Of a DNA stretch of 64,000 nucleotides, positions 1-64,000 are shown in pieces. Numbering within the stretch: position 1 is the first letter of the stretch; every line of letters begins with the position of its first letter. The notes beneath the pieces were generated by a model. The model worked only from the letters and a program-made list of their open reading frames with translations. It was not told where the DNA came from and searched no databases. A program made the position numbers and the translations under genes. The stretch is from Candidatus Heimdallarchaeota archaeon (lineage in GTDB: Archaea > Asgardarchaeota > Heimdallarchaeia > JABLTI01), in contig JAHLVW010000074.1 in assembly GCA_019058275.1 (NCBI GenBank), forward strand, positions 34,780 through 98,779, written 5' to 3'.

Positions 1-1
1 A

Positions 2-271
2 TTGAGTAGAAAATAAATCTTGATATGATTCGCATAAGTCATTTGTTGTAAAGTAAGAACCCATTCCATAAGCAGTAGAAATAAGTAATTTTACACGATC
101 ATAAACAGATAAATCCAATGCATCTTCTATTGGAATATCTGGTGAACCTTCTAAATCACTTGTTCTTTTTCCTAAAATATTATTGGCAGAAACAATTAAA
201 GTTTTAAGGCTTTTTTCATTTAATGTGCCTTCAAATGTTATTGTGATTTTGTTTTCTTGATCGTCACTCAT
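2..271 (-). CDS. Hypothetical protein, possibly winged-helix (3' end runs off the window), divergent from the origin
   Basis: Not in the ORF track. Manual translation from ATG at 271: MSDDQENKITITFEGTLNEKSLKTLIVSANNILGKRTSDLEGSPDIPIEDALDLSVYDRVKLLISTAYGMGSYFTTNDLCESYQDYFLLN..., open to the window edge. Confidence 0.7.
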   Translation of the reverse strand, partial: MSDDQENKITITFEGTLNEKSLKTLIVSANNILGKRTSDLEGSPDIPIEDALDLSVYDRVKLLISTAYGMGSYFTTNDLCESYQDLFSTQ

Positions 272-308
272 TTCAACTTTAACTTTTCTCTTACTCAATA
301 GCTATATC

Positions 309-755
309 TCCAATAGATATAAGGGTAAGTTTACTTATAATTAGTTCTAATATATAGATATTACGAAGATATTTTTGTATAATTATTACCTGTTATTGTA
401 TTTTATCTTAGACCCGTTAATTTCTATTGGAAAAAAATGCTTTATTATTTTTAAAAATGTTTATTTAAATAGACAAAAGATTAATATATTAAAAAGAATC
501 TTAGGTACCAAACTGAAATTTGTTAGTATAATAATTATTAAAGAAATTATTACTATAGAAAAAAAATCTCTTCTCCATTAGAAGAGAAGGGGAGATTAAG
601 AAATAGGTTCATTTTTATGTAAATAGTTCTATAAATTGTGAATATCTTTACTTTATAGATCATTTTATTTGAATTATAGTGTTAATTACTCAATCTCTCA
701 ATGAAAATACTATTCATATCTTTAACGTTTTTAAAACCCCTTAATTTCCACTGGA
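309..755. other. oriC: Putative chromosomal replication origin (oriC): four ORB elements flanking AT-rich spacers
   Basis: ORB-like boxes: TCCAATAGATATAAGGGT (+,309-326), TCCAATAGAAATTAACGGGT (-,412-431), TCCATTAGAAGAGAAGGGG (+,574-592), TCCAGTGGAAATTAAGGGGT (-,736-755). They match the archaeal TCCAnTGGAAAnnAAGGGG pattern, with G-strings facing inward in pairs. Adjacent to oapA/oapB. Confidence 0.8.
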
Positions 756-1080
756 AAACACATAGCAGATTGGATATTAGTTGTTTTGTTCACATATTCA
801 CAGAAAAGTTGTGAATTCACGCGAAATAAGGAGAAAATTGTTATTTTGTGAAAAGAAGGAAGGAGAATCCTTCTTTTTCATTAAAAATAAATTAGATTTT
901 AGTTATTTACCTGTATCTTTAAGCTATTTACCCAAAGAATAATTTTTTTATAAAAGAAAATTGTTAATTTCTTAGGTAATTATCCATATATAAGAGACAT
1001 TTTTATTTGTTTATTCAATAAAATAAGCTATTTTTTTTGAGTTTTTGCTTTCTTTTTATTCATATTTCACAATTTCACTT

Positions 1081-1155
1081 GTAAATATTGTGTTCTTTGT
1101 GTATACTGTATATACTGTGTTCATGTATTTACTGTAAATCTGTGAATATATACAC
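1081..1155. repeat. Tandem array of about 8 degenerate palindromic octamers (GTRWWYAY) with about 9-bp period upstream of oapA
   Basis: gtaaatat t gtgttctt t gtgtatac t gtatatac t gtgttcat gtatttac t gtaaatct gtgaatat. Related GTGAA/TTCAC half-sites occur near 638, 787-820 and 1058-1078. Confidence 0.65.
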
Positions 1156-1256
1156 AGTTTTCTATTAAATCTTATGTGGGAAATATGTAGATAATAACAC
1201 TTCTTATGTTCTAAATTTGAAATAAATGAATTAGACTTAGTAATGGAGGACTACTT

Positions 1257-1871
1257 ATGTCTTTAAGTTGGATACAGAAGATCCTTACCAGGAAGAAAAA
1301 GAAAGATGTTAGACTTGCTTTTTATGGTGAGGTAAATGCAGGAAAAACAACATTGGCAAATAAAATTGCTAATGATCTTGGCTACGCTGATCTTGGTCCG
1401 GTTTCTGAAATTCCACATGAAACTCGAAAAGTCTTAAAGTTGGAAAATGCTCAACTTGAAAAAGATGGTGTTGAGGTAAATTTTACTTTATTGGATATGC
1501 CAGGCATTGCATCAACAGTTGACTATCGAAATTTCGTTAAATTTGGATTAACAGAATCTGAAGCAATTCAAAGAGCTAAAGAGGCTACTAAAGGTATTTT
1601 AGAAGCAATAAAAATGATAGATCAAGTTGATATTGCTTTAGTAATTTTAGATTCCACTAAAGTACCTTTTGAACAAGTTAATTTAACGATACTCGGAAAT
1701 TTGCAATTACAAAACATACCGCTTATAATTGTAGCAAATAAAATTGATTTACCTGATTCACGACCTGAATTGGTTCGACAAACTTTTTCAGGACAGACAA
1801 CTGTTGCTGTTTCAGCAAAAACTGGTGATAATGTCGACGAATTATATGATGCTATTATCAGGAGTTCATGA
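1257..1871 (+). CDS. oapA: Era-like small GTPase, origin-associated protein A
   Basis: G1 GEVNAGKTT, G2 PHETR, G3 DMPG, G4 NKID, G5 SAK. The IPHETR and RAKEATKG motifs are typical of the OapA family. GGAGG Shine-Dalgarno (SD) site. Confidence 0.85.
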   Translation: MSLSWIQKILTRKKKKDVRLAFYGEVNAGKTTLANKIANDLGYADLGPVSEIPHETRKVLKLENAQLEKDGVEVNFTLLDMPGIASTVDYRNFVKFGLTESEAIQRAKEATKGILEAIKMIDQVDIALVILDSTKVPFEQVNLTILGNLQLQNIPLIIVANKIDLPDSRPELVRQTFSGQTTVAVSAKTGDNVDELYDAIIRSS

Positions 1872-1881
1872 GGTGCAAAAA

Positions 1882-2244
1882 ATGAAGTATTATATTGATT
1901 ATATTACCAAAACTGCTACAGATAAATTAACCACTTTTGAGAAAATCAAGATGATTATTCGTCTTGTAAGACAAAATAGGGTTTTAATTATTGAAAGTGG
2001 ATTATCTCCTGAGGAAGAAGCTGAATTAATTAAACAAACTATGATGGTTATTGATTTCGATGATTTTATTGGAGTAGATTTCTTTAATTGGGATCGCAAT
2101 TGTAAAGAATCAAAACGATTTTTTAAGAAATCACCTCGAGTAAACGAATCTCGTTATACTGTGGTTGCTCCATCAGCACATGTTAAAGTTATCGAAAATA
2201 GTGAAGATTTACTATCAATTAGATTTGAGCCTCCTGCTCAATGA
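1882..2244 (+). CDS. oapB: DUF2073-type origin-associated protein B
   Basis: EKIKMII...VLIIESGLSPEEEAELIKQTMMVIDFDDFIGV motif, directly after oapA. True start is probably ATG 1882 behind GAGGTG, not 1744. Confidence 0.8.
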   Translation: MKYYIDYITKTATDKLTTFEKIKMIIRLVRQNRVLIIESGLSPEEEAELIKQTMMVIDFDDFIGVDFFNWDRNCKESKRFFKKSPRVNESRYTVVAPSAHVKVIENSEDLLSIRFEPPAQ

Positions 2245-2306
2245 TTTAGTAAATTTTCTTTTTTTCTTTCTAAATAGTAATATATTCCTTTTGTAGCTGT
2301 ATTCCT

Positions 2307-2825
2307 ATGAATAAATCTTTGTTACCTAAAGTTATCCTTATTTCAGGTACACCTGGTGTAGGGAAAACTACTATTAGTGATTTACTTCGTAAACAAGGAT
2401 ATCAAGTATTAAGTTTAAATGAGTTTATATTAGCAAATGGTTTGTTTTTTGGATTAGATTTATCTCGAGATAGTGTAATTGTTGATGAAGAAATTTTACA
2501 ATCAAAATTACTTGAAGAAATTAAGTGTTTTAGTGATTTACTTTTCATTGAGGGCCATAATGCTGAACTTGTACCTTCTAATAGTATTGATAGTGCTTTT
2601 GTTCTACGATGCAACTCAGGTATTTTAAGAGAACGATTGGAATCCTCTCGAGATTACTCAAAAAATAAGATTGAGGAGAATATCAATGCTGAAATTATGG
2701 ATGAATGCCTCTTAGCAATAAAATATCATCATTCATCAACCAAGGTTTTTGAAATTGACACGACTACTTTAACTCCTCATGCTATTGTTAATAAAATCCT
2801 TAATTATATAACAGAAAAAATTTAA
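2307..2825 (+). CDS. AK6/Fap7-type adenylate kinase/ATPase
   Basis: ISGTPGVGKTT P-loop, IEGH motif, LRERL..R.Y...KI.EN..AEI. Confidence 0.85.
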   Translation: MNKSLLPKVILISGTPGVGKTTISDLLRKQGYQVLSLNEFILANGLFFGLDLSRDSVIVDEEILQSKLLEEIKCFSDLLFIEGHNAELVPSNSIDSAFVLRCNSGILRERLESSRDYSKNKIEENINAEIMDECLLAIKYHHSSTKVFEIDTTTLTPHAIVNKILNYITEKI

Positions 2826-2892
2826 AATTGTCCTAAGCGTATATTGATATATTTTAATGTTTATATTTTATTATTAGTCAGAAGGTGGTTTT

Positions 2893-4818
2893 TTGTCACA
2901 AAAGAAAAGAATACCCCAATCTTCATCACCAGATAAGAAAGCTGGTAATAAATCACCTGTGAAAAAAAGAAAAATTTTCACAAAAGCCAATTTTACAAAG
3001 ATATTTCTGCCATCACTATTATTAATTGCCATTATTTTAACACCAGTACTTTTTGAGGTATTTAGTACCCGACATCAAAAAATTGATGATGTAATTGAAA
3101 ACAGATATGGCGATGACTTTAATCCTGATGATGATCGAACACCATTTATCGATATTTTTATTGATGCTGATTTAAATGATTCAGACGGTATTTTAGATGA
3201 CTTTACAAATGGTATTGATGATCCTAATAGAATCTTATTCAAGATATCTCCTACAAATGAGTATCTTTATTGGCGATTAGAAACCTATGATACTTACACC
3301 ATGGATAATTGGGATAAAAACATCACTGTTACTGAAATATCGGGTTATTCCAGCCTTCCCAGCTTTGCTGATGGTGAATTAGAAATTAGTGCAGAACTTT
3401 TATATTCTGATGGATCCTTAGTTGGTTACTTTCCTGCTCCTTATCATTATCAATACGGTGAAAGTTTTTCAAATGATATTTCATTTGATCCTATTAATGA
3501 TTGGACAACTACTAACTTATACGAAGACATGTACAATTGTAAATTAATAGAAGCACAGTTTGATAGTGATATCGGAAATACTACAGTGGACTATAATGTT
3601 TCTTATACTCTTCAAGATAATGAGTATATTAAGAACAATAGTCAAGGTTTCAGTACATTAAATTCCATTGTTTCTTCTAATCAAGTATTAGAAGATAGAT
3701 ACCTTCAAATTCCTCAGGATTATTCACTTTATGCGCCCTATACAACACAAATCGCTAACTCTTTGCTAGATACTTCCAATACAATTTACGAACAAGTTTT
3801 TCGTAATATGATTTGGCTCTCGAGTAATTGCAGTTATGACATTGAAATGCTATTTGGGAATTCTGATGATGCACCTGCAGAAGATGAAGATTATGTTGAA
3901 TGGTTTTTAAATAGACGATCAGGAACTGCTGCTCATTTTGCTGCAGCACTAGCAATGATAAGTAGAATTCAAGATATCCCATCACGAATGGTTGTTGGAT
4001 TCTCTTCAGGTGATCTTATAGGTTCTGAATTTGTTGTACGTGCACAACATATTCACTCTTGGGTAGAGGTATTTATTCCCTTATCTGGTACTATGGGTTA
4101 CTGGGTAGCTTTTGACCCTTCACCTCTGATACCCAGTATTAGAGATCAATACGGAGAAAATACTATTGGTTTTCAACCAGTATTTTATTGTACAAATGAA
4201 TTCTTTATTTCACCATTACATATGATTCCCCAACCTTCTTATCCTTATTTTGTTCCCAATCCCTTATCTGATGCTTGGTATAATGATCCATACGATCCCT
4301 CAAATTGGTATGGTCCTTATGTTAACCGATCAGATTCATTTGATATTTTTGCTTTTTTAGCTAATGGCAAAGATGAGGATTTCTTCCAATATTTATTAAC
4401 AGGTGATCCAGGTGGTTTGGAATTCGTTGAAGATGAACAAATCACATTTATTGATACTACTACTGATACAATTATGGGATCTGCTATAACTAATGCAGAT
4501 GGAAGAGCACAACTAAGTTATAACTATTCAATTTCAGACCCAAGTGGATTACATCTCATTAGTGCTGAGTGGTTAGGTATTCAGGTTCCTACTTATGATC
4601 TTCGTTACTTCCCTGTAAGTTTAATTGAAACAGGTGTAATTGTTACAGGTAGCGTGAATATTAGTTCATATCTTCCACAAGAGATGTATGAAGCAATGCA
4701 AATTCTGACTGTTCCTCAGTTAAATAACTCTTATCAATATGATTTGATTACAAATAATATTAACTTCCTAACTAGTGATTTTCTAATTTGTTCCTATTAT
4801 ACGAAAAAACCTATCTAA
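2893..4818 (+). CDS. Membrane-anchored transglutaminase-like (TgpA-type) protein lacking the catalytic Cys
   Basis: N-terminal TM helix, LYWR..TYD.Y motif, G(TA)AHFA..LA...R...IPSRMVVGF, HSWVEV, FDP. Confidence 0.75.
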   Translation: MSQKKRIPQSSSPDKKAGNKSPVKKRKIFTKANFTKIFLPSLLLIAIILTPVLFEVFSTRHQKIDDVIENRYGDDFNPDDDRTPFIDIFIDADLNDSDGILDDFTNGIDDPNRILFKISPTNEYLYWRLETYDTYTMDNWDKNITVTEISGYSSLPSFADGELEISAELLYSDGSLVGYFPAPYHYQYGESFSNDISFDPINDWTTTNLYEDMYNCKLIEAQFDSDIGNTTVDYNVSYTLQDNEYIKNNSQGFSTLNSIVSSNQVLEDRYLQIPQDYSLYAPYTTQIANSLLDTSNTIYEQVFRNMIWLSSNCSYDIEMLFGNSDDAPAEDEDYVEWFLNRRSGTAAHFAAALAMISRIQDIPSRMVVGFSSGDLIGSEFVVRAQHIHSWVEVFIPLSGTMGYWVAFDPSPLIPSIRDQYGENTIGFQPVFYCTNEFFISPLHMIPQPSYPYFVPNPLSDAWYNDPYDPSNWYGPYVNRSDSFDIFAFLANGKDEDFFQYLLTGDPGGLEFVEDEQITFIDTTTDTIMGSAITNADGRAQLSYNYSISDPSGLHLISAEWLGIQVPTYDLRYFPVSLIETGVIVTGSVNISSYLPQEMYEAMQILTVPQLNNSYQYDLITNNINFLTSDFLICSYYTKKPI

Positions 4819-5560
4819 AGTAATCTCTTTCCTCCGGTCTTATTAATGCTTTTGCTGATATTTCCTTTTGCTTAAATTTCAATCCCCTTATAACTATGAC
4901 TGCATTTCCTTCATCTGATTCCCCCATAACTAATCCTGCAGCAGAACACAATTGATCAGCTAGAGAAATCGACGATGATTTCAATTTGTATCCGAACAAG
5001 TCCGTTTTATTAATATAATTTTTTACTGGATCAATTCCCGAACATCCTATTGCTATATTAATAGCTCCAAGTCGAAATGGTCTATTATGAGTATCAGAAA
5101 TTAATACAGCTATCTTCTTCTTGCACCTATTTTGAATGTACATTCTGATTTCTTTTGCTGATTTATCAGGATTTTCCGGTAATAGAGATATTGTGTTTTC
5201 TCCCGGAACATTTGATCTATCGATGCCGCTATTTGCGCATACAAAACCATGTTTTGTTTCCGTTATTAGAACTCCATTTCGATTTTTGCAAATATTCTTT
5301 GCTTCTCTTAAAATCATCTCTACATATTTTGGGTCTTTCTTACCTTGGTTTGCTATTTCTACTGCAAATTCTGATGGCTCAACCTCATCTAAGTTAATAA
5401 TTTGCCCTTCTGCTCTCGAGATAATGGTTTGAGCTATTATTATAATATCAAAATCTTTGATTTCAGTAGCATTATTTTCAATGCCTTGTAGTATTAGCTC
5501 AGCTAAATTATCATCTTTTTTTATGATTGGAAAATTATTAATGGGGAAAATCTTCAACAT
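4811..5560 (-). CDS. cofE: Coenzyme F420-0:L-glutamate ligase
   Basis: ETKHGFVCANSGIDRSN, LLPENPDKSA, SDTHNRPFRLG, GESDEG. Confidence 0.9.
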   Translation of the reverse strand: MLKIFPINNFPIIKKDDNLAELILQGIENNATEIKDFDIIIIAQTIISRAEGQIINLDEVEPSEFAVEIANQGKKDPKYVEMILREAKNICKNRNGVLITETKHGFVCANSGIDRSNVPGENTISLLPENPDKSAKEIRMYIQNRCKKKIAVLISDTHNRPFRLGAINIAIGCSGIDPVKNYINKTDLFGYKLKSSSISLADQLCSAAGLVMGESDEGNAVIVIRGLKFKQKEISAKALIRPEERDYFR

Positions 5561-5633
5561 TTTTTATCAACACAATTCAAAATAAAAAAAATAAGATAGG
5601 ATTCTGATTTAACAGAATCTAGAAATTTATCTC

Positions 5634-6569
5634 TTAGACTGTAATTTCTATACCTAATCTTCTAACTAGTTCTTTGTATCTATTTCGTACAGTGACTTCA
5701 GTTACTGTTGCAGTTTCCGCTATTTCTCTTTGGGTTCTTCTTTCACCTTCAATAATTCCTGCAATGTAAATTGATGCTGCTGCTAATCCTGTAGGATCCT
5801 TTCCTGCTGTAAGACCATTCTCTTTTGCTTGATCTATGATTTCAATCGCTCTCTGTGCTGTATGTCCTGATAACCTAAGTTCTGCACTAAATCGAATAAT
5901 GTAATCATTTGGATTAGCTAATGGAATTCTTATTTGTAATTCCCTTATTATCAACCTATAACATCTTCCAAGTTCTTTTTTGGAAATTCTGCTATTCTTG
6001 GCAATTTCATCTAAAGTTCTAGGAACTCTTCTTATTCGTGCTGCAGCATAAACTGCTGCTGCGATCATTGCTTCTATGCTTCGACCTCGAATTAGATGTC
6101 TTTCAATTGCTTTACGGTAAATAACTGCTGCAGTTTCTTTTACAGTTCTTGGTATACCAATTTGTGAACTTAATCTGTCTAATTCACTCATTGCATAAGC
6201 AAGATTTCTATCCATTGAAGAATGAACTCTAGTTCTAATTTGCCATTTCCTTAATCTATAAATCTGTGCTCTTCTTCTAGGTGACAATTTCTTCCCGTAA
6301 ACATCTCTATCTTCCCATCCGATTTGTGTTGCAAGTCCTTTGTCATGAACGGCAAAAGATGTTGGTGATCCAACTCTACTTCTTTTATTACGTTCTTCTG
6401 AAGTAAAAGCTCTCCATTCAGGTCCTTCATCAATTATATGTTCATCAATGACAGCTCCACAATTAGTACAAATTCGTTCTCCTCTTGTTGAGTCACTAAT
6501 TATATCAGATGATCCACATTCAGAGCAAGCGACTTGTGCTTTATCTTCTTTTAAATCTTCTTTAGACAT
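5634..6569 (-). CDS. tfb: Transcription initiation factor B (canonical)
   Basis: Zn ribbon CSEC/CTNC, IDEGPEWRAF B-reader, two cyclin repeats, TQREIA...VTEVTVRNRYKEL. Confidence 0.97.
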   Translation of the reverse strand: MSKEDLKEDKAQVACSECGSSDIISDSTRGERICTNCGAVIDEHIIDEGPEWRAFTSEERNKRSRVGSPTSFAVHDKGLATQIGWEDRDVYGKKLSPRRRAQIYRLRKWQIRTRVHSSMDRNLAYAMSELDRLSSQIGIPRTVKETAAVIYRKAIERHLIRGRSIEAMIAAAVYAAARIRRVPRTLDEIAKNSRISKKELGRCYRLIIRELQIRIPLANPNDYIIRFSAELRLSGHTAQRAIEIIDQAKENGLTAGKDPTGLAAASIYIAGIIEGERRTQREIAETATVTEVTVRNRYKELVRRLGIEITV

Positions 6570-6905
6570 TCTCTAACAAACCACTCCAAATTTTGATTGT
6601 TTTCAATTATTTGTTATTTTTTACTTTCTATTAGCGATGATGTTAAATATTAGTATTATCTAAATGAACATAAAGAGCAAGCTGTGAAGAAGACTATGTC
6701 TTCTTGTTGCTAATAAAATGGCCCCACAATGTTTTTTAGTTAGTTTTTAATCGCTTCGGGAAAGATTTTTATATTACTTCTAAAGTTTTTGTTAGAACTT
6801 CATATATAAATGTTTCGAAAAAATATTTATCTAAATAATGTTTTTCCTTATAAACTACTTAATTTTAAAATTTTTTGATAGGAATTTTGGGGAAAAAGAT
6901 AAAGT

Positions 6906-6926
6906 ATAGACGCCGTAGCGTCTATT
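6906..6926 (-). terminator. Hairpin downstream of the dppC-like gene
   Basis: atagacgc-cgta-gcgtctat inverted repeat. Confidence 0.45.
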
Positions 6927-6941
6927 TATATGTTAGATTTT

Positions 6942-7979
6942 TTATTTCAGCTTTGGATCTAAAGCGTCTCTTAAAGCATCTCCCATGAGGTTAAACCCAA
7001 GGATTGTAATGAATATCATTGTTGCAGGCCAAGTAGGCATCCACCAATATGTAAGCAAGTTATCACGGTGATAAGCTAAATCATCGCCCCATGAAACTGC
7101 AGTAGCATCACCTAAACCGAAGAAAGCCAACGCTGCAATAAACATCAAAGTATTTGCTATACCTAATGTTGTAATAACAATAACAGGTGATAGTGAATTT
7201 GGTATAACATGTCTAAAGATAATCCTCGAATCTTTTGCTCCTAACGCTCTTTCCGCTTCTATAAATTCCGTATTTTTCAGCGATAAAATCGTACTTCGTA
7301 CAATTAGACTGGTTCCGCCCCAGCCAATAAGTGCGAATATCGTTATTACGATCATATAGATTCCACCTGGAACAGATCCTGCTATATCTCTGAAGATAGC
7401 AACTATAAAGATAAACAAGATAAAACCAGGCATTGCAGAAATAACTTCATTTATCCTTTGTACTATGGTATCAAAAGCTCCACCATAGTAACCTGAAAAT
7501 GCACCAATTATCATTCCCAAAATACTTGTTGTCATTTGCCCAACAAAACCTAAAACGAGTGATAATGTTGAACCAAAGAAAGTTCTAGAAAGAATATCAT
7601 ATCCTCTTGTATCTGTTCCAAAAGGATACTGTGCATTTGGTGGCAGAATTTGATCTCCAGGTATAATGTATCTTGGATGTGCAATTAAACGTAGATACTT
7701 TTCTGTTCCAGGTATCCATAATTCAATATAGTAGTTATTTTGGTCCCATGGATCTGCTGTTGGATTATTCAACCCAAATAATGCATCATATTGCTGGATA
7801 AGAAAGGCGATGATTGCAACAGCAACTAAGAAGGTAACAATATAGAAACCGAACATTCCCATCTGATCTTTACGCATTCGTCTCATAACGAGAGCCCAGA
7901 GATTAGAACCCTCTACTAATTTTATTTCTTCAAGGATTCTTGCTTCTCTATCGATGCTTGTTTCATTTACAGTAGCCAA
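6942..7979 (-). CDS. dppC: Oligopeptide/dipeptide ABC permease, DppC/OppC family
   Basis: PFGTDTRGYDILSR, EFIEAERALGA (EAA loop), RHVIPN, NLMGDALRDALDPK. Confidence 0.9.
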   Translation of the reverse strand: MATVNETSIDREARILEEIKLVEGSNLWALVMRRMRKDQMGMFGFYIVTFLVAVAIIAFLIQQYDALFGLNNPTADPWDQNNYYIELWIPGTEKYLRLIAHPRYIIPGDQILPPNAQYPFGTDTRGYDILSRTFFGSTLSLVLGFVGQMTTSILGMIIGAFSGYYGGAFDTIVQRINEVISAMPGFILFIFIVAIFRDIAGSVPGGIYMIVITIFALIGWGGTSLIVRSTILSLKNTEFIEAERALGAKDSRIIFRHVIPNSLSPVIVITTLGIANTLMFIAALAFFGLGDATAVSWGDDLAYHRDNLLTYWWMPTWPATMIFITILGFNLMGDALRDALDPKLK

Positions 7980-7995
7980 TTCTTTATCATCTCCT

Positions 7996-9048
7996 TTAGT
8001 ATCTGATTCTTGGATCGACTAGAGCATAGCTCAAATCTACCAACAATCGAAAGACTAAGAATAATCCTCCAAATATGAAGTTCGTAGCCATCATCATAGG
8101 CTGGTCTCTTTGAAGAGCACTTGTTAAGAACACACTTCCTAATCCTGGCCAACCAAAGACGCCCTCAGTCATGACAGCTCCGGCAAGCAATCCAGGTAAT
8201 GCCATACCAACTACTGTTACAATTGGTAGGAGTGCATTACGAAATGCGTGCTTGTAAATGACTGATCGTTCAGCTAAACCTTTTGCTCTAGCTGTAGTAA
8301 TATAATCTTGTCTTAATATATCTAGTAATTGTGACCTCGTTAACCTTGCCAAAAACACTAATCCTGTCAAAACTAATGTCAATGTTGGGAGTATTAAGAA
8401 AACATAAAATGTACCATTAAGTATAAACGGTTCCCGGAATGCCTCACCTTGCGTTGCTCCTGTAAAGTTGAACATATAAAATGACGCCAACATTACCAGC
8501 TTAGCCAGCCAAAACGTCGGCATTGAATACCCTATTAGTGAAGCAATAGTTACTCCTTTGTCCCAAATTGAGTATTGTCTTGTCGCTTGAACAACTCCAA
8601 TTACCGTTGCTAGTATTGTACTAATAATAAATGCTGGTGTTGTTAAGAAAAGTGTATACCACATTCTAGAGACTATAATGTCTGTTATAGGCTTTCCTTG
8701 TTTTCCATCTTCAGACCAATACCACGATCGACCAAAATCTCCTTGTAAGATTCCACTTCGTATATAATCATTATTTTCATAGGACCATCTTTTCATAAGT
8801 CCAAGCCATTGGAAATAGCGTATAACTGAATTGATTTCTTCACCATCTGCATCAAGAATTCCGATTTCAAAACCAATTTCATCATATAATATATCATAGT
8901 CTGCTTGTTCTCCTTTAAACAGCCCCATCCGTATCTGAATAGGGTCTCCAGGAGATGCTGCTATTAGTGCGAAACTTACGATCGATATACCTAGTATAGT
9001 AGGAAAGATGTATATGATTCGCCTCATTGCATAATTTCTCAAAGACAT
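7996..9048 (-). CDS. dppB: Oligopeptide/dipeptide ABC permease, DppB/OppB family
   Basis: PGDP, GDFGRS, QDYITTARAKGL, KHAFRNALLP, EGVFGWPGLG, DPRIRY. Confidence 0.9.
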   Translation of the reverse strand: MSLRNYAMRRIIYIFPTILGISIVSFALIAASPGDPIQIRMGLFKGEQADYDILYDEIGFEIGILDADGEEINSVIRYFQWLGLMKRWSYENNDYIRSGILQGDFGRSWYWSEDGKQGKPITDIIVSRMWYTLFLTTPAFIISTILATVIGVVQATRQYSIWDKGVTIASLIGYSMPTFWLAKLVMLASFYMFNFTGATQGEAFREPFILNGTFYVFLILPTLTLVLTGLVFLARLTRSQLLDILRQDYITTARAKGLAERSVIYKHAFRNALLPIVTVVGMALPGLLAGAVMTEGVFGWPGLGSVFLTSALQRDQPMMMATNFIFGGLFLVFRLLVDLSYALVDPRIRY

Positions 9049-9227
9049 TTTTTCAACATCTCTTATTTGATTTGCTTTTATAATGAAAATTTTTCATTCA
9101 TAATGATTTTTAAATTTTTATTTGTCTACTAATATATCTCTTTGCTCATATATAGGTGTTGCGACAGATGACTAAATTTAACTTTTTTATAAATTTTTAA
9201 CAATTTTTGAGTTATTTTCATTTATTT

Positions 9228-11069
9228 TTATTCCCATTTACCTTTATAGTATTCAACTATTCTTTCAGCAATTTTCCTATCAATTCCCTTTACCTTTTTC
9301 AGCTCTTCAATACTTGCTTTCTTTATTTCTTCAATGCTTCCAAAATGCTCAAGCAACAGATTTATTCTCTTTGTTCTAATATTTGGTATCTCCTCAAGTG
9401 AAGACTTAATCATTTTTTTACTTCTTCTTTGTCTGTGAAAACTTACAGCAAATCTGTGCGCTTCATCTCTTATGCGCTGTAATATTTTTAGAGCCTCAGA
9501 TCTTTTATCTAAAATTAATGAATCTCTATTATCTGGAAAGTGTATTTCCTCAAATTCCTTTGAAAGTCCAATAACTGGAATTTCAAGTAAATTCTCATTT
9601 AAAACGGAAATTACTGAACTAATCTGACCTGGACCTCCGTCAATTAGAATTAAATCAGGTTTTTCTTCTTTGCTTCCTAAACTTCCAGTAAATCTTCTTT
9701 TTATCATTTCTTTTATTGAAGCGAAATCATCTTGTCCTTCAATTGTTTTTATTATAAATTTCCTATAATCCTTTTTCTTTGGTTCTCCTTGTTCAAATAC
9801 AACGCATGAACCTACTGTGTTTGTGCCTTGTAAAGTTGATACATCATATCCTTCTATTCTTCTAGGAATTTCTTTAAGATTTAAGATTTTTTTCAATTCA
9901 GAAAGCCCTTTAGAAGTTCTCTCTTCTTTGATTTTCTGAAACTTTTCAATTGTACTTAGATTAGTTTTTGCATTAATCAAAGCTAAATTAATAAGTGATT
10001 TTTGCTCCTTTGTTTTTGCTTTAGTCAATACAGTAACCTTTTCTTCTGTTCCTTGCTTTGAACTCAACCACTCATTTATTACATTTTCATCTTCAATTTC
10101 AATCTGTATTAGAATCTTCTTTGGTATAAAATCAGTCTTTGAATAATATTGTTTAATAAAGGATGTTAATATTTCAAATTCTTCAAGAGCAAATGGTAAG
10201 TTCATAATAAAGTGCTTTTGTTCAATAATTCTACCTTGTCTCATTAACAAAATTTGTGCAATAGCCATTTTTTCTATCACTATTACTCCTATTATATCAT
10301 ACTCAGCATCTTTATTTTTAGAAACAATTATTTGTTTTTGAATAATTTTTTCTAAAGCAGAAATTTTATCTCTTAAGATAGCAGCTTTTTCATAATTCAT
10401 CTGATTTGAAGCTTCATTCATTTCTTCTTTAAGTTCTATAATTAAATCCTGCTGTTTTCCCTCAAATAATTTAATGAAATGCTTCATTGCTTTACTATAA
10501 TTCTCTAGACTAATTTTATTTACACAGGGTGCTAAACATCTATCTAATTGGAAAAATAAACATGACCTATCAAATTTTTCAATTTTAATTTCTTTTTTAC
10601 ATCTGGCTATTGGAAAAATAGTTAATGCTTTTTTTAAAGCTGCTCTTAATGCTTTAACATCTGTATATGGACCAAAATAAACATCTTTATTTTCAGTTCT
10701 CTTTCTTACTATTTCTACTCTTGGAATTTCTTCACTTGTTGTTATTTTTAGGTAAGGATATGTTTTGTCATCTTTTAATCTAGCATTCAGTTTAGGTTTA
10801 TGAACTTTAATGAGATTGTTTTCAAGAATTAATGCTTCAATCTCTGAATTTGTGATTATAAATTCCACATCTTTTGCTTCATCATTTATATCCCTTGTTT
10901 TTCTATCAGTTGCACTTTTGACGAAATAGGAGCTTACTCTCTTTCGAAGCGACTTTGCTTTACCAACATAAATAACCTTTTGATTTTCATTCTTAAATAA
11001 GTAAACCCCAGGTGAATCAGGAAATGATCTAACTAATATTAGTAAATTTTCATGTATCATATTTGGCAA
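9228..11069 (-). CDS. uvrC: Excinuclease ABC subunit C
   Basis: GIY-YIG domain (PGVY..YVGKAKSLRKRV), UVR domain, RIEGYDVS, DGG.GQ, RIRDEAHRFA, C-terminal HhH. Confidence 0.96.
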   Translation of the reverse strand: MPNMIHENLLILVRSFPDSPGVYLFKNENQKVIYVGKAKSLRKRVSSYFVKSATDRKTRDINDEAKDVEFIITNSEIEALILENNLIKVHKPKLNARLKDDKTYPYLKITTSEEIPRVEIVRKRTENKDVYFGPYTDVKALRAALKKALTIFPIARCKKEIKIEKFDRSCLFFQLDRCLAPCVNKISLENYSKAMKHFIKLFEGKQQDLIIELKEEMNEASNQMNYEKAAILRDKISALEKIIQKQIIVSKNKDAEYDIIGVIVIEKMAIAQILLMRQGRIIEQKHFIMNLPFALEEFEILTSFIKQYYSKTDFIPKKILIQIEIEDENVINEWLSSKQGTEEKVTVLTKAKTKEQKSLINLALINAKTNLSTIEKFQKIKEERTSKGLSELKKILNLKEIPRRIEGYDVSTLQGTNTVGSCVVFEQGEPKKKDYRKFIIKTIEGQDDFASIKEMIKRRFTGSLGSKEEKPDLILIDGGPGQISSVISVLNENLLEIPVIGLSKEFEEIHFPDNRDSLILDKRSEALKILQRIRDEAHRFAVSFHRQRRSKKMIKSSLEEIPNIRTKRINLLLEHFGSIEEIKKASIEELKKVKGIDRKIAERIVEYYKGKWE

Positions 11070-11331
11070 TTAATTTCACTTGCGTATTTTGTAATTGTAA
11101 TTATAGATTAATTCTAAAGATTATTATTTTATCTTACCAGTTGATTTATCTTTTATTATTTAATTCAATAAATTTCCATAATTTCAGCTGCTAATAAGCC
11201 TTCATTTGGTGTTTTTATAGTTCATTTTTAACTAATTTATGGTCGATTAGCTCGTAAAAGATCGATTTCTATGCCTATCAAAAAATTATGCAGGCATACA
11301 TAGAGAAATGAGAAGAGGCCTATGATCATCT

Positions 11332-12825
11332 ATGTCAGAGCAATTGTTCGATAATTTAAAATTATTAAGTGATAATTCAAATCTATCAAATGTCTTTGAA
11401 AAGACGATGATTAAATTCTACCCTAAAGTTAAGGATATTAATCAACAGATTGCTTTGGACCTGGGTTTTCTCTATATTTTCAGACAATTAGAAAATGATG
11501 ATGATAAAGATGAACTTGTAAATTTTTGGCAAGAGAATTCAGAACCTAAGATTATACAACTCCCAATGGGAGAATTTCATTATAGACCATATATTGATTT
11601 TATTTTTTTAGATAAAATTATGAGTGGATTATTTATTGAGACAACATTAGAACAAATGTCGAAATTTGATAGTCTAACCTTTTATGAATCATGTGCTATT
11701 CTTTTTGATCTCGAGCGATATTTTATTGTGCCTTTATCTGAAATGGACGTAAAAATCATAGAAGCTATTAGGGGTTTTATTGGAAAGGATAAGTATTATA
11801 ATAATGATTTACTGTCGAAAAAACTCAAGGTTAGATCAAATTACATAAGTAGAAGAATTGGTTACCTGCGTAATAATGCTTATTTTCGAGTAACAGGAAC
11901 TGTTAACTTTCCGATGATTGGTTTGAATTTATACATTATCCTAATAGAGTCGTCTCCTGCTTATTACGATGTTATACCTCAGTTATTTTCATCTCCATAT
12001 ACAAGAACAATTCGACGATGCCCAAATCAACGGTTTGATTATATTGTGTCATTAACAATCCCAAAGCAATATGAACAAAATCTCTTTGATTATCTGCAGA
12101 GATTAAATAAACATGAGAAAATTCGATCATACTATTGTGACGAAGTAAAGGAAATAGCAAATAATCTTAACTTTTCATATTATACCTATTCAAAAAGACC
12201 TTCGGTTTTATCTGCTAATAAACCAGGATTTTGTATCGATTGGTTTAGAGAAAGAATATTGAGCTTATCAAAAAATACAGAAATAGGTGATAATTCAAAT
12301 TTTCACAAGTTTCCCTTTGAGGGAAACCAAGTTGATTTCTCTATCATGGATCTCAAAGTTATGACTCTGTTTAGAAGAGATCTTGATAGTTCAGTTCGAA
12401 CAATAGCAAAGAGATTAGCTCTCACTTGGGATGATACAAATTACCATTTGGAAAGAGCTAAGAAGCTTCTATTCCCAATGATATTATTGTATTACATGGG
12501 ATTGAATCAAACTGCTATCTTGTTCTTTGAGGAGATTTCTAAGAAACAGATCCTTCAACTACAAACTATTCTGACTCGAATGCCACAAACGTTTTCATAC
12601 TCTTTTAAAAATAAAGGAGCCATCGTAACTGTTGATTTAATGAATGGTTCACATCGTCTAAATGATCTAATTTGTGAAACATTGCCAGAACTAAAAAACA
12701 CACAATTCTCTTTAGCATCTAAAACTAGTGGTATTTTTAGACCGATTCCTTACAAATATTATAATGAAGAGGGGAAGTCTTGGATTTTTCCTGAAAATTT
12801 CTTTCTTCTTAATGATTTAAAATAA
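11332..12825 (+). CDS. Large regulator with tandem HTH and Lrp/AsnC-like modules
   Basis: Two HTH-like segments (LSKKLKVRSNYISRRI; SVRTIAKRLALTWDDT), each followed by an Lrp-like (N/Y)x3GL-hydrophobic strand. C-terminal P..Y.Y....K.W motif shared with 46357-48087. Confidence 0.6.
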   Translation: MSEQLFDNLKLLSDNSNLSNVFEKTMIKFYPKVKDINQQIALDLGFLYIFRQLENDDDKDELVNFWQENSEPKIIQLPMGEFHYRPYIDFIFLDKIMSGLFIETTLEQMSKFDSLTFYESCAILFDLERYFIVPLSEMDVKIIEAIRGFIGKDKYYNNDLLSKKLKVRSNYISRRIGYLRNNAYFRVTGTVNFPMIGLNLYIILIESSPAYYDVIPQLFSSPYTRTIRRCPNQRFDYIVSLTIPKQYEQNLFDYLQRLNKHEKIRSYYCDEVKEIANNLNFSYYTYSKRPSVLSANKPGFCIDWFRERILSLSKNTEIGDNSNFHKFPFEGNQVDFSIMDLKVMTLFRRDLDSSVRTIAKRLALTWDDTNYHLERAKKLLFPMILLYYMGLNQTAILFFEEISKKQILQLQTILTRMPQTFSYSFKNKGAIVTVDLMNGSHRLNDLICETLPELKNTQFSLASKTSGIFRPIPYKYYNEEGKSWIFPENFFLLNDLK

Positions 12826-12924
12826 AATGCTGTATTTCTTTGCTTTATTAATAACAGTCCATTTATACATGCAATAAGTTAATAATTAATTAGTTATAGA
12901 ACTTGCATATTTGAGGAAAACTAA

Positions 12925-15246
12925 TTGAAATCTCGAGTCAAAGTCATTTGTAGAGGTATAGTTCAAGGTATAGGTTTCAGACCCTTTGTTTATAGATTTG
13001 CAAAAAAATTAAACTTAACAGGCTTTGTCAGAAATCAAGGTGATGCAGGTGTTCAAATTATTGCAGAAGGTCCAAAGGAGGACCTTGACAAATTTGTTAA
13101 TTTTCTTAAATATGACAAACCTTACCTCGCTAAGTATGAAGATTTTCAAGTAATGTGGGAATCTTTTCAAAATGAATTCACTAAATTTGAGATTTTATCA
13201 AGCTCTGTGAAAAAAGTGGGTGGAGTTTCATATCTTCCTCCTGATATTTCAATTTGTGTTGATTGTTTAAAAGACATGCAAAAAACTGATAATGATCGGT
13301 TTAATTATGCTTTTACTTCTTGTGCAATTTGTGGTCCAAGATATACAACCATTACAAGCCTACCATATGATAGACCTAATACAACAATGATAGATTTCCC
13401 ATTATGTTATATGTGTAAAAGTGAATATGATAATCCATTAGATCGAAGACATCATGCCCAAACAACATGCTGTGCGAAATGTGGACCAACATTAACTTTA
13501 CACAATAAAAATGGAAGTAAAATCAAAACTAAGGATTTGTATAATGAAATTGTTAAGTTAATTTCAGAAGGAAACATAATTACAATTAAAGGAATCGGAG
13601 GAACACATCTAGCTTGTTCAGCTGTTGATGCAGAGCCAATATTACGGTTAAGGACACGTAAAGGAAAAAGAAAACATAAGCCCTTTGCAGTAATTTCTAA
13701 ATCCATAGATGAAATAAGGAAATTTGCTTCAGTTAATGCTATTGAAGCGCAATTACTAGTAAGTCATCGTAGACCAATTGTTTTGTTGGAAAAGAAGCAA
13801 CCATTTCCTTTATCTGAATGGATTGCTCCTGAATTGTTCAATATAGGAGTAATGTTACCATATTCAGGGATTCACTCATTAATATTGGATATGTTGAATG
13901 ATCCTGCTTTAATTCTTACAAGCGCCAATCCTTCAAATGTTCCAATGTATATCAAAAACAAACAAATATTATCAAATGTAGACGATCTTGCTGACTATAT
14001 TCTTTTACACAATAGAAGAATACACCAACGTGCTGATGACAGTGTTATAAGATTATCAAATGATAATCCTGTATTAATAAGAAGATCTAGAGGTTGGGTT
14101 CCAGAACCTATAAATCTGCCATTTAACCTGAAAGATTATGTTTCACTAGGCGTAGGTCCACTTTTAACCTCAACTGGAGCTATTGCAATGACAAATCGTT
14201 GTTTTCCAACTCAATATATAGGTAATGTTGATACACTAGAAACATTAGATTTTCTCGAATCAGCCATTAATCACTTAGGATCATTATTAGGTGTAGATTC
14301 ATACAAAATTATTGGATACGATTTACACCCAAATTTCTTTTCAACAAAATTGGCTAAAAAATATGCAACAGAAAATAATGCTGATTTATTACAAATACAA
14401 CATCATCATGCACATGCAGCTTCCTTAATGATTGATAATCAATTACCCATAGAAGAGGAGATTGTTGCGATTATTGCTGATGGGGTTGGATATGGAATCG
14501 ATGGTGTAATTTGGGGAGGTGAAATATTTCATACAACCTATAAAGGCTTTAAAAGGATAGGGCACCTTGAAGAACAACCAATGATTGGTGGAGATAGAGC
14601 TACTTATTATCCAATAAGAATGGTTGCTGGAATTCTTTCAAAAATACTATCTGAGGATGAAATTTACAGATTACTAACAAAGAATTATCCTGATAGTCTA
14701 CCGGGCGGGGATAATGAAATACGTGTATTACTCACTCAACTAGAAAAAAACATTAATGTGTCTAGTACAACAAGCACAGGTAGAATTCTCGCTACAGTCA
14801 GCGCATTGCTTAAAGCTTGTTATGAAAGAACTTACGAGGGAGAGCCTGCAATTATATTAGAATCATTAGCATATAATGGGAATCCCAAAGGAGTTTCTTT
14901 TAAAATACCGGAAGCAGATAATGGTATAATAGATACAACATCATTAATTCATCAAGCATTAGAATTCTATAATTCTGGTGTAAGGCCTGCCAATATTGCA
15001 GCTGCAGTACATTCCGAAATAGCAAATCAATTTGCTAATGCTGCCATCAAATATGCAAAATCTAATTCAATTAGAAAAATTGGTTTTACAGGTGGAGTGG
15101 CGTATAATGATATGATCTCGAGACAAATTTTTAAAAAAGTAAAAGATGCAAAACTTGAATTTTTACAACATAAATCATTGCCTTGTGGCGATGGTGGAAT
15201 AAGTAGTGGTCAATCAGTGATTGCAGCTCTAAGTAAAAATGAATAG
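12925..15246 (+). CDS. hypF: [NiFe]-hydrogenase maturation carbamoyltransferase
   Basis: GIVQGIGFRPFVYR acylphosphatase domain, CxxC zinc fingers, KGIGG, QHHHAH, DGVGYG, PCGDGGISSGQ. Confidence 0.96.
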   Translation: MKSRVKVICRGIVQGIGFRPFVYRFAKKLNLTGFVRNQGDAGVQIIAEGPKEDLDKFVNFLKYDKPYLAKYEDFQVMWESFQNEFTKFEILSSSVKKVGGVSYLPPDISICVDCLKDMQKTDNDRFNYAFTSCAICGPRYTTITSLPYDRPNTTMIDFPLCYMCKSEYDNPLDRRHHAQTTCCAKCGPTLTLHNKNGSKIKTKDLYNEIVKLISEGNIITIKGIGGTHLACSAVDAEPILRLRTRKGKRKHKPFAVISKSIDEIRKFASVNAIEAQLLVSHRRPIVLLEKKQPFPLSEWIAPELFNIGVMLPYSGIHSLILDMLNDPALILTSANPSNVPMYIKNKQILSNVDDLADYILLHNRRIHQRADDSVIRLSNDNPVLIRRSRGWVPEPINLPFNLKDYVSLGVGPLLTSTGAIAMTNRCFPTQYIGNVDTLETLDFLESAINHLGSLLGVDSYKIIGYDLHPNFFSTKLAKKYATENNADLLQIQHHHAHAASLMIDNQLPIEEEIVAIIADGVGYGIDGVIWGGEIFHTTYKGFKRIGHLEEQPMIGGDRATYYPIRMVAGILSKILSEDEIYRLLTKNYPDSLPGGDNEIRVLLTQLEKNINVSSTTSTGRILATVSALLKACYERTYEGEPAIILESLAYNGNPKGVSFKIPEADNGIIDTTSLIHQALEFYNSGVRPANIAAAVHSEIANQFANAAIKYAKSNSIRKIGFTGGVAYNDMISRQIFKKVKDAKLEFLQHKSLPCGDGGISSGQSVIAALSKNE

Positions 15247-15281
15247 GAAAGTTCCGTAATACATGAAATACAAATAATACT

Positions 15282-15794
15282 CTAGCTTGATTTTGAAAGA
15301 GCAGTTTGCTTCTTAAGATTTTGAACATTATCAAAAATCATTTTTGTATAAACCTTAATCCATTTTTCTCTTTCTTCAGGTGATTGATTTTCCAGATTAT
15401 TTATAGTAATTAAATCTAGAAAATTCTGTGATAATTCATTAAAATCTGATAGTCTAGGTGAATCTATTATATTTAATACTGCAGCTACCATGAGAGTAAA
15501 AATGGCTTTAATTAAATTTAATCTAGCTTGTTCCAGAGTTCTATAGAATGCTCGTTTTGTTACATTTCTAATTTTACCACGTTCAAGATATCCTAAATCT
15601 GGATTTATCTCATCTGTTATTATGTCAACAACCAACGTTTCCAATTGTATTTTCGTCAAATTTGTCCATACTTTAGATCCCTTAATTGATGAATCATTAT
15701 TTTCATAAAATAATTTAATTACTGGATTGTTTAGTATATTATTGACTTGTTGTTTAATCTGTTTTATATCGCTTTTATTCATTTGATGCACCAA
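15282..15794 (-). CDS. Hypothetical protein with probable HTH
   Basis: LTKIQLETL...ERGKIRNVTKRAFYRTLEQARLN looks like a sigma-region-4/HTH segment. TTG start. Confidence 0.6.
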   Translation of the reverse strand: MVHQMNKSDIKQIKQQVNNILNNPVIKLFYENNDSSIKGSKVWTNLTKIQLETLVVDIITDEINPDLGYLERGKIRNVTKRAFYRTLEQARLNLIKAIFTLMVAAVLNIIDSPRLSDFNELSQNFLDLITINNLENQSPEEREKWIKVYTKMIFDNVQNLKKQTALSKSS

Positions 15795-16894
15795 GTATAC
15801 AATATTATACGACTGTATGTCATCATTATAAAATGTTTCCGATTAGTGTCAAAAAAAGCCAAAGTGTCAGAAATAATTAATTTTTATGACATTATGTTAT
15901 ATATTCTTATATATTTACAACATATACTTTTTGCTGTTTTTTGACCTTTTTTTCACTATTTACCCGTACATCTGTATTATTTGTAATACAAATAATACTG
16001 AACTACTAATTTATAGAAGATTTCTACTGAAAATCGCTAAAAGAAACATAAAACAAGATACTTTACCTGAAGATTCAAAGGTTGACAGTATTTTTATCAA
16101 TTAAACAAAGATTAAATAAAAAATGAGAAAGAATGTTGTGTATCTATAAAAAAGGACAATTTTTCTATGTTACTTTCTATCTTTTCGCTTAAAATAACAT
16201 TTAGATCACTATTTTATTATCTCTATTATCCTTTTTTTGTAAAAAATTGATTATTTCTACTGTAAAATTGTGTTTTATTTAGTATTAAATTGATATAAAA
16301 TAAGTAGAACCTGAATTTGTAATATTTGTATTACAAATAATACTTACATTTCTTTTTTGAATAATTTGCTAATCTTCTTACGAACTACAAATATAACAAG
16401 AACATTATCAGAGTATTTGAGATGTGATCTTTAATGTAATATTCTTATCAAAAATGGCAAAGCAAATTCCATTGGTGGAAAAATATAAGATTTTCTTTCA
16501 TTTATTAATTATTTCTTTTAATACATGTATTAAAAGCAACACAAGTCACATATTTATTACATATAATTCAAGTAATACAAATATTGCACATATTGCTTAT
16601 AATATTCACAAATTTACATATGTTTAATTATCTACAAATGATCTTTTATCTATCTACATTTGTCATCTAATTGTGTTCTATCTCCACTTTGTATTATATG
16701 TAATACATATATTACTTTAAAACATCCCGTATGTACATTTATAATAGTATTATAGATAATTATTTCCTAAAAAAATTTCTTTTCATATAAAGTGAATTTT
16801 TTTCTCTAATTTTAGATCAAAATCATCAAAATTAATATGAGAGAAACAACCTAAAACATGAATTTTGTATTGCATGTAATACATGCAATATCAT

Positions 16895-17224
16895 TCAGAA
16901 ATGATATTTAGATGCAATATCTGGAAATTCAACTTTTATTGTTCTTTTTAAAGCATCTTCAATAAACTTTGATCTATTTAGATATTTTTCATCTGTTAAA
17001 TCATTTAATGCTTCAACGAGGTCCGAACTTACAGTTGCAGAAATAACTGGTCTACTCCTTAAACCAGGAACTTTATCGATTTCTCTCTTAGCTTTTCTTA
17101 CAGTAGGTTTTGGTGGTAATAGCTTTTTTTCTTCCTTTTTCTGTGGTGTAGCTTTAATACCTTTTTCTTCTTTAGAAGTTGTTTTTCTTGTTTCTTCTTT
17201 CCTGTATTTTTGTAATAGACTCAT
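16895..17224 (-). CDS. Ribbon-helix-helix protein with long basic, disordered N-terminal tail (ParG/Omega-like architecture)
   Basis: RHH: PVISATV strand, SDLVEALNDLTDE helix, NRSKFIEDALKRTI helix. About 55-aa Lys/Pro-rich tail. Confidence 0.8.
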   Translation of the reverse strand: MSLLQKYRKEETRKTTSKEEKGIKATPQKKEEKKLLPPKPTVRKAKREIDKVPGLRSRPVISATVSSDLVEALNDLTDEKYLNRSKFIEDALKRTIKVEFPDIASKYHF

Positions 17225-17288
17225 GTTTAATTCCCTTTAATCTTGTAATTAATACATGTAATACATGAAATATAAATATTACTTTCAC

Positions 17289-18242
17289 TTATACTTCAGT
17301 TAAAAATTCTTTATAGTAATTAGATACTAAATTTGCGATTTCAAAATCAATTTTTCCTTTACCTTTTTTTCGGTTGAGCCCGTCAGCAGCAACACTTACA
17401 GTAGCTCTACATAATAATCTTAAATCTCTAGGAATTCCTTGTGAATTTTCAAATAGAATTTTAGCTGCATTTTCATTAAATGGTTCTATTGAAAAATTGT
17501 CAATATCAAAACTAGAAATCTCACCTTTTGCATAAGCAATTCTTCTACCAATAAATTCTCGAGAGTGCTTCCATTCAAATCTTGGTACGTCAATTGGCTC
17601 ACATCTATCAGCGATTTGAGGTAATACTGCAGCTAATGCTTGAAAATATTCTGTTGTGCCAGACATGATTATTGTAGCTATAGGTTCCTCAGCTTCCTCA
17701 GCGTATAGATCAGCTAAATATTGTAATTTACTAAATATCTCATGTTGATTTTCACTTATGTCTTCTGCTAATAAAACAGATCTAACTTTTTCTTTTGTAT
17801 ATTTTTCAATTATGTCTTTACCAACAGAATCCATAATTTCATCTGAATCATCAGTTTTGTTAAATTTAACATTAAATCCTATTGCACAAAGTCTTGCAAA
17901 TTGTCTTGCATGTAATCCCGATCTATCGATATATGCTGTTCTAAATGTATTATTATTTAGATCCTTCAAATCTCGTATGTCTCTTCTAATTAAAATTAAA
18001 TGAGTAGATTTACCTACACCTACAGGTCCTCTTATAAAAATAGCAGGTCTTTCATTTGAAACTACTATATCAACTAAAGACTCAAGAAATTCCGACATTT
18101 CAACTAATAAATCAGGATTTGGTAAAGTAAATCCTAAAAATGGATTTCTTTTAAATCCCATTTCTTTTATCCATGATTCTAGTATTTCTTTTCTTGCTTC
18201 AAAATGTTTTGAAAATGGTGACATTCTGTTGGTTTTAGACAA
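17289..18242 (-). CDS. ExeA/TnsC-like AAA+ ATPase
   Basis: GFKRNPF N-motif, Walker A GPVGVGKST, atypical Walker B VLLAED, Arg finger QIADR, sensor-2 SQGIPRDL. TTG start with GGTGA SD. Confidence 0.8.
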   Translation of the reverse strand: MSKTNRMSPFSKHFEARKEILESWIKEMGFKRNPFLGFTLPNPDLLVEMSEFLESLVDIVVSNERPAIFIRGPVGVGKSTHLILIRRDIRDLKDLNNNTFRTAYIDRSGLHARQFARLCAIGFNVKFNKTDDSDEIMDSVGKDIIEKYTKEKVRSVLLAEDISENQHEIFSKLQYLADLYAEEAEEPIATIIMSGTTEYFQALAAVLPQIADRCEPIDVPRFEWKHSREFIGRRIAYAKGEISSFDIDNFSIEPFNENAAKILFENSQGIPRDLRLLCRATVSVAADGLNRKKGKGKIDFEIANLVSNYYKEFLTEV

Positions 18243-18434
18243 TTAATTCACCTAATTTGTAATACAAGTATTTCGTATATATTTCTGATAATTTAGTTTA
18301 GATGTCTTTTTTCATAAAAAAGTGTCGGTAAAAGTTAGTAAATGATATAATTTTTGTTCCAGTAAAATGTTTAAATAACAACAAATAATAACTAAAACTC
18401 CATATTTTTTGTTATAACAAAATAACGAGTTGAT

Positions 18435-19022
18435 ATGATGTCTAGTGAAGATGATATTTTCTTGAAAACTTTTACTCAGATGATAGAAATTTTGAAGACC
18501 ATGAATACTTCAATTGATTTGATTAGAAAATCTGTAGAAGTTATCCAATTATCTATTGATGGTTTAGGAACTGGTCTTACAAATGTCAATGCACAACTTG
18601 ACAAACTTAACAATAAATTTGATGATTTATCAAACAAATTAGAAAGTACTCCTGTTCATACACCAACTAAAGTAACGGAAACAAAAGCAACAGCTACTCC
18701 AACAAAGAAGAAAGAAACTAAAGCTGTCAGCCCAGGACCTGCAGTTTCATCACCAATGCCACAAAGCAGTAGTGCTCAACATCCGATATTCATAGATTTA
18801 GTTAAGAAGATAAATGAAACTGCTAAATTTAAAGAAGTTGGAGAAGCTCTAATAGAATCTTTAGAGCAGATTGAATCTAGTTTTTCATTCAGCCGAGTGT
18901 TTTACGAAATTCGTAGAATTGCTAATAGTCTAATTCGTAAAGGGGATAATGATTTTCCTCCTAATGATAGATTGGAATTAGTAGAAAAAATACTGGACTG
19001 GGAACAAAGATTAGCTGAATGA
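18435..19022 (+). CDS. Hypothetical protein: N-terminal coiled coil, Thr/Pro linker, helical C-terminal domain
   Basis: 195-aa ORF with heptad pattern and low-complexity linker. Confidence 0.6.
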   Translation: MMSSEDDIFLKTFTQMIEILKTMNTSIDLIRKSVEVIQLSIDGLGTGLTNVNAQLDKLNNKFDDLSNKLESTPVHTPTKVTETKATATPTKKKETKAVSPGPAVSSPMPQSSSAQHPIFIDLVKKINETAKFKEVGEALIESLEQIESSFSFSRVFYEIRRIANSLIRKGDNDFPPNDRLELVEKILDWEQRLAE

Positions 19023-19101
19023 TTTTCTTTCCCACTTCTTTTTTTGTACATATAACGAAAATCATATATTTTACATTTTTTTAATAGGAGAAATAATACT
19101 C

Positions 19102-19305
19102 ATGACACTAGAAATTCCACTTGCACCATTAGATCATTTACTGCAAAAAACTGGTGCAAAATGTGTAAGCTCATCAGCTGCAGGTGCTTTAAAAGAGATT
19201 CTTGGGAATGTAAGTAATCAAATTGCAACACGAGCATTAGAACTCTCTAAGCATGCTAATAGATCAACAGTAACAGAGGACGACATCAAATTAGCTTACA
19301 GGTAG
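19102..19305 (+). CDS. Archaeal histone (HMf-like) with substituted DNA-contact residues
   Basis: EIPLAP..LL...GA..VS..A..AL.E..; HANRSTVTEDDIKLA. AGGAG SD. Confidence 0.9.
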   Translation: MTLEIPLAPLDHLLQKTGAKCVSSSAAGALKEILGNVSNQIATRALELSKHANRSTVTEDDIKLAYR

Positions 19306-19353
19306 TGGTTAGCAAAGCATTAATAGCATATCTCTGTAATAAAATAGAAATGA

Positions 19354-19431
19354 GCCCCGATAGTGTAGTTCGGTCAATCATCACGGCCTCTCGAGTCGTG
19401 GACTCGGGTTCAAATCCCGGTCGGGGCACCA
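19354..19431 (+). tRNA. tRNA-Glu (anticodon CTC), CCA encoded
   Basis: Acceptor stem GCCCCGA/TCGGGGC, anticodon arm ACGGC-CTCTCGA-GTCGT, T arm TCGGG-TTCAAAT-CCCGG, ends ACCA. Confidence 0.95.
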
Positions 19432-19485
19432 GTTTTTTTCAAAAGGGGTGTTTTTATTCTAAAATTCTTTAATATTGATGAGGAA

Positions 19486-19686
19486 ATGTACATGAAAAAG
19501 AAACGAGTTTCCTTGAGAAGATTAAAGAAGGACCAACGTGCATCACCATTAATAGAAGAAGGTATATTGATTGGCTTAGCATTATTTGCTTTTGTACTTC
19601 TAATGGCAATAGTCTCTGATATTCTAGGTTTTACTCAAGACATATTTCAAGACGTATCAGAGAAATTGAGAGGGTTAAATCCTTAG
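19486..19686 (+). CDS. Flp/type IV pilin-like protein (class III signal peptide)
   Basis: Basic leader ...KKDQRA|SPLIEE with Glu at +5, then a hydrophobic helix. Lies upstream of the tad-like genes. Confidence 0.7.
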   Translation: MYMKKKRVSLRRLKKDQRASPLIEEGILIGLALFAFVLLMAIVSDILGFTQDIFQDVSEKLRGLNP

Positions 19687-19748
19687 GTTGTTTTAAGCAA
19701 ATTTCTGACCTTTAAGAAAATTATTATTCTTTATTATGTAATTATATT

Positions 19749-19820
19749 TGTTGGGCATGATGGGAAGGCATTTGGAAGAGCAACCCTTGCTATGACCTAT
19801 TTGTTAAAACTGACCCAACA
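19749..19820 (+). ncRNA. Box C/D guide sRNA
   Basis: 7-bp terminal stem TGTTGGG/CCCAACA, box C ATGATG, box D CTGA, internal AAGA-GCAA-ccc-TTGC-TAT-GA K-turn. Guide AAGGCATTTGG is complementary to the conserved LSU rRNA sequence CCAAAUGCCU. Confidence 0.75.
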
Positions 19821-19995
19821 TTTCTTTGATTTTTTTCTAATACTTTCGGTAATCTTCCCCACATATGGGTATTGAATTGTAAGATTAAATTAGTATATAA
19901 CAGATTTAAAAGTCGATTATGTAACATTAAACCCATATTTCTTCTTAAGAAGCTAAAAGATATAATTTTGAGGTGATTAAATTGGTGTTCTTAAA

Positions 19996-21054
19996 TTGGA
20001 AAAAGAAAATGGATTATGTAAATACTGCAATGGTGTTTTAACTCAAACAAGAGGCGAACTTGTTTGTACAAACTGTGGGATTGTTAACAATTCAATTTAC
20101 ATTTCAGAAAACAGTAGTAACCAGATTCCTTGGGATCATGAAATGTCACCAGGAAAAAGAGTACATATTGTTGATGGTTTAGGTAGCTATATTGGATATC
20201 ATAACGATGGTTATTTCCATGATGGAAAAGGAACCACTTTATCTTCAAAAAATCAGTATAAATTTAGAAAACTGAAACATAAATATAATCTTCGGATAAA
20301 AATTGGAAATCATGAGACTGATTATAGATCATTAATGAGTCTAAATCGAGTATCAGGCTTTTTGGGAATTTCTGATAGTGTAAAGAAAAGAGCTGCATAC
20401 TTGTACAAAATAGTCACTACAGCTGAAACTAATAATAAAATAGCAAAGATTTCCAATCACATTGTTTTAGTTGCATTATGTTTAATGGTTGCAATAAGGG
20501 AATCCGCATCAAATGCTCCGATAAGACTTAGTGAAATTGTAAGTATTTTCAAGGATTTAGGTCATCGAGTAAGTGGTAAATCAATTGTTAAACTTGCACA
20601 GACACTCCCAAATGATTTAGGGTTTTCACTAAAAATACGTAAAAGTGAAGATTATTTACAGAGAATCATTTCATCAATAATAGAGGTCCCTGAAGTAGCT
20701 GATCGATTAAAACAATTGAGGTTCTCAAAAAAGGAGTATGAAAACAAGTTGTTGCGATTCTCTCGAGAGATTCTTAGTGAAACTAATCTTAGGTCACGTG
20801 GTGGAAGAAATCCATATATTTTTGCAGTTTCAGTCGTTTACTGTGCTGACAGAATTATTGGGAAAGTAAGAAACCATAGACAAATTCTTACACAAAAAAC
20901 ACTTGCTGATATATGTGAAGTTGCAGAATATTCTATTAGAGATCATCATAGGACAGTTTTGAAAGAAAAAATGAACGATAAGCTGAAAGATCTTGTTCCT
21001 CATAAAAATATTGAGCTAGATGAAAATGATTCCAAATTTCCTATGTTTTTTTAG
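19996..21054 (+). CDS. Divergent TFB/TFIIB paralogue
   Basis: CKYC/CTNC Zn ribbon, cyclin folds (KKRAAYLYK; GGRNPYIFAVSVVY), LTQKTLADICEVAEYSIR HTH. Confidence 0.85.
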   Translation: MEKENGLCKYCNGVLTQTRGELVCTNCGIVNNSIYISENSSNQIPWDHEMSPGKRVHIVDGLGSYIGYHNDGYFHDGKGTTLSSKNQYKFRKLKHKYNLRIKIGNHETDYRSLMSLNRVSGFLGISDSVKKRAAYLYKIVTTAETNNKIAKISNHIVLVALCLMVAIRESASNAPIRLSEIVSIFKDLGHRVSGKSIVKLAQTLPNDLGFSLKIRKSEDYLQRIISSIIEVPEVADRLKQLRFSKKEYENKLLRFSREILSETNLRSRGGRNPYIFAVSVVYCADRIIGKVRNHRQILTQKTLADICEVAEYSIRDHHRTVLKEKMNDKLKDLVPHKNIELDENDSKFPMFF

Positions 21055-21085
21055 TTTAATACATAATATCTAAGGAGGAATATCC

Positions 21086-22579
21086 ATGACTCTACAAGAA
21101 AAATATCTAGTTCCTCCTTACTACATTAAAATTTTTAAGGATACGAAAGATAGACAAATATATTCAGCTGAAGTAGCTTTCGATTCATCAAAATATCATA
21201 CATTAACAAATACGATTGAAAAGCAAATTATTAATGAAAAGGGATTTTTAGATATAGAATTGCTAAAATTTCAATCTTTGTTAAATTCTCTAAATGGTTC
21301 TGTTGAAGAAAAACTAAAGGATTTTATATCTGTGAAAAACAAATCTCTTAATTTCATTCGTGACTGGATAATCTATAAGATTATAGGACTAAATCAATTA
21401 ATGCCATTATTAATTGATGATAGAGTGCAAGAAATTTATCTAGATAAACCTAATACACCATTATATTTAGATCATCAAGATTTTGGTAGATGTGTTACAA
21501 AGATTATTTTATCTGAAAGAGAGCTTGAGCAATTTAAAACCCGATTATGTCTCGAGAGGAATGCGGTTATTAATTATCTTAACCCATCTCTCAAAGTGGA
21601 ATTAAAAACTCAGAAGTTCCATGTTCGTGCTGCTATAGACATTCCACCATTAGCAGTTGATGGAATGAGTATGAATGTTCGAAAACTTCGTAAGAAGATC
21701 TGGACTTTACCTGAACTTGTAGCTAAAAATATGTTATCTATAGAATCAGCTGCTTATCTACTTTTTATATTGAGAAGAAGAAATAATATTACAGTAATTG
21801 GCGAACCTGGTTCAGGTAAAACAACTCTTGCAAATGCTATTGACTTCTTAACCCCAACAGAATGGCGAAAAATAACTGTTGAGGATGTTATCGAAAGCAT
21901 CGAACAAACACAATATAATAAATTTCAAACTCGTTATTCAGTTTCAACATTTGAATCTCAAAACAATAGTAATTCAAAAAGCCAAGAAATCATTAAGCTT
22001 CTTCACAGATCACCAACGTGGGTATTTCTTGGAGAAATTCAAACTGCTGAGCACAGTAAAGCTTTATTTGAAGCATTAAGTGCAGGATTGGTTGGTATAC
22101 AAACATGTCATGGACGTTCAGCTGAATTAATGATTTTAAGATGGTTAAATCAACATGGTATTCCATTATCAAGCATTCTATCTTTAGATGTTTTAATTGA
22201 GAATTCTTACACATTTAGCAATTGGAGAATTACAAGAAATGTATTTAGAATTATTGAAGTATCGAAAACCCCTCTAATTAATCATCAAATTATAGATTCG
22301 TTTAATGATTTGCAACTCGTTGAAATCTTTAGATTTAATATTAAGAAATCATGTTTAGAAAAAAAAGTTGATTTATTCGAAACTCCAATGCTTAAGTTGA
22401 TAAGACAAAAAGAAAAAATTAGTAAGATTGCTTTTGAGAATGAGATGAACTTACTGATGAAGAAATTAAATTATCTTATACTCAACAAGATGTTTGAACC
22501 AATAAATGTCTTAAACTATCTAAATCTGCAAAGTAATTTAGGTATCTCCAGTAAAACAAAAATTACAAAAACAAGTTGA
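21086..22579 (+). CDS. TadA/CpaF/VirB11-family secretion ATPase
   Basis: PLLIDDRVQEI, GEPGSGKTT, TVED Asp box, FLGEIQ, TCHG His box. Confidence 0.88.
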   Translation: MTLQEKYLVPPYYIKIFKDTKDRQIYSAEVAFDSSKYHTLTNTIEKQIINEKGFLDIELLKFQSLLNSLNGSVEEKLKDFISVKNKSLNFIRDWIIYKIIGLNQLMPLLIDDRVQEIYLDKPNTPLYLDHQDFGRCVTKIILSERELEQFKTRLCLERNAVINYLNPSLKVELKTQKFHVRAAIDIPPLAVDGMSMNVRKLRKKIWTLPELVAKNMLSIESAAYLLFILRRRNNITVIGEPGSGKTTLANAIDFLTPTEWRKITVEDVIESIEQTQYNKFQTRYSVSTFESQNNSNSKSQEIIKLLHRSPTWVFLGEIQTAEHSKALFEALSAGLVGIQTCHGRSAELMILRWLNQHGIPLSSILSLDVLIENSYTFSNWRITRNVFRIIEVSKTPLINHQIIDSFNDLQLVEIFRFNIKKSCLEKKVDLFETPMLKLIRQKEKISKIAFENEMNLLMKKLNYLILNKMFEPINVLNYLNLQSNLGISSKTKITKTS

Positions 22580-22655
22580 ATTTGCTTATAAAAATATAGT
22601 TGTTTAAATTTCTAAATTCTTTATTACTCTATATAATCATTCTTTTAGGTAAACT

Positions 22656-23483
22656 GTGAGAAAAATGATAGAGAAAATCCTTACTAAATTGGCTAGGTCA
22701 CAATTTTGTAGAAGGATAAATTTTGATAAACTTCTTACTGATATTCCTAATAGCTTTTTTATTGATAATTATAATGTAAAAAGAAAAGAGTTTAATGGTG
22801 CTATATTAATTTCATCTTGTTTATTTGCAATGATAATTGCAAGTTTAGTGACTATATATGATGTTATTTTTGGTTTCTTGGTTTTAATCATAATTTGCTT
22901 GACATCAATTCTTTTCATGGTAAGAAGAATAAGAAAATTATATCTAAAAGAAATACTTGAAGTCGAACAATATTCTGACCTAATTTGTAGAGAGATAATG
23001 CTTATACTTAGTACTACAAACTCATTACCTATGGTCATTGAATTTCTCTCTAAGGGATCATATCCAATAATTTCACCTATGATGGATCAACTGATCAAAA
23101 AAATGAATATGGGATCATCACCAGTAAATTTATTAGAAGATTTTGCAAAAAATCAACCCTCTGAAACTATAAAGGAATTTATCTTTGAAATAGTAATTCC
23201 TTATGCAAAGGGACAACTTAAACAAGGTAACACAATAAATTATGAAGCTCAATGGAGGATCAGAAATAATTTTGATTCTTATGTTAACCAGTTAGAGGGT
23301 AAAATTAGCATTTTCCTAGCAATTACGACAATTATACCAGTAACAATTTCAATGTTGTTGGTAATGCTTGGTTATATAAATATAAATCTAATAATTTTTC
23401 TCCCATTAGTATTCTTTGTTTTTGACTTAATCGCGATAGAAATTTTTAATAGTGGAAAAGTTGAATTGCTTGGAGGGCTTTAA
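22656..23483 (+). CDS. TadB/TadC (GspF-like) pilus platform membrane protein
   Basis: TM pair, cytoplasmic GspF-like domain, TM pair. Follows the ATPase. Confidence 0.7.
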   Translation: MRKMIEKILTKLARSQFCRRINFDKLLTDIPNSFFIDNYNVKRKEFNGAILISSCLFAMIIASLVTIYDVIFGFLVLIIICLTSILFMVRRIRKLYLKEILEVEQYSDLICREIMLILSTTNSLPMVIEFLSKGSYPIISPMMDQLIKKMNMGSSPVNLLEDFAKNQPSETIKEFIFEIVIPYAKGQLKQGNTINYEAQWRIRNNFDSYVNQLEGKISIFLAITTIIPVTISMLLVMLGYININLIIFLPLVFFVFDLIAIEIFNSGKVELLGGL

Positions 23484-23486
23484 AAT

Positions 23487-24131
23487 ATGATTTTATCTAA
23501 TGATGATGTGATATTATTATTGAAAAGTTTAGGTAATAATTTATTATTGGGTAGAAATGTAGAAAATAGCATCTATATTTCATTAAAAAATTTACAAAAC
23601 AAGGATTTCCATAAAGATAAAATTATAAAATTAATGAATTTAGGAACTGGGTACAAGGAAATTTTCAGAGAGCTTGCACTACTTACGAAAGATGATTCCA
23701 TTTCGCGAGTATGGACACTATTATCTAAAACCTCAATAATCAGCTCTCATGAAACTGGTGAAAAAATCATAGAAATAGCTGAAAATCTGGAAATTAATAA
23801 AAAGCTTACTGAAAAAAGAGATACTTTGATTAAATCTCAAAGATATAAAATTTTATTTCTAGGATCAGCGACATCAATTTTCCTTGGAATAATTGCAGGA
23901 TTAGCACCTTTATTTGCTACATTCATTTCCATATTTAGAAATATGGAGATTTCTCAAACAGCTCTAAATATTGTACCTTTTTCTCTATACATCATCTCAG
24001 CATTTTCTATTTATTTTCTTTCAGATATTGGATATGGAAAGTTTAATTACAAAACATTTCTTTTTTCAACAATTGTTTATGTTTTATCATATTTTATTGC
24101 TAAAGGTATCTTGATTTTACTATTAAAATAA
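23487..24131 (+). CDS. TadC-like pilus platform membrane protein
   Basis: GspF-like domain plus three C-terminal TMs. Co-oriented, 3-bp gap. Confidence 0.65.
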   Translation: MILSNDDVILLLKSLGNNLLLGRNVENSIYISLKNLQNKDFHKDKIIKLMNLGTGYKEIFRELALLTKDDSISRVWTLLSKTSIISSHETGEKIIEIAENLEINKKLTEKRDTLIKSQRYKILFLGSATSIFLGIIAGLAPLFATFISIFRNMEISQTALNIVPFSLYIISAFSIYFLSDIGYGKFNYKTFLFSTIVYVLSYFIAKGILILLLK

Positions 24132-24143
24132 AATCAAGAAATG

Positions 24144-24872
24144 TTATATGTACAAACTTTTAGTTCCTCGTTCTTTTTCATCTACATCTTGTTCTTTTGT
24201 TTGTGTAATCATATCTTGTATATTATGCTCAATTAGCTCAGCATCTTGTATAAGTTTGTTAACATTTACGTCTATATTCGCAAGCTTGTTTATTGCTTTA
24301 ATTGCAATTGATGCTGCAAGTGGATCTGCCCTCGAGCTTTCAGCATACGGCAATAAAGCTATAGCAGGATAATCATATACTTCATACAATGCCAAAATAA
24401 TAGCAATAGGTCCGGTAACAAAAAGCCCATCTTCAAGAATTGGCAAAGAAATCTTATTTTTCTCTAAATATGCTGATGTAGCAACAGCACGTATTTTATC
24501 ATCTTCATTTTTCTTCAATCGAGCATCTAATCCACCAATTAGTATGGTTTGTTGGAATTTCGAATTAATTGTCCATTCAACAATTTTATCAGCAAAAGCT
24601 TTATGTTCATGTCTATATGGTTGAAAATGTGGAACTAGTATAATATTATCCTTTTCTCGAAAAAGCTCAAATGGAAGTGAAAGCTTACCATCTTTCGTTG
24701 TTACAAATGGTGGAAGAAAGTCACTTAATATTGTACCAATTTTAACTGCATTTAATTCATTTGTTATATATTTAGCTGCAATAAAACCAGTAGTTCCTAT
24801 TCCATGAAATCCTGTTATTAGAGTATTATCTTTGAAATTTTTATTACCAGATATTTGCAATGTTATAGTCAT
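24144..24872 (-). CDS. PAC2-family proteasome assembly chaperone
   Basis: LITGFHGIGTTGFIAAKY, ILIGGLD, GPIA, RADPLAA, C-terminal LYI. Start moved to ATG 24872. Confidence 0.85.
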   Translation of the reverse strand: MTITLQISGNKNFKDNTLITGFHGIGTTGFIAAKYITNELNAVKIGTILSDFLPPFVTTKDGKLSLPFELFREKDNIILVPHFQPYRHEHKAFADKIVEWTINSKFQQTILIGGLDARLKKNEDDKIRAVATSAYLEKNKISLPILEDGLFVTGPIAIILALYEVYDYPAIALLPYAESSRADPLAASIAIKAINKLANIDVNVNKLIQDAELIEHNIQDMITQTKEQDVDEKERGTKSLYI

Positions 24873-25076
24873 TTTATTCACTAATACTTTTTTCACTATG
24901 TAGTATTTAAAAAGTGATATTATGTAGAAGTATTTCAATATTGTAAGTTAGGATTTTTGAGTTTTGATCAACTATACACTAAATTAGCTGGTGTTTTTAT
25001 ATCTATTTTTTAATTAATTTATGAAATCGCAGTTTAATTTCATTGTAAATTATTTCTTGAATTGAGTTGAAGCCTA

Positions 25077-27950
25077 ATGAAACAAACTAGTAATTTAGCT
25101 ATAATACTTATTTCGTTTTTGTTATTTAGTATAGTGTTTCCATTATATACCGATTCAGAGGAAATTAATGATCTTATAAAACCAAGAGATAGCTCATTTT
25201 CAATTCAAAATTCATTATTAGACTTAAAAGATTCTTTAAATCAGGGAGAAATTTACAATGAAAATTCTTGGAATGCAGTTGAAAATAGCACAATTGAACG
25301 TTCATTTCACAATAACAATTCAATTAATGAAACCTCTAATTTAGTATCTATAGATAATTGTGATGATTGGTCATTAGATAGTAATTTTAATTTTACAAAT
25401 ATAAGAGAGGAAAAAATTACTAATGGGGATGCTGAAACAACTGAAACATTATGGACAGATTATATACCCTCTCATTATGATGGTAATGTTACAAGAGAGA
25501 GCAATCCTCCGAGTGGTGAAGTAATAAATGGCAATAATTCCTGGTATTTTGACATAATTTCTGATGATCATACAACGATAGTTGGATTTGATGATCCAAT
25601 AAACGTTTCAAGCAATTCTGTGGTATTTAGTTTCTCTTATTCTTTATTAAGAAATAATCTAGACACAAGTTATGATTCTAATATATGCATTCGTTTATTT
25701 TTCCAATTTGATATTTACATTTTCATTTGGTTTGATGGTAATCTAGGTGTATTATCAAATGTTACAGGACCGGGTGGATATGCTGATCTATTAGTGAACG
25801 AAGCCACATTTGATGGTGCGATTCATGAATATATGTTGAATGTAACTGCATTGGGATTAGAGCTATTTAATCAAGAACCAGATCAATTAAGAAGTTTAGC
25901 AATTCAAACATGGGGTGAAATTCAATTTGATATGGAATTTATAATGGATGATATATCATTAACAGATCAAGTTTCCCCCTTAAGTGTTGGAATGCAAATT
26001 AATTCCATTCCAGTTATTGGTACAGAGGGATTTGGTTTTATTCAACTATCAGATAATCCAGCACCTCAAGTAGATTATTTGATTCAATTTACAACACAAG
26101 ATACAATACTATGGGATTGTAGTTATACAATAATAGGTTCTGGAAAAAGTAATAGTCAAAGATTACTAGGATTTAGAACTTGGGATGAAGTACTGTGGAG
26201 GGAGACCATAAATGACACAATTCTATTACCGTTAGGTTTGAATAATATAACAATTACAAAGTGGATTCCAACTGATTGGATTATCGATCAAGTCTTGGTA
26301 AATGAATTAAGTCAAAGTTATTCCATTTCTGAAACAAATTCCACTCACAAAAACGTACAATTCTATAGTTCATCAATAAGTGAGATTGAGTATCGCTTGA
26401 TATCTACAAATCTAATGGATAATATTATACTTTCAGATTATCAGATAACACATGATGATAGTTTTAGCATTTATGTTGAATCAAGAATATATAGCGAATT
26501 GATTGATTTATACATTTTATCGCCCCAAGAAGATATAGTATTTTTCACATCAAATATTTCAGAAAGCAACGGTAATATTGTCTATTCAGACATTAAATTG
26601 AGTAGTGATTTATCAAGAGGTAATTATACAATCATAGCAATTTGGGAATCATCAGACGAAGCAGGCATTAGTACGATAGAAATTGAACTAACTTCAATTT
26701 CTACAAATACAATGCCAACAGAAAGCAATATTACAATTAATTACCAACAAAATTTCATCATAGAAATTGATTACATAAATTTAGAGGATAATAGTTCAAT
26801 TGATCAAGCACAAGTTTCATATTCTTGGGATTTGGGATCAGGGATTTTACTCCAGAAACCTAATAAAAAATATTCTACTGAAATAATAGACTGTGATGCA
26901 GATCCCAATGTTTATACACTAAATATTATTTGCAGTAAAAATGGTTACGCAACATCAATGCTCGAGATTAATATTACAGTTGTATTCAGAGATTTTGCTT
27001 TATTAATTATAAGTCCTGAAATTGTAATTCCAGGAGAAGTGGTTACAATAAATGCTTTTGTTGAAGATAATTTATCATCTCCAGTGCCAAATTTAGAAGT
27101 ACAAGTTGAAATAAATGATGAATTATATATAAAAACTTGGACAAATGACTCAGGTTATGCTTTAGCAGTATATTACATTTCACCAATTTATTCCTTTAGT
27201 ACATTAAATATTAGTTGTTCAATTATTTTTGATGATATCGAGTATTTGAGTTCCGAAAAAAATATTTCAATAAACTTATTTGAAGCACCAAGAGCAGTTA
27301 ATTTAGGTTCACCAAATCATCTAACATCAATTAGAGATAATGAATCAGTTTATTTTAGCTTTCAAATAAACTATCCATCAATTGGTAAGAGTTGGTATAT
27401 TGATATTCCTGTTGGTTTTAAGCCAATTTCTGCACTCGTAGTTTCAAATGAAAATAATATTAGTGCAACAATTTCCCCCTTTGGAGTAATTACTTGGACA
27501 AAAGAAATTATTAATTCTTCTATAGACTATGATATACTCTTAATTGAAATAGAGAAACCTCACCCTGTATATAGTTTTAAACCCCTTAATTCTGAATTAA
27601 TAATAGAAATAACAATAGACGTAAATCAAGTTCCTTATAATGGCTTAGAAATAGTAATTCATCGCGATTCAGATTGGTCAATTTATGATAATTGGAATTT
27701 GTATTTAAACAATGCAATAGTAACCGAAGAATGTAATCTAGTAATCGAAGATGAGCTCTTTACTTTCAAAGTTTATTCAACTAGTGAAATTGATTCTATA
27801 ACCTATCAACTGAAAGGTACAAATCAAGGTATTGTTCGAATTGAGCCATCAACCATTATATTGGGTATAGGAATTGCTATTTTAACAGTTACATCAACTA
27901 TACTGTTATTTAAGAAAAAATCTGATGTTTCACTTGATGTCCAATTATAA
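25077..27950 (+). CDS. Large secreted, C-terminally anchored surface protein with Ig-like repeats
   Basis: Signal peptide, acidic and N-glycosylation-site-rich beta repeats, C-terminal TM followed by KKK. Confidence 0.7.
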   Translation: MKQTSNLAIILISFLLFSIVFPLYTDSEEINDLIKPRDSSFSIQNSLLDLKDSLNQGEIYNENSWNAVENSTIERSFHNNNSINETSNLVSIDNCDDWSLDSNFNFTNIREEKITNGDAETTETLWTDYIPSHYDGNVTRESNPPSGEVINGNNSWYFDIISDDHTTIVGFDDPINVSSNSVVFSFSYSLLRNNLDTSYDSNICIRLFFQFDIYIFIWFDGNLGVLSNVTGPGGYADLLVNEATFDGAIHEYMLNVTALGLELFNQEPDQLRSLAIQTWGEIQFDMEFIMDDISLTDQVSPLSVGMQINSIPVIGTEGFGFIQLSDNPAPQVDYLIQFTTQDTILWDCSYTIIGSGKSNSQRLLGFRTWDEVLWRETINDTILLPLGLNNITITKWIPTDWIIDQVLVNELSQSYSISETNSTHKNVQFYSSSISEIEYRLISTNLMDNIILSDYQITHDDSFSIYVESRIYSELIDLYILSPQEDIVFFTSNISESNGNIVYSDIKLSSDLSRGNYTIIAIWESSDEAGISTIEIELTSISTNTMPTESNITINYQQNFIIEIDYINLEDNSSIDQAQVSYSWDLGSGILLQKPNKKYSTEIIDCDADPNVYTLNIICSKNGYATSMLEINITVVFRDFALLIISPEIVIPGEVVTINAFVEDNLSSPVPNLEVQVEINDELYIKTWTNDSGYALAVYYISPIYSFSTLNISCSIIFDDIEYLSSEKNISINLFEAPRAVNLGSPNHLTSIRDNESVYFSFQINYPSIGKSWYIDIPVGFKPISALVVSNENNISATISPFGVITWTKEIINSSIDYDILLIEIEKPHPVYSFKPLNSELIIEITIDVNQVPYNGLEIVIHRDSDWSIYDNWNLYLNNAIVTEECNLVIEDELFTFKVYSTSEIDSITYQLKGTNQGIVRIEPSTIILGIGIAILTVTSTILLFKKKSDVSLDVQL

Positions 27951-27962
27951 TTTCAAAAATTG

Positions 27963-28316
27963 CTATTCCCATATTTCGAAAAGCTTTTTCAAAGATTTTG
28001 CTTTCAAATTTTCTATTCGAAATCTGAAGATTTTTATTCTTCCGAATCTTTTCTCTTGAACAAGACCAACTTTAGTTAAGAATTCTAAATGCTGTGTCGT
28101 TGTACTGTGATTTAAATTAGCAAATCTAGCAATAGCTGAAATATTGAGTTCTTCCATTTCAGCTAGTGTTTTTAAAATTAGTACTCTTCCTTTTGATGAT
28201 AATACATCTTCAATGCCAAAATCTATGAATTCTATATCATTTTCTTGGAATTTTGATTCATTATCTTCCAAAGAACTATTTTTTTCACTTATTTTACTCG
28301 TTGGGGGTCTATACAT
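27963..28316 (-). CDS. ArsR-like winged-helix regulator downstream of cdc6
   Basis: SSKGRVLILK.L....ELNISAIAR...LNHSTT..HL..L...GLV.EK.FGR. Confidence 0.8.
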   Translation of the reverse strand: MYRPPTSKISEKNSSLEDNESKFQENDIEFIDFGIEDVLSSKGRVLILKTLAEMEELNISAIARFANLNHSTTTQHLEFLTKVGLVQEKRFGRIKIFRFRIENLKAKSLKKLFEIWE

Positions 28317-28354
28317 ATAACTAATTTTCCTCTCCTTTAATCAACAGTTCAGAA

Positions 28355-29554
28355 TTAATCGATATGTTTTTCAAGTTGCTCTCTAATTGCTTTTTCAATT
28401 TTTTCAGCAGAAACATCTGGTAATCCAATTAACGTTGTTTGCCCTCTTTGCCCCTTACTACTAGGTTTAGTTGTAATTACATCACAATTTTGTAAATATT
28501 GAATATATTCCCAAACTTGCGTATGACTTCTGGTCGGTAAATTGAATTCTTCACATAATCCTTTGTATATTTCCTCTGCCTCTCCTATAGTTGCATATGC
28601 TTTTTGGGTTGTTCTTAGTTTAATAGCTATTGCCAATAGAACTAATTTCTGTTGTGATGTTAAATCCTTTACAATTTCTTGTCTAATTACTGGATGTATT
28701 GATGCATTAGCATAACGCACATGTTCTGGTAGTACTTTTAAGGACTGTCTGTGATCAGCGTGTATACCAGCACGTTCTAATAATTCAATTGCGTATCTTG
28801 CATCACCATTTTTTGATACAATATCAGCTATTAAATCAATTGCTTCCTGTGAAACAGTATCCTCGAAGAATGCCTCCTTAACTCTATCTGCTACAATATC
28901 TCTAAGCTGATCTTCAGTATATGGTTCTAATAAGATTGTATTTTGTCTTAATGTACTTAATGTGCTCTCATCAAGCATAGTTCTAAATGCGATATCCCTT
29001 ACAATTGTAATCATTGATACTCTTTCTTTCATATCAATTTCATCATCTGTTAATCTCGTAAGATCATACAGAAGGTCTGGACCATCTTTTCTAATGACAA
29101 AATCAATTTCATCCAAAGTAACAATTAGGAATAATCTTTTTCGGTTTAAGATCTCAGTTAACATATTCAGAATTTCTTCTGGGGAAAATCCTCTTACAGG
29201 TATATGAGGATTAAATTTTCGAACAATTTCAAGAAGGGTCAGAAATGCAGATCTAGCCCTACGGCAATTTACATGAACGTATTCCAAGTTTAGGTTTTTT
29301 TGTGTTGAATAAACTTTTATCATTTCACCAAATTTCAAAGCCATTGCTGTTTTTCCAGTACCTATTGCTCCTATTATCGATACCCTTTGTGAATATTCGC
29401 CAGGTTGTTCTATAACAGGCTTAAAGTATTGAATTAGCATTTTCTGCTCTTCTTCTCTATGTAAGAGCTTCTTTGGAATATATTTAAGATCCAATACTCT
29501 AGAATTTTTAATTAACGATGGTTTTCTGAGTTCTTTTTCCAATAATTCATCCAT
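28355..29554 (-). CDS. cdc6: Orc1/Cdc6 replication initiator
   Basis: YIPKKLLHRE, GAIGTGKT, VHVNC, LDEID, GDARYAIELL, C-terminal winged helix (GQRGQTT). Confidence 0.95.
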   Translation of the reverse strand: MDELLEKELRKPSLIKNSRVLDLKYIPKKLLHREEEQKMLIQYFKPVIEQPGEYSQRVSIIGAIGTGKTAMALKFGEMIKVYSTQKNLNLEYVHVNCRRARSAFLTLLEIVRKFNPHIPVRGFSPEEILNMLTEILNRKRLFLIVTLDEIDFVIRKDGPDLLYDLTRLTDDEIDMKERVSMITIVRDIAFRTMLDESTLSTLRQNTILLEPYTEDQLRDIVADRVKEAFFEDTVSQEAIDLIADIVSKNGDARYAIELLERAGIHADHRQSLKVLPEHVRYANASIHPVIRQEIVKDLTSQQKLVLLAIAIKLRTTQKAYATIGEAEEIYKGLCEEFNLPTRSHTQVWEYIQYLQNCDVITTKPSSKGQRGQTTLIGLPDVSAEKIEKAIREQLEKHID

Positions 29555-29659
29555 TGCTTTTGCCCTTACCTAAAAAACTCAATTTACATTCAATGAACGT
29601 ATAAATTTTATTATTAAAAAATCCTCTCAAAGGGGGAGTTAACCTAAAGTATTCTTTAA

Positions 29660-32551
29660 TTAGGAATCATAAATTGAATAATCTTTAAGATATTCCTCAC
29701 CAAGTGTCTTCTTTAACTTGGTCAATGTTTTATTTTTCCATGAATTAGTAAGATTTAGCTCTTTCTTTAGGTTTGTTATAATAAAATTGATTGCACAAAA
29801 AGCTAGTATTTTTGGATTAAAGTGTTCTGATTCCTTTATATAATGAGTTAAAATCTTTTGAGATAAATAGGCTGGTTTCATCTCAATAATGTTCATAATG
29901 GGCTTTAAATTTGAATTTGTGATAAGACTGGAAGCAATTTTTTTCGCTTCAATTTGAATTTCTTTGCAAATATTTTCTTTAATCCAGTTTGAACTTTTAG
30001 TTTTATATTCCAATCTTGCAGGACATGTATTAATACACCATTCCCAATAATGATTATTGAATTTTTTTTCATCCCACGATTTTATTTTGCTGTTAGTTCT
30101 ATCAAATTCGTTATCTCTTTCTGTATAAGGTTGTTTTTTGGATTTTACATTAGTATTTCTTCTCTCGAAAATATCTTTTCTTAACTCCATTAGACTTCTT
30201 GAAATCCTCTTTTGTTTAAAACCTCTTTTCACAAATTTGTTATTAGCTATATTCAAATATTCAGCTCTGGTGTGTGGTAATCTCTCAAATGCTTTTGTTT
30301 TTAATAGGGCTGGTCCAGAAAGTGATTTTGATTTTAGAATGAAACTTCTATCTGGTAAATGAGGTAGATAATTAAATTGTTCTTCAGTTAAAGTGATAGC
30401 ATTTTTTATCTTCTCGAATTCTTCTCCTCTGAATAGGATTTTTGTTAATGAATTTGCATGAACAACTGGACTAACACTATCCCATAATTGGTAAATTGTT
30501 ATTGTACCAATTCCTAAAGATCGTCCTGTAATGAAATTTTGTTCTGAATAACCTATACTTGCAGTTGACTCCAAATTAAATCGTTTTGGAATCAAATACA
30601 TAGCTTCTTCTAATACTACTAAATATCTAAGACTATTAGTAATTCCCTTCTGTGATGCATGTTTGGATAGCAAATGTAAGATTAAATTACAAACTAAGAA
30701 AAGTGATGCCGTACTAGCACCTCGACGAAGGTATTCACTAAAGTCTATAATAATTTTCTTTCCCTCATCTAAATTTGAAAAGTCAATTGTGTTATTCAAG
30801 GTACTAAAAACTTCATAATTAACTCCGCCAAAAATAAAATTTAACCGATTTAGAATTGCATCAATTGAATCTCGAGAGTAAGACGTTTTCATATTCTTTG
30901 AATACTCTTCAGAACTTTCATATAAACAATACAAAAAACTCTCTAGATTTTTCTCATTAGCTTTTTGTACTTTTTGTAACGCTGACTCGAAAATATTTAG
31001 CATTGTTGGGCTAAATGGTGCACCTGCTATTGATAACATTTCACAAATTAAAGCTAAGACATTGTGAACATCATTGCAATTTTCCATTTCGAACAAATTA
31101 ATTCCAAGTGGTGCTGGTGAACCAATAGTATAAACGACAACATTTGGTTCATCTACAAAAAATTCAGCATATTCTCCCTTTAAATCAAAAACTAAACACC
31201 CTAAATCAGTACTTAAAAGTTGATCTATAATTGAGGCCACTAAGTAAGATTTTCCACGTCCAATCATTCCTACAATTTCAACATTAAAGAGAAGATTCTC
31301 TAGAGGTAATGAATATTCATCTAAAACCCTTTCATTTTGTACAATATTTCCGATTACAATTTTGTCTTTATATTTGTTCTCTTTTAGTGCAGGTATTTCG
31401 AATATAGGTTGACCTGTATCTTCTGTAAAGAACGGTTTTTCAGGTAGATGTAAGAAACTGCTTAATGCTTTATTACTTAAACGATATTGTTTCAGCGGAT
31501 TGACTTTTCTTATATTTTTGTGATAATTACATTTATTTGAAAATCCGATTTTTTCAACATTAAAAGTATGAGTGCCTGACCAGATACTTAGTAGTGCTGC
31601 CAAAACCGTATGCATACCGAATTCAGTTTTTGAAAAAGCATACACACCTATCTTGCTTTGTCCTGTTTTTTTCGAATCACTAAAATCATTTTGGACTTCC
31701 ATTGAGAGATCTTTTCTTAAAATTGTGTTATTTAACTGAGCTTTCTCCAGACCTTTCTTTATACCACTGAAGCTAACAACAAAAAAGCTATCCTCGTTAA
31801 TAGAATTGAAAGTATTAATTAATCTGTCAATTTGTGTTTGATTACTTTTTAGTGCTGGAATTCCTTTTGTTTTCAAACCAAACTTACAGTTATTTATAAC
31901 ATTGAATAAATTATCAGAATCACTTAAACTTGTACGTTCAAATTGAATAGAAGGATAGGTATTGTTAAATGCTGCTTCAAATGAAAGAGTGCTATTATTT
32001 GCTTTCATAATTGCTTTTTCTTTTGAAAACCAAGCAAAACCTGAAATTGTGAAATAGAGTTGAATTCGATTGTTACCTTTTATAATCCAAAATGATATTT
32101 CATCACAAACATGAGCAAGACTTGAAATTACATCCCAATTCCTTAAATAAAGTAATTCAGGATTTGATCTATCATTTTGAATATTGTTAATAACCTTTCT
32201 AGGTAATCCTTTAACCTTTATGATATTTACTACACGATATCTTGGAAAAATGCTCTTCTTTTGCAAAATCTGATCCGGAGTAATCAGATTACCTTTTAAT
32301 GGTGCTTTTCTATACAATATAAGCATTCCAAAGATACTTAGCAGAGTTGCTATTAACGAACCAAAAACAATTAAACTCAAACGCAAAATTTTTTGAAAAT
32401 CAATTGAAAGTGTTGATTCATAACCAAATAAATCCTTAATGAAACCCATTTGAAAAAATAAAACTGTAGCAATAACTATGAACAATGAAAGCGAAATAAT
32501 TCCCACAATTTTTCGATTTTTATAATTATAACTATTTTCTGCATTCTTCAT
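29660..32551 (-). CDS. Membrane-anchored HerA/VirB4/CedB-like ATPase
   Basis: Two N-terminal TMs, Walker A GMIGRGKS, FDLKGEY, INLF, Walker B VVLEEA, GRSLGIG. Confidence 0.75.
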   Translation of the reverse strand: MKNAENSYNYKNRKIVGIISLSLFIVIATVLFFQMGFIKDLFGYESTLSIDFQKILRLSLIVFGSLIATLLSIFGMLILYRKAPLKGNLITPDQILQKKSIFPRYRVVNIIKVKGLPRKVINNIQNDRSNPELLYLRNWDVISSLAHVCDEISFWIIKGNNRIQLYFTISGFAWFSKEKAIMKANNSTLSFEAAFNNTYPSIQFERTSLSDSDNLFNVINNCKFGLKTKGIPALKSNQTQIDRLINTFNSINEDSFFVVSFSGIKKGLEKAQLNNTILRKDLSMEVQNDFSDSKKTGQSKIGVYAFSKTEFGMHTVLAALLSIWSGTHTFNVEKIGFSNKCNYHKNIRKVNPLKQYRLSNKALSSFLHLPEKPFFTEDTGQPIFEIPALKENKYKDKIVIGNIVQNERVLDEYSLPLENLLFNVEIVGMIGRGKSYLVASIIDQLLSTDLGCLVFDLKGEYAEFFVDEPNVVVYTIGSPAPLGINLFEMENCNDVHNVLALICEMLSIAGAPFSPTMLNIFESALQKVQKANEKNLESFLYCLYESSEEYSKNMKTSYSRDSIDAILNRLNFIFGGVNYEVFSTLNNTIDFSNLDEGKKIIIDFSEYLRRGASTASLFLVCNLILHLLSKHASQKGITNSLRYLVVLEEAMYLIPKRFNLESTASIGYSEQNFITGRSLGIGTITIYQLWDSVSPVVHANSLTKILFRGEEFEKIKNAITLTEEQFNYLPHLPDRSFILKSKSLSGPALLKTKAFERLPHTRAEYLNIANNKFVKRGFKQKRISRSLMELRKDIFERRNTNVKSKKQPYTERDNEFDRTNSKIKSWDEKKFNNHYWEWCINTCPARLEYKTKSSNWIKENICKEIQIEAKKIASSLITNSNLKPIMNIIEMKPAYLSQKILTHYIKESEHFNPKILAFCAINFIITNLKKELNLTNSWKNKTLTKLKKTLGEEYLKDYSIYDS

Positions 32552-32675
32552 TGATTCTCACAAGAAATATAGGAAATATCCTTTAAACTCCCCTCTTATA
32601 CTTTTTCTGTAAGAAATAACATCGTATACATTATTAACAGTAAAAATCATACAAATGGTCACTTAAGGGAATATT

Positions 32676-33359
32676 TTATTGACTTAATGTTAGCTCTCTA
32701 GAGAAAACAATCTTATTCAATACTATCCAGGCATCTAAAGGTTTTGGATGGATTGAGTATATATTTTTTGACATCTTTAATATTAGATCTGAAAATGATC
32801 CATGTGGATAAGCACCAACAATTATTGCAATATCCTTATCTGAATATGCCTTAAACTGATTTGAAAGGTTTACTAAGCTTCCTTTTGAAGAAAAAAGAAA
32901 TCTATTCTTTTCAGGAATATCTTTAATTTCAACTTCTAGAGTTGTATCTAGCATATTTAGTAATACTTTATCTTTTGATTTAATCTCTCTATTGACTAGA
33001 AATTGTTCAATAAGGCCAACAAAACGATTATAGTTTCTTGGTAAACGGGTTTCTTGATTAATTACAAAGATCTCATTACGAATTGTATGTACTATAATTG
33101 TAACTGGATTGGATTTATCCAAAACTAATGGGGAGCCCAATAAATTTAACAAGCAAAAATGTAGAATATCTGGTCTACCTCTTTTTTGAGAATCTTTTAG
33201 CTTTAACATTGCTTTGTAATGATATGATGAATCCAGTAAAATTTGAGAGGGTAATTTTCCCTTTTTTTTAGCATGCTTCTTTATTAATTCCATTTTAGCA
33301 ATTTTTGTTGGAATTAGTTCCAAAGCAGAATCAGCGAATACAAATATAGTTCTTGGCAT
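32676..33359 (-). CDS. nep1: rRNA pseudouridine N1-methyltransferase Nep1/Emg1
   Basis: SALELIP, LDSSYHY, RGRPDILH, RLPRNYNRFVGL, GAYPHG. Confidence 0.93.
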   Translation of the reverse strand: MPRTIFVFADSALELIPTKIAKMELIKKHAKKKGKLPSQILLDSSYHYKAMLKLKDSQKRGRPDILHFCLLNLLGSPLVLDKSNPVTIIVHTIRNEIFVINQETRLPRNYNRFVGLIEQFLVNREIKSKDKVLLNMLDTTLEVEIKDIPEKNRFLFSSKGSLVNLSNQFKAYSDKDIAIIVGAYPHGSFSDLILKMSKNIYSIHPKPLDAWIVLNKIVFSRELTLSQ

Positions 33360-33519
33360 TTATAGACACTTCATGTAATTAGGGATTAAAGTAGTTTAAA
33401 TAATTATTTTCTATAAACTTATCATCTAGTTTTTATAAAAGAAATATATAGGTTTAATTGTTGAAAGTTAATATAGAAACTTTAAATTTTAAGAAACTCA
33501 AAGTTATGTCGGATGCAAA

Positions 33520-33921
33520 ATGGCGAAAAAAAGTAGAGTAAAAAAAATCGTTTGCAAGAAATGTGGTGAAAGTTGGTTACCTCAAGATGTACCAACAAAT
33601 AAGGAATGGACAAAAATGGCCCCTATGCCTGATTCTGAGGGTAGAGTTACAATTATGATGATGGCAACATGGTCATGTCCCAGCTGTGGTAAATCTGTAA
33701 TGGGTCTAAAAGGTAAACATAAAGATGAAGGTGCAAGCAGTCCTTCCAAAAAAGAGCTATTAATTGAACAGATTGAAAAAGCTGATAAAAAGATTTCTTT
33801 AAAGGAACTTGCAACAGAGCTTTCACTGAGCGAGGATAATCTCGAAAAAGCAATTAATGCATTTAAAAAACAAAAAGTAATATCAGGCAAAATTGAAGAT
33901 GGCTTTTTTGTAAAAGAATGA
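33520..33921 (+). CDS. Zn-ribbon plus PCI/winged-helix protein
   Basis: CKKC...CPSC; ISLKELATELSL....LEK.I...K...ISGKI. Confidence 0.65.
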   Translation: MAKKSRVKKIVCKKCGESWLPQDVPTNKEWTKMAPMPDSEGRVTIMMMATWSCPSCGKSVMGLKGKHKDEGASSPSKKELLIEQIEKADKKISLKELATELSLSEDNLEKAINAFKKQKVISGKIEDGFFVKE

Positions 33922-33977
33922 TGTTGTTTAATAATTATATATAAAATTACTTGCAATTATATGGTTTGATGAAGTTA

Positions 33978-35072
33978 ATGACTTTAGCAAAAAATAAAGA
34001 ATTAATTTCTGGTGCAATCAAACGTCTAAATGAGATTGCTCCTGAAGAAGAAATAAAAATCACACATGTCTGTGGAACTCATGAAATGACTGCTTCTCGG
34101 TTTGGAATAAGATCAGTAATTCCTAGTACAATTGATATTATACCAGGACCCGGTTGTCCAGTATGTGTTTGTCCATCATATGAAATTGATTTCGCCATTG
34201 AATTAGCAAAACAAGATAAGATTATCACTACATTTGGTGATATGTTAAAAGTTCCGGCGTCAAAGAAGAGTCTTGCAGAAGTAAAAAGAGATGGTGGAGA
34301 TATAAGAATTGTATATTCACCACAGGATGCAGTAAAAATTGCTGAGAAAAATCCCAATAAAGAAGTCGTGTTTTTGGCTGTAGGATTTGAAACAACAGCT
34401 CCTATGACTGGTGTTGCATTACTTTCCCAACCCCCCGATAATTTTTCTATTCTATCAGCACATAGATTAACAGTACCTGCAATGGAATTATTGCTAAAAT
34501 CAGAAAAAAAGAAAACTAAAGGTTTTATCTGTCCTGGACATGTATCAGTAATTATAGGTACTGAGTCATACAAACCCTTTAGTGAAAAATATAAAATGCC
34601 TTGTGTTATCACTGGTTTTGAAGCTATTGATATGATAATTGGTTTAATTCAAGCTGTAAAAATGATCAAAGAGGATAAACCATTAGTAATAAACGAATAT
34701 TCTAGAGTAGTAAAACCAGAAGGAAACAAAAAAGCACAAGCTATTCTAAAGAAAGCATTTTCAAAAGTAGATGCAAATTGGCGTGGGATAGGTATTGTTG
34801 AAAAAAGTGGTTTAGCAATTTCAGAGGAACTTGAACATTATGATGCTTTCAAAAAATATAATATTAAAATTGATAATGTAATAGACATTCATCCAGGTTG
34901 TAAATGTCATGAAGTTATGCTTGGTAATATGTTGCCAACAGATTGTAAATTATATCTGAAAAAATGCAAGCCAGATAAACCTATAGGTCCATGTATGGTA
35001 TCACATGAAGGTACGTGTTCTATATTCGCTAGGTATGGATCCACCCATTTCAAGAAAATTGAAGAAAAATAG
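33978..35072 (+). CDS. hypD: Hydrogenase maturation protein HypD
   Basis: VCGTHE, GPGCPVC, GFETT, PGHVS, CMVSHEGTC. Confidence 0.96.
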   Translation: MTLAKNKELISGAIKRLNEIAPEEEIKITHVCGTHEMTASRFGIRSVIPSTIDIIPGPGCPVCVCPSYEIDFAIELAKQDKIITTFGDMLKVPASKKSLAEVKRDGGDIRIVYSPQDAVKIAEKNPNKEVVFLAVGFETTAPMTGVALLSQPPDNFSILSAHRLTVPAMELLLKSEKKKTKGFICPGHVSVIIGTESYKPFSEKYKMPCVITGFEAIDMIIGLIQAVKMIKEDKPLVINEYSRVVKPEGNKKAQAILKKAFSKVDANWRGIGIVEKSGLAISEELEHYDAFKKYNIKIDNVIDIHPGCKCHEVMLGNMLPTDCKLYLKKCKPDKPIGPCMVSHEGTCSIFARYGSTHFKKIEEK

Positions 35073-35254
35073 CTTCTCTCTTTTCTATTAATGGCAGAAA
35101 AAAAGGTAAATTGATGGTTACATTTTAACTTATTAGAAAGATTTACAAATCATCCAAAGTGACTTTCTCTGGAATGATATGGACTATCCTCTGGATTTGC
35201 TTCAAAGTACTTTATTCACACTTATCTTCAAAATACTAATGGAAGAGATTTAAA

Positions 35255-35995
35255 ATGTGCCTAAAACCCGGTTCTATTTCAATGGATTTCTCTTCATTAA
35301 GCTCCACAGACTTCTATTTAGCTATTTTCACATCTGTATTTGGTTTTTTTGTACTTATACTATTATTAGTTTTAAAAAATTCAAGTTTTGAAATATGGGT
35401 AACAAGAAAAATCATGCATTTTGTTGGTGGAACATATATAGCCTTTATTGTATTTTATTTTGAATCCATAATGGGAATAATTTTAGCTATTATCTTCTTC
35501 TTGATAATATTTCTGTCATTTTTATTCTTTTCAAAATTTAAAGTTCTCAAAGAATACTTTGTTTTAAAAAATTGTAGAAGTGATGAAAGAGACTATACTT
35601 TTATTATAAATACTGCAACAACCTTAATCGTCCTATTAATTCTACTAATAATATTCAATGATTATCCACCTATCTTTACTGCAGGTACTTTGACAATTGC
35701 TTGGGGAGATACGTCTGGGGAAGTCATTGGTAGAAATTATCCTTTTATTAAATACAAAATATTCAGTCAAAAAACACTAACAGGATCTTTAGCTGTTTTT
35801 ACTTTCAGTATTCTTTCAATTTTGGTTTCTGTTTTTTATTATCAACTACCATTCAATGTAAATTGGTTGTGGAAAATAGTCATTGGAGGAATTGCTTGTG
35901 CAATAGTAGAAGCAGCGAGTTGGAAATGGTTTGATAATATTCTTTTACCTATTTGTGGCAGTCTTGTAATGTTTTGGTTAATTTTTTCAGTTTAA
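35255..35995 (+). CDS. Dolichol/phytol kinase family (CTP-dependent) membrane protein
   Basis: RKIMH, WGD..GE.IG, KTLTGS, E..S...DN motifs. Confidence 0.8.
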   Translation: MCLKPGSISMDFSSLSSTDFYLAIFTSVFGFFVLILLLVLKNSSFEIWVTRKIMHFVGGTYIAFIVFYFESIMGIILAIIFFLIIFLSFLFFSKFKVLKEYFVLKNCRSDERDYTFIINTATTLIVLLILLIIFNDYPPIFTAGTLTIAWGDTSGEVIGRNYPFIKYKIFSQKTLTGSLAVFTFSILSILVSVFYYQLPFNVNWLWKIVIGGIACAIVEAASWKWFDNILLPICGSLVMFWLIFSV

Positions 35996-36088
35996 AGTCT
36001 TATTTATTAACTAATTTTTTCATAAACATTTGACAAACTTCAAAAATATAAACTATAAATCAAATATCCTTAACTGGAGATGACTTAA

Positions 36089-36457
36089 TTGAATCAGACA
36101 AAAGTAAAATTTGAGTATGTGCTTGTTTCACTTATCATATCCATTGTTTTAGGAGTTATTGTTTGGTTTATATTGGATAGCTTTGGTTCAATCATTTCTA
36201 TAGAAATTTCAGTTTTTATTACAACACTTCTCATTTCTGCTATTATTACTTATAGTCTTCATGGAAGAGGTATTTTACCAATCCCTGAAAGTGAATACTA
36301 TCAATCTGAATTTAGCTCATCTAAAAAGCAAATAAGTTATTCTCGTAAGAAATTTGCAATATATTCATCTACAAAAGAGAAGAAGGTGTTTAATCAACAC
36401 TCAGTTAAAAAGAGATATTTCTCTTCGAGTTATAAGCGAAGAAGATTTAGAGACTAA
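36089..36457 (+). CDS. Small two-TM membrane protein with basic tail
   Basis: GGAG SD plus TTG start, two hydrophobic helices. Confidence 0.55.
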   Translation: MNQTKVKFEYVLVSLIISIVLGVIVWFILDSFGSIISIEISVFITTLLISAIITYSLHGRGILPIPESEYYQSEFSSSKKQISYSRKKFAIYSSTKEKKVFNQHSVKKRYFSSSYKRRRFRD

Positions 36458-36476
36458 CCATTTTTAATTTCTAATA

Positions 36477-36638
36477 TTATGAGATTTTTGACTTATAATA
36501 ATCTAGTTCATTCGAAAGTAGTTCTTCTATAGCTCGTCTAAGAACATCACTTCTGTTTTCATAAATCTTGTTTTCTTCAATTAATTTATCAATTTCATCT
36601 AAAAGTAGATCAGGAATACCTAATGATATTGTTCTCAT
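36477..36638 (-). CDS. Small RHH regulator (CopG/CdrS-like), 53 aa
   Basis: Not in the ORF track. MRTISLGIPDLLLDEIDKLIEENKIYENRSDVLRRAIEELLSNELDYYKSKIS*, with GAGGT SD. Confidence 0.85.
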   Translation of the reverse strand: MRTISLGIPDLLLDEIDKLIEENKIYENRSDVLRRAIEELLSNELDYYKSKIS

Positions 36639-37019
36639 TAATTGAACCTCGTAACTATCTCAATCAAGACCTTGTATTTTTAATCAATTCCTATTTAAAA
36701 ATCTTGTAATACTGACAGAACTATTTGCTACCCAATAAATATTGTTAATACGAAAGTTTTAAGTTTTCTCTTTATCAACGGTAATACTTTCAGTCACCTC
36801 TTAACAGAGATTTAAAAAGGGAGAAAAGCGTAACTAATAACAGAACTTTAACTTGAAACCTCAAACGACCCTAAAAAACAAAACTAAAACTCAATTCTTA
36901 ACTATAATTGAGTATCAAAAGATACTTACGAATTCAATGCTTTTGCTTTAAAGTTCTAAAAGGATCAAGAAATTTTGACCCATAAATAGTTTAATTCAGA
37001 TATATAATAAAAAGCAAAG

Positions 37020-39167
37020 GTGGAATCATTGACCCTAAATATGCCTTATGATGAAGTCGTTGAAAGAATAACTTCTGAAACGGACCTCTCAAAAGAGGAA
37101 GTAGTCAAAAGAATAAATGAAAAAGTGAAGGAATTAGGAGGGCTAATTACACTCGAGGGAGCAGCACATATAATAGCTCGAGAGTTGGAAATTAACCTTT
37201 ATGAGTCTCAACAAACTCAAAAACCCCAACCAATAATAATTCAGGACCTTATTGATGGAATGAATAATGTAACAATAACTGCGTTAATTAAACGTATTTA
37301 TGACACAAAGGTTTTTACAAGAAATGATGGAACACAAGGGGCTGTACAAAACGTTCATTTAATTGATAAAACAGGATTTTGTAGATTAGTCCTCTGGGAT
37401 GACCAAATTAGACAATTTGGTGATATGGGATTTGCACGTAGTGATATTTTACAAATCATTGGTGCTTTTGTAAAAGAGAACAAATTTGACAGCGTTAAAG
37501 AACTAAGTCTAAGTTCTCGTTCACAAATAGAAACTGATCCAAAAAATATCAACAAAGATGATTTCCCAGAATCATTACTTGATTTTATGAAAATAGAAAA
37601 TCTGACATTAAATCAAGTAGACATTGAACTAATTGGGAAAATCACAGGAATAAGACCTGTAAGTAGTTTTACTAAGAAAGACGGATCCGAAGGTCAAGTT
37701 GCATCTGTTGAAATTGCAGATGAAACTGGTAAAATAAAGATTACACTATGGGATCAAAAAGCAGAATCAGTTATTGAATTCAAAATTGGTACTGTGATTG
37801 AAGTTATTGGTGGATATATTCGACAAGGTATAAACAATGCCCTAGAAATTCACTTAGGTAAAAATGGTGCGATTACCAAAAACACTAAAGCAAAATTGGA
37901 GATTTCAGACGAGATTTTAAAGAGTGAAAGCACAATTTTACCTACTTCAAAGAAATCTTCTGAGCCTAGTAAAGAAGTTAGATTAGTTGATTTGGACGAA
38001 AAAATGTCCAATATCTCAATAATTGCTCGAGTTACAGGAACTAGTAGTATTAGAGAATTCCAAAGAAAAGATGGAACCACAAGTGTTGTGGGATCATTAC
38101 TTGTTGTTGATAACTCAGGACCTAGTAGAATCACTTTTTGGAATAGCATGACTGACTATATCAAAAAAGTTGAAATTGGAGATGCAATTCGCATTGAAGG
38201 TGCATATGTAAGACTAGGACTTCGTGGAGAACCTGAAGTACATGTTGGTAGAAATGTCGTAGTTGAAATTAATCCCGAATTATTGAAAGATGCTGTTCCG
38301 AAATTTAAATTGGAATATACGGAACTTGGATCTCTTGAGGCTAATAATCGCGATGTAAATGTTCAAGCTCTAGTGACCAGAATTCAGGAAATTAGAACAT
38401 TCTCAAAAAGTGATGGATCTGAAGGCCATGTTCTAAACATTGGAATTAGTGATAATTCAGGTTCAGTACGGTTAGTTGCTTGGGATGAAAAAGCTATCGA
38501 ATTGGAAAATCTAGAAGAAATGACACCAATTGAAGTATTACATGGATACACTAAAGAAGGAAGTCAAGGCGTAGAAATCCACTTAGGTTCATTAACATCC
38601 ATTAAGACACTAGAGAAAGCTGATGCACCAGATTTTTCTAACATAAAACCAATTCCAAAATATCAATCAGAACAAACTCCAGTTAGTAGGGTGGATATGG
38701 TTGATTTAGAAGAGGATCAATTCTCTGAAATAAGAGGAACAATTTTGAAAGTATATGAAGGAAAAATGTACTATCATTCATGTTCACAATGTAGAAAGAA
38801 AGTAACAGAAACAGAAGAAGGGAAATGGATTTGTGCAGAGCACAATGAAGTTGACCAACAAAATACAATTTTTATCTCATTGGCTTTAGATGATGGCACA
38901 GGATGTGTAAGAGTCACATTCTTTAGTGAACTAGCTGAGCAACTATTAGACATGACATCTGAAAATCTAGTTGATGAAATAAATAACATAGGAATTCAAT
39001 CTGTGATCACAAAATTGGAACAAAGACTCAAAGGCAGAGAAATAGTTGTTCGAGGTAGATGTAGAAAGAACAAATATGATGATGGTATGGATGTAATCGC
39101 TTCTACATTTCAAGATGCTGATCCCAAAACTGAAATTGAAACTGTAAAAAGTTCATTGAAAGTTTGA
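37020..39167 (+). CDS. rpa: Replication protein A large subunit (multiple OB folds plus Zn finger)
   Basis: Repeated F.R/K.DG..G.V...D.TG....LW OB motifs (4 copies) plus a C-terminal OB with CSQC...C.EH and DDGTG. Confidence 0.9.
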   Translation: MESLTLNMPYDEVVERITSETDLSKEEVVKRINEKVKELGGLITLEGAAHIIARELEINLYESQQTQKPQPIIIQDLIDGMNNVTITALIKRIYDTKVFTRNDGTQGAVQNVHLIDKTGFCRLVLWDDQIRQFGDMGFARSDILQIIGAFVKENKFDSVKELSLSSRSQIETDPKNINKDDFPESLLDFMKIENLTLNQVDIELIGKITGIRPVSSFTKKDGSEGQVASVEIADETGKIKITLWDQKAESVIEFKIGTVIEVIGGYIRQGINNALEIHLGKNGAITKNTKAKLEISDEILKSESTILPTSKKSSEPSKEVRLVDLDEKMSNISIIARVTGTSSIREFQRKDGTTSVVGSLLVVDNSGPSRITFWNSMTDYIKKVEIGDAIRIEGAYVRLGLRGEPEVHVGRNVVVEINPELLKDAVPKFKLEYTELGSLEANNRDVNVQALVTRIQEIRTFSKSDGSEGHVLNIGISDNSGSVRLVAWDEKAIELENLEEMTPIEVLHGYTKEGSQGVEIHLGSLTSIKTLEKADAPDFSNIKPIPKYQSEQTPVSRVDMVDLEEDQFSEIRGTILKVYEGKMYYHSCSQCRKKVTETEEGKWICAEHNEVDQQNTIFISLALDDGTGCVRVTFFSELAEQLLDMTSENLVDEINNIGIQSVITKLEQRLKGREIVVRGRCRKNKYDDGMDVIASTFQDADPKTEIETVKSSLKV

Positions 39168-39183
39168 TAGTAAAAATGTTAAT

Positions 39184-39199
39184 ACCCCAAACTTGGGGT
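39184..39199 (+). terminator. Hairpin plus T-tract after rpa
   Basis: accccaa-ac-ttggggt followed by T-runs. Confidence 0.5.
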
Positions 39200-39257
39200 T
39201 TTTATTCCTTTTTTTAGACATTCTTCTATTCTATGTATCAGCAATGGGCAGATTACT

Positions 39258-40529
39258 ATGTTTAAATTCGAGAAAATTACAAGTAAGCACTTATTAATTT
39301 CGATTTTTGTGTTTAATATATTCCTTCTATTTTCTTTTTTCGCTTATATTCTATTAGCAACAGGGATTCTACCAAATTATTTATTGTTTATTGCTAAACC
39401 AATAGAATTTTTATCGAAGAATATTCTCTTTGTGCTTTTCATATTTGTAATCGAGATTTCAATTGTGCTTCTAAGTTGGATAAAAAGAAAAAAACAATTA
39501 CAATCAATTGATATAACAAATGATGTAATAAATCTGGAATTTGATCTAGAAAACGAAAACTCACCTGATAGCTCGATACATACTCAAAATGTATTAGAAG
39601 AAGAGTTAGATGACTTATTTAACATCAACGAAATATTAGATTATTCTCAAGATAGTACAGAAATTAGTTTTTCACCTAATGTTCAATCAATGGAAAATAG
39701 CCAAAATGAAAGAAATGTACTAATGGAAGATGAGGATTTCGAGATTTCTCCTGGATTTCTATCATATGATGATGATTTAGCAAATGATGAAGTAGATGAA
39801 AATAGTTTGTACACATTATATGGATTATCTGATCTACAAATAAAACAAAATGAAAGAAACTCACCAAAATCAGCATTAAGTGATAGACAGTTTGCATTTT
39901 ACAAAAAAATAGTTAATGACGAATGGGTTTATGAACGAGCTGCTGATAGAGAGAGAATAGGATTTGACAAAAATGCGATAGATGAATCCAATGTTTCTCT
40001 TTCTGATTTAAATAAATTAGTCAAAACAGGTATGTTATATAAACAAAGTATTTCATATCCTTCAGGATCATTCCATATATTTTCTTCAACTAATTACATA
40101 GAGCAGAAAATAATCTACGAAACTATTAGACGAATATGTAGAACGAATCGAATTAAAACAGTAATAAGACGAATAGACTTTCCAAATTGGAATGAATTTG
40201 GTTTAACAAAAAAAAGTTGGCAGTTTTCTTTTGAGATACCCGAACCTGCACTAGTAGGTAGTATATGGTGCAATGATGCTATCATAGTAACAGAAAATAA
40301 TACATCGATTCTACAAGAAAAAAAGGACGAATTAAAGGCATTAATTGCTGCTGCAACATTAAAGATGAAGAAAGATGGACTTGCTGTTATTATTACTAAT
40401 AAAAAAGATCACGTTGATTTAATTAAGAAATATGCTAAAAATGCTGGATGGGGAGGAGTTAAGATATTTAATTTTGCTGTCTCGAAATTTAAAGAGAGAT
40501 TACTTAAAGTGATTAATAACCATTTATGA
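39258..40529 (+). CDS. Membrane-anchored hypothetical protein (2 TMs, acidic linker, globular C-terminal domain)
   Basis: 423-aa ORF composition. Confidence 0.6.
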   Translation: MFKFEKITSKHLLISIFVFNIFLLFSFFAYILLATGILPNYLLFIAKPIEFLSKNILFVLFIFVIEISIVLLSWIKRKKQLQSIDITNDVINLEFDLENENSPDSSIHTQNVLEEELDDLFNINEILDYSQDSTEISFSPNVQSMENSQNERNVLMEDEDFEISPGFLSYDDDLANDEVDENSLYTLYGLSDLQIKQNERNSPKSALSDRQFAFYKKIVNDEWVYERAADRERIGFDKNAIDESNVSLSDLNKLVKTGMLYKQSISYPSGSFHIFSSTNYIEQKIIYETIRRICRTNRIKTVIRRIDFPNWNEFGLTKKSWQFSFEIPEPALVGSIWCNDAIIVTENNTSILQEKKDELKALIAAATLKMKKDGLAVIITNKKDHVDLIKKYAKNAGWGGVKIFNFAVSKFKERLLKVINNHL

Positions 40530-40616
40530 TTTATTTCAAAAAGTTTGGGTTTTTAAGTTAAAATTTAGAATATTTTATGAGTTAACAGTTCAGAAAATAC
40601 CATTTGGGAATGTAAG

Positions 40617-40859
40617 TTGTTGATGCATAACATTGAAAATTTTTCTAAAGCAAAAAGATCAGAAAAAATTACAGTTGAGCATAAAAAAAACATTAAATTC
40701 AAAGAAATTCAGTGCCCTCAAAGTAATTCAAAACTTATTGTATCAAACTGTTACAAATGTCAACGCAGCCAAAAAATCCAAAGTACTCACGAATCAAGAA
40801 GAACTTTAACTTCTATGATTTGTATTTATGGAACCAAATCAGAAGGAGGGTTTGAATGA
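40617..40859 (+). CDS. Small Cys-rich (putative Zn-binding) protein
   Basis: CP..., CYKC, C.Y. Overlaps the next gene by 4 bp (ATGA). Confidence 0.5.
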   Translation: MLMHNIENFSKAKRSEKITVEHKKNIKFKEIQCPQSNSKLIVSNCYKCQRSQKIQSTHESRRTLTSMICIYGTKSEGGFE

Positions 40860-41995
40860 CATTTAATCCACAACTTCTAAAAAATAATAGTAGGAATGTA
40901 AAATTGCAATCAGAGAATAAGGTGTCGGTTTGTTTCGCAACATTTGATGATACAATTGGTCCTATAAGTGCTTATTATAAGTTTTTAGATGATCAATCTG
41001 CAAATGAAATAGCTGTTAAAGTAATGATAGGTTCTTTATCATTACACACAGATGATAATAGTGAGCTTTGTGGTGAGTCAATTATTCCCTTTAGCAAGCA
41101 AAATATGATTGCCTTTTCATATTTATTCACAATTCCTGCTCCAAAACTGAGAGGTGGTCAAAGATCTTGCTCATTAATTGTTCTTATGGATACAAAAGAA
41201 CAACTTCAAATGTATAGAATAGCACCATTTCTCTCTACACAATGCAAGAGAGTTAGCAATTTAATCCGAGAGAAATATGTTTTCGGCAAATCATTGCCAA
41301 ATCTAGTTAAACAAAAAATTGATTCTCTGTTAGACATTCAATCATATAAAGTAGAAATTGAAGAGTTCTATGCGTCTAGAAAAATAACAATAACTAAATC
41401 AAAGACTAAAGGTAGTATGCAGTTTCTAAATAAGGTCATAAAAAAGGATCTAGACAAAGCAATTATGGCTATTTTAATTGGGAGACCTGTAATTGTGACA
41501 GGAGATGAAGTAATGACCGAAATTGCTATTGCAAGTCTCGAGATTTTTGCCCCACATAAAGAACTAAAAAAGGTTTTTTGGACAAATCAAATCGTAGAAG
41601 CTGATTTAATTGGAACAAAAAGGAATATTGCTAAAGCATATGATGATGCTGTTGTAGTTGATCTATTAAAGGGCAAAGTATCAGGTGGAGAATCGAGTAA
41701 ATTCTGCAAAGATTTACTATCAAATCTTCATGGTATAGATGAAAAAGCTGTAGTTCAAAGGGTAAATGACAAAATTAGTGAAATAATCACAAGTGCAAGT
41801 ATACTAGCTGAATTAGCAATGAGAAAAGAAGTATCAAAGGGTGACATTAGTACTGTTGCACCTATGTTTAACAGTGAAAAAATGAGCATTATTGTTACTA
41901 TAGCAAAGAGCATGAATCCCATTTTTTCGAAAAAGATGGATCATTTAGCACCAATAATTGCCAGAGAAGCAAGCACATATGATGTTTTCGCATAA
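40856..41995 (+). CDS. DENN-like protein (uDENN/longin plus cDENN)
   Basis: ATFDDTIGP longin motif, PAPKLRGGQR, AILIGRPVIVTG cDENN motif. Confidence 0.7.
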   Translation: MTFNPQLLKNNSRNVKLQSENKVSVCFATFDDTIGPISAYYKFLDDQSANEIAVKVMIGSLSLHTDDNSELCGESIIPFSKQNMIAFSYLFTIPAPKLRGGQRSCSLIVLMDTKEQLQMYRIAPFLSTQCKRVSNLIREKYVFGKSLPNLVKQKIDSLLDIQSYKVEIEEFYASRKITITKSKTKGSMQFLNKVIKKDLDKAIMAILIGRPVIVTGDEVMTEIAIASLEIFAPHKELKKVFWTNQIVEADLIGTKRNIAKAYDDAVVVDLLKGKVSGGESSKFCKDLLSNLHGIDEKAVVQRVNDKISEIITSASILAELAMRKEVSKGDISTVAPMFNSEKMSIIVTIAKSMNPIFSKKMDHLAPIIAREASTYDVFA

Positions 41996-42014
41996 TTAAG
42001 AGATGAATTTTATC

Positions 42015-42863
42015 TCATTTAGCTTTTTCTAATAATTTCCTTAAATATTCCAAATTCCCTTTACCATCTCGTCTTTCATCAACAGGTGTTTCACAAATAA
42101 AGGGGATTTTTCTAAGTTTTTTTTCTTTTAGCAGTAATTTAAATCCTATTTCACCAATTTTACCTAAACCAATGTGCTCATGTCTGTCTCTTCCTTCACC
42201 TAAGTCAAATTTTGCATCATTTGCATGTATTAATACTAGTTTATTCAAACCAATACAGTTATCTATCTGTTCAATCAGTTTAGTAATAACAGTTTGATCT
42301 CTTAAATCATAACCAGAAGCAAATGCATGACAAGTATCCAAGCATAAACCGAGTTTATTTTGGACATCTGTTTTGGTAATAATATTACAAATATCATCAA
42401 TGTTTGATCCTAATGATTCATTCTTTCCAGCAGTATTCTCGAGCAAAATTATTGCTTTTCCCTCGTAATTTGCAATTGCATTATTCAAAGATCGAATTAC
42501 TTTTTCTATGCCTTTGTCCTTACCAGTTGTCTTGGGACTGCCTAGATGGGTAACAATATAGGGGATTTCAAGTAAATCACATCTATTTAGCTCCTCTTTT
42601 AAAGAAAAAATCGATTTTTCCCACATTTCAGGATCAGGACTAGCTAAATTTGGCAGATATGGCATATGTGCAAAGACTGGTTTAAGATCTGAGCTTGAAA
42701 TATTCGTTTTAAACTCCAAAATCCTTTCATTTGTTAATTCTTTTGATACCCAACTACGTGGATTTCGAGTAAAAATTTGAAAAGTGTCACACCTTAAATC
42801 TATAGCTCTTGGGATTGACTTAGCTATTGAACCTGAAATTGATATATGGGCACCAAATCTCAT
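42015..42863 (-). CDS. nfo: Endonuclease IV
   Basis: GAHIS, QIFTRNPR, HMPYLPNL, LLENTAG, DTCHAF, HANDAK, DRHEHIG, ETP. Confidence 0.95.
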   Translation of the reverse strand: MRFGAHISISGSIAKSIPRAIDLRCDTFQIFTRNPRSWVSKELTNERILEFKTNISSSDLKPVFAHMPYLPNLASPDPEMWEKSIFSLKEELNRCDLLEIPYIVTHLGSPKTTGKDKGIEKVIRSLNNAIANYEGKAIILLENTAGKNESLGSNIDDICNIITKTDVQNKLGLCLDTCHAFASGYDLRDQTVITKLIEQIDNCIGLNKLVLIHANDAKFDLGEGRDRHEHIGLGKIGEIGFKLLLKEKKLRKIPFICETPVDERRDGKGNLEYLRKLLEKAK

Positions 42864-43295
42864 ATTTTCACTATCTTATAAATTTTGATTCATTAAATCT
42901 TCCAAATAAGTCACCAATTAATTAATTTTTTACATTACTTTGATTTAATATCACAAACCTATTATTATTTTTTCAAATACGCGTTAATATAAATCGTTAA
43001 AATTAAAATATTTTAGTCAATTATAAAAAAATCAAATAAAGCAATTTAGTAAAAAATGATTTTTTTGACCAAAATATTCGCATTTTTTTCAACAGAAAAA
43101 TTCCTAAAAAGCAAATTAATCAACAATAGAAACTTCTATTTTCGTATATATAGAGAACTTTTTCGCATATTATGACGCGTTTTCATAGTATTTTTTAGTC
43201 GTAAAAGAAATGTTTAAATGTGTCATAGTTAAATAAAGATTAGAAATTGGTTAAAAGCTAGTTTTATACCAAAAATAAACAGGAGATATATAAAA

Positions 43296-44237
43296 ATGGC
43301 AACACTTCAATTATTCTGTGGCGAACTATTATCAGATATGATGCGCGCTTCCGCAAATCTACTGAAAAAGTATCGCAGACACTTAAATGCAATAAATGTT
43401 TTTCCAGTTGCTGACGGTGACACAGGAGCAAACATGTACTTAACAGTAGAGGCTATTATAGAAGAATTAGATAATAATAAAGCCTTAAACACAATAGAAA
43501 CAGCACAATTAATTGCCCGTGGATCATTCATGGGTGCAACTGGAAATTCAGGGGTTATATTATCACAGTTTTTTGGTGGATTTAGTAATTCTCTGGATAA
43601 TTATAACGAAATAGGACCTACAGAATTCTCACAAGCTTTTGTTGATGGCGCAGCAAAAGCATATGAAGCAGTTCTTAATCCACAAGAAGGAACCATTTTA
43701 ACCGTAATAAGAAAGTCAGCTGAAGCAGCAAGTTTAGCTGCAAAAAATGGCTCTAGTTTCTTAGATATGCTAGATACATCATATGAAGCTGCACAAGGAA
43801 CCCTTGAAAAAACACCAGAATTACTACCAGTGCTCAAAAAAGCAGGAGTAGTAGACGCTGGAGGACAAGGATTCGTCTATATTATGGAAGGATGGATTAA
43901 AACCTTCAAGAATGAAGATCTTGATGATGTCGGTGAAGTAGCTGAAGTTAAAGCAATAGCTCGCGATACAGAAGAAGATGATGAATATCAATTCTGTACA
44001 GAGTTTATCATTGAATCAGATGATCTAACAGCAGAATTCGCAAGAGAAATGCTTGGGATCATGGGTGGATCATTAGTAGTAGCAAAGAATGATAATATGA
44101 TACGAGTCCACATACATACAAATGAACCAAAAGTACTAATAAAACGATGCAAAGAACATGGTGCAATATCCCGACTCAAGATTGACGACATGTCAAAACA
44201 ACACAGAGAATTCTTATTCGTAGAAGAAGCAAGCTAA
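43296..44237 (+). CDS. fakA: Fatty acid kinase FakA-like (DAK2 plus middle domain, no C-terminal domain)
   Basis: NVFPVADGDTGANM, GNSGVILSQ, EGTILTV, GVVDAGGQG, FCTEF, VHIHTNEP. Confidence 0.85.
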   Translation: MATLQLFCGELLSDMMRASANLLKKYRRHLNAINVFPVADGDTGANMYLTVEAIIEELDNNKALNTIETAQLIARGSFMGATGNSGVILSQFFGGFSNSLDNYNEIGPTEFSQAFVDGAAKAYEAVLNPQEGTILTVIRKSAEAASLAAKNGSSFLDMLDTSYEAAQGTLEKTPELLPVLKKAGVVDAGGQGFVYIMEGWIKTFKNEDLDDVGEVAEVKAIARDTEEDDEYQFCTEFIIESDDLTAEFAREMLGIMGGSLVVAKNDNMIRVHIHTNEPKVLIKRCKEHGAISRLKIDDMSKQHREFLFVEEAS

Positions 44238-44255
44238 AATTAGAAATAGAAATAA

Positions 44256-44278
44256 ATTTCCTCCTTTTTGGAGGAAAT
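44256..44278 (+). terminator. Hairpin between fakA and degV
   Basis: ATTTCCTCC-TTTTT-GGAGGAAAT, followed shortly by a T-tract. Confidence 0.5.
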
Positions 44279-44358
44279 AACACTCTTTTTTTTATCAAAT
44301 ACTTTTATTATTGCAATAGTGCTAAATGCTAATGTTAATGGTTTGAGGAAAGTAGGCA

Positions 44359-45201
44359 TTGCAAAAGGTCAAGATAGTAACTGATAGTACATGCGATTTG
44401 CCAGATAAAATAGTGGAAGAATTAGCGATAATAGTCGTACCATTAAAGGTCTTTATGGATGATGCGACATTTACTGCAGGAATTGACCTTACAGCAGAAG
44501 AATTCTATGATAAAATGCCTTTCCTAAGAGATACCCCATCAACAACCCCTCCATCACCAGCCCTGTTTTTCGAAGCGTATGAAGACGCTGCAAGTGAAGC
44601 GGAAACAATAGTCTCAATACATATCTCAAGACGAATGAGTTTTACAATATAATCAGCAGAACAAGCCAGAAGCATGTTACCTATGATGGATATCAGGATT
44701 TTCGACTCCTTTACTACAGGAGCATCATTAGGACTGGTAGTATTAATGGCAGCATGGGCAGTAAATGAAGGGTTAACTATGGACGAAGTATGCGACATAG
44801 TAAAGATTGCGGTAGAACAAGTGAGAGTAATAGGCTTTCCAAGCACGTTAAAGTATCTAGTAAAAGGAGGAAGAATAGGAAGAGCACGAGGATTAGTAGG
44901 GAGATTATTAGGAAGAGTGCCAATACTAACAATAGCTGAAGGCGAAACATCAAGCTTAACAACAGTTCCAGGAGCAGAGGGAGCAATGGATTGGATGATA
45001 GAACACCTGAAAGAAGAAGGATTGGATAGTACATCAATAATAGCATTGACGCATGGAAACATGCCAAATGTAGCGGAAGTATTCAGAAGAAGAGTGGAAG
45101 GAACATTTGGGTGCAGAGTGCAGTACATAGGATTGGTAGGACCAGTAGTAGGGAGCCATTTAGGACCAGGATCACTGTTCTTCACATATATCAAAAAGTA
45201 G
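44359..45201 (+). pseudogene. fakB: DegV/FakB fatty-acid-binding protein interrupted by one in-frame TAA (44650-44652)
   Basis: KIVTDSTCDL, STTPPSP, IHIS..MS.T.*SA, DSFTT, LVKGGRI, GSHLGPG. Both ORF-track pieces are in the same frame, 281 codons in total. Confidence 0.8.
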
Positions 45202-45269
45202 TAAGTATTAGCGGAACTCTTTTAAAAAACAATAAAATAATTGAATGAAACAGGATGTAATGTAAAAAA

Positions 45270-45989
45270 ATGGCAATACATGAAGCAGTAGTATACGTAT
45301 TAGTTCTAATAGGAGGTTATTTGGTAGGAAGCTTTCCAACGGGATGGGTATTAGGAAAGGTAATGAAAGGAATAGATATTAGAGATTATGGGAGCGGGAA
45401 TACTGGCTTTTCAAATGTCTATAGGCTAATAGGGAAAAAAGCAGCTGCCTTAACAATCATAGGTGATGTAGTAATTAAAGGAGGAGTACTAGCTTGGGCA
45501 GCAAGACTGATAGTAGGATTAGTGGTAATACAACCAGATCCAATAAAAGTGTACACTTTCGGTTTTACAGATCTAGTAGGACAAGCAATAGTAGTTGGGG
45601 CAGGAATAATGTCAGTATTAGGACACAACTATCCTGTGTGGCTAAAATTTAAGGGTGGGAAAGGCATGGCAACTACTGCAGGAGTATTCCTTAATTTCGT
45701 ACCAGTATCAACAGTTGGGTTAGCTGTAGTGTGGTTTATCATTGTTTTTACAACAAGATATACCTCGTTAGCAAATGTGGTTACTACTCCAACTTTGCCA
45801 ATATTCATCTTTCTAGAGACCTACTATATAATGAAGTTTGATATTATAACATGCATACCACTCATAATCGGAGGTTTCTTAGCAGGAGTTTTCATTCTCT
45901 TCCGACACAGAGATAATATTAAACGACTCATTACAAAAGAAGAAAGGAAATTTGGCGATAAATCCGAAAGAATAGAAGAAAGTGCTTAA
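45270..45989 (+). CDS. plsY: Acyl-phosphate:glycerol-3-phosphate acyltransferase
   Basis: YLVGSFPTG, DIRDYGSGNTGFSN (motif 1), GHNYP..LKFKGGKGMAT (motif 2), RHRDNIKRL (motif 3). Confidence 0.92.
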   Translation: MAIHEAVVYVLVLIGGYLVGSFPTGWVLGKVMKGIDIRDYGSGNTGFSNVYRLIGKKAAALTIIGDVVIKGGVLAWAARLIVGLVVIQPDPIKVYTFGFTDLVGQAIVVGAGIMSVLGHNYPVWLKFKGGKGMATTAGVFLNFVPVSTVGLAVVWFIIVFTTRYTSLANVVTTPTLPIFIFLETYYIMKFDIITCIPLIIGGFLAGVFILFRHRDNIKRLITKEERKFGDKSERIEESA

Positions 45990-46104
45990 CTCGACAAAAA
46001 TCACTTTCAACTCTTCTTTGTGTGCAATTATTTTTCATCATTTCTGTATATGTACTAGATTTTAGATTATACTTTGAGAATTAAATAATGGTGAAACTAA
46101 AAAA

Positions 46105-46251
46105 ATGAGAAAAATTAATCCTAAAATCCTCGGCATAACATTTATGATCTTATCAATGCTTGTAGCTGGTGGTTTTGCAGTAAAAAATACCATAGCACCT
46201 GGTGGAGTAGGATTAACTGATGACTCAAATCCAGGAAATGGAGGCGAATAA
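46105..46251 (+). CDS. 48-aa putative secreted peptide precursor, copy A
   Basis: Not in the ORF track. MRKINPKILGITFMILSMLVAGGFAVKNTIAPGGVGLTDDSNPGNGGE*, with GGTGA SD. Paralogue of 48116-48262. Confidence 0.8.
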   Translation: MRKINPKILGITFMILSMLVAGGFAVKNTIAPGGVGLTDDSNPGNGGE

Positions 46252-46356
46252 TTCCTCTTTTCCATTATTTTTATTTCAGATATTTTTGTTTCCTTAGATT
46301 TTGGTCTATGTGTAGAAAACTTAAAATGCATTCTTTCGAAAATAGTTTAGATTAAT

Positions 46357-48087
46357 TTGACTGCTTTCAAAATTCCAAATGAAATAAGGCGAGAAATACA
46401 ACTAGTTATTGATGATATTAAAGAAAAAACTTGTTGGAAGCCATTAAGAAATCTTGAAGCATCAAAAATTGAGTTAGGAGATACATCAGAATTTTATGAT
46501 AGTTTTGGAGTAAATAGATTTAATACTAAAATTATTTTTGGTAATTGGATTAATAAAATAAAGCCAGATTATTCAAGGGAGAATATATGGGAAGCTGTCA
46601 TCATAAGGGAAGCATTTTCATATTTCATTAATGAAAATTTATTATTTAACAATCTCAAAGAATTAACGAATTTATTTTTAAACATTTTAATAATCAGCTA
46701 TCTGTTAAAGAAATATAGTGATAAAACAAAGTATCTTAAGATTTCATCAATAAGATATCGTTTTAGAGCTGAACCAGATGGATTACACGAGAAAGAGAAG
46801 ATACTTTTTCTCAAAATTAGTTCGCTTCTTGATGAAATTATCAATCAAGGAATTACATATAAATTAATTTTAGAAACTTATTTGCATTTAGTGGAAGATT
46901 ATTCAGAGGAAGACTTCGATATTGAGGAATTAATCGATGATTTCTCGCGTTTTATTTCAAGTAGTCCTGAAGAAATTGCAGCTCCATTAAATTTCAGAAA
47001 AAGAATGACTGAAATTTTAAGAGAATTAATCTTTGGGGGTTATAAAACATCCGCATTGAAAATCGCTGAAAATCTTGAAATAAACCAATCTACTGTTTCT
47101 AGACAAATAAACAAGATCGTATCTAGGTTTTATGCAAAATGGAGACCAATGAAAAATTGGAAGAAATTAGGTTTATATCCACATATAGTTATCATTCGAT
47201 TTAAAAAAACTGATAATAAGAAAATAAATAGTATTTCAAAAGAACTATTAAAAATTAGATATATTCACCAAATCTATGAAGGTGTAAATTGGGATTATTT
47301 TTATTTATACAGCATTGTTAATTGTCCTCTTATAGTCATTAATTCTATAGAAAATAAACTCATTAACTTAGCAAAAAACAATCAAATACTTTCTTTTGAC
47401 ATTAAATCTATTCTAAGTAGATTAGATAGAACTGCAATATCGAGTAAATCAATTAAACCTACATTGAAAAATTTTGAAGCTTTAATTGAGAATAAAATTC
47501 CAATTGAAAAAATAGCTATATGGAAATCAAGTTGGTTTCATGAAGATGATTTAGAAAATTTAGATAAATCGGATGAAAATATATTACGATTTCTTTCAGT
47601 TTTAAAATCAAATTCTATAACAAGTTATTCAGTTATTGGTTGTTGGGTTCCAGAAGCAAAAAAAATGTTAAAAGATAATGGTTATGACCTAAAGAACGTT
47701 CATGATTGTATGAACTTCTTTAATAAACTACAAAATACAGCTATGCAGAGGAATATACTAAGTTATAGATTAATGATATCACTAAATACATCTTCTTCAA
47801 ATTACTTAATTATTGTTATAAAAACTGATCCAGAAAACAAAAAAGTTAAAAAACTAGTTTCAGATCTTTCATGTTTTGCTTCGATTACCTTTTTCACTTC
47901 CAATAATGAACTTATAATTTCACTTATAGGACCTGAATTTAATGACTCACTTTCAAATATTATACAAAATAGGATCAAGCAAGATTATAATGAATTTGAG
48001 ATTTTCTCAACCAATCTAAAAAATTGGCGATTTGTTCCGTATCATGAATTATATGATTTTGAAAGCAAAAAATGGTTGATTAAATAA
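46357..48087 (+). CDS. Large regulator: helical N-terminal domain, HTH, Lrp/AsnC-like modules
   Basis: HTH SALKIAENLEINQSTVSRQINKI; NWKKLGLYPHIVII; C-terminal FVPYHELYDFESKKW. Confidence 0.7.
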   Translation: MTAFKIPNEIRREIQLVIDDIKEKTCWKPLRNLEASKIELGDTSEFYDSFGVNRFNTKIIFGNWINKIKPDYSRENIWEAVIIREAFSYFINENLLFNNLKELTNLFLNILIISYLLKKYSDKTKYLKISSIRYRFRAEPDGLHEKEKILFLKISSLLDEIINQGITYKLILETYLHLVEDYSEEDFDIEELIDDFSRFISSSPEEIAAPLNFRKRMTEILRELIFGGYKTSALKIAENLEINQSTVSRQINKIVSRFYAKWRPMKNWKKLGLYPHIVIIRFKKTDNKKINSISKELLKIRYIHQIYEGVNWDYFYLYSIVNCPLIVINSIENKLINLAKNNQILSFDIKSILSRLDRTAISSKSIKPTLKNFEALIENKIPIEKIAIWKSSWFHEDDLENLDKSDENILRFLSVLKSNSITSYSVIGCWVPEAKKMLKDNGYDLKNVHDCMNFFNKLQNTAMQRNILSYRLMISLNTSSSNYLIIVIKTDPENKKVKKLVSDLSCFASITFFTSNNELIISLIGPEFNDSLSNIIQNRIKQDYNEFEIFSTNLKNWRFVPYHELYDFESKKWLIK

Positions 48088-48115
48088 AAATAAAAGAAAT
48101 GTTGAAAAGAGGCTT

Positions 48116-48262
48116 TTATTCGCCTCCATTTCCTGGATTTGAGTCATCACTTAGTCCTACTCCACCAGGTGCTATAGTATTTTTTGCTGCAAAACCACCA
48201 GCTACAAGCATTGATAAGATCATTAAGGTAATACCGAGGATTTTAGGATTGATTTTCTTCAC
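48116..48262 (-). CDS. 48-aa putative secreted peptide precursor, copy B
   Basis: GTG start behind GGAG. MKKINPKILGITLMILSMLVAGGFAAKNTIAPGGVGLSDDSNPGNGGE*, 44/48 aa identical to copy A. Confidence 0.8.
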   Translation of the reverse strand: MKKINPKILGITLMILSMLVAGGFAAKNTIAPGGVGLSDDSNPGNGGE

Positions 48263-48489
48263 GTTTTTTAGTCTCCAATTATGATTTTCAAAATAAGATT
48301 CCAAAATAGATTATATTTAAACGACGAAAGCAAAAATAATGCATAAAAAAGGACATTTTAGTGTATTTATTTATCTTCATCAAATAATGACTTCAGAAAC
48401 ATCAATGTTTTTTCTATGTTTATCTAATATCTTTTAATATTTTTTCTCAACATTTTCATCAAATTTGTAGGTGTTAATATACTCATAAT

Positions 48490-49641
48490 TTGACTTTTTA
48501 TTGGGTTGAAAACTTGTACGAAGAAAGAGCATTAACAGATTCAAAATTTCCTAAGCTGAAAGAATTTTTCACTCCAAGTACTACTTCTTGGTTTGTTTTT
48601 GGAAGTATTATACTTGCAGGTATAATTGTAAGTATTTTTCTCTGGGACTTTACTTCATCAGATATGGATGTTTGGAAACAAGCAGCAGAACTTTTGCTAA
48701 GTGGAGAGAATCCTTATGAGACTACTCTCGAGAGTTTCCAATATGAAGGAATTAAACACTTCTATGCTTATTTTCCATTATGGATGTATATTAGCTCTTT
48801 GGTTTTGCTTGGTTTCCCAGAAGGGATGTTCTTTCCGATTATTAAAGGTCTAATTCTCTTATTCGATATACAAGTAGTTGTTTTACTTTACATATTACTA
48901 AAACCAAAAGTAGAAAATGTTTGGCGACTAAAAATACCCATTGCTGTTTGGTTTATAACACCCATGGTTTTGATGACCAGTTCTATGCATGGTAAGTTTG
49001 ATTCTTTGATGTTTGTTTTCATTTTACTTGCATTCATTTTCCATGATCAAGATTATTTCTTTCTCGAGGCTTTCTTCGTTGGTTTAGCAATTCTAACTAA
49101 ACCAATTGCTTTAATTCTTGTTCCATTCTTCTTTCTTCAAAACGTTCGTGAACGCAATTTTGATAAGATTCTTGCTAAGATGGCAACAATGTTAGTCGTT
49201 GCTCTGCTGTTTAGCATTCCTTTCTTAAATGATTTAGAAACATACTTTCAAGGGGTTCTAGGTGTCCATGTTACTCGAGAGCATGATCTAGGTCCAATTT
49301 TCGCTCTACTTTCTCTACCATTTTCATCAGAAAGTGCAGATGCTATTATTCGCATGATTCTTACAGTGTTAATCATAATTGTCTGGGTTGGTTTGATCAT
49401 CCTATCTTATATCAAAGAATACGATCTCTACAAAAGTTCTTTTCTTGCATTTATTTCCTTTAATTCCCTTTATTGGGTTTTCTTGATTCAATACGGTGTT
49501 TGGTGTTATACTTTGTACATACCATTTACTTCAAAATCTAAAATGAAGCACTGGCACTTAGCACTGACTACAGGAATAATTATAGCTTTTTCAACAACAG
49601 CATTAGCTCTAATGGGAGCATTCGTAAAAAATGGTCTATAA
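48490..49641 (+). CDS. GT-C fold membrane glycosyltransferase (GT87/PIG-M-like)
   Basis: SDM.VW...A..LL.GENPY, YAYFPL, GKFD, G.AI..K motifs, about 10 TMs. Confidence 0.75.
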   Translation: MTFYWVENLYEERALTDSKFPKLKEFFTPSTTSWFVFGSIILAGIIVSIFLWDFTSSDMDVWKQAAELLLSGENPYETTLESFQYEGIKHFYAYFPLWMYISSLVLLGFPEGMFFPIIKGLILLFDIQVVVLLYILLKPKVENVWRLKIPIAVWFITPMVLMTSSMHGKFDSLMFVFILLAFIFHDQDYFFLEAFFVGLAILTKPIALILVPFFFLQNVRERNFDKILAKMATMLVVALLFSIPFLNDLETYFQGVLGVHVTREHDLGPIFALLSLPFSSESADAIIRMILTVLIIIVWVGLIILSYIKEYDLYKSSFLAFISFNSLYWVFLIQYGVWCYTLYIPFTSKSKMKHWHLALTTGIIIAFSTTALALMGAFVKNGL

Positions 49642-49698
49642 GCCAAAGGCAATAATCTTTAGGGTTTTTATTCCCAAATTGTTACATTTATTTGATTC

Positions 49699-49986
49699 AT
49701 GATGATATCCAGACCCCAGGAACATTTCTTGCAAGTTAAGTTTGATATTATTGAAAACTTAAAGGATATTCCCAATAACATTCAGTCTATTCTAAGCAAC
49801 GCTATAGCTTTCTTAGTAGCTATTTGTTTTGCAATTGGAGTAGTGTTGGCTATTGTAGGAGCGATTCAGTGGGCAACTGGTTGGGATGAACGTAATGGCA
49901 AAAAAACAATTGTCAAGGGTATTGTTTTAGTTGCTATTTCGTTACTATCAGGAGGAGGTATCTTAGCAGGATATATGTATCTTTGA
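49699..49986 (+). CDS. TrbC/VirB2-like pilin-type small membrane protein
   Basis: Two hydrophobic helices joined by G.I.WATG....GKK.I..GI. Confidence 0.55.
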   Translation: MMISRPQEHFLQVKFDIIENLKDIPNNIQSILSNAIAFLVAICFAIGVVLAIVGAIQWATGWDERNGKKTIVKGIVLVAISLLSGGGILAGYMYL

Positions 49987-50070
49987 CCCTTCATTTAATA
50001 GGAAAGAACTAAAGATAATACGAAAAATTATTAGTTAATATTTTACTCCCAGAAGGTAGAAACGAAGAGA

Positions 50071-51759
50071 GTGTTCAATACTTTGTCTAAAAATTCCAAT
50101 TCTCGAGATAATAATAAAGCTATAGCCATTATTGTTGGTATTTCAACTCCTTCTGAGGTTACTTTAATTGTTGATCCTAAAATCGCTCGAACAACACCTC
50201 TAGAGTTAGGTGAGCTAGTAGTTATTGATTATCCTAAAAATCTCGTACAAAAACCTGTTATTGCTATGATTTCAAAAATCGCTCTAAGTAATGAAAACTT
50301 AGTTGAAAGTTTAATCAAATCTCCTGAATCGATAGATCGTCTTAAATTACTCGGGCATATCGAAGAAGGAGAACGTTTAGGCGCAGCAGCAAGAATTCTA
50401 GGCTATTTAGATGAGGAAAGGGATCACATTGTTACTCCACGTTTTCCACCTTATCCAGGAGCAAAAGTCTCTAGAGCACCTTCTGAACTCTTATCGAAAA
50501 TTTTTGGAAAGGGACACATCTCAGTAGGTGAATTACGCTCACATAAAGGGGTAGAAGTAAAATTAAATGTTGATGAATTGGTCTCAAAACACTTTGCAGT
50601 TCTAGCAATTACCGGAGCGGGTAAATCCTATAGTATCGCAGTAATTGTCTCGAGGATAATCAATAATCTTCAAGGGTCAGTTGTCATTGTTGACCCGCAT
50701 GAGGATTATGTTCCATTTATAAAAAATAAGAATATTAATGGTAATATTACTGTTTTTTCAGCTAAGAGAACAACAGGTAGGCAAAGAATTGCTTTCAAAT
50801 TAAGTAATTTTGGTCATAATGCCCTTCTAGAACTTCTCGAGATACCAGAGCAAGCAACCATTCAAAGGGATTTACTAAGTAGAGCTTATTGGCGTTTACA
50901 AGAAAAGAAAGTTGATTGGGATTTACAAGATCTAAAAAACGAAATTAATGCTATAATAAAAGATCTAAGAGAAGATATAGTAATAGATGATAAAGGAAAG
51001 GAGCAAATTAGAAAGAGTAGTAAAGCAGAAGCAAATCGTTTAGAGAATTCCAAATTTGGTTTGTTCTCGAGAATAGACCTTGCTCCAGCAAGAGATGTAT
51101 TAACCAAAAGTTCAGAACTTCCTGTTTATAATGCAAATGCTCCTTCATTAGTTAAACCAAATCAAATAAGTATAATCACACTAACGGGATTAGGTTCCAA
51201 AACTCAACAAACAATTGTTGATTTAATTGCCAGAAAGATTTTCAATGCTGGCAAAGCACAAGTAAGAAATGAACTAACACCTCATAAATTACCATGTGCA
51301 GTTTTAATGGTTATAGAAGAAGCACATAACTTCATACCTGGTTCAGGTAGATCATCATCAATCTTAAAACAGATTGCTGCAGAAGGAAGAAAGTTCGGTG
51401 TGGGATTAGGTCTCGTTTCACAACGTCCTGGAAGATTAGATAGTGATGTGTTATCACAATGTAACACACAAATCATCCTAAAAATAGTAAATCCTTATGA
51501 TCAGCAACAAATTTTACGATCAAGTGAGAGTTTGAGCGAAGATTTACTAAATGATCTTCCAGCATTAAATGTTGGAGAAGCAGTAATAGTTGGCCCAAGT
51601 TTACCGATACCAGCGTTAGTTAGTATAGCTACATTTGATGGAAAACTTGGAGGTAAAGGAGTTCAAATTACAGAATCTTGGAAAGCAGCTCTTGAAAAAC
51701 AAAAAAGTTCGATAAGAAAACCTCAAAAATATGAAGATGACTTTAAATTGGATAAATAA
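50071..51759 (+). CDS. herA: HerA helicase
   Basis: HAS barrel, HFAVLAITGAGKS, DPH, IEEAH, EGRKFGVGL..VSQRP, SQCNT. Confidence 0.92.
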   Translation: MFNTLSKNSNSRDNNKAIAIIVGISTPSEVTLIVDPKIARTTPLELGELVVIDYPKNLVQKPVIAMISKIALSNENLVESLIKSPESIDRLKLLGHIEEGERLGAAARILGYLDEERDHIVTPRFPPYPGAKVSRAPSELLSKIFGKGHISVGELRSHKGVEVKLNVDELVSKHFAVLAITGAGKSYSIAVIVSRIINNLQGSVVIVDPHEDYVPFIKNKNINGNITVFSAKRTTGRQRIAFKLSNFGHNALLELLEIPEQATIQRDLLSRAYWRLQEKKVDWDLQDLKNEINAIIKDLREDIVIDDKGKEQIRKSSKAEANRLENSKFGLFSRIDLAPARDVLTKSSELPVYNANAPSLVKPNQISIITLTGLGSKTQQTIVDLIARKIFNAGKAQVRNELTPHKLPCAVLMVIEEAHNFIPGSGRSSSILKQIAAEGRKFGVGLGLVSQRPGRLDSDVLSQCNTQIILKIVNPYDQQQILRSSESLSEDLLNDLPALNVGEAVIVGPSLPIPALVSIATFDGKLGGKGVQITESWKAALEKQKSSIRKPQKYEDDFKLDK

Positions 51760-51818
51760 TGGAACTCAATTTATCCAAAATGAAGAATTTATTAATAAAA
51801 TTCGCAGGTGAATAGAAA

Positions 51819-53237
51819 ATTAGCGAGAAAAAGAATAAGGAATATCATTTCTGCCATACTGCTGATTGGCACTTAGATTATTTCCAATATAATAAAAGAG
51901 AGCGTTGGTATGATTTCTTTAAAGCTGCGAATGAATGCACAAAAATGATGATCGAAGAAAAACCAGACTTTGTTATTCATTGTGGTGATATGTTTCATCA
52001 ATTTAGGCCATCTCCTGGAGCTTTACGTTTTGCCATTCAAATACTTGATAAGTTTAGACAAGCAAACATTCCCTTTTATGTGATTAGAGGAAATCATGAT
52101 GCTTCAAAAGCTCAAGCCCAACGATTTGGTGGCACGGTTCTGAAATTCCTAGATGATTTGGGTTATCTTCAGTACGTTCAAGATGAAACAATTGATATCA
52201 ATGAACATATTCGATTTACTGGTATTGGTGAGTACGGCAAAACCACTGGAGATGTTATTGAAAATGTCCTAAGAAACAATCCGCTAGATGAATCCAAATT
52301 CAATATTTTAGCACTTCATGGTTATTTACAAGGGCAAGTAAGTGATTCAATTTTTGATATTTCAGGTTATCAATTAGCAAGTATAGGTTTTGACTACATA
52401 GCATTAGGTCACTATCATAAAGTATGGGAAGAAGCTGAAAACAGTATTTATTGTCCCGGTTCAACTGAACAAACAAGTTTGAACGATTGGGGAAAACCAG
52501 ACAAAGATGATTTCTTTAGAAAATCGGGATATTATAGCATTAAAACAACTTTAAACCCAGAAGAAAATTCTTGGGATTTGAAAGTTGAAAGAAAGGAATT
52601 TGATATTCGACCAAAAGGACGATTCACATACAATTTCACAGATGATTCAACGATTGATGAAATTATGGAAAAAGCTAATGCTTTTGTCAAGAAACATGAT
52701 TTAGAAGGTGCCATCATTAGATATGATTTTGTAGGTGAATTACCTTTAGGAAAGCAAAACTTGGTTAATTTTACAAAACTTCCAGCAATAAAAGAGTCAA
52801 AAGCACTGCATATAATACCAAATCAGCAAGTATCAAACATCATTTTGAGTAAAGCAAAAGCGGGATTAACATCAGAAGAAGCATTAAAAGAATTGCTAGA
52901 AAAATCATATAATGTCAAGAAGAGTTCAGTTAACAAATGGTTAGACATAACTAATGAAACCATTAAGGTTCTTGGGCAAAAAATAATCTCATCTGATTTA
53001 GCAGATGAAGTTAAGGCAATTTACAATTTAGTGTCTGAAATTTCATTACAATTAACTGAATCTGATATCAAAAAAATTGCAACTACAAAAATCAAAACAA
53101 AGAAATCAAAAAGTCAGCTAGCAAAACAACCAAAAACAAGTAAAAAACCAGTAAGCGGACCACCTAAAACTGCTAATCAGAACAATAAGGTGACAAAACA
53201 GGCTGATTTAGAGCATTTCTTTAAGGAGGGAGAGTAG
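51819..53237 (+). CDS. mre11: Mre11 nuclease
   Basis: Motif I HTADWHL lies upstream of the track's ATG, so the start is probably ATT at 51819. Also GDMFH, GNHD, LHG, ALGHYH, PGS. Confidence 0.9.
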   Translation: MSEKKNKEYHFCHTADWHLDYFQYNKRERWYDFFKAANECTKMMIEEKPDFVIHCGDMFHQFRPSPGALRFAIQILDKFRQANIPFYVIRGNHDASKAQAQRFGGTVLKFLDDLGYLQYVQDETIDINEHIRFTGIGEYGKTTGDVIENVLRNNPLDESKFNILALHGYLQGQVSDSIFDISGYQLASIGFDYIALGHYHKVWEEAENSIYCPGSTEQTSLNDWGKPDKDDFFRKSGYYSIKTTLNPEENSWDLKVERKEFDIRPKGRFTYNFTDDSTIDEIMEKANAFVKKHDLEGAIIRYDFVGELPLGKQNLVNFTKLPAIKESKALHIIPNQQVSNIILSKAKAGLTSEEALKELLEKSYNVKKSSVNKWLDITNETIKVLGQKIISSDLADEVKAIYNLVSEISLQLTESDIKKIATTKIKTKKSKSQLAKQPKTSKKPVSGPPKTANQNNKVTKQADLEHFFKEGE

Positions 53238-53238
53238 T

Positions 53239-56112
53239 ATGAAAACATTCGAGATTTCCAGTATTGAACTTGAGAACATCAAGACTTACAAATATGAAAA
53301 AATAGATTTCTATCAAGGAAATAATGTTCTAATAGGTGATAACGGAGCAGGAAAAAGCACTATTCTCGAAAGCATTTATCTATCGTTATTTGGAGATACA
53401 GTTCCTGGAAGAAATTTAGTTGACATGATAAGGTACGGGGAGAAGCAAGGCAAAATCATTATTCGATTTAATGTTAATGGTTCCAACTACAGAATAACAG
53501 ACGAATTAACTAAAAGAGAAGAGACAAGAGCAACGCAAACCCAAGTTTTGATTAATGAGACACTGGAAGATACAATAGCAGAAGGGAGAAATGCTGTTCG
53601 ACTCAAAATTGAAGAAATTTTAGATATAGATGCTACAACATTTATTAGTGCAGTATATGCTTCTCAAGGGGAAATTGGTCAAATTGTAACTGCAAAAGAT
53701 AAAGAACGAAAGAAGTTGTTTGACAGATTATTCCAAATAGATCGTTACGAAAAGGCTTGGAGTAATTTATCTAAAGTAGAGAAAATCATTAATTCAGAAA
53801 TAAATAATCTTGAAAATCATATTGATATTATTAGCAAAGATCTTACACAGTTACCAGAAATCGAAGATAATATTACTGAAAAGAAAACTCAATTGAAAAA
53901 TGATAAAAAGAACCTTTTGGGGTTAAGAACAACATACAAAGAATATGATCAAAAATACAAGCAACTAGATAAATTGGTGAGCAAACATAACAAATTGCTT
54001 GGTGAAAAGGGAACACTGGAAGAAGAGGAATCTGAGTTAAATCATCAGATTTTTGTTTTATTTGAAAGTATAAGTAGCAAAGCACGTGAAGAGATTAATG
54101 ATTTTAAATTGACTGATGCTAAGAAGTTACTAAAGAAATATGAAAACAAAGTAACTAAAGCAAAGGAATCATTGGAATCACTTCGTCAAGAAGAAAATAA
54201 CATCAAGATTGCTCTCGAGAAGAAAAACAATCTAGAAAGAACTTTTACGATATTAAATAACTCAATCATTCAAGAAACAAACAATCTAAATGGCGAGTTA
54301 GAGCAATTTAAAACAAAAATCTCTGAATTAGAAGATCCATTTGAGAATTGGGAAGTACAATTGCCAACATTAATGCAAAAAAGACAGAAAACACTTGAAA
54401 AAATCGAAAAACAAGAAAAAGAATTGCAGAAATCAATTAATAATATTTCAAAACTGGAAGTGAAATTAAAGTCCTTAAAAGAATCAGAAGACAGATACCA
54501 TTCAAGAATAGTTAAGAAGAGATTAATTTTATCACAAGAAGCTGGGGATTCATGGAAGGAATTGATAAATGATTTTTCAAAAATAAATTTCGATGAAAAA
54601 CTCCAGAAATTATCTTCTGATATTGATTCATTAGCAAAAAATCACTCTGAATTAGTAAATCAAAAAACAGTCACATGTGAAGGGCTGAAACGAATCCAAG
54701 GTGACCTTCAACATCTTAAAAGCTTGGATGGTGAAGAAACATGTCCAACTTGTAAGCAAACACTCTCTCCTGAAACATTCTACAATCTTCGCAATTCATT
54801 AAATAATGAAAAATCAGACTTACAAGAGAAAAAGAAAGAGATAGTACAAAAAATCAAAGATCTATCTTCCTTGCTTGATGAATTAAACAAAGAAGAGAAA
54901 GAATTAAGTAAACAACATCAATTATATGAAAAGATTGAACCAACATTTACAGACTTGCAAGATTTGGAAAAAGAGAAGAAGTCAGTAGAGGCATATTATA
55001 AGAAATTAGCTAAAGAAATTGATGTTTTGAAATCTAAATACTCAGTTGATAAAATCGATGAGCTTGAAATTGAGATTGATGACCTTAAAGAATCGATACG
55101 AGAAATTTCTGCATTGGAGAAAAGATTACCAAAATTTCTAATAAATAAACAGAAAATAAAGGAAGATACAACTGAAACCAAGAAACTAGAAGAAGAAATA
55201 TTGCAATTGAAATCAGAATTTGATGAAAAGACATATGTCAAAGTGAATGGAAAAATAAACAAACTGGAAGAAGAGCATGAACACTTTGCTGATATTTTGG
55301 AAATTTCTAAAGAATTAACTAGTAATTATGATGATTTAAAAGCAAACTCTGAAAAACTAAAAGCTAACTCTACAAAAATTGCTAAAATTGAGGTAATTGA
55401 TGACTTCAAAAATTGGGAAGATGTGAAAACAAATCGAGAGAAAATAGGTAATGATATTTCAGCATTGGAATCATCAGTAAATATGCTAGCTAATGAAGTA
55501 ATTCCACCTTTACTTGAACGAAAGAGGAAATTACAAGTAAAGGAGAAGGAATTAAAGAAAACTGAATCTGACTTAAAACTAGAAAATAAGAAAAAGGAAA
55601 TTGTATCGATACTTAGAGCATTGATGAGAGAGTTACCCAATAGATTATTGCCTAACTTTATTGAACGTATTAACAATGCAGCAACAGAAATATTACAATC
55701 AATAATCCCTGGAAGTGATATCCAGAGCATTATTCTAAATGATGATTATTCATTGAACATCATTCGCTTAGGGAATATCGAAAACATTACTGTGTTAAGT
55801 GGTGGAGAAACAATAATAATAGCACTTGCTCTTCGTTTAGCTTTCGCAAAAGAATTTTCAGCGTTAGATTCACTGATATTAGACGAACCGACGATTTTCT
55901 TAGATGAACGTAGAAGAGGGGAGCTTGTAACTGTATTAGAGAGAAATAGACTTGTAAGACAAATGTTCGTAGTTACTCATGATCCTGATTTTGAAAGAAT
56001 TTCAGATCAGACTTATTTTATAACAAAAGAAGGTGGCGAAACTACAGTAGAAGCAATTGATGATAAGGAAGAAACTGATGAGAATAATCTAATTAATCTC
56101 AAACTTTCATAA
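53239..56112 (+). CDS. rad50: Rad50 ATPase
   Basis: GDNGAGKS, SQGE Q-loop, coiled coils, CPTC zinc hook, LSGGE, LDEPT, VTH. Confidence 0.95.
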   Translation: MKTFEISSIELENIKTYKYEKIDFYQGNNVLIGDNGAGKSTILESIYLSLFGDTVPGRNLVDMIRYGEKQGKIIIRFNVNGSNYRITDELTKREETRATQTQVLINETLEDTIAEGRNAVRLKIEEILDIDATTFISAVYASQGEIGQIVTAKDKERKKLFDRLFQIDRYEKAWSNLSKVEKIINSEINNLENHIDIISKDLTQLPEIEDNITEKKTQLKNDKKNLLGLRTTYKEYDQKYKQLDKLVSKHNKLLGEKGTLEEEESELNHQIFVLFESISSKAREEINDFKLTDAKKLLKKYENKVTKAKESLESLRQEENNIKIALEKKNNLERTFTILNNSIIQETNNLNGELEQFKTKISELEDPFENWEVQLPTLMQKRQKTLEKIEKQEKELQKSINNISKLEVKLKSLKESEDRYHSRIVKKRLILSQEAGDSWKELINDFSKINFDEKLQKLSSDIDSLAKNHSELVNQKTVTCEGLKRIQGDLQHLKSLDGEETCPTCKQTLSPETFYNLRNSLNNEKSDLQEKKKEIVQKIKDLSSLLDELNKEEKELSKQHQLYEKIEPTFTDLQDLEKEKKSVEAYYKKLAKEIDVLKSKYSVDKIDELEIEIDDLKESIREISALEKRLPKFLINKQKIKEDTTETKKLEEEILQLKSEFDEKTYVKVNGKINKLEEEHEHFADILEISKELTSNYDDLKANSEKLKANSTKIAKIEVIDDFKNWEDVKTNREKIGNDISALESSVNMLANEVIPPLLERKRKLQVKEKELKKTESDLKLENKKKEIVSILRALMRELPNRLLPNFIERINNAATEILQSIIPGSDIQSIILNDDYSLNIIRLGNIENITVLSGGETIIIALALRLAFAKEFSALDSLILDEPTIFLDERRRGELVTVLERNRLVRQMFVVTHDPDFERISDQTYFITKEGGETTVEAIDDKEETDENNLINLKLS

Positions 56113-56706
56113 AGAATCAATTATTTTTAAAGCAGACATTAATTCGTCTTTGTCTTCGTCTTCCTTCTTGGGTTTTTTAGCATCTTTACTGACTGTCGGA
56201 GGTTTTGGAACTTCTGGGATTCTACTTTCTGGAGTCGTTGGTGTTGGTGCTTCATCAGCATCAACTGATCTAAAGGATGATGGTGTTGGTACGGGCGGAG
56301 CACTTATAGTAGATGTAGGAGTTGGTTCAGTAATTTGTGGTCTTGGTTCTGTAGGTGGTCTAGGAACAATTGAAGGTGCTTCAGCTTTTGGTTGAGTAAT
56401 AGATGAAACTACTGGTGCTTGTATTTTTCCTTCTTCTTTAATTGGTTGGTCAGTTTTTGGAGTAGTTAGATGAGCAAGTCCTCTAACATTATCTGGACTT
56501 GAAGAACTTTCTATTGCTTTAAGTAAACCTTTACTGCTTACGTCAACTAATGCCTCCATTTTGTGAACTTTTTCTTCTAAGTTCTGGATACGTTTGTTTG
56601 TTACGTCAATGTACTCAGTAAATTCCTTTTCCAGATTTTCTAGTGATTTGATTATTGTGGAAACGAAATCTTCCAATTGTTTGTAGAGCTTATCATCTTG
56701 ACTCAA
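56107..56706 (-). CDS. Coiled-coil plus proline-rich protein with C-terminal amphipathic helix
   Basis: 199-aa ORF with PxxP-rich linker, ending KDELMSALKIIDSL. Confidence 0.7.
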   Translation of the reverse strand: MSQDDKLYKQLEDFVSTIIKSLENLEKEFTEYIDVTNKRIQNLEEKVHKMEALVDVSSKGLLKAIESSSSPDNVRGLAHLTTPKTDQPIKEEGKIQAPVVSSITQPKAEAPSIVPRPPTEPRPQITEPTPTSTISAPPVPTPSSFRSVDADEAPTPTTPESRIPEVPKPPTVSKDAKKPKKEDEDKDELMSALKIIDSL

Positions 56707-56887
56707 ATTAATTTACACCATTGAATAGTTTTAGAGATTAACATCAATTGAATACTTGTAGGTATAATTTCTATTAGAGAGATACATTTTAAATGTAATT
56801 ATTAGCGCATGTCTTGATCTTAATCTACCTAAATACTCACTTAAATGGTACAAAAATGTTGTATTTTAACATGCGCTTGCCAGCAAA

Positions 56888-58258
56888 TTATTGCAGAAAT
56901 TTCAGTTTATCTTTATACTGCTTTAAATCATCAGATTTCATTAAATTTAGAATAATATCCTTTGCTTCTGTCATAACTTCTTTATAATTAATTGTTAAAA
57001 GCTGCCTATCTTTCATAACTGTTTTACCATCAATAATTGTGGTTTTTACGTTTGAATCGTTCGTGCAAAAAGCGATTAATGAATATGGATTATGAGGGGG
57101 CCATACATTTGGTGTTTTTGTATTAATGATTGCTAAATCTGCTTTCTTACCAATTTCCAATGATCCTACTGTTTTTTGTAGTCCCAATGCTTTTGCACCA
57201 TTTATTGTAGCCATACTTATTGCTTCTGTAGCAGGAAGAATTTCTGGATTTGTGTTAACTCCTTTATGAATATAAGATGCTAAACGTAATTCGCTAAGCA
57301 TGCTGAGATTATTGTTACTCGCAGCTCCATCAGTACCTAATGCAATAGTAATACCATTCTCAAAAAGTGTCTGGTATCTAAATATGCCAGAACCTAATTT
57401 GAGATTACTTGTTGGATTATGAGAAATCTTAACTTTATTTTCACTTAAAAGTTTACAATCTTCATCATTTAACCAAACACAATGAGCTGCAACTAAGTTT
57501 TCATTTAGAAAACCAATGTTAGCTAAATGCGTTATGGGTGAACAATTGTTTTTCTTCATTGAATCATCAAATTCATCCTTTGTTTCAGACAAATGTATTT
57601 GTATGCGCAATTGATTTTTCTCTGCTAACTCCTTACTTGCTAATAGAAGTTCATCAGAACAGGTATTTGTAGCATGTGGAGAAATTATGATAGAACATAG
57701 CTTGGCATTTTCTTTGGCATATTTAAGGAATTTTTTAACTCGAGTCATTTCAATAGCTCTTCTCGTTGCTTTGCCCAAATCTATCATACCATAACCCAGA
57801 ACTCCTCGAAAACCGATTTCCTCCATAGCTTGTAGTGATTTTTCCTCATGAAAATACATATCACAAGCAGTAGTGGTTCCACCTTGAATCATTTCAATAG
57901 CCGCAAGTTGGGTGCCAACATAGCAATCTTTAGGTTTCAATTTTGCTTCGATGGGCCAAATATAATCATTTAACCATTTAGTTAATGGGAGATCATCAGC
58001 TATTCCTCGAAATAATGTCATAGCAAAATGACCATGAGCGTTAACAAAACCAGGAATTACTAGATCTCCTTTGGCATCAATTTCTTCTTTTACATCGATT
58101 TTATTCCCATAAGAAAAATGAAATTTATCCATAGGGCCCATATCGCTAATCAAAGTATCTTTGATTAAGATATAGCCACGATTAAAAGTTTCTAAATTAT
58201 TATTCATTGTTAAAATGTGAGCATTATGAATTAGGATATCAATTTCTGAGGATGCCAA
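56888..58258 (-). CDS. Amidohydrolase (MtaD/DadD-like deaminase)
   Basis: PGFVNAHGH, IHLSET, AAHCV, HNPTSNLKL, LGTDGAASNN. Confidence 0.88.
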   Translation of the reverse strand: MASSEIDILIHNAHILTMNNNLETFNRGYILIKDTLISDMGPMDKFHFSYGNKIDVKEEIDAKGDLVIPGFVNAHGHFAMTLFRGIADDLPLTKWLNDYIWPIEAKLKPKDCYVGTQLAAIEMIQGGTTTACDMYFHEEKSLQAMEEIGFRGVLGYGMIDLGKATRRAIEMTRVKKFLKYAKENAKLCSIIISPHATNTCSDELLLASKELAEKNQLRIQIHLSETKDEFDDSMKKNNCSPITHLANIGFLNENLVAAHCVWLNDEDCKLLSENKVKISHNPTSNLKLGSGIFRYQTLFENGITIALGTDGAASNNNLSMLSELRLASYIHKGVNTNPEILPATEAISMATINGAKALGLQKTVGSLEIGKKADLAIINTKTPNVWPPHNPYSLIAFCTNDSNVKTTIIDGKTVMKDRQLLTINYKEVMTEAKDIILNLMKSDDLKQYKDKLKFLQ

Positions 58259-58339
58259 TTTATTTCACCTAGTTATCTATTAATAGATAAAATACTTCAT
58301 GCTTTTATCCTTAAAATTAATTTGTTTAAAAAAAACCAC

Positions 58340-59530
58340 CTATTTGGTTAATTTTGCTACAAAAAAGCCTGGAGTATCATGTTGATCCGGGTAAAATCTT
58401 CTCATATATTCAAGTGTAAGTCCATTTCCAGTATCTTCCCCATGAGTACCTAGTAGTATATCAGGTTCAACAAGTTTTAATCCAAGATTATTGACTGCGT
58501 AAGAGATTACTTTTTCATTCTCTTCAGGTTCTAGAGTACAAGTTGAGTAGGTTATAATTCCTCTTTTTCGCACGATTTTTGCTGCCGCCCAAAGAAATGA
58601 TTTTTGGTAATTGGCTACATTAAAGATATCAGAATTCTGAGTTTCATCATAAGTTTTAGGTCGAACTCCAACTGCTGAACAGCTTGGATCGACTATCACT
58701 TTATCTGCTTTTATTGTATGTTGTTTTACATATTCCACGCTATTTGCTTTCACGATTTCAATACCAGATAAATCTTGGTTCCTTACTAATTCAGACATTC
58801 TAGTAAGACGTTTTTTACTCCTATCAAAAGCAATAATATTGGCTTTATTATTAGAAAGAATCGCTGCGCTTGTGCTCTTTCCACCTGGTGCTGCACATAA
58901 ATCAATGATCTTGTCATTAGGTTTAGGATCTAACACATGACCAACATAGGCTGCGGGAATGCTTTGGCTTTGAGCAATACCTGATTCAATTACAACTATT
59001 TTTCGAAGACTTGGAGTTTCAAAGAAGCTTGTAGTGTTATCTACCGCAATTCCTTTTGATTTAACCATTTTCGAACTTATTCTAGATATGCCGGTTGCAA
59101 CTATTTGATCCATGGGACTCACCATTGATACAAGATCACCAGGATTGATTTTAGGCATACGTTTTATTCCAACAACAAAAAGATCAGAACCAATAAACAC
59201 ACTTTCAGCAGCGACTTTATCAAGAACCATTCGAGGAACATCAGAAAAAAAGGGCACTGTAAAGCGTCCTCTTGTTTTAACAGTCAACATTTCACTTAAA
59301 ATTTTATGAGGTGAAGCTTTCCAACCAGCTTCTTCAAATAGCTCTATAACATCTTCGCGAGAGATTTTAGTAATAGTTCCTCTCACTGCAAAATCCATTA
59401 CAGGCCGCGAAAGTGATTGAACTATTTCTCTTGAACGTTTTTCTCCATAACGATTACAAAATCTTTTCCAGAGATCAATGGAGAAAGTCCCTTCATTTGG
59501 GTCCAACCTTGGAATTTTCATACTTACCAA
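58340..59530 (-). CDS. RsmB/NOP2/NSUN-family RNA m5C methyltransferase with PUA domain
   Basis: PUA domain, DLCAAPGGKS, VDPSCS, YSTCT..PEENE, GFFVAKL. Confidence 0.9.
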   Translation of the reverse strand: MVSMKIPRLDPNEGTFSIDLWKRFCNRYGEKRSREIVQSLSRPVMDFAVRGTITKISREDVIELFEEAGWKASPHKILSEMLTVKTRGRFTVPFFSDVPRMVLDKVAAESVFIGSDLFVVGIKRMPKINPGDLVSMVSPMDQIVATGISRISSKMVKSKGIAVDNTTSFFETPSLRKIVVIESGIAQSQSIPAAYVGHVLDPKPNDKIIDLCAAPGGKSTSAAILSNNKANIIAFDRSKKRLTRMSELVRNQDLSGIEIVKANSVEYVKQHTIKADKVIVDPSCSAVGVRPKTYDETQNSDIFNVANYQKSFLWAAAKIVRKRGIITYSTCTLEPEENEKVISYAVNNLGLKLVEPDILLGTHGEDTGNGLTLEYMRRFYPDQHDTPGFFVAKLTK

Positions 59531-59682
59531 GATGAAATCAAGCGATTCATTTATTTAATTTTAGCTAAACTATCGACGATAATATGATTTCTTCCTTCTT
59601 TGCTTCTGAGAAAAGAAATATATGTAAAGTTCTTATCTGTTCTAGTATTTGTTGATGAACGTTCTGCATTATAGCCTGATAG

Positions 59683-61572
59683 GTGGGAATATTGTTTAGA
59701 AAAAAACAGATGAAAACTAAGAAAACTGAAATAATTTTCTGGGGTGTTTTCTATCTTAATCTAATAGCAATACGAGAAACAGACCAATTTAAAAGAGACA
59801 TAACTAGGATCGTTAAATCAATTAGACCTGTAAGCTACGAATTTGAAGAACTTACAGCATTTATCATTATAAGAACACACATTAATTTGCAACAGAGCAT
59901 AGAAAAATTACGAATTGATGAAATTAACACAAATAAAAATTCAGCAAATGAGATATTTAATTTTATAAAAGATAATTTAGAAGAAGCATATCATAAATAT
60001 TTGAAATCCTTAACAGAGCGATTTCTAAAAGATATAAATAAGAATAGAGAACTGAAAGAAGCAACTAGTATAATAATTAGAAAACTAGCATTGACTGAAG
60101 ACGATAAAGAAGAATTCACGAAAAGCATTTACCAGTTAATTGAGGAAAAAACAGAAAATTATTTGGAAATTATACAGAATTCAGTTATTTACATTAACAA
60201 TACTTTAACAGAAAATCACTATTTAATCGAATTGAGTGGAGAAAGAATAGAGATAAAGTCCGATGAATCCTTTATTCATATCTTAGATGAGTTAATTTTG
60301 TTTAATTTTGCAAGCAACTATACAGATACAACGAAAGAAATTCTGAACCAATTTAATGTTTATATTAAAAACATAAACTCGCATTTAAGAAAAGTTAAAG
60401 AAAAATCAAAAGAGCTTGAAGAATTGCTTGATCTTTTAAAAGGTAAATCATTCGAAGTTATTGACAATATCTTTGATATACGAAGGCAAATAGCAAGACA
60501 AGTTAGAGCGGATGATGAGATTACAAGAGAAATTGGCAAAACCAATATCGAGGAATTTATGAATCTAATTACAAAATTCTCATCAAAGAAAAATTTTCAG
60601 GAAATAGTCAAAAATACCAATGAAATAAATCAGAAACTGAATAAGTGGTTTGAACATATAAGAAAAATTGAGTTGATTAAAGACATCACACTGGAGATAG
60701 AAATCACAACAAAATTCAACGAAGATATTTGTAATTTATTTACTTATATGGAGTTACTGCGAATGTGGAGTGAGTTCTTCTATGATATATCATATTTTAC
60801 AATGCGAAAGGGCCGGGTTCTTGATTCAACTGATGAGGAAGTAAAAAGCACCATTGAAACAGATGCAGTATTAGTCGTAGAGGATGTTTATAAAACATAC
60901 AAATTACCTAAATCACGTGTTTATGCATTACGAGGTGTCAGTTTTAAGATAAAGAAGGGTGAAGTTCTTGCTATAATGGGTCCTTCAGGAGCAGGAAAAA
61001 CGACTTTAGTAAATATACTAACAGGATTGGATTCCCCTGATAAAGGAGCAGTTTATTTAAACGGTAAGAATATTGCTTTAATGGATGACACAGAATTAAC
61101 TGAATTTAGAAGAGACCAAATTGGTCTCGTGTTTCAATTCTATCAGCTTTTTGCGGAATTAACAGCGTTAGAAAACGTTTCAATGCCTCCTGAAATGGCG
61201 AATGTACCAGTTAAGGAAGCAAGGATTAGAGCACAAGAAATACTAGAAGTTGTTGATCTAGGTTCGTTTGCAAATCAGTATCCAGATAAGCTTTCAGGAG
61301 GTCAACAACAAAGAGTTGCTATTGCAAGAGCTTTAGTTAATGAACCCAGTATTGTAGTTGCTGATCAACTTACGGGAGACTTGGATTCTGTTACAGGAAT
61401 GCAAATTATCGGCTATCTTCGGAAAATTAATACTGAAAAAGGAGTTACCATTTTACTAGTGACACATAATAAAGCAGTAGCAACACAAGCAGATAGAATT
61501 ATTACAATTGAAGATGGAGAGCTACTTGAAGAAATAGATATGACCGCAATTCGGAATGCAGATCAGATATAA
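59683..61572 (+). CDS. LolD-like ABC ATPase with about 390-aa helical N-terminal extension and Walker B E-to-Q substitution
   Basis: GPSGAGKTT, VFQF, LSGGQQQRVAIARAL, VVADQLTGDLD, VTH. Start uncertain. Confidence 0.8.
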   Translation: MGILFRKKQMKTKKTEIIFWGVFYLNLIAIRETDQFKRDITRIVKSIRPVSYEFEELTAFIIIRTHINLQQSIEKLRIDEINTNKNSANEIFNFIKDNLEEAYHKYLKSLTERFLKDINKNRELKEATSIIIRKLALTEDDKEEFTKSIYQLIEEKTENYLEIIQNSVIYINNTLTENHYLIELSGERIEIKSDESFIHILDELILFNFASNYTDTTKEILNQFNVYIKNINSHLRKVKEKSKELEELLDLLKGKSFEVIDNIFDIRRQIARQVRADDEITREIGKTNIEEFMNLITKFSSKKNFQEIVKNTNEINQKLNKWFEHIRKIELIKDITLEIEITTKFNEDICNLFTYMELLRMWSEFFYDISYFTMRKGRVLDSTDEEVKSTIETDAVLVVEDVYKTYKLPKSRVYALRGVSFKIKKGEVLAIMGPSGAGKTTLVNILTGLDSPDKGAVYLNGKNIALMDDTELTEFRRDQIGLVFQFYQLFAELTALENVSMPPEMANVPVKEARIRAQEILEVVDLGSFANQYPDKLSGGQQQRVAIARALVNEPSIVVADQLTGDLDSVTGMQIIGYLRKINTEKGVTILLVTHNKAVATQADRIITIEDGELLEEIDMTAIRNADQI

Positions 61573-61677
61573 ATTGACTTTCTGAATCTTTTAGTTAATC
61601 TTTAATAACTTGAATGAAAATAATCTATTAACAACAATTCTAGATTCTTCTCTAGAAGTATAAGGGGAACTCCCTAA

Positions 61678-62250
61678 ATGAGTTGTGAAATGTGTGGTAA
61701 ATTCGCTGGACCTGATTTATCAGAAAGCGATGTTGATGGCGTGAGAATGTTACTTTGTCCCAAATGCTCAAGATTTGGTACAAAGGTTTATAGTAAACCA
61801 ATTCATGTTTATGAAGATGACATAGAAGAGTCAGAGGTTTCGTTTGTTCGAAGTAAACCTGGAGGCCAAGGACCAAGTGTTTCACACGTAAAGGTTCGAA
61901 CAGGAACACAACAAAGACCCCAACCAGTTGCTAAGCGAAGAAGACGTGATGCTTTACATAGTAATGACGTGTTAGTTGATGATTATGGTACAGTAATTAA
62001 AGAAGCTCGTAAAGCTAAAGGTTGGTCATTAGAGGATTTTGCTCAAATGATTAATGAAAAAGCATCTCTAATGCAAAAAATAGAGAAAAGTGAATTTAAT
62101 CCTCCAGAGAGATTAATCACTAAAATTGAAAGAAAATTAGATATTTCACTAAAAGAAGAAGCTGTAGCACCGATTTTCACAGGAACAGCATCGAAAAAAG
62201 AAACGACATTAGGCGACGTTGTTAAATTAAAGAAGAAAAAAAGGTCATAG
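61678..62250 (+). CDS. mbf1: Archaeal multiprotein bridging factor 1
   Basis: CEMCG...CPKCSRFG Zn ribbon, HTH IKEARKAKGWSLEDFA..INEK, TLGD. Confidence 0.9.
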   Translation: MSCEMCGKFAGPDLSESDVDGVRMLLCPKCSRFGTKVYSKPIHVYEDDIEESEVSFVRSKPGGQGPSVSHVKVRTGTQQRPQPVAKRRRRDALHSNDVLVDDYGTVIKEARKAKGWSLEDFAQMINEKASLMQKIEKSEFNPPERLITKIERKLDISLKEEAVAPIFTGTASKKETTLGDVVKLKKKKRS

Positions 62251-62385
62251 AACCTTTCTTTTTCTGTTTAAAATTGAAAGCAAAAAAACTCTTATAATTC
62301 TATTAGAACTATTTTTGTGTTTAATGACTAGATTTAATTAATACTTTGACCTATTGTTATGTAGAAGTAAAAAAGGTAAAGAATT

Positions 62386-62709
62386 ATGGCAGCAGAAGCT
62401 CAATGGTTATTTATAACCGATAAATATTCATTGGTAGAACTTATAGACAGTGCCATAGTTGTTGCAAGATTTAATCAGAACGAATTGATGCGAGAGCTAA
62501 TTGAAGCAAGATGCAAACTACTCAAGACAAAGTCTTATGATGATTTAGCAGTTATATTGGATTTATTATATACAATAAACAAAAAAGTTACAGACAAACA
62601 TCTTGCTGATTTTCTAGCAAAATTAATTGATCAAACTACTAACTATAAGGATGGAAAAATTGAGTTTGATGAAAAAATTAGAGCAATAGAATCAAAAGCA
62701 ATTGATTAG
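62386..62709 (+). CDS. Hypothetical protein
   Basis: 107-aa helical ORF with AAGGT SD. Confidence 0.6.
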   Translation: MAAEAQWLFITDKYSLVELIDSAIVVARFNQNELMRELIEARCKLLKTKSYDDLAVILDLLYTINKKVTDKHLADFLAKLIDQTTNYKDGKIEFDEKIRAIESKAID

Positions 62710-62715
62710 ATATAA

Positions 62716-62961
62716 TTAACCTTCTATTTTATCTAAGATAAATTTCCAATCTTTTTCTTGTAATGTACGTTTACCTTGTAATTCTGTTACTTCTAAAGCC
62801 CATTTACAAACTAGCTCAATTTCAGCATATAACTTCTTTTCAAAATAATCGATTAATTGTTCCTTGATTTCATTAGAAATGTTTAATCCTTCAGTTAATT
62901 GCTTTATAGTATCGAAAGTAGGACCTTTAGCAACATGTTTGTTTTCTATCAAATAATTCAC
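62716..62961 (-). CDS. Atypical histone-fold protein
   Basis: Short helix, NIS loop, long alpha2, then GKRTLQEKD (RKTxxxxD-like). Real start may be the TTG three codons downstream, behind GGTGA. Confidence 0.65.
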   Translation of the reverse strand: MNYLIENKHVAKGPTFDTIKQLTEGLNISNEIKEQLIDYFEKKLYAEIELVCKWALEVTELQGKRTLQEKDWKFILDKIEG

Positions 62962-63062
62962 CTTAAAGGAATATAAAATAATGATAGTATAAACATTTTC
63001 TTATAAATTTACAAAGATAAAAAGAAAAATAAAGTTCCTGTGAAAGGAACTTTTTATACTTA

Positions 63063-64000
63063 TTATTGGGGAGTTTCTTCTACTTCTACCTCTTGTAATG
63101 CTTCTCCTTCTTTGATTAAGGCACCTTTTGGTTTTACAAAACTAATTATGATTAATCCAATGCCCATAATTATACCAGCAACAAGCATAGCATAAGCATA
63201 TGCCTTGTGAGGATAAAATCCATCAGATCTGAAAATTCGTTCAGCAATCCAAGTGAAAAGAAAGAATGTCGCGGTCCATAGTAAAGGTCCGAGTGAAGCA
63301 GAAACCTTACCACTAAGCTTGGAGAATCCAAAGTATTCGCCAAATTTCTCTTTCGGAGCAAGTTCTGTGACCATTGCACGCTGAGCAACCCATGTACCAC
63401 CTAAAGCGGGTCCAGCTATAACGCCCATTACTAGTACCATTATAAAGCTGAAATTAAAACCAACTTCAATAGGAGCAGCATAGAATATCAAAAAGATTCC
63501 GATAATAATAGCAATAGCCCAAAGACCACCAACAACAAAGAAAGCGATCTTACCACCATATTTTGTCGCTAGCATACCTACAAAGTAAGTGAAAATAACT
63601 GCTGAAACTGTTGCGATAATAATAAAGATATAACTGAAACTCGACTCCATAAGCAGACCATCCCTTACTATAAGAAACATTTTTGCAACAATAATATTAG
63701 CAACATCGACAACTAAGAAGTAACCCAAAATAAATTTGAACATCTCTTTATGCTGTCTTATATCCCTAAATGTTTGACCTACTTGTCTAAAGGATTGCTT
63801 TATTATTTGACCAACAGTTGGCCTTATACCTTTCTTCTGTCTTTCATTGACAAAAATGAAAGGAATAGCGCAAGCAGCAAATAGGGCCATAGCAATAACA
63901 AAGATCCAAGGATGCTCCTAATAACCATAATCTCCCTGCTCTAATGGAGTCTCTTAACTAACAGGCGTACCCGAGAATGACTGTACGGCAAGCATTACAC
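63063..64000 (-). CDS. MFS transporter (UMF1/Atg22-like), partial, with in-frame stops near the window end
   Basis: RAMVTELAPKEKFGEYFGFSKLSGKVSASLGP, multiple TMs. TAG at 63918-63920 and TAA at 63954-63956 lie in frame upstream of ATG 63890. Confidence 0.75.

Follow-up and report, generated by a model that had tools for sequence, protein, structure and literature searches.

Does an AAA+ ATPase gene that is followed by a ribbon-helix-helix (RHH) gene and interspersed with phased GTAWTAC arrays make up a chromosome segregation module, or does it serve the replication origin in another way? The locus that raises this question lies in a 64,000-nt stretch of DNA (the window) from Candidatus Heimdallarchaeota archaeon (GCA_019058275.1, contig JAHLVW010000074.1, positions 34,780–98,779, forward strand). 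The organism belongs to the Heimdallarchaeia and, within them, to JABLTI01, a group that we take to be the Gerdarchaeales. The features of the locus are given below in window positions, with the strand for genes.

18259..18283, triple box at the ATPase promoter, a position kept in every lineage read
17289..18242, minus strand, initiator-clade AAA+ ATPase, 317 aa (ORF with AAA_22/TniB/ExeA-type matches)
17249..17282, four-unit array separating the ATPase and RHH genes
16895..17224, minus strand, tailed RHH protein, 109 aa (RHH_1 above the curated cut-off, residues 61–94)
17195..17224, minus strand, RHH codons 1–10, conserved S-x-L-x-K-Y-R peptide, candidate ATPase-docking motif
15795..16894, AT-rich spacer without genes, 1.1 kb, with six clusters inside
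16867..16891, triple box immediately 3' of the RHH stop
16691..16715, triple box, 25-bp near-perfect palindrome
16554..16596, five-unit array
16509..16533, degenerate triple box
16319..16343, triple box
15974..15998, triple box
15282..15794, minus strand, 170-aa HTH-like gene, preceded by its own, different palindrome
15256..15280, triple box where hypF and the HTH-like gene converge, between their stops
14716..14731, tenth site, double box within the hypF coding sequence
574..756, two facing ORB-like boxes (at 574 and 737), the predicted oriC

Box clusters and their confinement to one locus

The nine 9-bp-phased GTAWTAC clusters described in the sequence-only reading proved real in scans of the window and of the genome. 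Exact heptamers numbered 18 in the window (6.5±2.5 expected). Across the 4.1-Mb host genome, all period-9 triple repeats with up to 3 mismatches (8/8) and all double boxes with up to 1 mismatch (11/11) were at the module locus, the confinement that had been predicted; control periods of 7, 8, 10, 11 and 12 gave 0–3 matches in the same triple scan. The five host-genus and Thorarchaeia genomes likewise had 42 of 42 triple matches at the locus. A many-promoter regulon was not seen, also as predicted: the box is not enriched at promoters (23 matches in 2661 upstream regions, rank 18 of 24 comparable palindromes).

The 1.1-kb stretch described as gene-free contains ORFs of at most 72 aa and nothing that matches Rfam, and promoter and terminator scans of it gave no signal above chance. 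Its sequence between the clusters varies among congeners; the clusters and their approximate spacing are kept. The statement that all clusters are intergenic is correct for the nine listed, but not for the tenth box, inside hypF, nor for about half of the sites in Thorarchaeia, so intergenic placement is no general trait of the system. Across 20 Thorarchaeia loci the scan found 197 clusters, almost all of them in the interval from the ATPase promoter to about +10 kb in the direction of oriC, with 96 in coding sequence by a crude ORF call; reversed sequence yielded 0 clusters and other periods 0–1. The in-gene sites had on average 2.8 mismatches, versus 6.3 after synonymous resampling (median p 0.005), a test biased by the choice of sites on their match and by the relatedness of the genomes. 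This codon bias towards the motif indicates that the DNA itself is selected, regardless of promoters.

Occurrence in other lineages

The predicted synteny was borne out across Asgard groups: ATPase, RHH gene and arrays recur in 8 of 10 congeners and in most Thorarchaeia. The module is single copy in the host genome and in Thorarchaeia, where nearly every genome carries it (78/89), and the RHH gene adjoins the ATPase gene in all 32 of 32 loci. In Jord- and Freyarchaeia the gene pair is accompanied by another genome-confined code, GATATC with a 13-bp period (20/20 triples at the locus in five genomes; 9/9 in the closed genome G116), and in Odinarchaeia by a weaker pattern with a 10-bp period. 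The matches to the latter with up to 1 mismatch are all at the locus; at 2 mismatches the background equals the control in this very AT-rich DNA. Motif and period differ with the RHH family; the positions of the sites are kept. The field measures ∼3.5 kb in the host and ∼10–11 kb in Thorarchaeia and Freyarchaeia, with 5–17 clusters per field across loci. In G116 three ORBs lie interspersed among the arrays, which cover the cdc6 promoter region plus one site beyond cdc6.

Searches of the largest Asgard family, probably that of the Lokiarchaeia, and of the other families of Heimdallarchaeia did not turn up the module, which is therefore dispensable at the phylum level. The distribution is patchy, and the host ATPase is closest to those of Thorarchaeia. 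With the three motifs tried, no arrays were found at loci L066 and L068 or at the Bathyarchaeota loci. Asgard matches with E values of 1e-11 to 1e-28 were rejected as orthologues: they form a sister family in which an HTH is fused to the C-terminus and the RHH protein is lacking. One further match of this set was rejected as a bacterial-type ExeA.

The ATPase

The ATPase is ExeA-like in sequence and Orc1/Cdc6/MuB/TnsC-like in fold. Structure prediction gave a confident AAA+ module (pLDDT 88.5) with a two-helix insert after strand 2, and a fold search with this model returned Z scores of 19.6 to 7jgr_G (rmsd 3.3, 253 aligned), 19.3 to 1w5s_A and 18.4 to a third Orc1/Cdc6 match; overall, Orc1/Cdc6 scored 17–20 versus 16–17 for MuB/TnsC. 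The earlier description as an initiator-related, ExeA/TnsC-like AAA+ protein therefore stands for the initiator-clade fold, with the correction that the protein is at least as near to Orc1/Cdc6 as to MuB/TnsC. In sequence, the nearest named family is that of the ExeA and PEP-CTERM-system ATPases (TIGR03015, E 3e-8; 33 bits versus a cut-off of 324.5). A sequence search against the PDB gave no match, and against the Cdc6 families there was no Cdc6_C match and only 14.5 bits to TIGR02928 (cut-off 181). The protein ends after the lid, without a winged-helix domain.

We take K78 to be the Walker A lysine, E160-D161 a variant Walker B, R213 a putative arginine finger and R272 sensor II. The Walker A motif is classic rather than of the deviant ParA/MinD type, and an AAA+ lid is present. 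A ParA/MinD-type identity is ruled out by the AAA_22/TniB-type matches, this Walker A motif and the Orc1/Cdc6–MuB–TnsC fold, and an actin- or tubulin-fold NTPase (ParM, TubZ) by the AAA+ model. In the host and Thorarchaeia clade Walker B reads ED in place of DE, and with this atypical motif a fast, force-generating motor is less likely than a scaffold or a switch that works slowly.

ParA and ParB homologues were also sought. The closed genomes of two module carriers (G116 and G303) contained no ParA/MinD match at E≤1e-10, and no ParB match exceeded the cut-off in five carriers. The ParA-family matches of the host are one Mrp-like and one MinD-like protein, neither with an evident ParB/SegB neighbour.

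The tailed RHH protein

The RHH protein consists of a conserved N-terminal helix (residues 3–12), a disordered linker of low model confidence, the RHH domain (61–99) and a short conserved C-terminal helix. It is the putative binder of the GTAWTAC boxes. It matches aCcr1_fam weakly (E 0.035; 14 bits versus a cut-off of 60), and the box matches the published aCcr1-box. A fold search with the low-confidence monomer model returned nothing meaningful. The "long basic tail" claimed for it is net basic in the host (20 K/R and 8 D/E in residues 1–58), but conservation is confined to its first ∼8 residues, and the variable linker is not consistently basic in Thorarchaeia.

The strict form of the conserved tail peptide occurs once in the six frames of the host genome. 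In Bathyarchaeota the peptide is found three times on a KaiC-like protein encoded directly behind an ATPase homologue, which has its own RHH protein without a tail. This reuse of the peptide suggests that it is a docking motif. The Bathyarchaeota homologue lies among the KaiC-like protein, membrane proteins and glycosyltransferases; it has another partner and no arrays, and the ATPase family is thus not tied to DNA segregation.

Position near the origin and neighbouring genes

The stated distance of ∼15 kb to a predicted oriC was confirmed by the ORB-like boxes at 574 and 737, which are 14.5–17.7 kb from the module; the box field starts at the ATPase promoter and extends in their direction. 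In all lineages with enough of the region read, ORB boxes were 2–17 kb from the module. Cdc6 itself is present in complete form, winged helix included, as are canonical ORBs. The GC skew of the 99-kb contig was uninformative.

The conserved HTH-like gene, left out of the sequence-only reading, was at most ∼4 kb from the ATPase gene in 31 of 32 loci read, and was not found in five module-free genomes (single-sequence query, a weak test). It is possibly a third component or else a conserved neighbour in the oriC region. In several classes the module has a fixed site near hypF, the HTH-like gene and oriC. Pilus-like genes are close by in the host genus and one Thorarchaeia locus and are not conserved across lineages; nor was any membrane or division gene found conserved beside the module across lineages. 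The SMC gene is at least 0.3 Mb away in closed or large-contig genomes, and is thus not linked to the module. A tRNA-Glu gene is found 1.1 kb from the host ATPase gene.

Comparison with known systems

ParF-ParG-parH, delta-omega-parS and ParM-ParR-parC combine an NTPase, a tailed RHH adaptor and phased repeats that are bound by adjacent dimers and lie at the operon promoter. The module shares the NTPase, tailed RHH protein and phased promoter repeats with these type Ib/II plasmid partition systems, which are, however, plasmid-borne, with compact non-coding centromeres and NTPase folds other than the AAA+ type of the module. Bacterial chromosomal ParABS has several origin-proximal sites, some within genes, in one chromosome region, as has the module. 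The ParABS ATPase, ParA, is of the Walker-box type and ParB is a CTPase clamp with an HTH; neither belongs to the module.

SegB of SegAB recognises a triple repeat that adjoins the operon, and its N-terminus makes the contact with SegA (PMC12139799); one full segS site is located 166 kb from oriC2, and partial sites are scattered (PMC12139799, PMC11381335). Like SegAB-segS of the Sulfolobales, the module is a chromosomal, origin-linked ATPase-then-RHH operon with a triple-repeat site just upstream, and the flexible N-terminal region of its RHH adaptor would contact the ATPase. Iterated sites beside the operon that are rare elsewhere are common to the module, SegAB and type I partition. In contrast, SegA is a ParA-type ATPase and that of the module an initiator-clade AAA+ protein, and, unlike segS, the module sites form 5–17 clusters in one field 2–17 kb from the ORBs, partly in genes.

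The Sulfolobales RHH protein aCcr1 binds a 9-bp palindromic box with a core near-identical to GTAWTAC, as a 58-aa stand-alone repressor with ∼300 promoter sites (PMC9976878). The module RHH protein differs in its tail, its adjoining ATPase gene, its phased arrays at one locus and the lack of promoter enrichment. With Orc1/Cdc6, TnsC and MuB the ATPase shares the fold (Z 16–20), the helical insert after strand 2 and the positions of arginine finger and sensor II, but it has 10–16% identity, an atypical Walker B and neither a winged helix nor a transposase or TniQ partner. Unlike ExeA/GspA and the PEP-CTERM-system ATPases, it is paired with an RHH protein and DNA arrays and has no conserved secretion context. 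A literature search, with most subscription papers outside its reach, found no description of the module; no searchable paper describes a single regional field that is embedded in housekeeping genes and changes its code from lineage to lineage.

Possible functions of the module

On balance, we lean slightly towards a chromosomal, origin-proximal, centromere-like segregation or organisation module. The chances are even, in our estimate, that it represents a new class of ancient Asgard segregation system, in which an ORC/TnsC-like AAA+ ATPase is brought by a tailed RHH protein to a 4–11-kb centromere-like field next to oriC, stands in for ParABS/SegAB, and has had its code rewritten per lineage (9-, 10- and 13-bp).

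In such a system, one RHH dimer would occupy each palindromic box, and the 9-bp phasing would let three to five dimers sit side by side. The ∼ten to fifteen clusters would, when bound, mark one domain beside oriC, and those at the promoter and between the genes could also give autorepression. As conservation and peptide reuse suggest, the N-terminal helix of the flexible tail may dock on the ATPase. The latter, having no site-specific domain, would oligomerise with ATP on non-specific DNA like TnsC, MuB and ORC subunits, and the RHH tails would concentrate or switch it. The condensed complex at each new origin could then separate or position sister origins, the job of ParABS in bacteria and SegAB in Sulfolobales.

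Nearness to oriC and confinement to one locus of the genome are just as compatible with origin control or tethering, and the best structural matches of the ATPase model are replication initiators, which counts against segregation. Origin control is a possible, if unlikely, alternative. The pair would be a split Orc1/Cdc6-like factor in which the RHH protein replaces the winged helix as DNA-targeting subunit, and the field gathers the ATPase locally so that initiation is aided, timed or blocked (as co-initiator, helicase-loading aid or re-initiation brake). The three top fold matches, the G116 arrays among the ORBs and at the cdc6 promoter region, and the Cdc6-like build of the HTH-fused sister family all argue for it. 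However, the host field stops ∼14 kb short of the ORBs, a distance too great for it to act directly where the DNA unwinds; the genome already has a complete Cdc6 and canonical ORBs, and the ATPase sequence resembles ExeA-like proteins more closely than Cdc6.

More doubtful is an origin tether or division-site signal. RacA, Noc, SlmA and MipZ are bacterial proteins that tether the origin or keep the division machinery away, and an RHH-coated domain might similarly recruit the ATPase to link the origin to the membrane or pole, or to keep division machinery away. In-gene sites suit such DNA marking, the ExeA and PEP-CTERM-system families are tied to envelope machines, and the surroundings of the Bathyarchaeota homologue point the same way. 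Against this, no conserved membrane or division gene accompanies the module, neither predicted protein model has an evident membrane anchor, and the fold group of the ATPase is that of DNA-binding AAA+ proteins.

Transcription control, by an aCcr1-like RHH repressor that acts on its own operon and on adjacent genes, the ATPase being unrelated, is very improbable, and as sole function is largely refuted: the near-identical box, the weak family match and the clusters at the operon promoter agree with it, but promoters are not enriched and the sites, at one locus only, also lie between convergent stops, in the gene-free spacer and deep in unrelated genes. A remnant of a mobile element, Tn7/Mu-like or other, whose repeats would be end-binding sites, and to which the TnsC/MuB-like fold, the nearby tRNA-Glu gene, the patchy distribution and the likeness of host and Thorarchaeia ATPases could point, can practically be dismissed, since, as the sequence-only reading had expected, no element ends were seen, the neighbours read at host-genus, Thorarchaeia, Jord/Freyarchaeia and Odinarchaeia loci included no recognisable transposase, TniQ or integrase gene, and the module is intact, single copy and fixed in place in several classes, with sites in housekeeping genes.

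For chromosome segregation in Asgard archaea, a 2024 review points only to ParA/ParB homologues that "may" serve (PMC7617429). The module offers a specific DNA field together with its probable reader and an ATPase as partner, and one version of it comes from an Odinarchaeia genome that is small and closed. Should its role be origin control, it would reveal a level of archaeal replication control not known so far. Should it be segregation, partition would gain a new NTPase class, and an ORC-fold ATPase would be connected with a centromere-like locus in archaea closely related to eukaryotes.

The host locus

In the host genome the module comprises an AAA+ ATPase gene, a gene for a tailed RHH protein and a field of phased GTAWTAC boxes, with the following features in the window:

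17289-18242, minus strand: ATPase, 317 aa
16895-17224, minus strand: RHH protein, 109 aa, coming after the ATPase
between the RHH and HTH-like genes: AT-rich spacer, 1.1 kb
15282-15794, minus strand: HTH-like gene, 170 aa, convergent with hypF
14716-14731: double box inside hypF (period-9 double, ≤1 mismatch)
574 and 737: two facing ORB-like boxes, marking the predicted oriC

The heptamer occurs 18 times in the 64-kb window (6.5 expected). Throughout the 4.1-Mb assembly, all period-9 triples (8 of 8, ≤3 mismatches) and doubles (11 of 11, ≤1 mismatch) lie at the locus; periods other than 9 gave 0–3 scattered matches. The phased clusters are real and far above chance. The sequence-only reading had described nine clusters, all intergenic and near a predicted origin, and had expected them to be confined to this locus. 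The nine are present and intergenic, and their confinement holds, but a tenth site falls within the hypF coding sequence. The ORB-like boxes lie 15–17 kb from the ATPase, in agreement with the predicted proximity to oriC, and the small gene adjoining them is, in other Asgard genomes, a neighbour of cdc6 and ORBs.

About 170 bp past the RHH stop (~16730-16766), all six aligned host-genus spacers share a conserved palindrome of A/T with GTAC after it; it is no heptamer array and may be a site for another protein. A 195-aa coiled-coil protein (18435-19022), divergent from the ATPase, is conserved in all host-genus loci and was not seen at the matching place in other classes. Upstream of the module, a histone-like gene, tRNA-Glu, a pilin-like ORF, a TFIIB-like zinc-ribbon protein, a secretion-type ATPase and two membrane genes (19102-24131) form a pilus-like cluster in the host genus. 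Single ORB-like boxes, one of them matching perfectly, also occur elsewhere in the host genome (contigs C89:44769, C42:38258 and C33:14244 of G000) and may mark a second origin; no ORB adjoins the cdc6 gene of the window (28355-29554).

Conservation in the host genus and Thorarchaeia

JABLTI01 is an order of Heimdallarchaeia (PMC13617573), and the records of related loci are from Heimdallarchaeia; one of them has the accession prefix JABLTI01. The ATPase was found at 80–95% identity in 8 of 10 congeners. Wherever a congener locus was read, ATPase, RHH, spacer, HTH-like gene and hypF are retained and the clusters sit at corresponding places; the spacer sequence between clusters is diverged (60% mean column identity), so it is the boxes that are conserved and not the spacer as a whole.

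Thorarchaeia carry ATPase orthologues (42–45% identity) in 78 of 89 genomes from three families, as does genome G310, almost always as a single match, and the RHH gene follows directly. Heptamer and 9-bp period are those of the host, and in five genomes none of the 42 triple matches is more than 10 kb from the ATPase. The clusters in twenty loci number 197, and almost all of them fall in the stretch from the ATPase promoter to about +10 kb, the point at which ORBs appear; reversed sequence gave 0 and other periods 0–1. About half of these clusters lie within coding sequence (among others an acyl-CoA synthetase-like gene and hypF). The real codons of 80 in-gene sites gave a mean of 2.8 mismatches versus 6.3 with synonymous resampling (median p 0.005), a test biased by site selection and by the kinship of the genomes. 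The same positions still recur in genomes ranging from 38% to 54% GC. Sites far inside genes, and those lying between convergent stops, are unlike operators in their behaviour.

Past the HTH-like gene, the Thorarchaeia intergenic region also holds conserved blocks unlike the heptamer (L018 10150-10620, L020 10100-10460, L022 10030-10450), possibly an RNA or a protein site. In Thorarchaeia, Odinarchaeia and f26, a family that is probably Baldrarchaeia (L054, L057-L059, L111-L130), another palindrome lies upstream of the HTH-like gene (GTATAC, six bases, GTATCC-like), and the host genus has it in degenerate form (15795-15812); it is probably the HTH-like protein's own operator, conserved across classes.

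Recoded fields in other Asgard lineages

An ATPase gene followed by a small RHH-like gene was found in Jord/Freyarchaeia (10 of 11 genomes), Odinarchaeia (4 of 4) and f26 (3 of 3), Pfam support for the RHH call in these partners being weak or absent. The anticipated conservation of gene pair and arrays is seen in congeners and Thorarchaeia, and that of the pair also in these groups. Heptamer arrays are absent from the Jord/Freyarchaeia loci; the code there is GATATC with a 13-bp period, at matching positions (promoter, between the genes, past the RHH stop, HTH/hypF junction). All 20 GATATC-13 triples in five genomes are at the locus (controls 0), and in the closed genome G116 the triples (9 of 9 at the locus) span 11.4 kb, interleaved with three ORBs. 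Odinarchaeia and f26 have a related heptamer with a 10-bp period, for which the genome-wide contrast is weaker. The ORB-to-ATPase distance is 2–3 kb in G116, 5 kb in Odinarchaeia, 7 kb in f26 and G310, and 9–11 kb in Thorarchaeia. Motif and period shift together with the RHH family while the positions persist; of the indirect evidence, this speaks most strongly for this RHH as the reader of the boxes.

In the ATPase tree, host, Thorarchaeia and Bathyarchaeota form a supported group, to which Jord/Freyarchaeia are sister; the branch of Odinarchaeia has no firm connection to these. The module may have been transferred between the host lineage and Thorarchaeia. It was found neither in f20, which is probably Lokiarchaeia, nor in other Heimdallarchaeia families; the weaker ATPase matches in these groups come from a sister family that carries a fused HTH and lacks the RHH. 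Members of this family in several Asgard groups (L070-L073, L075-L077, L081) combine an ExeA-like AAA+ domain with a C-terminal HTH in a Cdc6-like build, and in one family the gene adjoins a small Rab-like GTPase. On an unassigned metagenome contig (L066, 8001-9248), a distant ATPase is paired with a tailed RHH. ORBs and cdc6 are 7.5 kb away, and the pair is flanked by topoisomerase VI, a ubiquitin-like operon and gyrase; three motifs tried gave no array.

The ATPase and the RHH tail

The ATPase was modelled with confidence (pLDDT 88.5). Its best fold matches were Orc1/Cdc6 (Z 19.6, 19.3, 18.4 and 17.4), MuB (17.4) and TnsC (16.3), groups found again in a second structure comparison; this rules out a ParA, actin or tubulin motor and bears out the proposed initiator-related AAA+ partner. 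Two helices lie between strand 2 and Walker B, as in initiator-clade proteins, and the chain stops once the lid is complete and lacks a winged helix. Across the host/Thorarchaeia alignment Walker A, R213 and R272 do not vary, as would be expected of an ATP-bound oligomer. Walker B reads DD in Jord/Freyarchaeia, DE in Odinarchaeia and ED in host/Thorarchaeia, and because of the latter hydrolysis may be slow in that clade.

Of the RHH tail, the first ~8 residues alone are conserved (M1, L4, K6, Y7 and R8 invariant in 23 sequences); they are predicted to be helical and precede a variable linker. In a six-frame translation of the host genome the strict peptide is found once. In Bathyarchaeota-labelled loci the ATPase (38% identical) has a tail-less RHH-like gene before it and, after it, a KaiC-like protein with three copies of the peptide at the N-terminus. 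Since the peptide stays beside the ATPase while its carrier changes, it may be a docking motif for the ATPase. No arrays were found there with three motifs; with the peptide on a KaiC-like protein, this shows that a DNA field is not the only cargo the ATPase family can serve. The locus, which follows a tRNA gene and also occurs with membrane proteins and glycosyltransferases (L065, L083, L084), looks like a repurposed copy.

Function and relation to known systems

The layout resembles SegAB-segS (PMC12139799) and ParFG-parH, but the ATPase class differs. The missing winged helix separates the ATPase from Orc1/Cdc6, and the absence of an accompanying transposon from TnsC. The RHH protein aCcr1 binds a near-identical 9-bp box (PMC9976878), a parallel for the proposed RHH binding; the module is not an aCcr1 regulon. 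In the literature searched, which included few subscription papers, neither a description nor a counterpart of the module was found.

Layout, confinement, conservation, origin linkage and fold class are established. We propose that RHH dimers would bind the boxes side by side, that their tails would recruit the ATPase, which would oligomerise on DNA, and that the complex would mark sister origins and move or hold them. No ParA/MinD match at E≤1e-10 was obtained in the closed carrier genomes G116 and G303, and no ParB match over the cut-off in any of five carriers. Five module-free genomes have 2–6 ParA/MinD-family matches each, most of them MinD-like. Within this small sample, the ParA/MinD and ParB results support a role in segregation or organisation, which we consider, on balance, probable.

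Control of the origin by the module is rather unlikely, and tethering or division-site signalling a little more so. Transcription regulation as the sole function is very improbable: besides the positions unlike operators, the upstream regions of 2661 genes show no enrichment of the single heptamer, which ranks 18th among 24 comparable palindromes, so that no ordinary promoter regulon emerged. A mobile, Tn7-type remnant, the other alternative raised at the outset, can practically be dismissed: no transposase was recognised among the neighbours read, and the module is single-copy and keeps its place close to hypF, the HTH-like gene and oriC.

Overall, the module is a real, ancient, origin-linked, three-part system of Asgard archaea, for which a centromere-like role appears the most likely function.

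Follow-up and report, generated by a model that had tools for sequence, protein, structure and literature searches.

We found that Heimdallarchaeia carry a native, conserved operon that probably encodes the ACP- and CoA-independent activation of fatty acids and the first acylation step of glycerolipid synthesis. FakA and FakB phosphorylate fatty acids, and PlsY then acylates glycerol-3-phosphate (G3P); neither ACP nor CoA is needed. In the window (by which we mean the whole stretch of 64,000 nucleotides that was analysed), positions 43296-45989 hold three co-oriented genes on the + strand, which encode a short FakA, a DegV protein and a canonical PlsY (Table 1). We propose that a free fatty acid would be bound by the DegV protein in the role of FakB; that the short FakA, with ATP, would phosphorylate the carboxylate of the fatty acid to give an acyl-phosphate; and that the membrane protein PlsY would transfer the acyl group to glycerol phosphate, yielding 1-acyl-glycerol phosphate (lysophosphatidic acid). 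From sequence, we infer the enzymatic activities, the docking mode of DegV, the acceptor (G3P or glycerol-1-phosphate, G1P) and what becomes of the product.

Table 1. Features of the putative fatty-acid activation and acylation operon (positions in the window)
Feature	Position	Strand	Basis or remark
Short FakA (FakA_NL), 313 aa	43296..44237	+	Pfam Dak2 and FakA-like_M matches
degV/fakB, putative fatty-acid-binding subunit, 280 codons	44359..45201	+	DegV profile; one in-frame stop
TAA nonsense codon within degV	44650..44652	+	GAA (Glu) in every relative examined
Canonical PlsY, predicted acyl-phosphate:glycerol-phosphate acyltransferase, 239 aa	45270..45989	+	TIGR00023 equivalog

The original prediction of a bacterial-type FakA-FakB-PlsY cluster in an archaeon was right about the three open reading frames, the type of module and the host, which is an Asgard archaeon (of the Heimdallarchaeia), but it needs two amendments: FakA has no C-terminal domain, and fakB contains a nonsense codon. 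The motifs that it named (DGDTG and Cys/His/His in FakA, and those of PlsY) are present and align to solved structures.

The short FakA matches the Pfam families Dak2 (145 bits, E = 2.3e-42) and FakA-like_M (77 bits, E = 8.9e-22). It covers positions 1-299 of the 530 in the TIGR03599 (YloV) model, at 330.4 bits (below the cut-off of 396.1), and its score of 241.6 with the FakA model NF038248 does not reach the cut-off of 975. The protein aligns to residues 7-322 of 7w7h_A and also to S. aureus FakA_N (7rm7), and its Dak2 domain aligns to 8vip as well. Its FCTEF (Cys) and VHIHT (His-x-His) segments align to YCTE and VHVHT of 7w7h_A, and the middle domain that carries this Cys/His/His set probably dimerises. 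Furthermore, D40, G41, D42, T43 and G44, which do not vary in 51 sequences, are kept in the window's FakA, as are the invariant H272 and H274. However, the open reading frame stops at residue 313, and the C-terminal EDD-fold domain that binds FakB is absent. Because this docking domain is missing, we regard the protein as a variant of FakA and not as the standard bacterial form. We did not find FakA_C (PF13684) anywhere in the genome, other than as weak matches on DegV paralogues elsewhere. Judging by gene lengths, the short form without a C domain is the norm in archaea: archaeal FakA frames are 307-374 amino acids long or the gene is split, as compared with 503-630 amino acids in complete bacterial genes, and 44 protein clusters have lengths of 312-317 amino acids.

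A FakA without its C domain can be active. In S. aureus, FakA_NL is an active kinase with a Km for FakB1 of 0.99 instead of 0.09 uM, and FakA_N and FakA_L function even as separate proteins (PMC9136124). The roughly ten-fold weaker affinity of the short S. aureus construct for FakB1 is a point against our main reading. FakA_C pairs with the N domain as in DhaK-DhaL (PMC10848957).

We suggest that the operon DegV takes the place of the C-terminal EDD-fold domain beside the kinase domain, because the short FakA lacks the FakB-docking domain and because certain bacterial fusion proteins place a DegV domain exactly there on a short FakA. These single-chain fusions of Dak2, FakA_M and DegV (about 600-680 amino acids) occur in Maridesulfovibrio, in Spirochaetota and in one uncultured bacterium, and plsY lies directly downstream of the fusion at three bacterial loci. 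Their domain content and order are those of the archaeal FakA_NL, DegV and PlsY, and FakA_C is found in neither; the bacterial domains form one polypeptide, whereas the archaeal FakA and degV are separate genes with 121 nucleotides between them. A quick tree places the operon DegV beside the DegV domains of the fusions (SH-aLRT 84), but this sister relationship is not secure, as an AU test did not reject a grouping with archaeal paralogues (p = 0.29). The proposed arrangement would also resemble DhaK/DhaL, in which a Dak2 (DhaL-type) subunit phosphorylates a substrate held on a separate EDD-fold partner. In that system, by contrast, dihydroxyacetone is bound covalently to DhaK, and there is neither a FakA middle domain nor a link to PlsY. 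Complex prediction for the short FakA and the operon DegV, with two alignments, gave a score of 0.00, which weighs neither way. The separate, split and DegV-fused forms define a natural class of FakA without the C domain, which bears on how Fak recognises FakB.

The intact 280-residue orthologue of the operon DegV, from near-identical assemblies, reaches 243.4 bits with TIGR00762 (cut-off 99.7), while the score of the DegV with the FakB1 model NF038249 is 124.1 and does not reach the cut-off of 350. By these profiles, it belongs to the DegV family (PF02645) but does not qualify as the equivalog of any characterised FakB. Alignment to FakB2 (4x9x) and to 2dt8 shows that the carboxylate network of Thr, Ser, the Arg of GGRIG, and His is kept, in the motifs PSTNPPSP, MSFT, KGGRIGRA and SHLGPG. 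S94, which hardly varies, and the invariant G171 and R172 are all present here.

PlsY (PF02660) passes the TIGR00023 equivalog cut-off (155.7 bits against 137.2). Its residues 12-230 align end to end with A. aeolicus PlsY (5xj5), apart from an insert of about 17 amino acids after motif 2, and the motifs GSGNxGxxN, D..KG, GHNYP..FKGGKGMAT and RHRDNIKRL are kept. It is the only canonical PlsY in the genome. The others are about 10 divergent PlsY-like paralogues without several of the canonical motifs, and there are about 14 intact DegV paralogues.

The archaeal set thus shares with the Firmicute FakA/FakB-PlsY system (S. aureus, S. suis and B. subtilis; 7rm7, 7w7h and 4x9x) the Dak2 DGDTG motif, the Cys/His/His domain, the Thr/Ser/Arg/His network of DegV and the PlsY motifs. 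The predicted chemistry is identical, from fatty acid and ATP via acyl-phosphate to lysophosphatidic acid. It differs from the Firmicute system in that FakA is without the C-terminal FakB-binding domain of about 220 amino acids, in that all three genes form one operon, in that the host has no detected PlsX, FASII or PlsC, and in that the scores lie far under the NCBIfam equivalog cut-offs (242 versus 975 for FakA; 124 versus 350 for FakB1).

The original prediction went on to propose a route to ester lipids made from partner-derived fatty acids. Genes for the first acylation are there, but only this step is accounted for, because we did not find PlsC, PlsX, GpsA, a true GlpK or G1PDH in this genome, which is an estimated 92.8% complete. 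PlsC (PF01553) is also missing from all 11 further genomes of the family, although families f3, f4 and f6 have it. The search for a G3P supply covered GpsA and GlpK; neither of these, nor G1PDH, turned up in the family, and none of 41 genomes contains a match to the GpsA C domain. Weak Pfam matches turned out to be other proteins: the GpsA candidate (PF01210) is PanE, and the G1PDH candidates are ordinary Fe-alcohol dehydrogenases. The GlpK candidate is a XylB-like FGGY kinase (386 bits against a XylB cut-off of 380, and only 364 against 590 for GlpK). We also did not find GGGPS (PF01884) in the family, but this model misses most Heimdallarchaeaceae, which have G1PDH, so we read the negative result as insensitivity and not as absence. 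CarS is present in the genome, and the usual archaeal lipids are therefore presumably produced as well. The missing genes and the presence of CarS weigh against our main reading, and so does the one lipid study of a cultured Asgard archaeon cited in the papers that we consulted (a Lokiarchaeon, of another class), which reported archaeal lipids only (PMC13400652). As for the fatty acids, nothing indicates that they come from a partner: the genome encodes its own fatty-acid/polyketide-type megasynthase of 3,581 amino acids, which makes an outside source unnecessary. No ACP-based FASII was found in the genome. Because neither PlsX nor a carrier protein outside the megasynthase was found, FakAB would be the sole visible source of acyl-phosphate.

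These observations bear on a second reading, which we consider rather unlikely overall: the module would be enzymatically genuine, but its output would be some minor or specialised acyl-glycerol-phosphate rather than bulk membrane lipid. Candidates for the product are a lyso-lipid, a hybrid ether/ester lipid, a lipid anchor, or a sink for the storage or detoxification of free fatty acids, and the acceptor might be G1P or another molecule. The lack of detected PlsC, PlsX, GpsA, GlpK and G1PDH in the family, alongside CarS, fits this reading, and the many PlsY-like and DegV paralogues suggest that acceptors or donors have diversified. Furthermore, bacterial PlsY takes G1P and G3P alike (PMC13400652). 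On the other hand, the operon PlsY has every glycerol-phosphate and acyl-phosphate motif and scores as an equivalog. Sequence alone does not separate a specialised product from the first step of glycerolipid synthesis that we favor.

The nonsense codon raises the question of whether the pathway is in decay. A single in-frame TAA splits degV into open reading frames at 44359-44652 and 44674-45201, which are in the same frame and cover positions 1-95 and 107-279 of the DegV profile. Position 44650 is T in the window but G in two assemblies with 99.85% identity to it across 8.9 kb; congeners encode E at this position, and degV is intact in the sister strains. Recoding of the stop codon is ruled out, as TAA, TAG and TGA all interrupt members of the family and the sisters have GAA. 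The module would work in this assembly only if the TAA is an artefact of the assembly or of the population, or if an intact DegV paralogue substitutes. The operon may instead be a decaying relic in this strain, with fakB a pseudogene and the pathway on its way out. Besides the TAA in degV, in-frame stops interrupt several further copies of DegV and PlsY in the genome, a degV-plsY pair that adjoins a patatin fragment on another contig (C52) is broken, and the operon was not found in 3 of 10 congeners. However, neither FakA nor PlsY is interrupted, all of their catalytic residues are in place, and in a genus-wide comparison dN/dS is 0.09-0.18 in all three genes, which indicates purifying selection. 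Also, 13 SNPs over 8.9 kb separate the window from the two assemblies with intact degV, and the stop is just one of these, so it is either very recent or an error. We therefore view decay as improbable. As for the three congeners, they lack FakA together with the canonical PlsY, but the flanking nfo and RPA are also missing, and loss of the genes or an unbinned region would fit equally well.

Conservation also speaks to the origin of the operon. The order nfo, short FakA, DegV, PlsY is kept in five congeneric MAGs, with FakA identities of 82-98%, and the flanks of the cluster include genes for archaeal RPA, HerA-Mre11-Rad50 and a longin-like protein. The same three-gene order, with overlapping open reading frames, is found in Heimdallarchaeia family f3 and in one Thermoplasmata MAG. 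The original prediction had itself raised the danger of a chimeric assembly, and although the genes are of bacterial type (about 40% identical to homologues from Bacillota and Chloroflexota), have a GC content of 0.37-0.41 where the mean over genes is 0.333, and lie in a genome with an estimated 6.8% contamination, a bacterial contaminant or a chimeric MAG join is highly implausible, since the same flanks and order recur in independent assemblies (among them a sister strain's 1.55-Mb contig and a Logan assembly), the neighbouring genes are archaeal, the closest homologues (73-100% identity) are all from Heimdall/Asgard MAGs, the GC3 of FakA is at the genome median, the canonical PlsY proteins of five Heimdallarchaeia families form one clade (support 95), and the genes are under purifying selection. 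The deviation in GC is modest as a sign of recent transfer, and genus-wide conservation contradicts it.

Across the phylum, the FakA middle domain is present in 58 of 301 Asgard genomes, every one of them from Heimdallarchaeia. (The phylum-wide search for DegV used E <= 1e-60, which is too strict for weak homologues outside Heimdallarchaeia.) In the PlsY tree, the sister of the Heimdallarchaeial clade is a clade of Bacillota (support 82), and the FakA tree has no resolved sister group. The trees for FakA, DegV and PlsY disagree, and transfer as a single unit from one named donor is unsupported. Overall, the phyletic and syntenic patterns argue that a module of the FakA/FakB/PlsY type is native to Heimdallarchaeia.

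A broader and more speculative reading, which we hold to be doubtful as a whole, is that the host family and Heimdallarchaeaceae have a PlsC-independent acyl-lipid system of their own that is based on acyl-phosphate. A single FakA without the C domain may charge many DegV carriers (DegV matches number as many as about two dozen in a genome), and each DegV may serve its own PlsY-like acyltransferase, which has altered motifs and is often encoded next to it. The endogenous megasynthase may provide the fatty acids, and the products may be ester or hybrid ether/ester glycerolipids in a lineage without G1PDH, possibly including a second acylation.

Archaeal homologues of PlsY have reportedly been known since 2017, when Villanueva is said to have described PlsY and PlsC homologues in archaea, with later accounts by Coleman and Manoharan for Asgard archaea and Marine Group II/III. 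These later studies reported PlsY and PlsC homologues in Asgard archaea and Marine Group II/III, judged the Asgard PlsY to be a horizontal acquisition from Bacteria, found no PlsX in archaea, and left the acyl donor and the function unsettled (Coleman 2019, PMC6431249; Manoharan 2019, PMC6737245). Reviews likewise regard the function of the archaeal PlsY homologues as unsettled, and the literature that we consulted names no source of acyl-phosphate. The PlsY described here belongs to the same family but, unlike in the earlier reports, it is physically linked to a candidate supply of acyl-phosphate, and this linkage is confined to Heimdallarchaeia among the sampled Asgard genomes. In agreement with the original prediction, we found no account in the literature of a FakAB acyl-phosphate supply for an archaeal PlsY.

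The operon could thus supply acyl-phosphate, for which no source had been apparent in the case of archaeal PlsY homologues. The pairing of PlsY with a fatty-acid kinase offers a concrete route, testable by expression, in the archaeal class closest to eukaryotes. The megasynthase, the failure to find G1PDH or PlsC in the family, and the expansion of DegV and PlsY-like proteins sharpen the hypothesis that ester lipids are made across the "lipid divide." To our knowledge, eukaryotes use neither Fak nor PlsY, so the suggested bearing on eukaryogenesis is indirect: the operon would inform us about the plasticity of Asgard membranes rather than about the direct ancestry of eukaryotic lipid enzymes.

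Judging from its gene content, the operon most likely converts free fatty acids to 1-acyl-glycerol phosphate by way of acyl-phosphate: a FakA variant without the C domain would form acyl-phosphate from the free fatty acid, and PlsY would then use it to form 1-acyl-glycerol phosphate. The original prediction described a cluster of three co-oriented genes on the forward strand (43296-45989), and the open reading frames and domain matches bear this out. The FakA and PlsY motifs that it named also held up in alignments to solved structures. In FakA, DGDTG, the cysteine of FCTEF, and the His-x-His of VHIHT align with those of known FakA structures, and the aspartates and histidines of these motifs are invariant across 51 aligned sequences. 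PlsY aligns end to end with the Aquifex aeolicus protein (5xj5), with an insert of about 17 residues, and keeps GSGNxGxxN, D..KG, GHNYP..FKGGKGMAT, and RHRDNIKRL. The residues that FakB uses to hold a fatty-acid carboxylate (Thr, Ser, Arg, and His) are retained in the operon's DegV protein. Two details escaped the original prediction: FakA lacks the C-terminal domain, and fakB has an in-frame TAA.

Features discussed in the text (plain positions are in the window; C, contigs of the same MAG; L, loci; G, sampled genomes)
Feature	Location	Strand	Description
Short FakA	43296-44237	+	313 aa; Dak2 and FakA middle domain
DegV/FakB	44359-44652 and 44674-45201	+	two ORFs in the same frame, one TAA between
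PlsY	45270-45989	+	239 aa; 155.7 bits (NCBI equivalog cut-off 137.2)
Upstream ORF	40856-41995	+	379 aa
Downstream ORF	46357-48087	+	576 aa
Expanded DegV/PlsY-like loci	C8:15871-19507, C70:9184-11291, C54:84606-86182, C52:56289-57856, C115, C109, C42, C34
Patatin-like fragment	C52:55039-55821 (L118:3039-3821)	-	profile positions 91-190 only
Megasynthase	C22:40564-53000 (L228:565-12998)		3,581 aa; NMO-type ER, KS, AT, second KS, ACP, KR, DH, PPTase
GlpK-resembling FGGY kinase	C1:1771-3318	-	rejected as GlpK
Thermoplasmata MAG UBA9212 (L144)	DUKC01000210.1 1029-4261		short FakA (312 aa), DegV (349 aa), PlsY x2
Ca. Heimdallarchaeum aukensis (G016, complete genome)	C1:57741-57977, 600337-600828, 1635915-1636397		two Dak2 (FakA_N) proteins and one middle-domain protein
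Tandem PlsY-domain frames, family f14 (example)	G191:C6:56828-62954

The TAA that divides degV lies at 44650-44652, where congeners have Glu (GAA). Two other assemblies, GCA_050009915.1 (on a 1.55-Mb contig) and the Logan assembly of DRR463595, encode an identical FakA protein, and in both of these DegV is intact (280 aa). Over 8,942 bases, the window departs from these two assemblies at 13; among these differences is the T-for-G change behind the TAA. Because degV is intact in two near-identical assemblies and congeners have GAA, the stop is either a consensus error or a nonsense SNP, private and very recent, and not a feature of the lineage.

The operon is real, native, and under purifying selection. 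A chimeric assembly with a bacterial contig, which the original prediction had said would refute it, is contradicted by the archaeal flanks (a eukaryote-like RPA, HerA-Mre11-Rad50, HypD, and a folliculin/longin-like protein) and by synteny: five congeneric MAGs share the order nfo, short FakA, DegV, PlsY. The host is a Heimdallarchaeia MAG of 4.12 Mb (92.8% complete, 6.8% contamination). Within the genus, pairwise dN/dS is 0.09-0.18 for all three genes. The GC content of the operon is somewhat high (0.37-0.41 vs. 0.333 +/- 0.028), and the GC3 of FakA equals the genome median.

Two genes upstream of the operon, with nfo between and synteny conserved, is an ORF with weak matches to Folliculin and C9orf72-like (longin/DENN-type) families, whose product resembles the "eukaryotic signature" proteins of Asgard archaea. 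Directly downstream of plsY, and kept there in some congeners, is an ORF with only faint matches to Lrp/LysM-type HTH domains (residues ~214-317).

In the YloV model (530 positions), the window's FakA covers only the first 299, and its scores fall below the FakA and YloV cut-offs. Archaeal FakA genes either are split or have frames of 307-374 aa, with full-length forms in just two genomes, both from family f7; all complete bacterial FakA among the sampled genes are 503-630 aa. In a large protein database, 44 protein clusters from Heimdall/Asgard MAGs, 312-317 aa in length, bear only the name "DAK2 domain-containing protein," and a domain search found no FakA_C elsewhere in the window's own genome. 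By their sequences, the archaeal short FakA proteins are a class and not truncations. In Staphylococcus aureus, FakA_NL (the kinase and middle domains) is an active kinase whose Km for FakB1 is raised roughly ten-fold; FakA_N and FakA_L also function when separate (PMC9136124). These results support function without FakA_C. The S. suis complex shows the EDD-fold FakA_C and the kinase domain paired in the manner of DhaK and DhaL (PMC10848957). Furthermore, in Maridesulfovibrio, Spirochaetota, and one uncultured bacterium, a single chain joins Dak2 and FakA_M to a genuine DegV in place of FakA_C; further fusion clusters of this kind are 602-680 aa. At three of these bacterial loci, plsY immediately follows the fusion gene, so the order is that of the archaeal operon, but fused. 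Because the fusions present the archaeal gene order in one chain, we infer that the operon's DegV would dock directly on the kinase domain, at the usual site of FakA_C.

Of the 301 Asgard genomes sampled, 58 have the FakA middle domain; every one of these belongs to the class Heimdallarchaeia, and none of the 223 genomes from other families carries the domain. The PlsY family is wider (116 of 301), and includes one non-Heimdall family with proteins of ~400 aa. Thus, among the 301 genomes, PlsY outside Heimdallarchaeia lacks a FakA partner. In that family (f14), the PlsY-domain open frames (~400-430 aa) sometimes stand in tandem arrays of several, and none of its sampled genomes gave a match to the FakA middle domain. 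The three-gene order, with overlapping ORFs, recurs in a second Heimdallarchaeia family (f3) and in UBA9212, which has two PlsY copies. One of these copies branches within the canonical PlsY clade of Heimdallarchaeia, suggesting that the gene passed between archaea. In Heimdallarchaeaceae, the parts are dispersed and FakA is split into N proteins (~210-230 aa) and middle-domain proteins (~100-110 aa); in G016 the split-FakA loci are unlinked, with PlsY at yet another locus. FakA and canonical PlsY are both missing from 3 of 10 congeners; the flanking nfo and RPA are missing there too, so loss cannot be separated from an unbinned region.

The bacterial ancestry of the operon genes is clear from sequence, because the best bacterial identities are ~35-45%. 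In the PlsY tree, the window's canonical PlsY groups with its congeners (support 100) and then with canonical PlsY from Heimdallarchaeaceae, families f4, f5, and f6, and the Thermoplasmata copy (support 95); the sister of this archaeal group is a Bacillota clade (support 82). In the DegV tree, the operon's protein and the DegV domains of the bacterial fusions are sisters (support 84), and 14 intact DegV paralogues from the same genome form their own clade (support 98); grouping the operon's protein with these paralogues is not rejected by the AU test (p = 0.29). In the FakA tree, the archaeal forms fall outside the main crown of bacterial sequences, where they make up a basal polytomy. The three gene trees single out no particular donor and do not show that the genes moved together.

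Beside its single FakA, the genome has 24 DegV matches (~14 intact full-length paralogues in the alignment) and 13 matches to divergent PlsY-like genes (~10 intact). Several are adjacent DegV/PlsY-like pairs, and several copies are broken by in-frame stops. In the PlsY-like copies, GGKG is changed to GGQG, GGRG, or GGNG and the C-terminal HR.NI.RL motif is missing; the carboxylate-network His is replaced in 5 of 14 DegV paralogues (by Tyr in four and Ile in one). Both expansions are peculiar to the window's family, except that the DegV expansion also occurs in Heimdallarchaeaceae. On C52, a partial patatin-like phospholipase adjoins one broken copy each of PlsY and DegV.

None of plsC, gpsA/glpK, or G1PDH, for which the original prediction proposed a search, was found in the genome, and PlsX had no match there. 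Families f3, f4, and f6 have PlsC-type acyltransferases; none were found in the other 11 genomes from the window's family, in Heimdallarchaeaceae, or in the one f5 genome, so they are missing from both families with expanded DegV. GpsA was found in none of the 41 genomes searched (this one included). G1PDH was found in all 29 genomes from the other Heimdallarchaeia families and in none of the 12 from the window's own. Weak candidates for G1PDH and GpsA were ordinary alcohol dehydrogenases and PanE. The only GlpK-resembling FGGY kinase of the family scores as a xylulokinase (TIGR01312, 386 bits vs. a cut-off of 380; GlpK, 364 vs. 590); true GlpK is present in all other Heimdallarchaeia families sampled. 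A published study reports that "Gerdarchaeota" lack G1PDH (bioRxiv 10.1101/858530). The pattern of G1PDH and PlsC occurrence across families, with few independent events, is suggestive only. Because CDP-archaeol synthase is present, this organism presumably still makes archaeal lipids.

The original prediction suggested that the fatty acids could come from a partner. This is unneeded, since the genome encodes its own megasynthase, preceded by an adjacent carboxyltransferase, which is a possible endogenous source of fatty acids. Its KS is 94% identical to one in another Heimdall MAG, and the next-best match is from an Elusimicrobiales bacterium (51%).

PlsY and PlsC were already known from Asgard archaea (PMC6431249, PMC6737245), and bacterial PlsY accepts G1P and G3P alike (PMC13400652). 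In the literature on Asgard, Heimdall, and other archaea with PlsY, DegV, FakB, fatty acid kinase, or acyl-phosphate, we found no report that links FakAB to an archaeal PlsY, in agreement with the original prediction, which knew of no description of such an acyl-phosphate supply. The operon could fill the missing acyl-donor step for archaeal PlsY: it would be a known system in altered form, in a lineage where such chemistry matters.

Follow-up and report, generated by a model that had tools for sequence, protein, structure and literature searches.

The window, which is the whole 64,000-nucleotide stretch of DNA analysed from a Candidatus Heimdallarchaeota archaeon (genome G000), contains a gene for a 576-residue regulator bracketed by two nearly identical genes for 48-residue peptides. 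The first-pass annotation took this arrangement as a peptide-pheromone cassette, in which the peptides are exported, trimmed, re-imported through Opp and bound by the regulator. The question is whether these genes form a peptide signalling system. The pairing of peptide and regulator, their co-variation and the non-TPR nature of the receptor hold up in the analysis described below, and export, trimming, re-import, binding and density sensing are the steps that this reading would add to them. The cassette is regarded as a strong candidate for a system by which archaeal cells signal to one another with peptides, though one that awaits proof.

Organization of the locus

The features of the locus are as follows.

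45270-45989, + strand: left flank, PlsY-type glycerol-3-phosphate acyltransferase gene (PF02660; synteny), a locus marker for which no functional link is claimed
45990-46104, + strand: promoter region of peptide gene A, with a TATA-like sequence at 46045-46052 and an SD-like GGTGA at 46090-46094
46099-46275, no strand: left arm of an inverted repeat formed by the peptide genes; in the sister species G076, the enclosed regulator has the opposite orientation
46105-46251, + strand: peptide gene A, ATG start, 48 residues, on the PlsY side; it precedes the regulator gene on the same strand
46198-46248, + strand: variable tail of A, the candidate signal (codons 32-48; family alignment and co-variation; putative boundary)
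46357-48087, + strand: regulator gene, TTG start, 576 residues, soluble alpha/beta model
48092-48268, no strand: right arm of the inverted repeat whose left arm is at 46099-46275
48116-48262, − strand: peptide gene B, GTG start, 48 residues, tail-to-tail with the regulator gene, 28 nt past its stop codon
48119-48169, − strand: variable tail of B, the candidate signal (codons 32-48; family alignment and co-variation)
48263-48390, − strand: promoter region of B, with a TATA-like TTTAAATA at 48321-48314, an SD-like GGAGA at 48276-48272, and an upstream A-tract and T-tract
48490-49641, + strand: right flank, GT87-like glycosyltransferase gene (PF09594; synteny), a locus marker for which no functional link is claimed

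The interval from PlsY to GT87 holds only peptide, regulator and peptide, and all three genes are also annotated in the NCBI assemblies GCA_019058195.1 and GCA_050009915.1. A 39%-identical relative carries the label Candidatus Heimdallarchaeota. The peptide genes had been described as converging on the regulator. Both flank it, but only B converges with it; A lies upstream on the same strand, at a spacing of 105 nt. The position of B is that of the single peptide in related loci. When the GTG codon is read as Met, A and B are identical at 44 of 48 residues and differ by R2K, F13L, V26A and T38S and by six synonymous codons. Recomputation thus returns the earlier description of twin 48-codon genes with SD sites and with six synonymous and four replacement changes. 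Together, A and B make up an inverted repeat that is 177 nt long and has 86% identity. A Pfam IL31 match (E 0.004) is dismissed as chance.

Pairing of the peptide and regulator genes

A survey of 83 genomes of the class Heimdallarchaeia was used to determine whether regulator homologues have small signal-peptide genes beside them, as the first-pass annotation had proposed to check. A regulator locus was counted as intact when its relevant flank is intact, and a peptide gene was counted within about 1 kb. A peptide gene lies beside the regulator at 36 of the 39 intact loci; the three intact loci without one represent a single subclade. The result favours the first-pass annotation, which regulators without neighbouring peptides would have refuted. 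Among the 83 genomes, the regulator is found in all 11 other members of the window's family, and elsewhere only in G010, so that the pairing is carried by 12 of 12 genomes of one Heimdallarchaeia family, possibly Gerdarchaeales. The only pair of G010 is nearly identical to a pair of G075 and may be mis-binned. The peptide profile has the same distribution across genomes as the regulator. It gives 49 matches at E<1e-4 in the 83 genomes, which adjoin a regulator in 37 cases, lie at contig ends in 3 and are unlinked in 9. The peptide genes are not chance open reading frames, because 37 of the 49 matches adjoin a regulator.

The window genome alone contains six regulator paralogues and seven peptide genes. 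The orientation of the peptide gene is convergent in the window's clade, and divergent or upstream in other clades. The basic unit of the family is one regulator and one peptide, and the twin arrangement is specific to this chromosomal locus. The genes next to the cassettes vary between loci, and no third gene is conserved across the loci examined. Stand-alone receiver proteins adjoin several loci of another subclade.

Distant relatives of the regulator occur more widely. Tandem-Lrp relatives are widespread in Thor- and Bathyarchaeia clusters, and relatives of 541-543 residues with the same degenerate motif (see below) are present in other Asgard groups. No peptide of this family lies beside the two distant regulator relatives examined in other Asgard groups, a search that covered this peptide type. 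Because relatives exist outside the peptide-bearing family, the regulator protein is older than this peptide family.

Architecture of the regulator

Pfam gives no family above cut-off for the 576-residue regulator, and its scores are far below the NCBIfam cut-offs for Lrp/AsnC. The AlphaFold2 model is confident (pLDDT 90.4, pTM 0.79) and divides the protein into the following parts.

46357-46971, + strand: zincin-like domain, residues 1-205 (structural match to thermolysin), candidate peptide-binding domain
46990-47442, + strand: first Lrp/AsnC unit (HTH and RAM), residues 212-362 (profile match to P. furiosus LrpA, E 3.3e-5; Lrp structures, Z 6.5-7.7)
47443-48084, + strand: second, degenerate Lrp-like unit, residues 363-576, which completes a tandem pseudo-dimer

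The HTH predicted earlier in a large cytoplasmic regulator is recovered by the match to LrpA, and is located centrally (residues about 215-262). When the beta-rich part at residues 215-576 is compared with the tandem protein NirDL, 273 residues are aligned with Z 15.4, rmsd 5.6 and 11% identity, and Foldseek gives E 3.7e-7. No TPR family of Pfam is among the matches of 61 regulator family members. The earlier view that the receptor is not a TPR/RRNPP protein agrees with this result and with the zincin-like and tandem Lrp model.

The N-terminal domain, which is alpha/beta in the model (residues 1-201), also folds confidently by itself (residues 1-207, pLDDT 90.8). Its match to thermolysin in VIA-align has Z 7.4, which is below the reliability mark of 8 of this tool, with rmsd 4.3 over 178 aligned residues. 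The next matches are DPP III, M1 and M3 peptidases and minigluzincins, with 170-185 residues aligned. Foldseek gives nothing at E<0.001 for this domain, its best zincin match being at E 0.44, and the ESM Atlas features fall in unnamed clusters only, with peptidase-like rows below 0.9. The position of the zincin motif HExxH reads REAFS (46606-46620). Glu85 is conserved in 54 of 61 alignment rows. The residue before it (84) is Arg or Lys in 59 of 61, and Arg, Ser or Leu predominate at position 88, such that the context R/K-E-x-x-S/R corresponds to HExxH without its histidines. An active peptidase is ruled out, since both zinc histidines are absent from the alignment. The assignment of this domain as zincin-like is plausible on the model, because the Z score is middling but unrelated zincin families fill the list of matches and the HExxH motif is recognizable in degenerate form. 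It is likewise plausible that the cleft of this dead peptidase serves as a peptide pocket.

Peptide precursors and their possible processing

The peptides of the family are 41-50 residues long. They begin with a KKINPK-like motif, continue with some 18 uncharged residues and end in an acidic tail rich in Gly and Pro. Peptide A has the same anatomy, with a basic n-region, an uncharged stretch at residues 8-26 and an acidic Gly/Pro-rich tail. Judged by composition, the precursors resemble signal peptides with n-, h- and c-regions. The N-terminal KKINPK motif is conserved beyond the need of a generic signal peptide. Cys is absent from all 37 peptides compared (0/37), which excludes a lipoprotein or a cysteine-linked peptide.

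Two sites are candidates for cleavage, one after residue 25 (GFA, followed by V) and the other six residues on, after residue 31 (TIA, followed by P). The first-pass annotation named a signal-peptidase-like site after GFA. This site is present, but it is not the sole one, as the second, a small-x-small motif followed by P, D or E, is family-wide. In the window's clade, the residue at +1 of the second site is Pro. Bacterial signal peptidase I does not cleave before Pro, and direct cleavage at the second site is therefore disfavoured in this clade. Alternatively, the precursor may be cut at the first site and then trimmed to an X-Pro start. The genome encodes an archaeal signal peptidase I. The archaeal SPP family (PF06550) is not found in the window genome, which is 93% complete.

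Parts of Opp/Dpp transporters are encoded in the genome, with 14 family-5 binding-protein matches over cut-off. The Opp/Dpp permease pair that had been linked to the cassette (6942-9048) consists of real genes, but it has no special tie to the cassette, because it is 37 kb distant and the genome has so many binding-protein matches of this family.

Selection on the tail and co-variation with the regulator

Each subclade of the regulator carries a distinct type of tail. In the window's clade, the rank correlation between regulator identity and tail similarity is 0.66, and 0.63 after leader similarity is removed, as compared with 0.30 between regulator identity and leader similarity. The check for co-variation of receptor and peptide, also suggested earlier, thus gives a positive result across loci, although these correlations overstate the relation, because each tail sits next to its regulator on the DNA and loci that share ancestry do not count as independent. 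In this clade, the zincin-like domain has diverged no further than the remainder of the regulator.

Copies of the peptide gene that are not linked to a regulator provide a comparison of another kind. The receptor-linked copy C42 and the unlinked copy C105 of the window genome have tails identical at 15 of 15 residues, with 9 synonymous and 0 replacement differences, whereas their leaders have 67% DNA identity and up to 15 replacement differences in the first 20 codons. The linked copy C282 and the unlinked copy C295 of G076 are also identical in the tail (15/15), with 8 synonymous differences, and unlinked and linked tails of G081 agree at 15/15 and 14/15 positions. Gene conversion alone is excluded as the cause of the identical tails, because 8-9 of the 15 codons differ synonymously; a near-identical stretch of 23 nt in G076 suggests that conversion contributed. 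As read from these codon differences, selection acts on the tail of the peptide. The first-pass annotation reached the same conclusion from the differences between A and B. The conclusion stands by virtue of the unlinked copies and of other species, but the A/B pair alone is weak evidence, because inverted copies can be homogenised.

The tail and the regulator also change together between species. C105 and C295 are syntenic, and the EF-2 paralogues of G000 and G076 are 94-95% identical. Between these two species, the linked and the unlinked copies have both changed the same five tail residues. The receptor of C42 is 43% identical to its G076 counterpart (partial, 397 residues), and 69% identical to the receptor of a more distant species, G080, in which the tail is identical. 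The simplest reading of these sequences would be that one genome-wide partner constrains the tail, which changes along with the regulator.

Exchange and inversion at this locus

The order PlsY-peptide-regulator-peptide-GT87 is kept in G000, G072 and G080, and in G078 as far as the contig reaches. In G076 the regulator is inverted, and each promoter stays with its own flank. The regulator of the window and its G076 counterpart are only 53% identical (dS 1.25, dN/dS 0.28), whereas the flanking proteins of the two genomes are 92-98% identical, with dS of 0.08-0.36 that is highest next to the cassette. Likewise, the regulators of G072 and G080 are 49% identical with dS 1.61, as compared with dS 0.30-0.69 for their flanks. 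High regulator dS within flanks of low dS indicates that the alleles predate the species split. The DNA identity between G000 and G076 is about 0.9 in the promoters and codons 1-25, and about 0.7 beyond codon 26. This drop indicates that the exchange points lie inside the peptide genes, between leader and tail. In these comparisons, the tail and the receptor act together as one exchangeable allele, on either side of which a promoter-leader half stays constant.

One inversion is seen among five genomes, and the three assemblies of the window species have a single common orientation. Contigs mapped to the locus break at a 37-nt stretch common to A and B and show no joint, and are therefore uninformative on inversion within the population.

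Promoters of the peptide genes

SD and TATA signals are conserved across the peptide genes. The promoter of A is 89% identical to the PlsY-side promoter of G076. When a matrix built from the peptide promoters of other species is run over the window genome, the promoter of B is the best site in the whole genome (39.6), followed by that of C42 (32.5) and then by a next site at 24.6. The same matrix misses the promoters of A and of the C105 copy, and no regulon emerged from this genome-wide scan. A sigma-70 promoter scan gives 17 sites as compared with 17.3 expected by chance, and this model is not applicable. The promoter layout shared within the window's clade is compatible with possible feedback by the regulator.

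Co-folding and alternative explanations

Co-folding with a C-terminal fragment, which had been listed as a check, was done with the regulator and peptide residues 19-48. The score is 0.48 as compared with 0.00 for the best control, and the runs share at least 68% of contacts, with a pLDDT of 45-49 for the partner. In the calibration, passes at 0.60 or below came from 7 of 80 solved complexes and were both of the 2 passes in 110 mismatches. The result is weak support for binding.

The data on pairing and co-evolution are all consistent with a tail that is the ligand of the regulator in a circuit private to each cell, which might delay a response or report on secretion, proteolysis or peptide uptake, and for which extra unlinked copies could merely raise dosage. 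This explanation is unlikely, because old swappable alleles are more easily explained by selection for distinct communication groups, as with the pherotypes of B. subtilis comQXPA (PMC4408185). A slightly smaller chance is given to a peptide that remains anchored in the membrane as a micro-protein, or that a different partner (a transporter, kinase or protease) senses outside the cell, with the regulator only controlling its transcription and travelling along. Residues 8-26 suffice for one membrane span, Pro at +1 could prevent cleavage, KKINPK is conserved more than a generic signal peptide requires, and stand-alone receiver proteins lie beside several loci of another subclade. Nevertheless, linked and unlinked tails have changed in parallel where the regulator diverged, no third gene is kept across loci, the regulator has a peptidase-like cleft domain, and the co-folding pass, weak as it is, points in the same direction.

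That the peptide is a bacteriocin-like or self/non-self effector with a dedicated activator is very improbable. Small exported peptides, multiple copies and fast turnover of alleles are known in such systems, but the tails here are short, acidic and Gly/Pro-rich, without Cys or amphipathic character, and no conserved transporter, modifying enzyme or immunity gene adjoins them. The repeats could also function as DNA, for instance as sites of inversion, as terminators or as the ends of a mobile element, with incidental open reading frames, as the 177-nt inverted repeat and the inversion of the enclosed gene in one species might suggest. This is hardly credible, since most loci have a single copy, the differences between copies are mostly synonymous, a codon pattern that largely refutes it, SD and TATA signals are conserved, and the enclosed protein is modelled as Lrp and zincin-like and matches no recombinase or transposase. 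Even taken jointly, the effector and DNA-element explanations receive little weight. An exported peptide that is re-imported and directly sensed by the cytoplasmic regulator, convergent on the logic of RRNPP systems, is the explanation that we consider likely.

Comparison with known systems

The cassette resembles the RRNPPA quorum-sensing systems of Bacillota (PlcR-PapR, NprR-NprX, Rap-Phr, AimR-AimP and Rgg-SHP) in that a small Sec-type precursor with a variable C-terminal peptide is encoded beside a cytoplasmic regulator. It differs from them by a zincin-like N-terminus, a central HTH, tandem Lrp units, an archaeal host and longer tails, and by the lack of homology; tails of 15-20 residues are long relative to RRNPP pheromones. 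RRNPPA receptors have a peptide pocket of 5-9 TPR motifs and an HTH or three-helix bundle at the N-terminus, and duplicated peptide genes and peptide-less receptors occur among them (PMC9765709). The cassette is not a member of RRNPPA, because the TPR pocket and the N-terminal HTH are absent. As a set of genes, the cassette is real, and it would sense peptides in the cytoplasm as these systems do, through an unrelated receptor.

Signal and receptor are co-inherited as diverged alleles in staphylococcal agr. B. subtilis comQXPA has pherotype polymorphism (PMC4408185). As in these systems, signal and receptor are deeply diverged alleles within conserved flanks. In contrast to them, the locus has no membrane histidine kinase or peptide-modifying enzyme. 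Its conserved flank also takes in the leader half of each inverted peptide gene, and these genes make inversion possible as well. The HTH and RAM units, two in tandem, are shared with Lrp/AsnC (FFRP) and NirDL/AhbAB proteins, which lack the extra 205-residue N-terminal domain and the linked peptide gene and, for NirDL, are only 11% identical. Lrp/AsnC regulators bind an amino-acid effector between their RAM domains and recognize specific DNA sequences, whereas NirDL/AhbAB are sirohaem decarboxylases with tetrapyrrole-binding residues, encoded among genes of haem biosynthesis. No haem-synthesis gene is among the identified, varied neighbours of the loci examined. IrrE/PprI proteins begin with a zincin domain, after which come an HTH and a sensor-like domain, and this order is also predicted for the regulator. 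However, the zinc protease IrrE is active and cuts a repressor (PMC6868357), whereas the zinc histidines are absent here and the C-terminal part is of Lrp type.

The accessible portions of two sources (PMC12240190, PMC13464002) present quorum sensing in archaea as a largely uncharted field, with few known cases and signals that have mostly not been identified. The archaeal signals described there, the carboxy-AHL of Methanosaeta and the disk-forming signal of Haloferax, are small molecules or unidentified, the latter being resistant to proteinase K and acting via a two-component system. The cassette would share the logic of a secreted signal with them, if the reading holds, and a gene-encoded pair of peptide and receptor is not named in those portions. 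Literature searches found no paper on this peptide-regulator family.

Proposed mechanism and its meaning

We propose that the small genes encode Sec-type precursors, the leader of which would be cut off at the membrane, so that an acidic tail of about 15-20 residues is freed outside the cell. The tail would re-enter the cell, probably through an Opp/Dpp transporter, and bind the regulator in the cytoplasm, the most likely site being the cleft of the catalytically dead zincin-like domain. Binding would alter the DNA binding of the tandem Lrp part, with putative effects on regulated genes and a possible role in density sensing. Several such channels, each with a different tail, would operate in one genome. 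At this locus, the promoter-leader halves would stay with the chromosome, and tail, regulator and tail would be exchanged as an old, pherotype-like allele that can flip between the inverted peptide genes.

The chances are about even that the whole represents an independently evolved, multi-channel system of peptide quorum sensing or kin recognition in Heimdallarchaeia, in which a dead metallopeptidase joined to tandem Lrp reads a re-imported peptide, and recombination within the twin leader genes swaps, and at times flips, the alleles of receptor and tail. The analysis names candidate ligands, their receptors, and natural cognate and non-cognate pairs. With these, synthetic peptides and recombinant protein suffice to test for peptide signalling in Asgard archaea, and no culture is needed. 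If the proposal is true, a pseudo-peptidase combined with tandem Lrp would represent a novel way to sense peptides in the cytoplasm, in a host class placed near the origin of eukaryotes.

Gene neighbourhood of the cassette

A set of fatty-acid metabolism genes, in which DegV is disrupted, lies to the left of the cassette in the window:
43296-45989, FakA (Dak2), FakB (DegV) and PlsY in a row
44359-45201, DegV gene, interrupted by TAA at 44650

The position of this set next to the cassette is conserved in relatives. The row represents a bacterial-type fatty-acid kinase together with an acyl-phosphate acyltransferase, in an Asgard genome. GCA_019058195.1 has G at the position matching 44650, and DegV is intact there as a 280-aa gene. 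The TAA in the window is either an assembly error or a nonsense variant. A folliculin/DENN-like gene (PF11704; 39258-41995) is located upstream of the cassette, and a cluster of HerA, Mre11-like and Rad50-like genes (50071-56112) is located downstream.

Rearranged and regulator-less peptide genes

The Dak2-DegV-PlsY-regulator block of GCA_011364945.1 (L060) is inverted relative to that of the window, and both peptide genes are arranged in tandem downstream of the regulator, where neither of them is called in the annotation. Peptide genes are also found without a regulator in the genome of the window (G000):
L043:3751-4022 (contig C105), two tandem peptide genes

Both are convergent with a gene for an M28/DUF4910 peptidase. 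The downstream member of the tandem, the second gene, contains TAA at codon 7 and is missing from the syntenic site of the sister species, G076. At loci in which the peptide gene is divergent from the regulator gene, stand-alone CheY-like receiver genes recur next to the pair (L040, L055, L093, L106, L107 and L111).

Distant relatives of the regulator

Distant relatives include:
window 11332-12825, 497-aa protein without a Pfam match, related to the tandem-Lrp part of the 576-aa regulator
L152:1904-6595 (genome G085), stretch with a pseudo-zincin/Lrp protein

The 497-aa protein is kept in several genomes of the window's family. Its gene is located roughly 2 kb from the Opp permeases, and no cassette-family peptide gene adjoins it. 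The G085 relative has a Cas6-like gene, accompanied by a CRISPR-like array, on one side and further cas-like genes on the other, and a short Gly/Pro-rich frame is present upstream of it.

Tail-like motif in larger secreted proteins

A PIxLDPG-GGG-like motif, which resembles the tails of the cassette peptides, directly follows the signal peptide in larger secreted proteins:
L042:1523-2236
L054:10928-12070
contigs C54, C98 and C1 of G000

Two of these proteins are encoded near regulators of the subclade that lacks neighbouring peptide genes, and could be a ligand source for those regulators.
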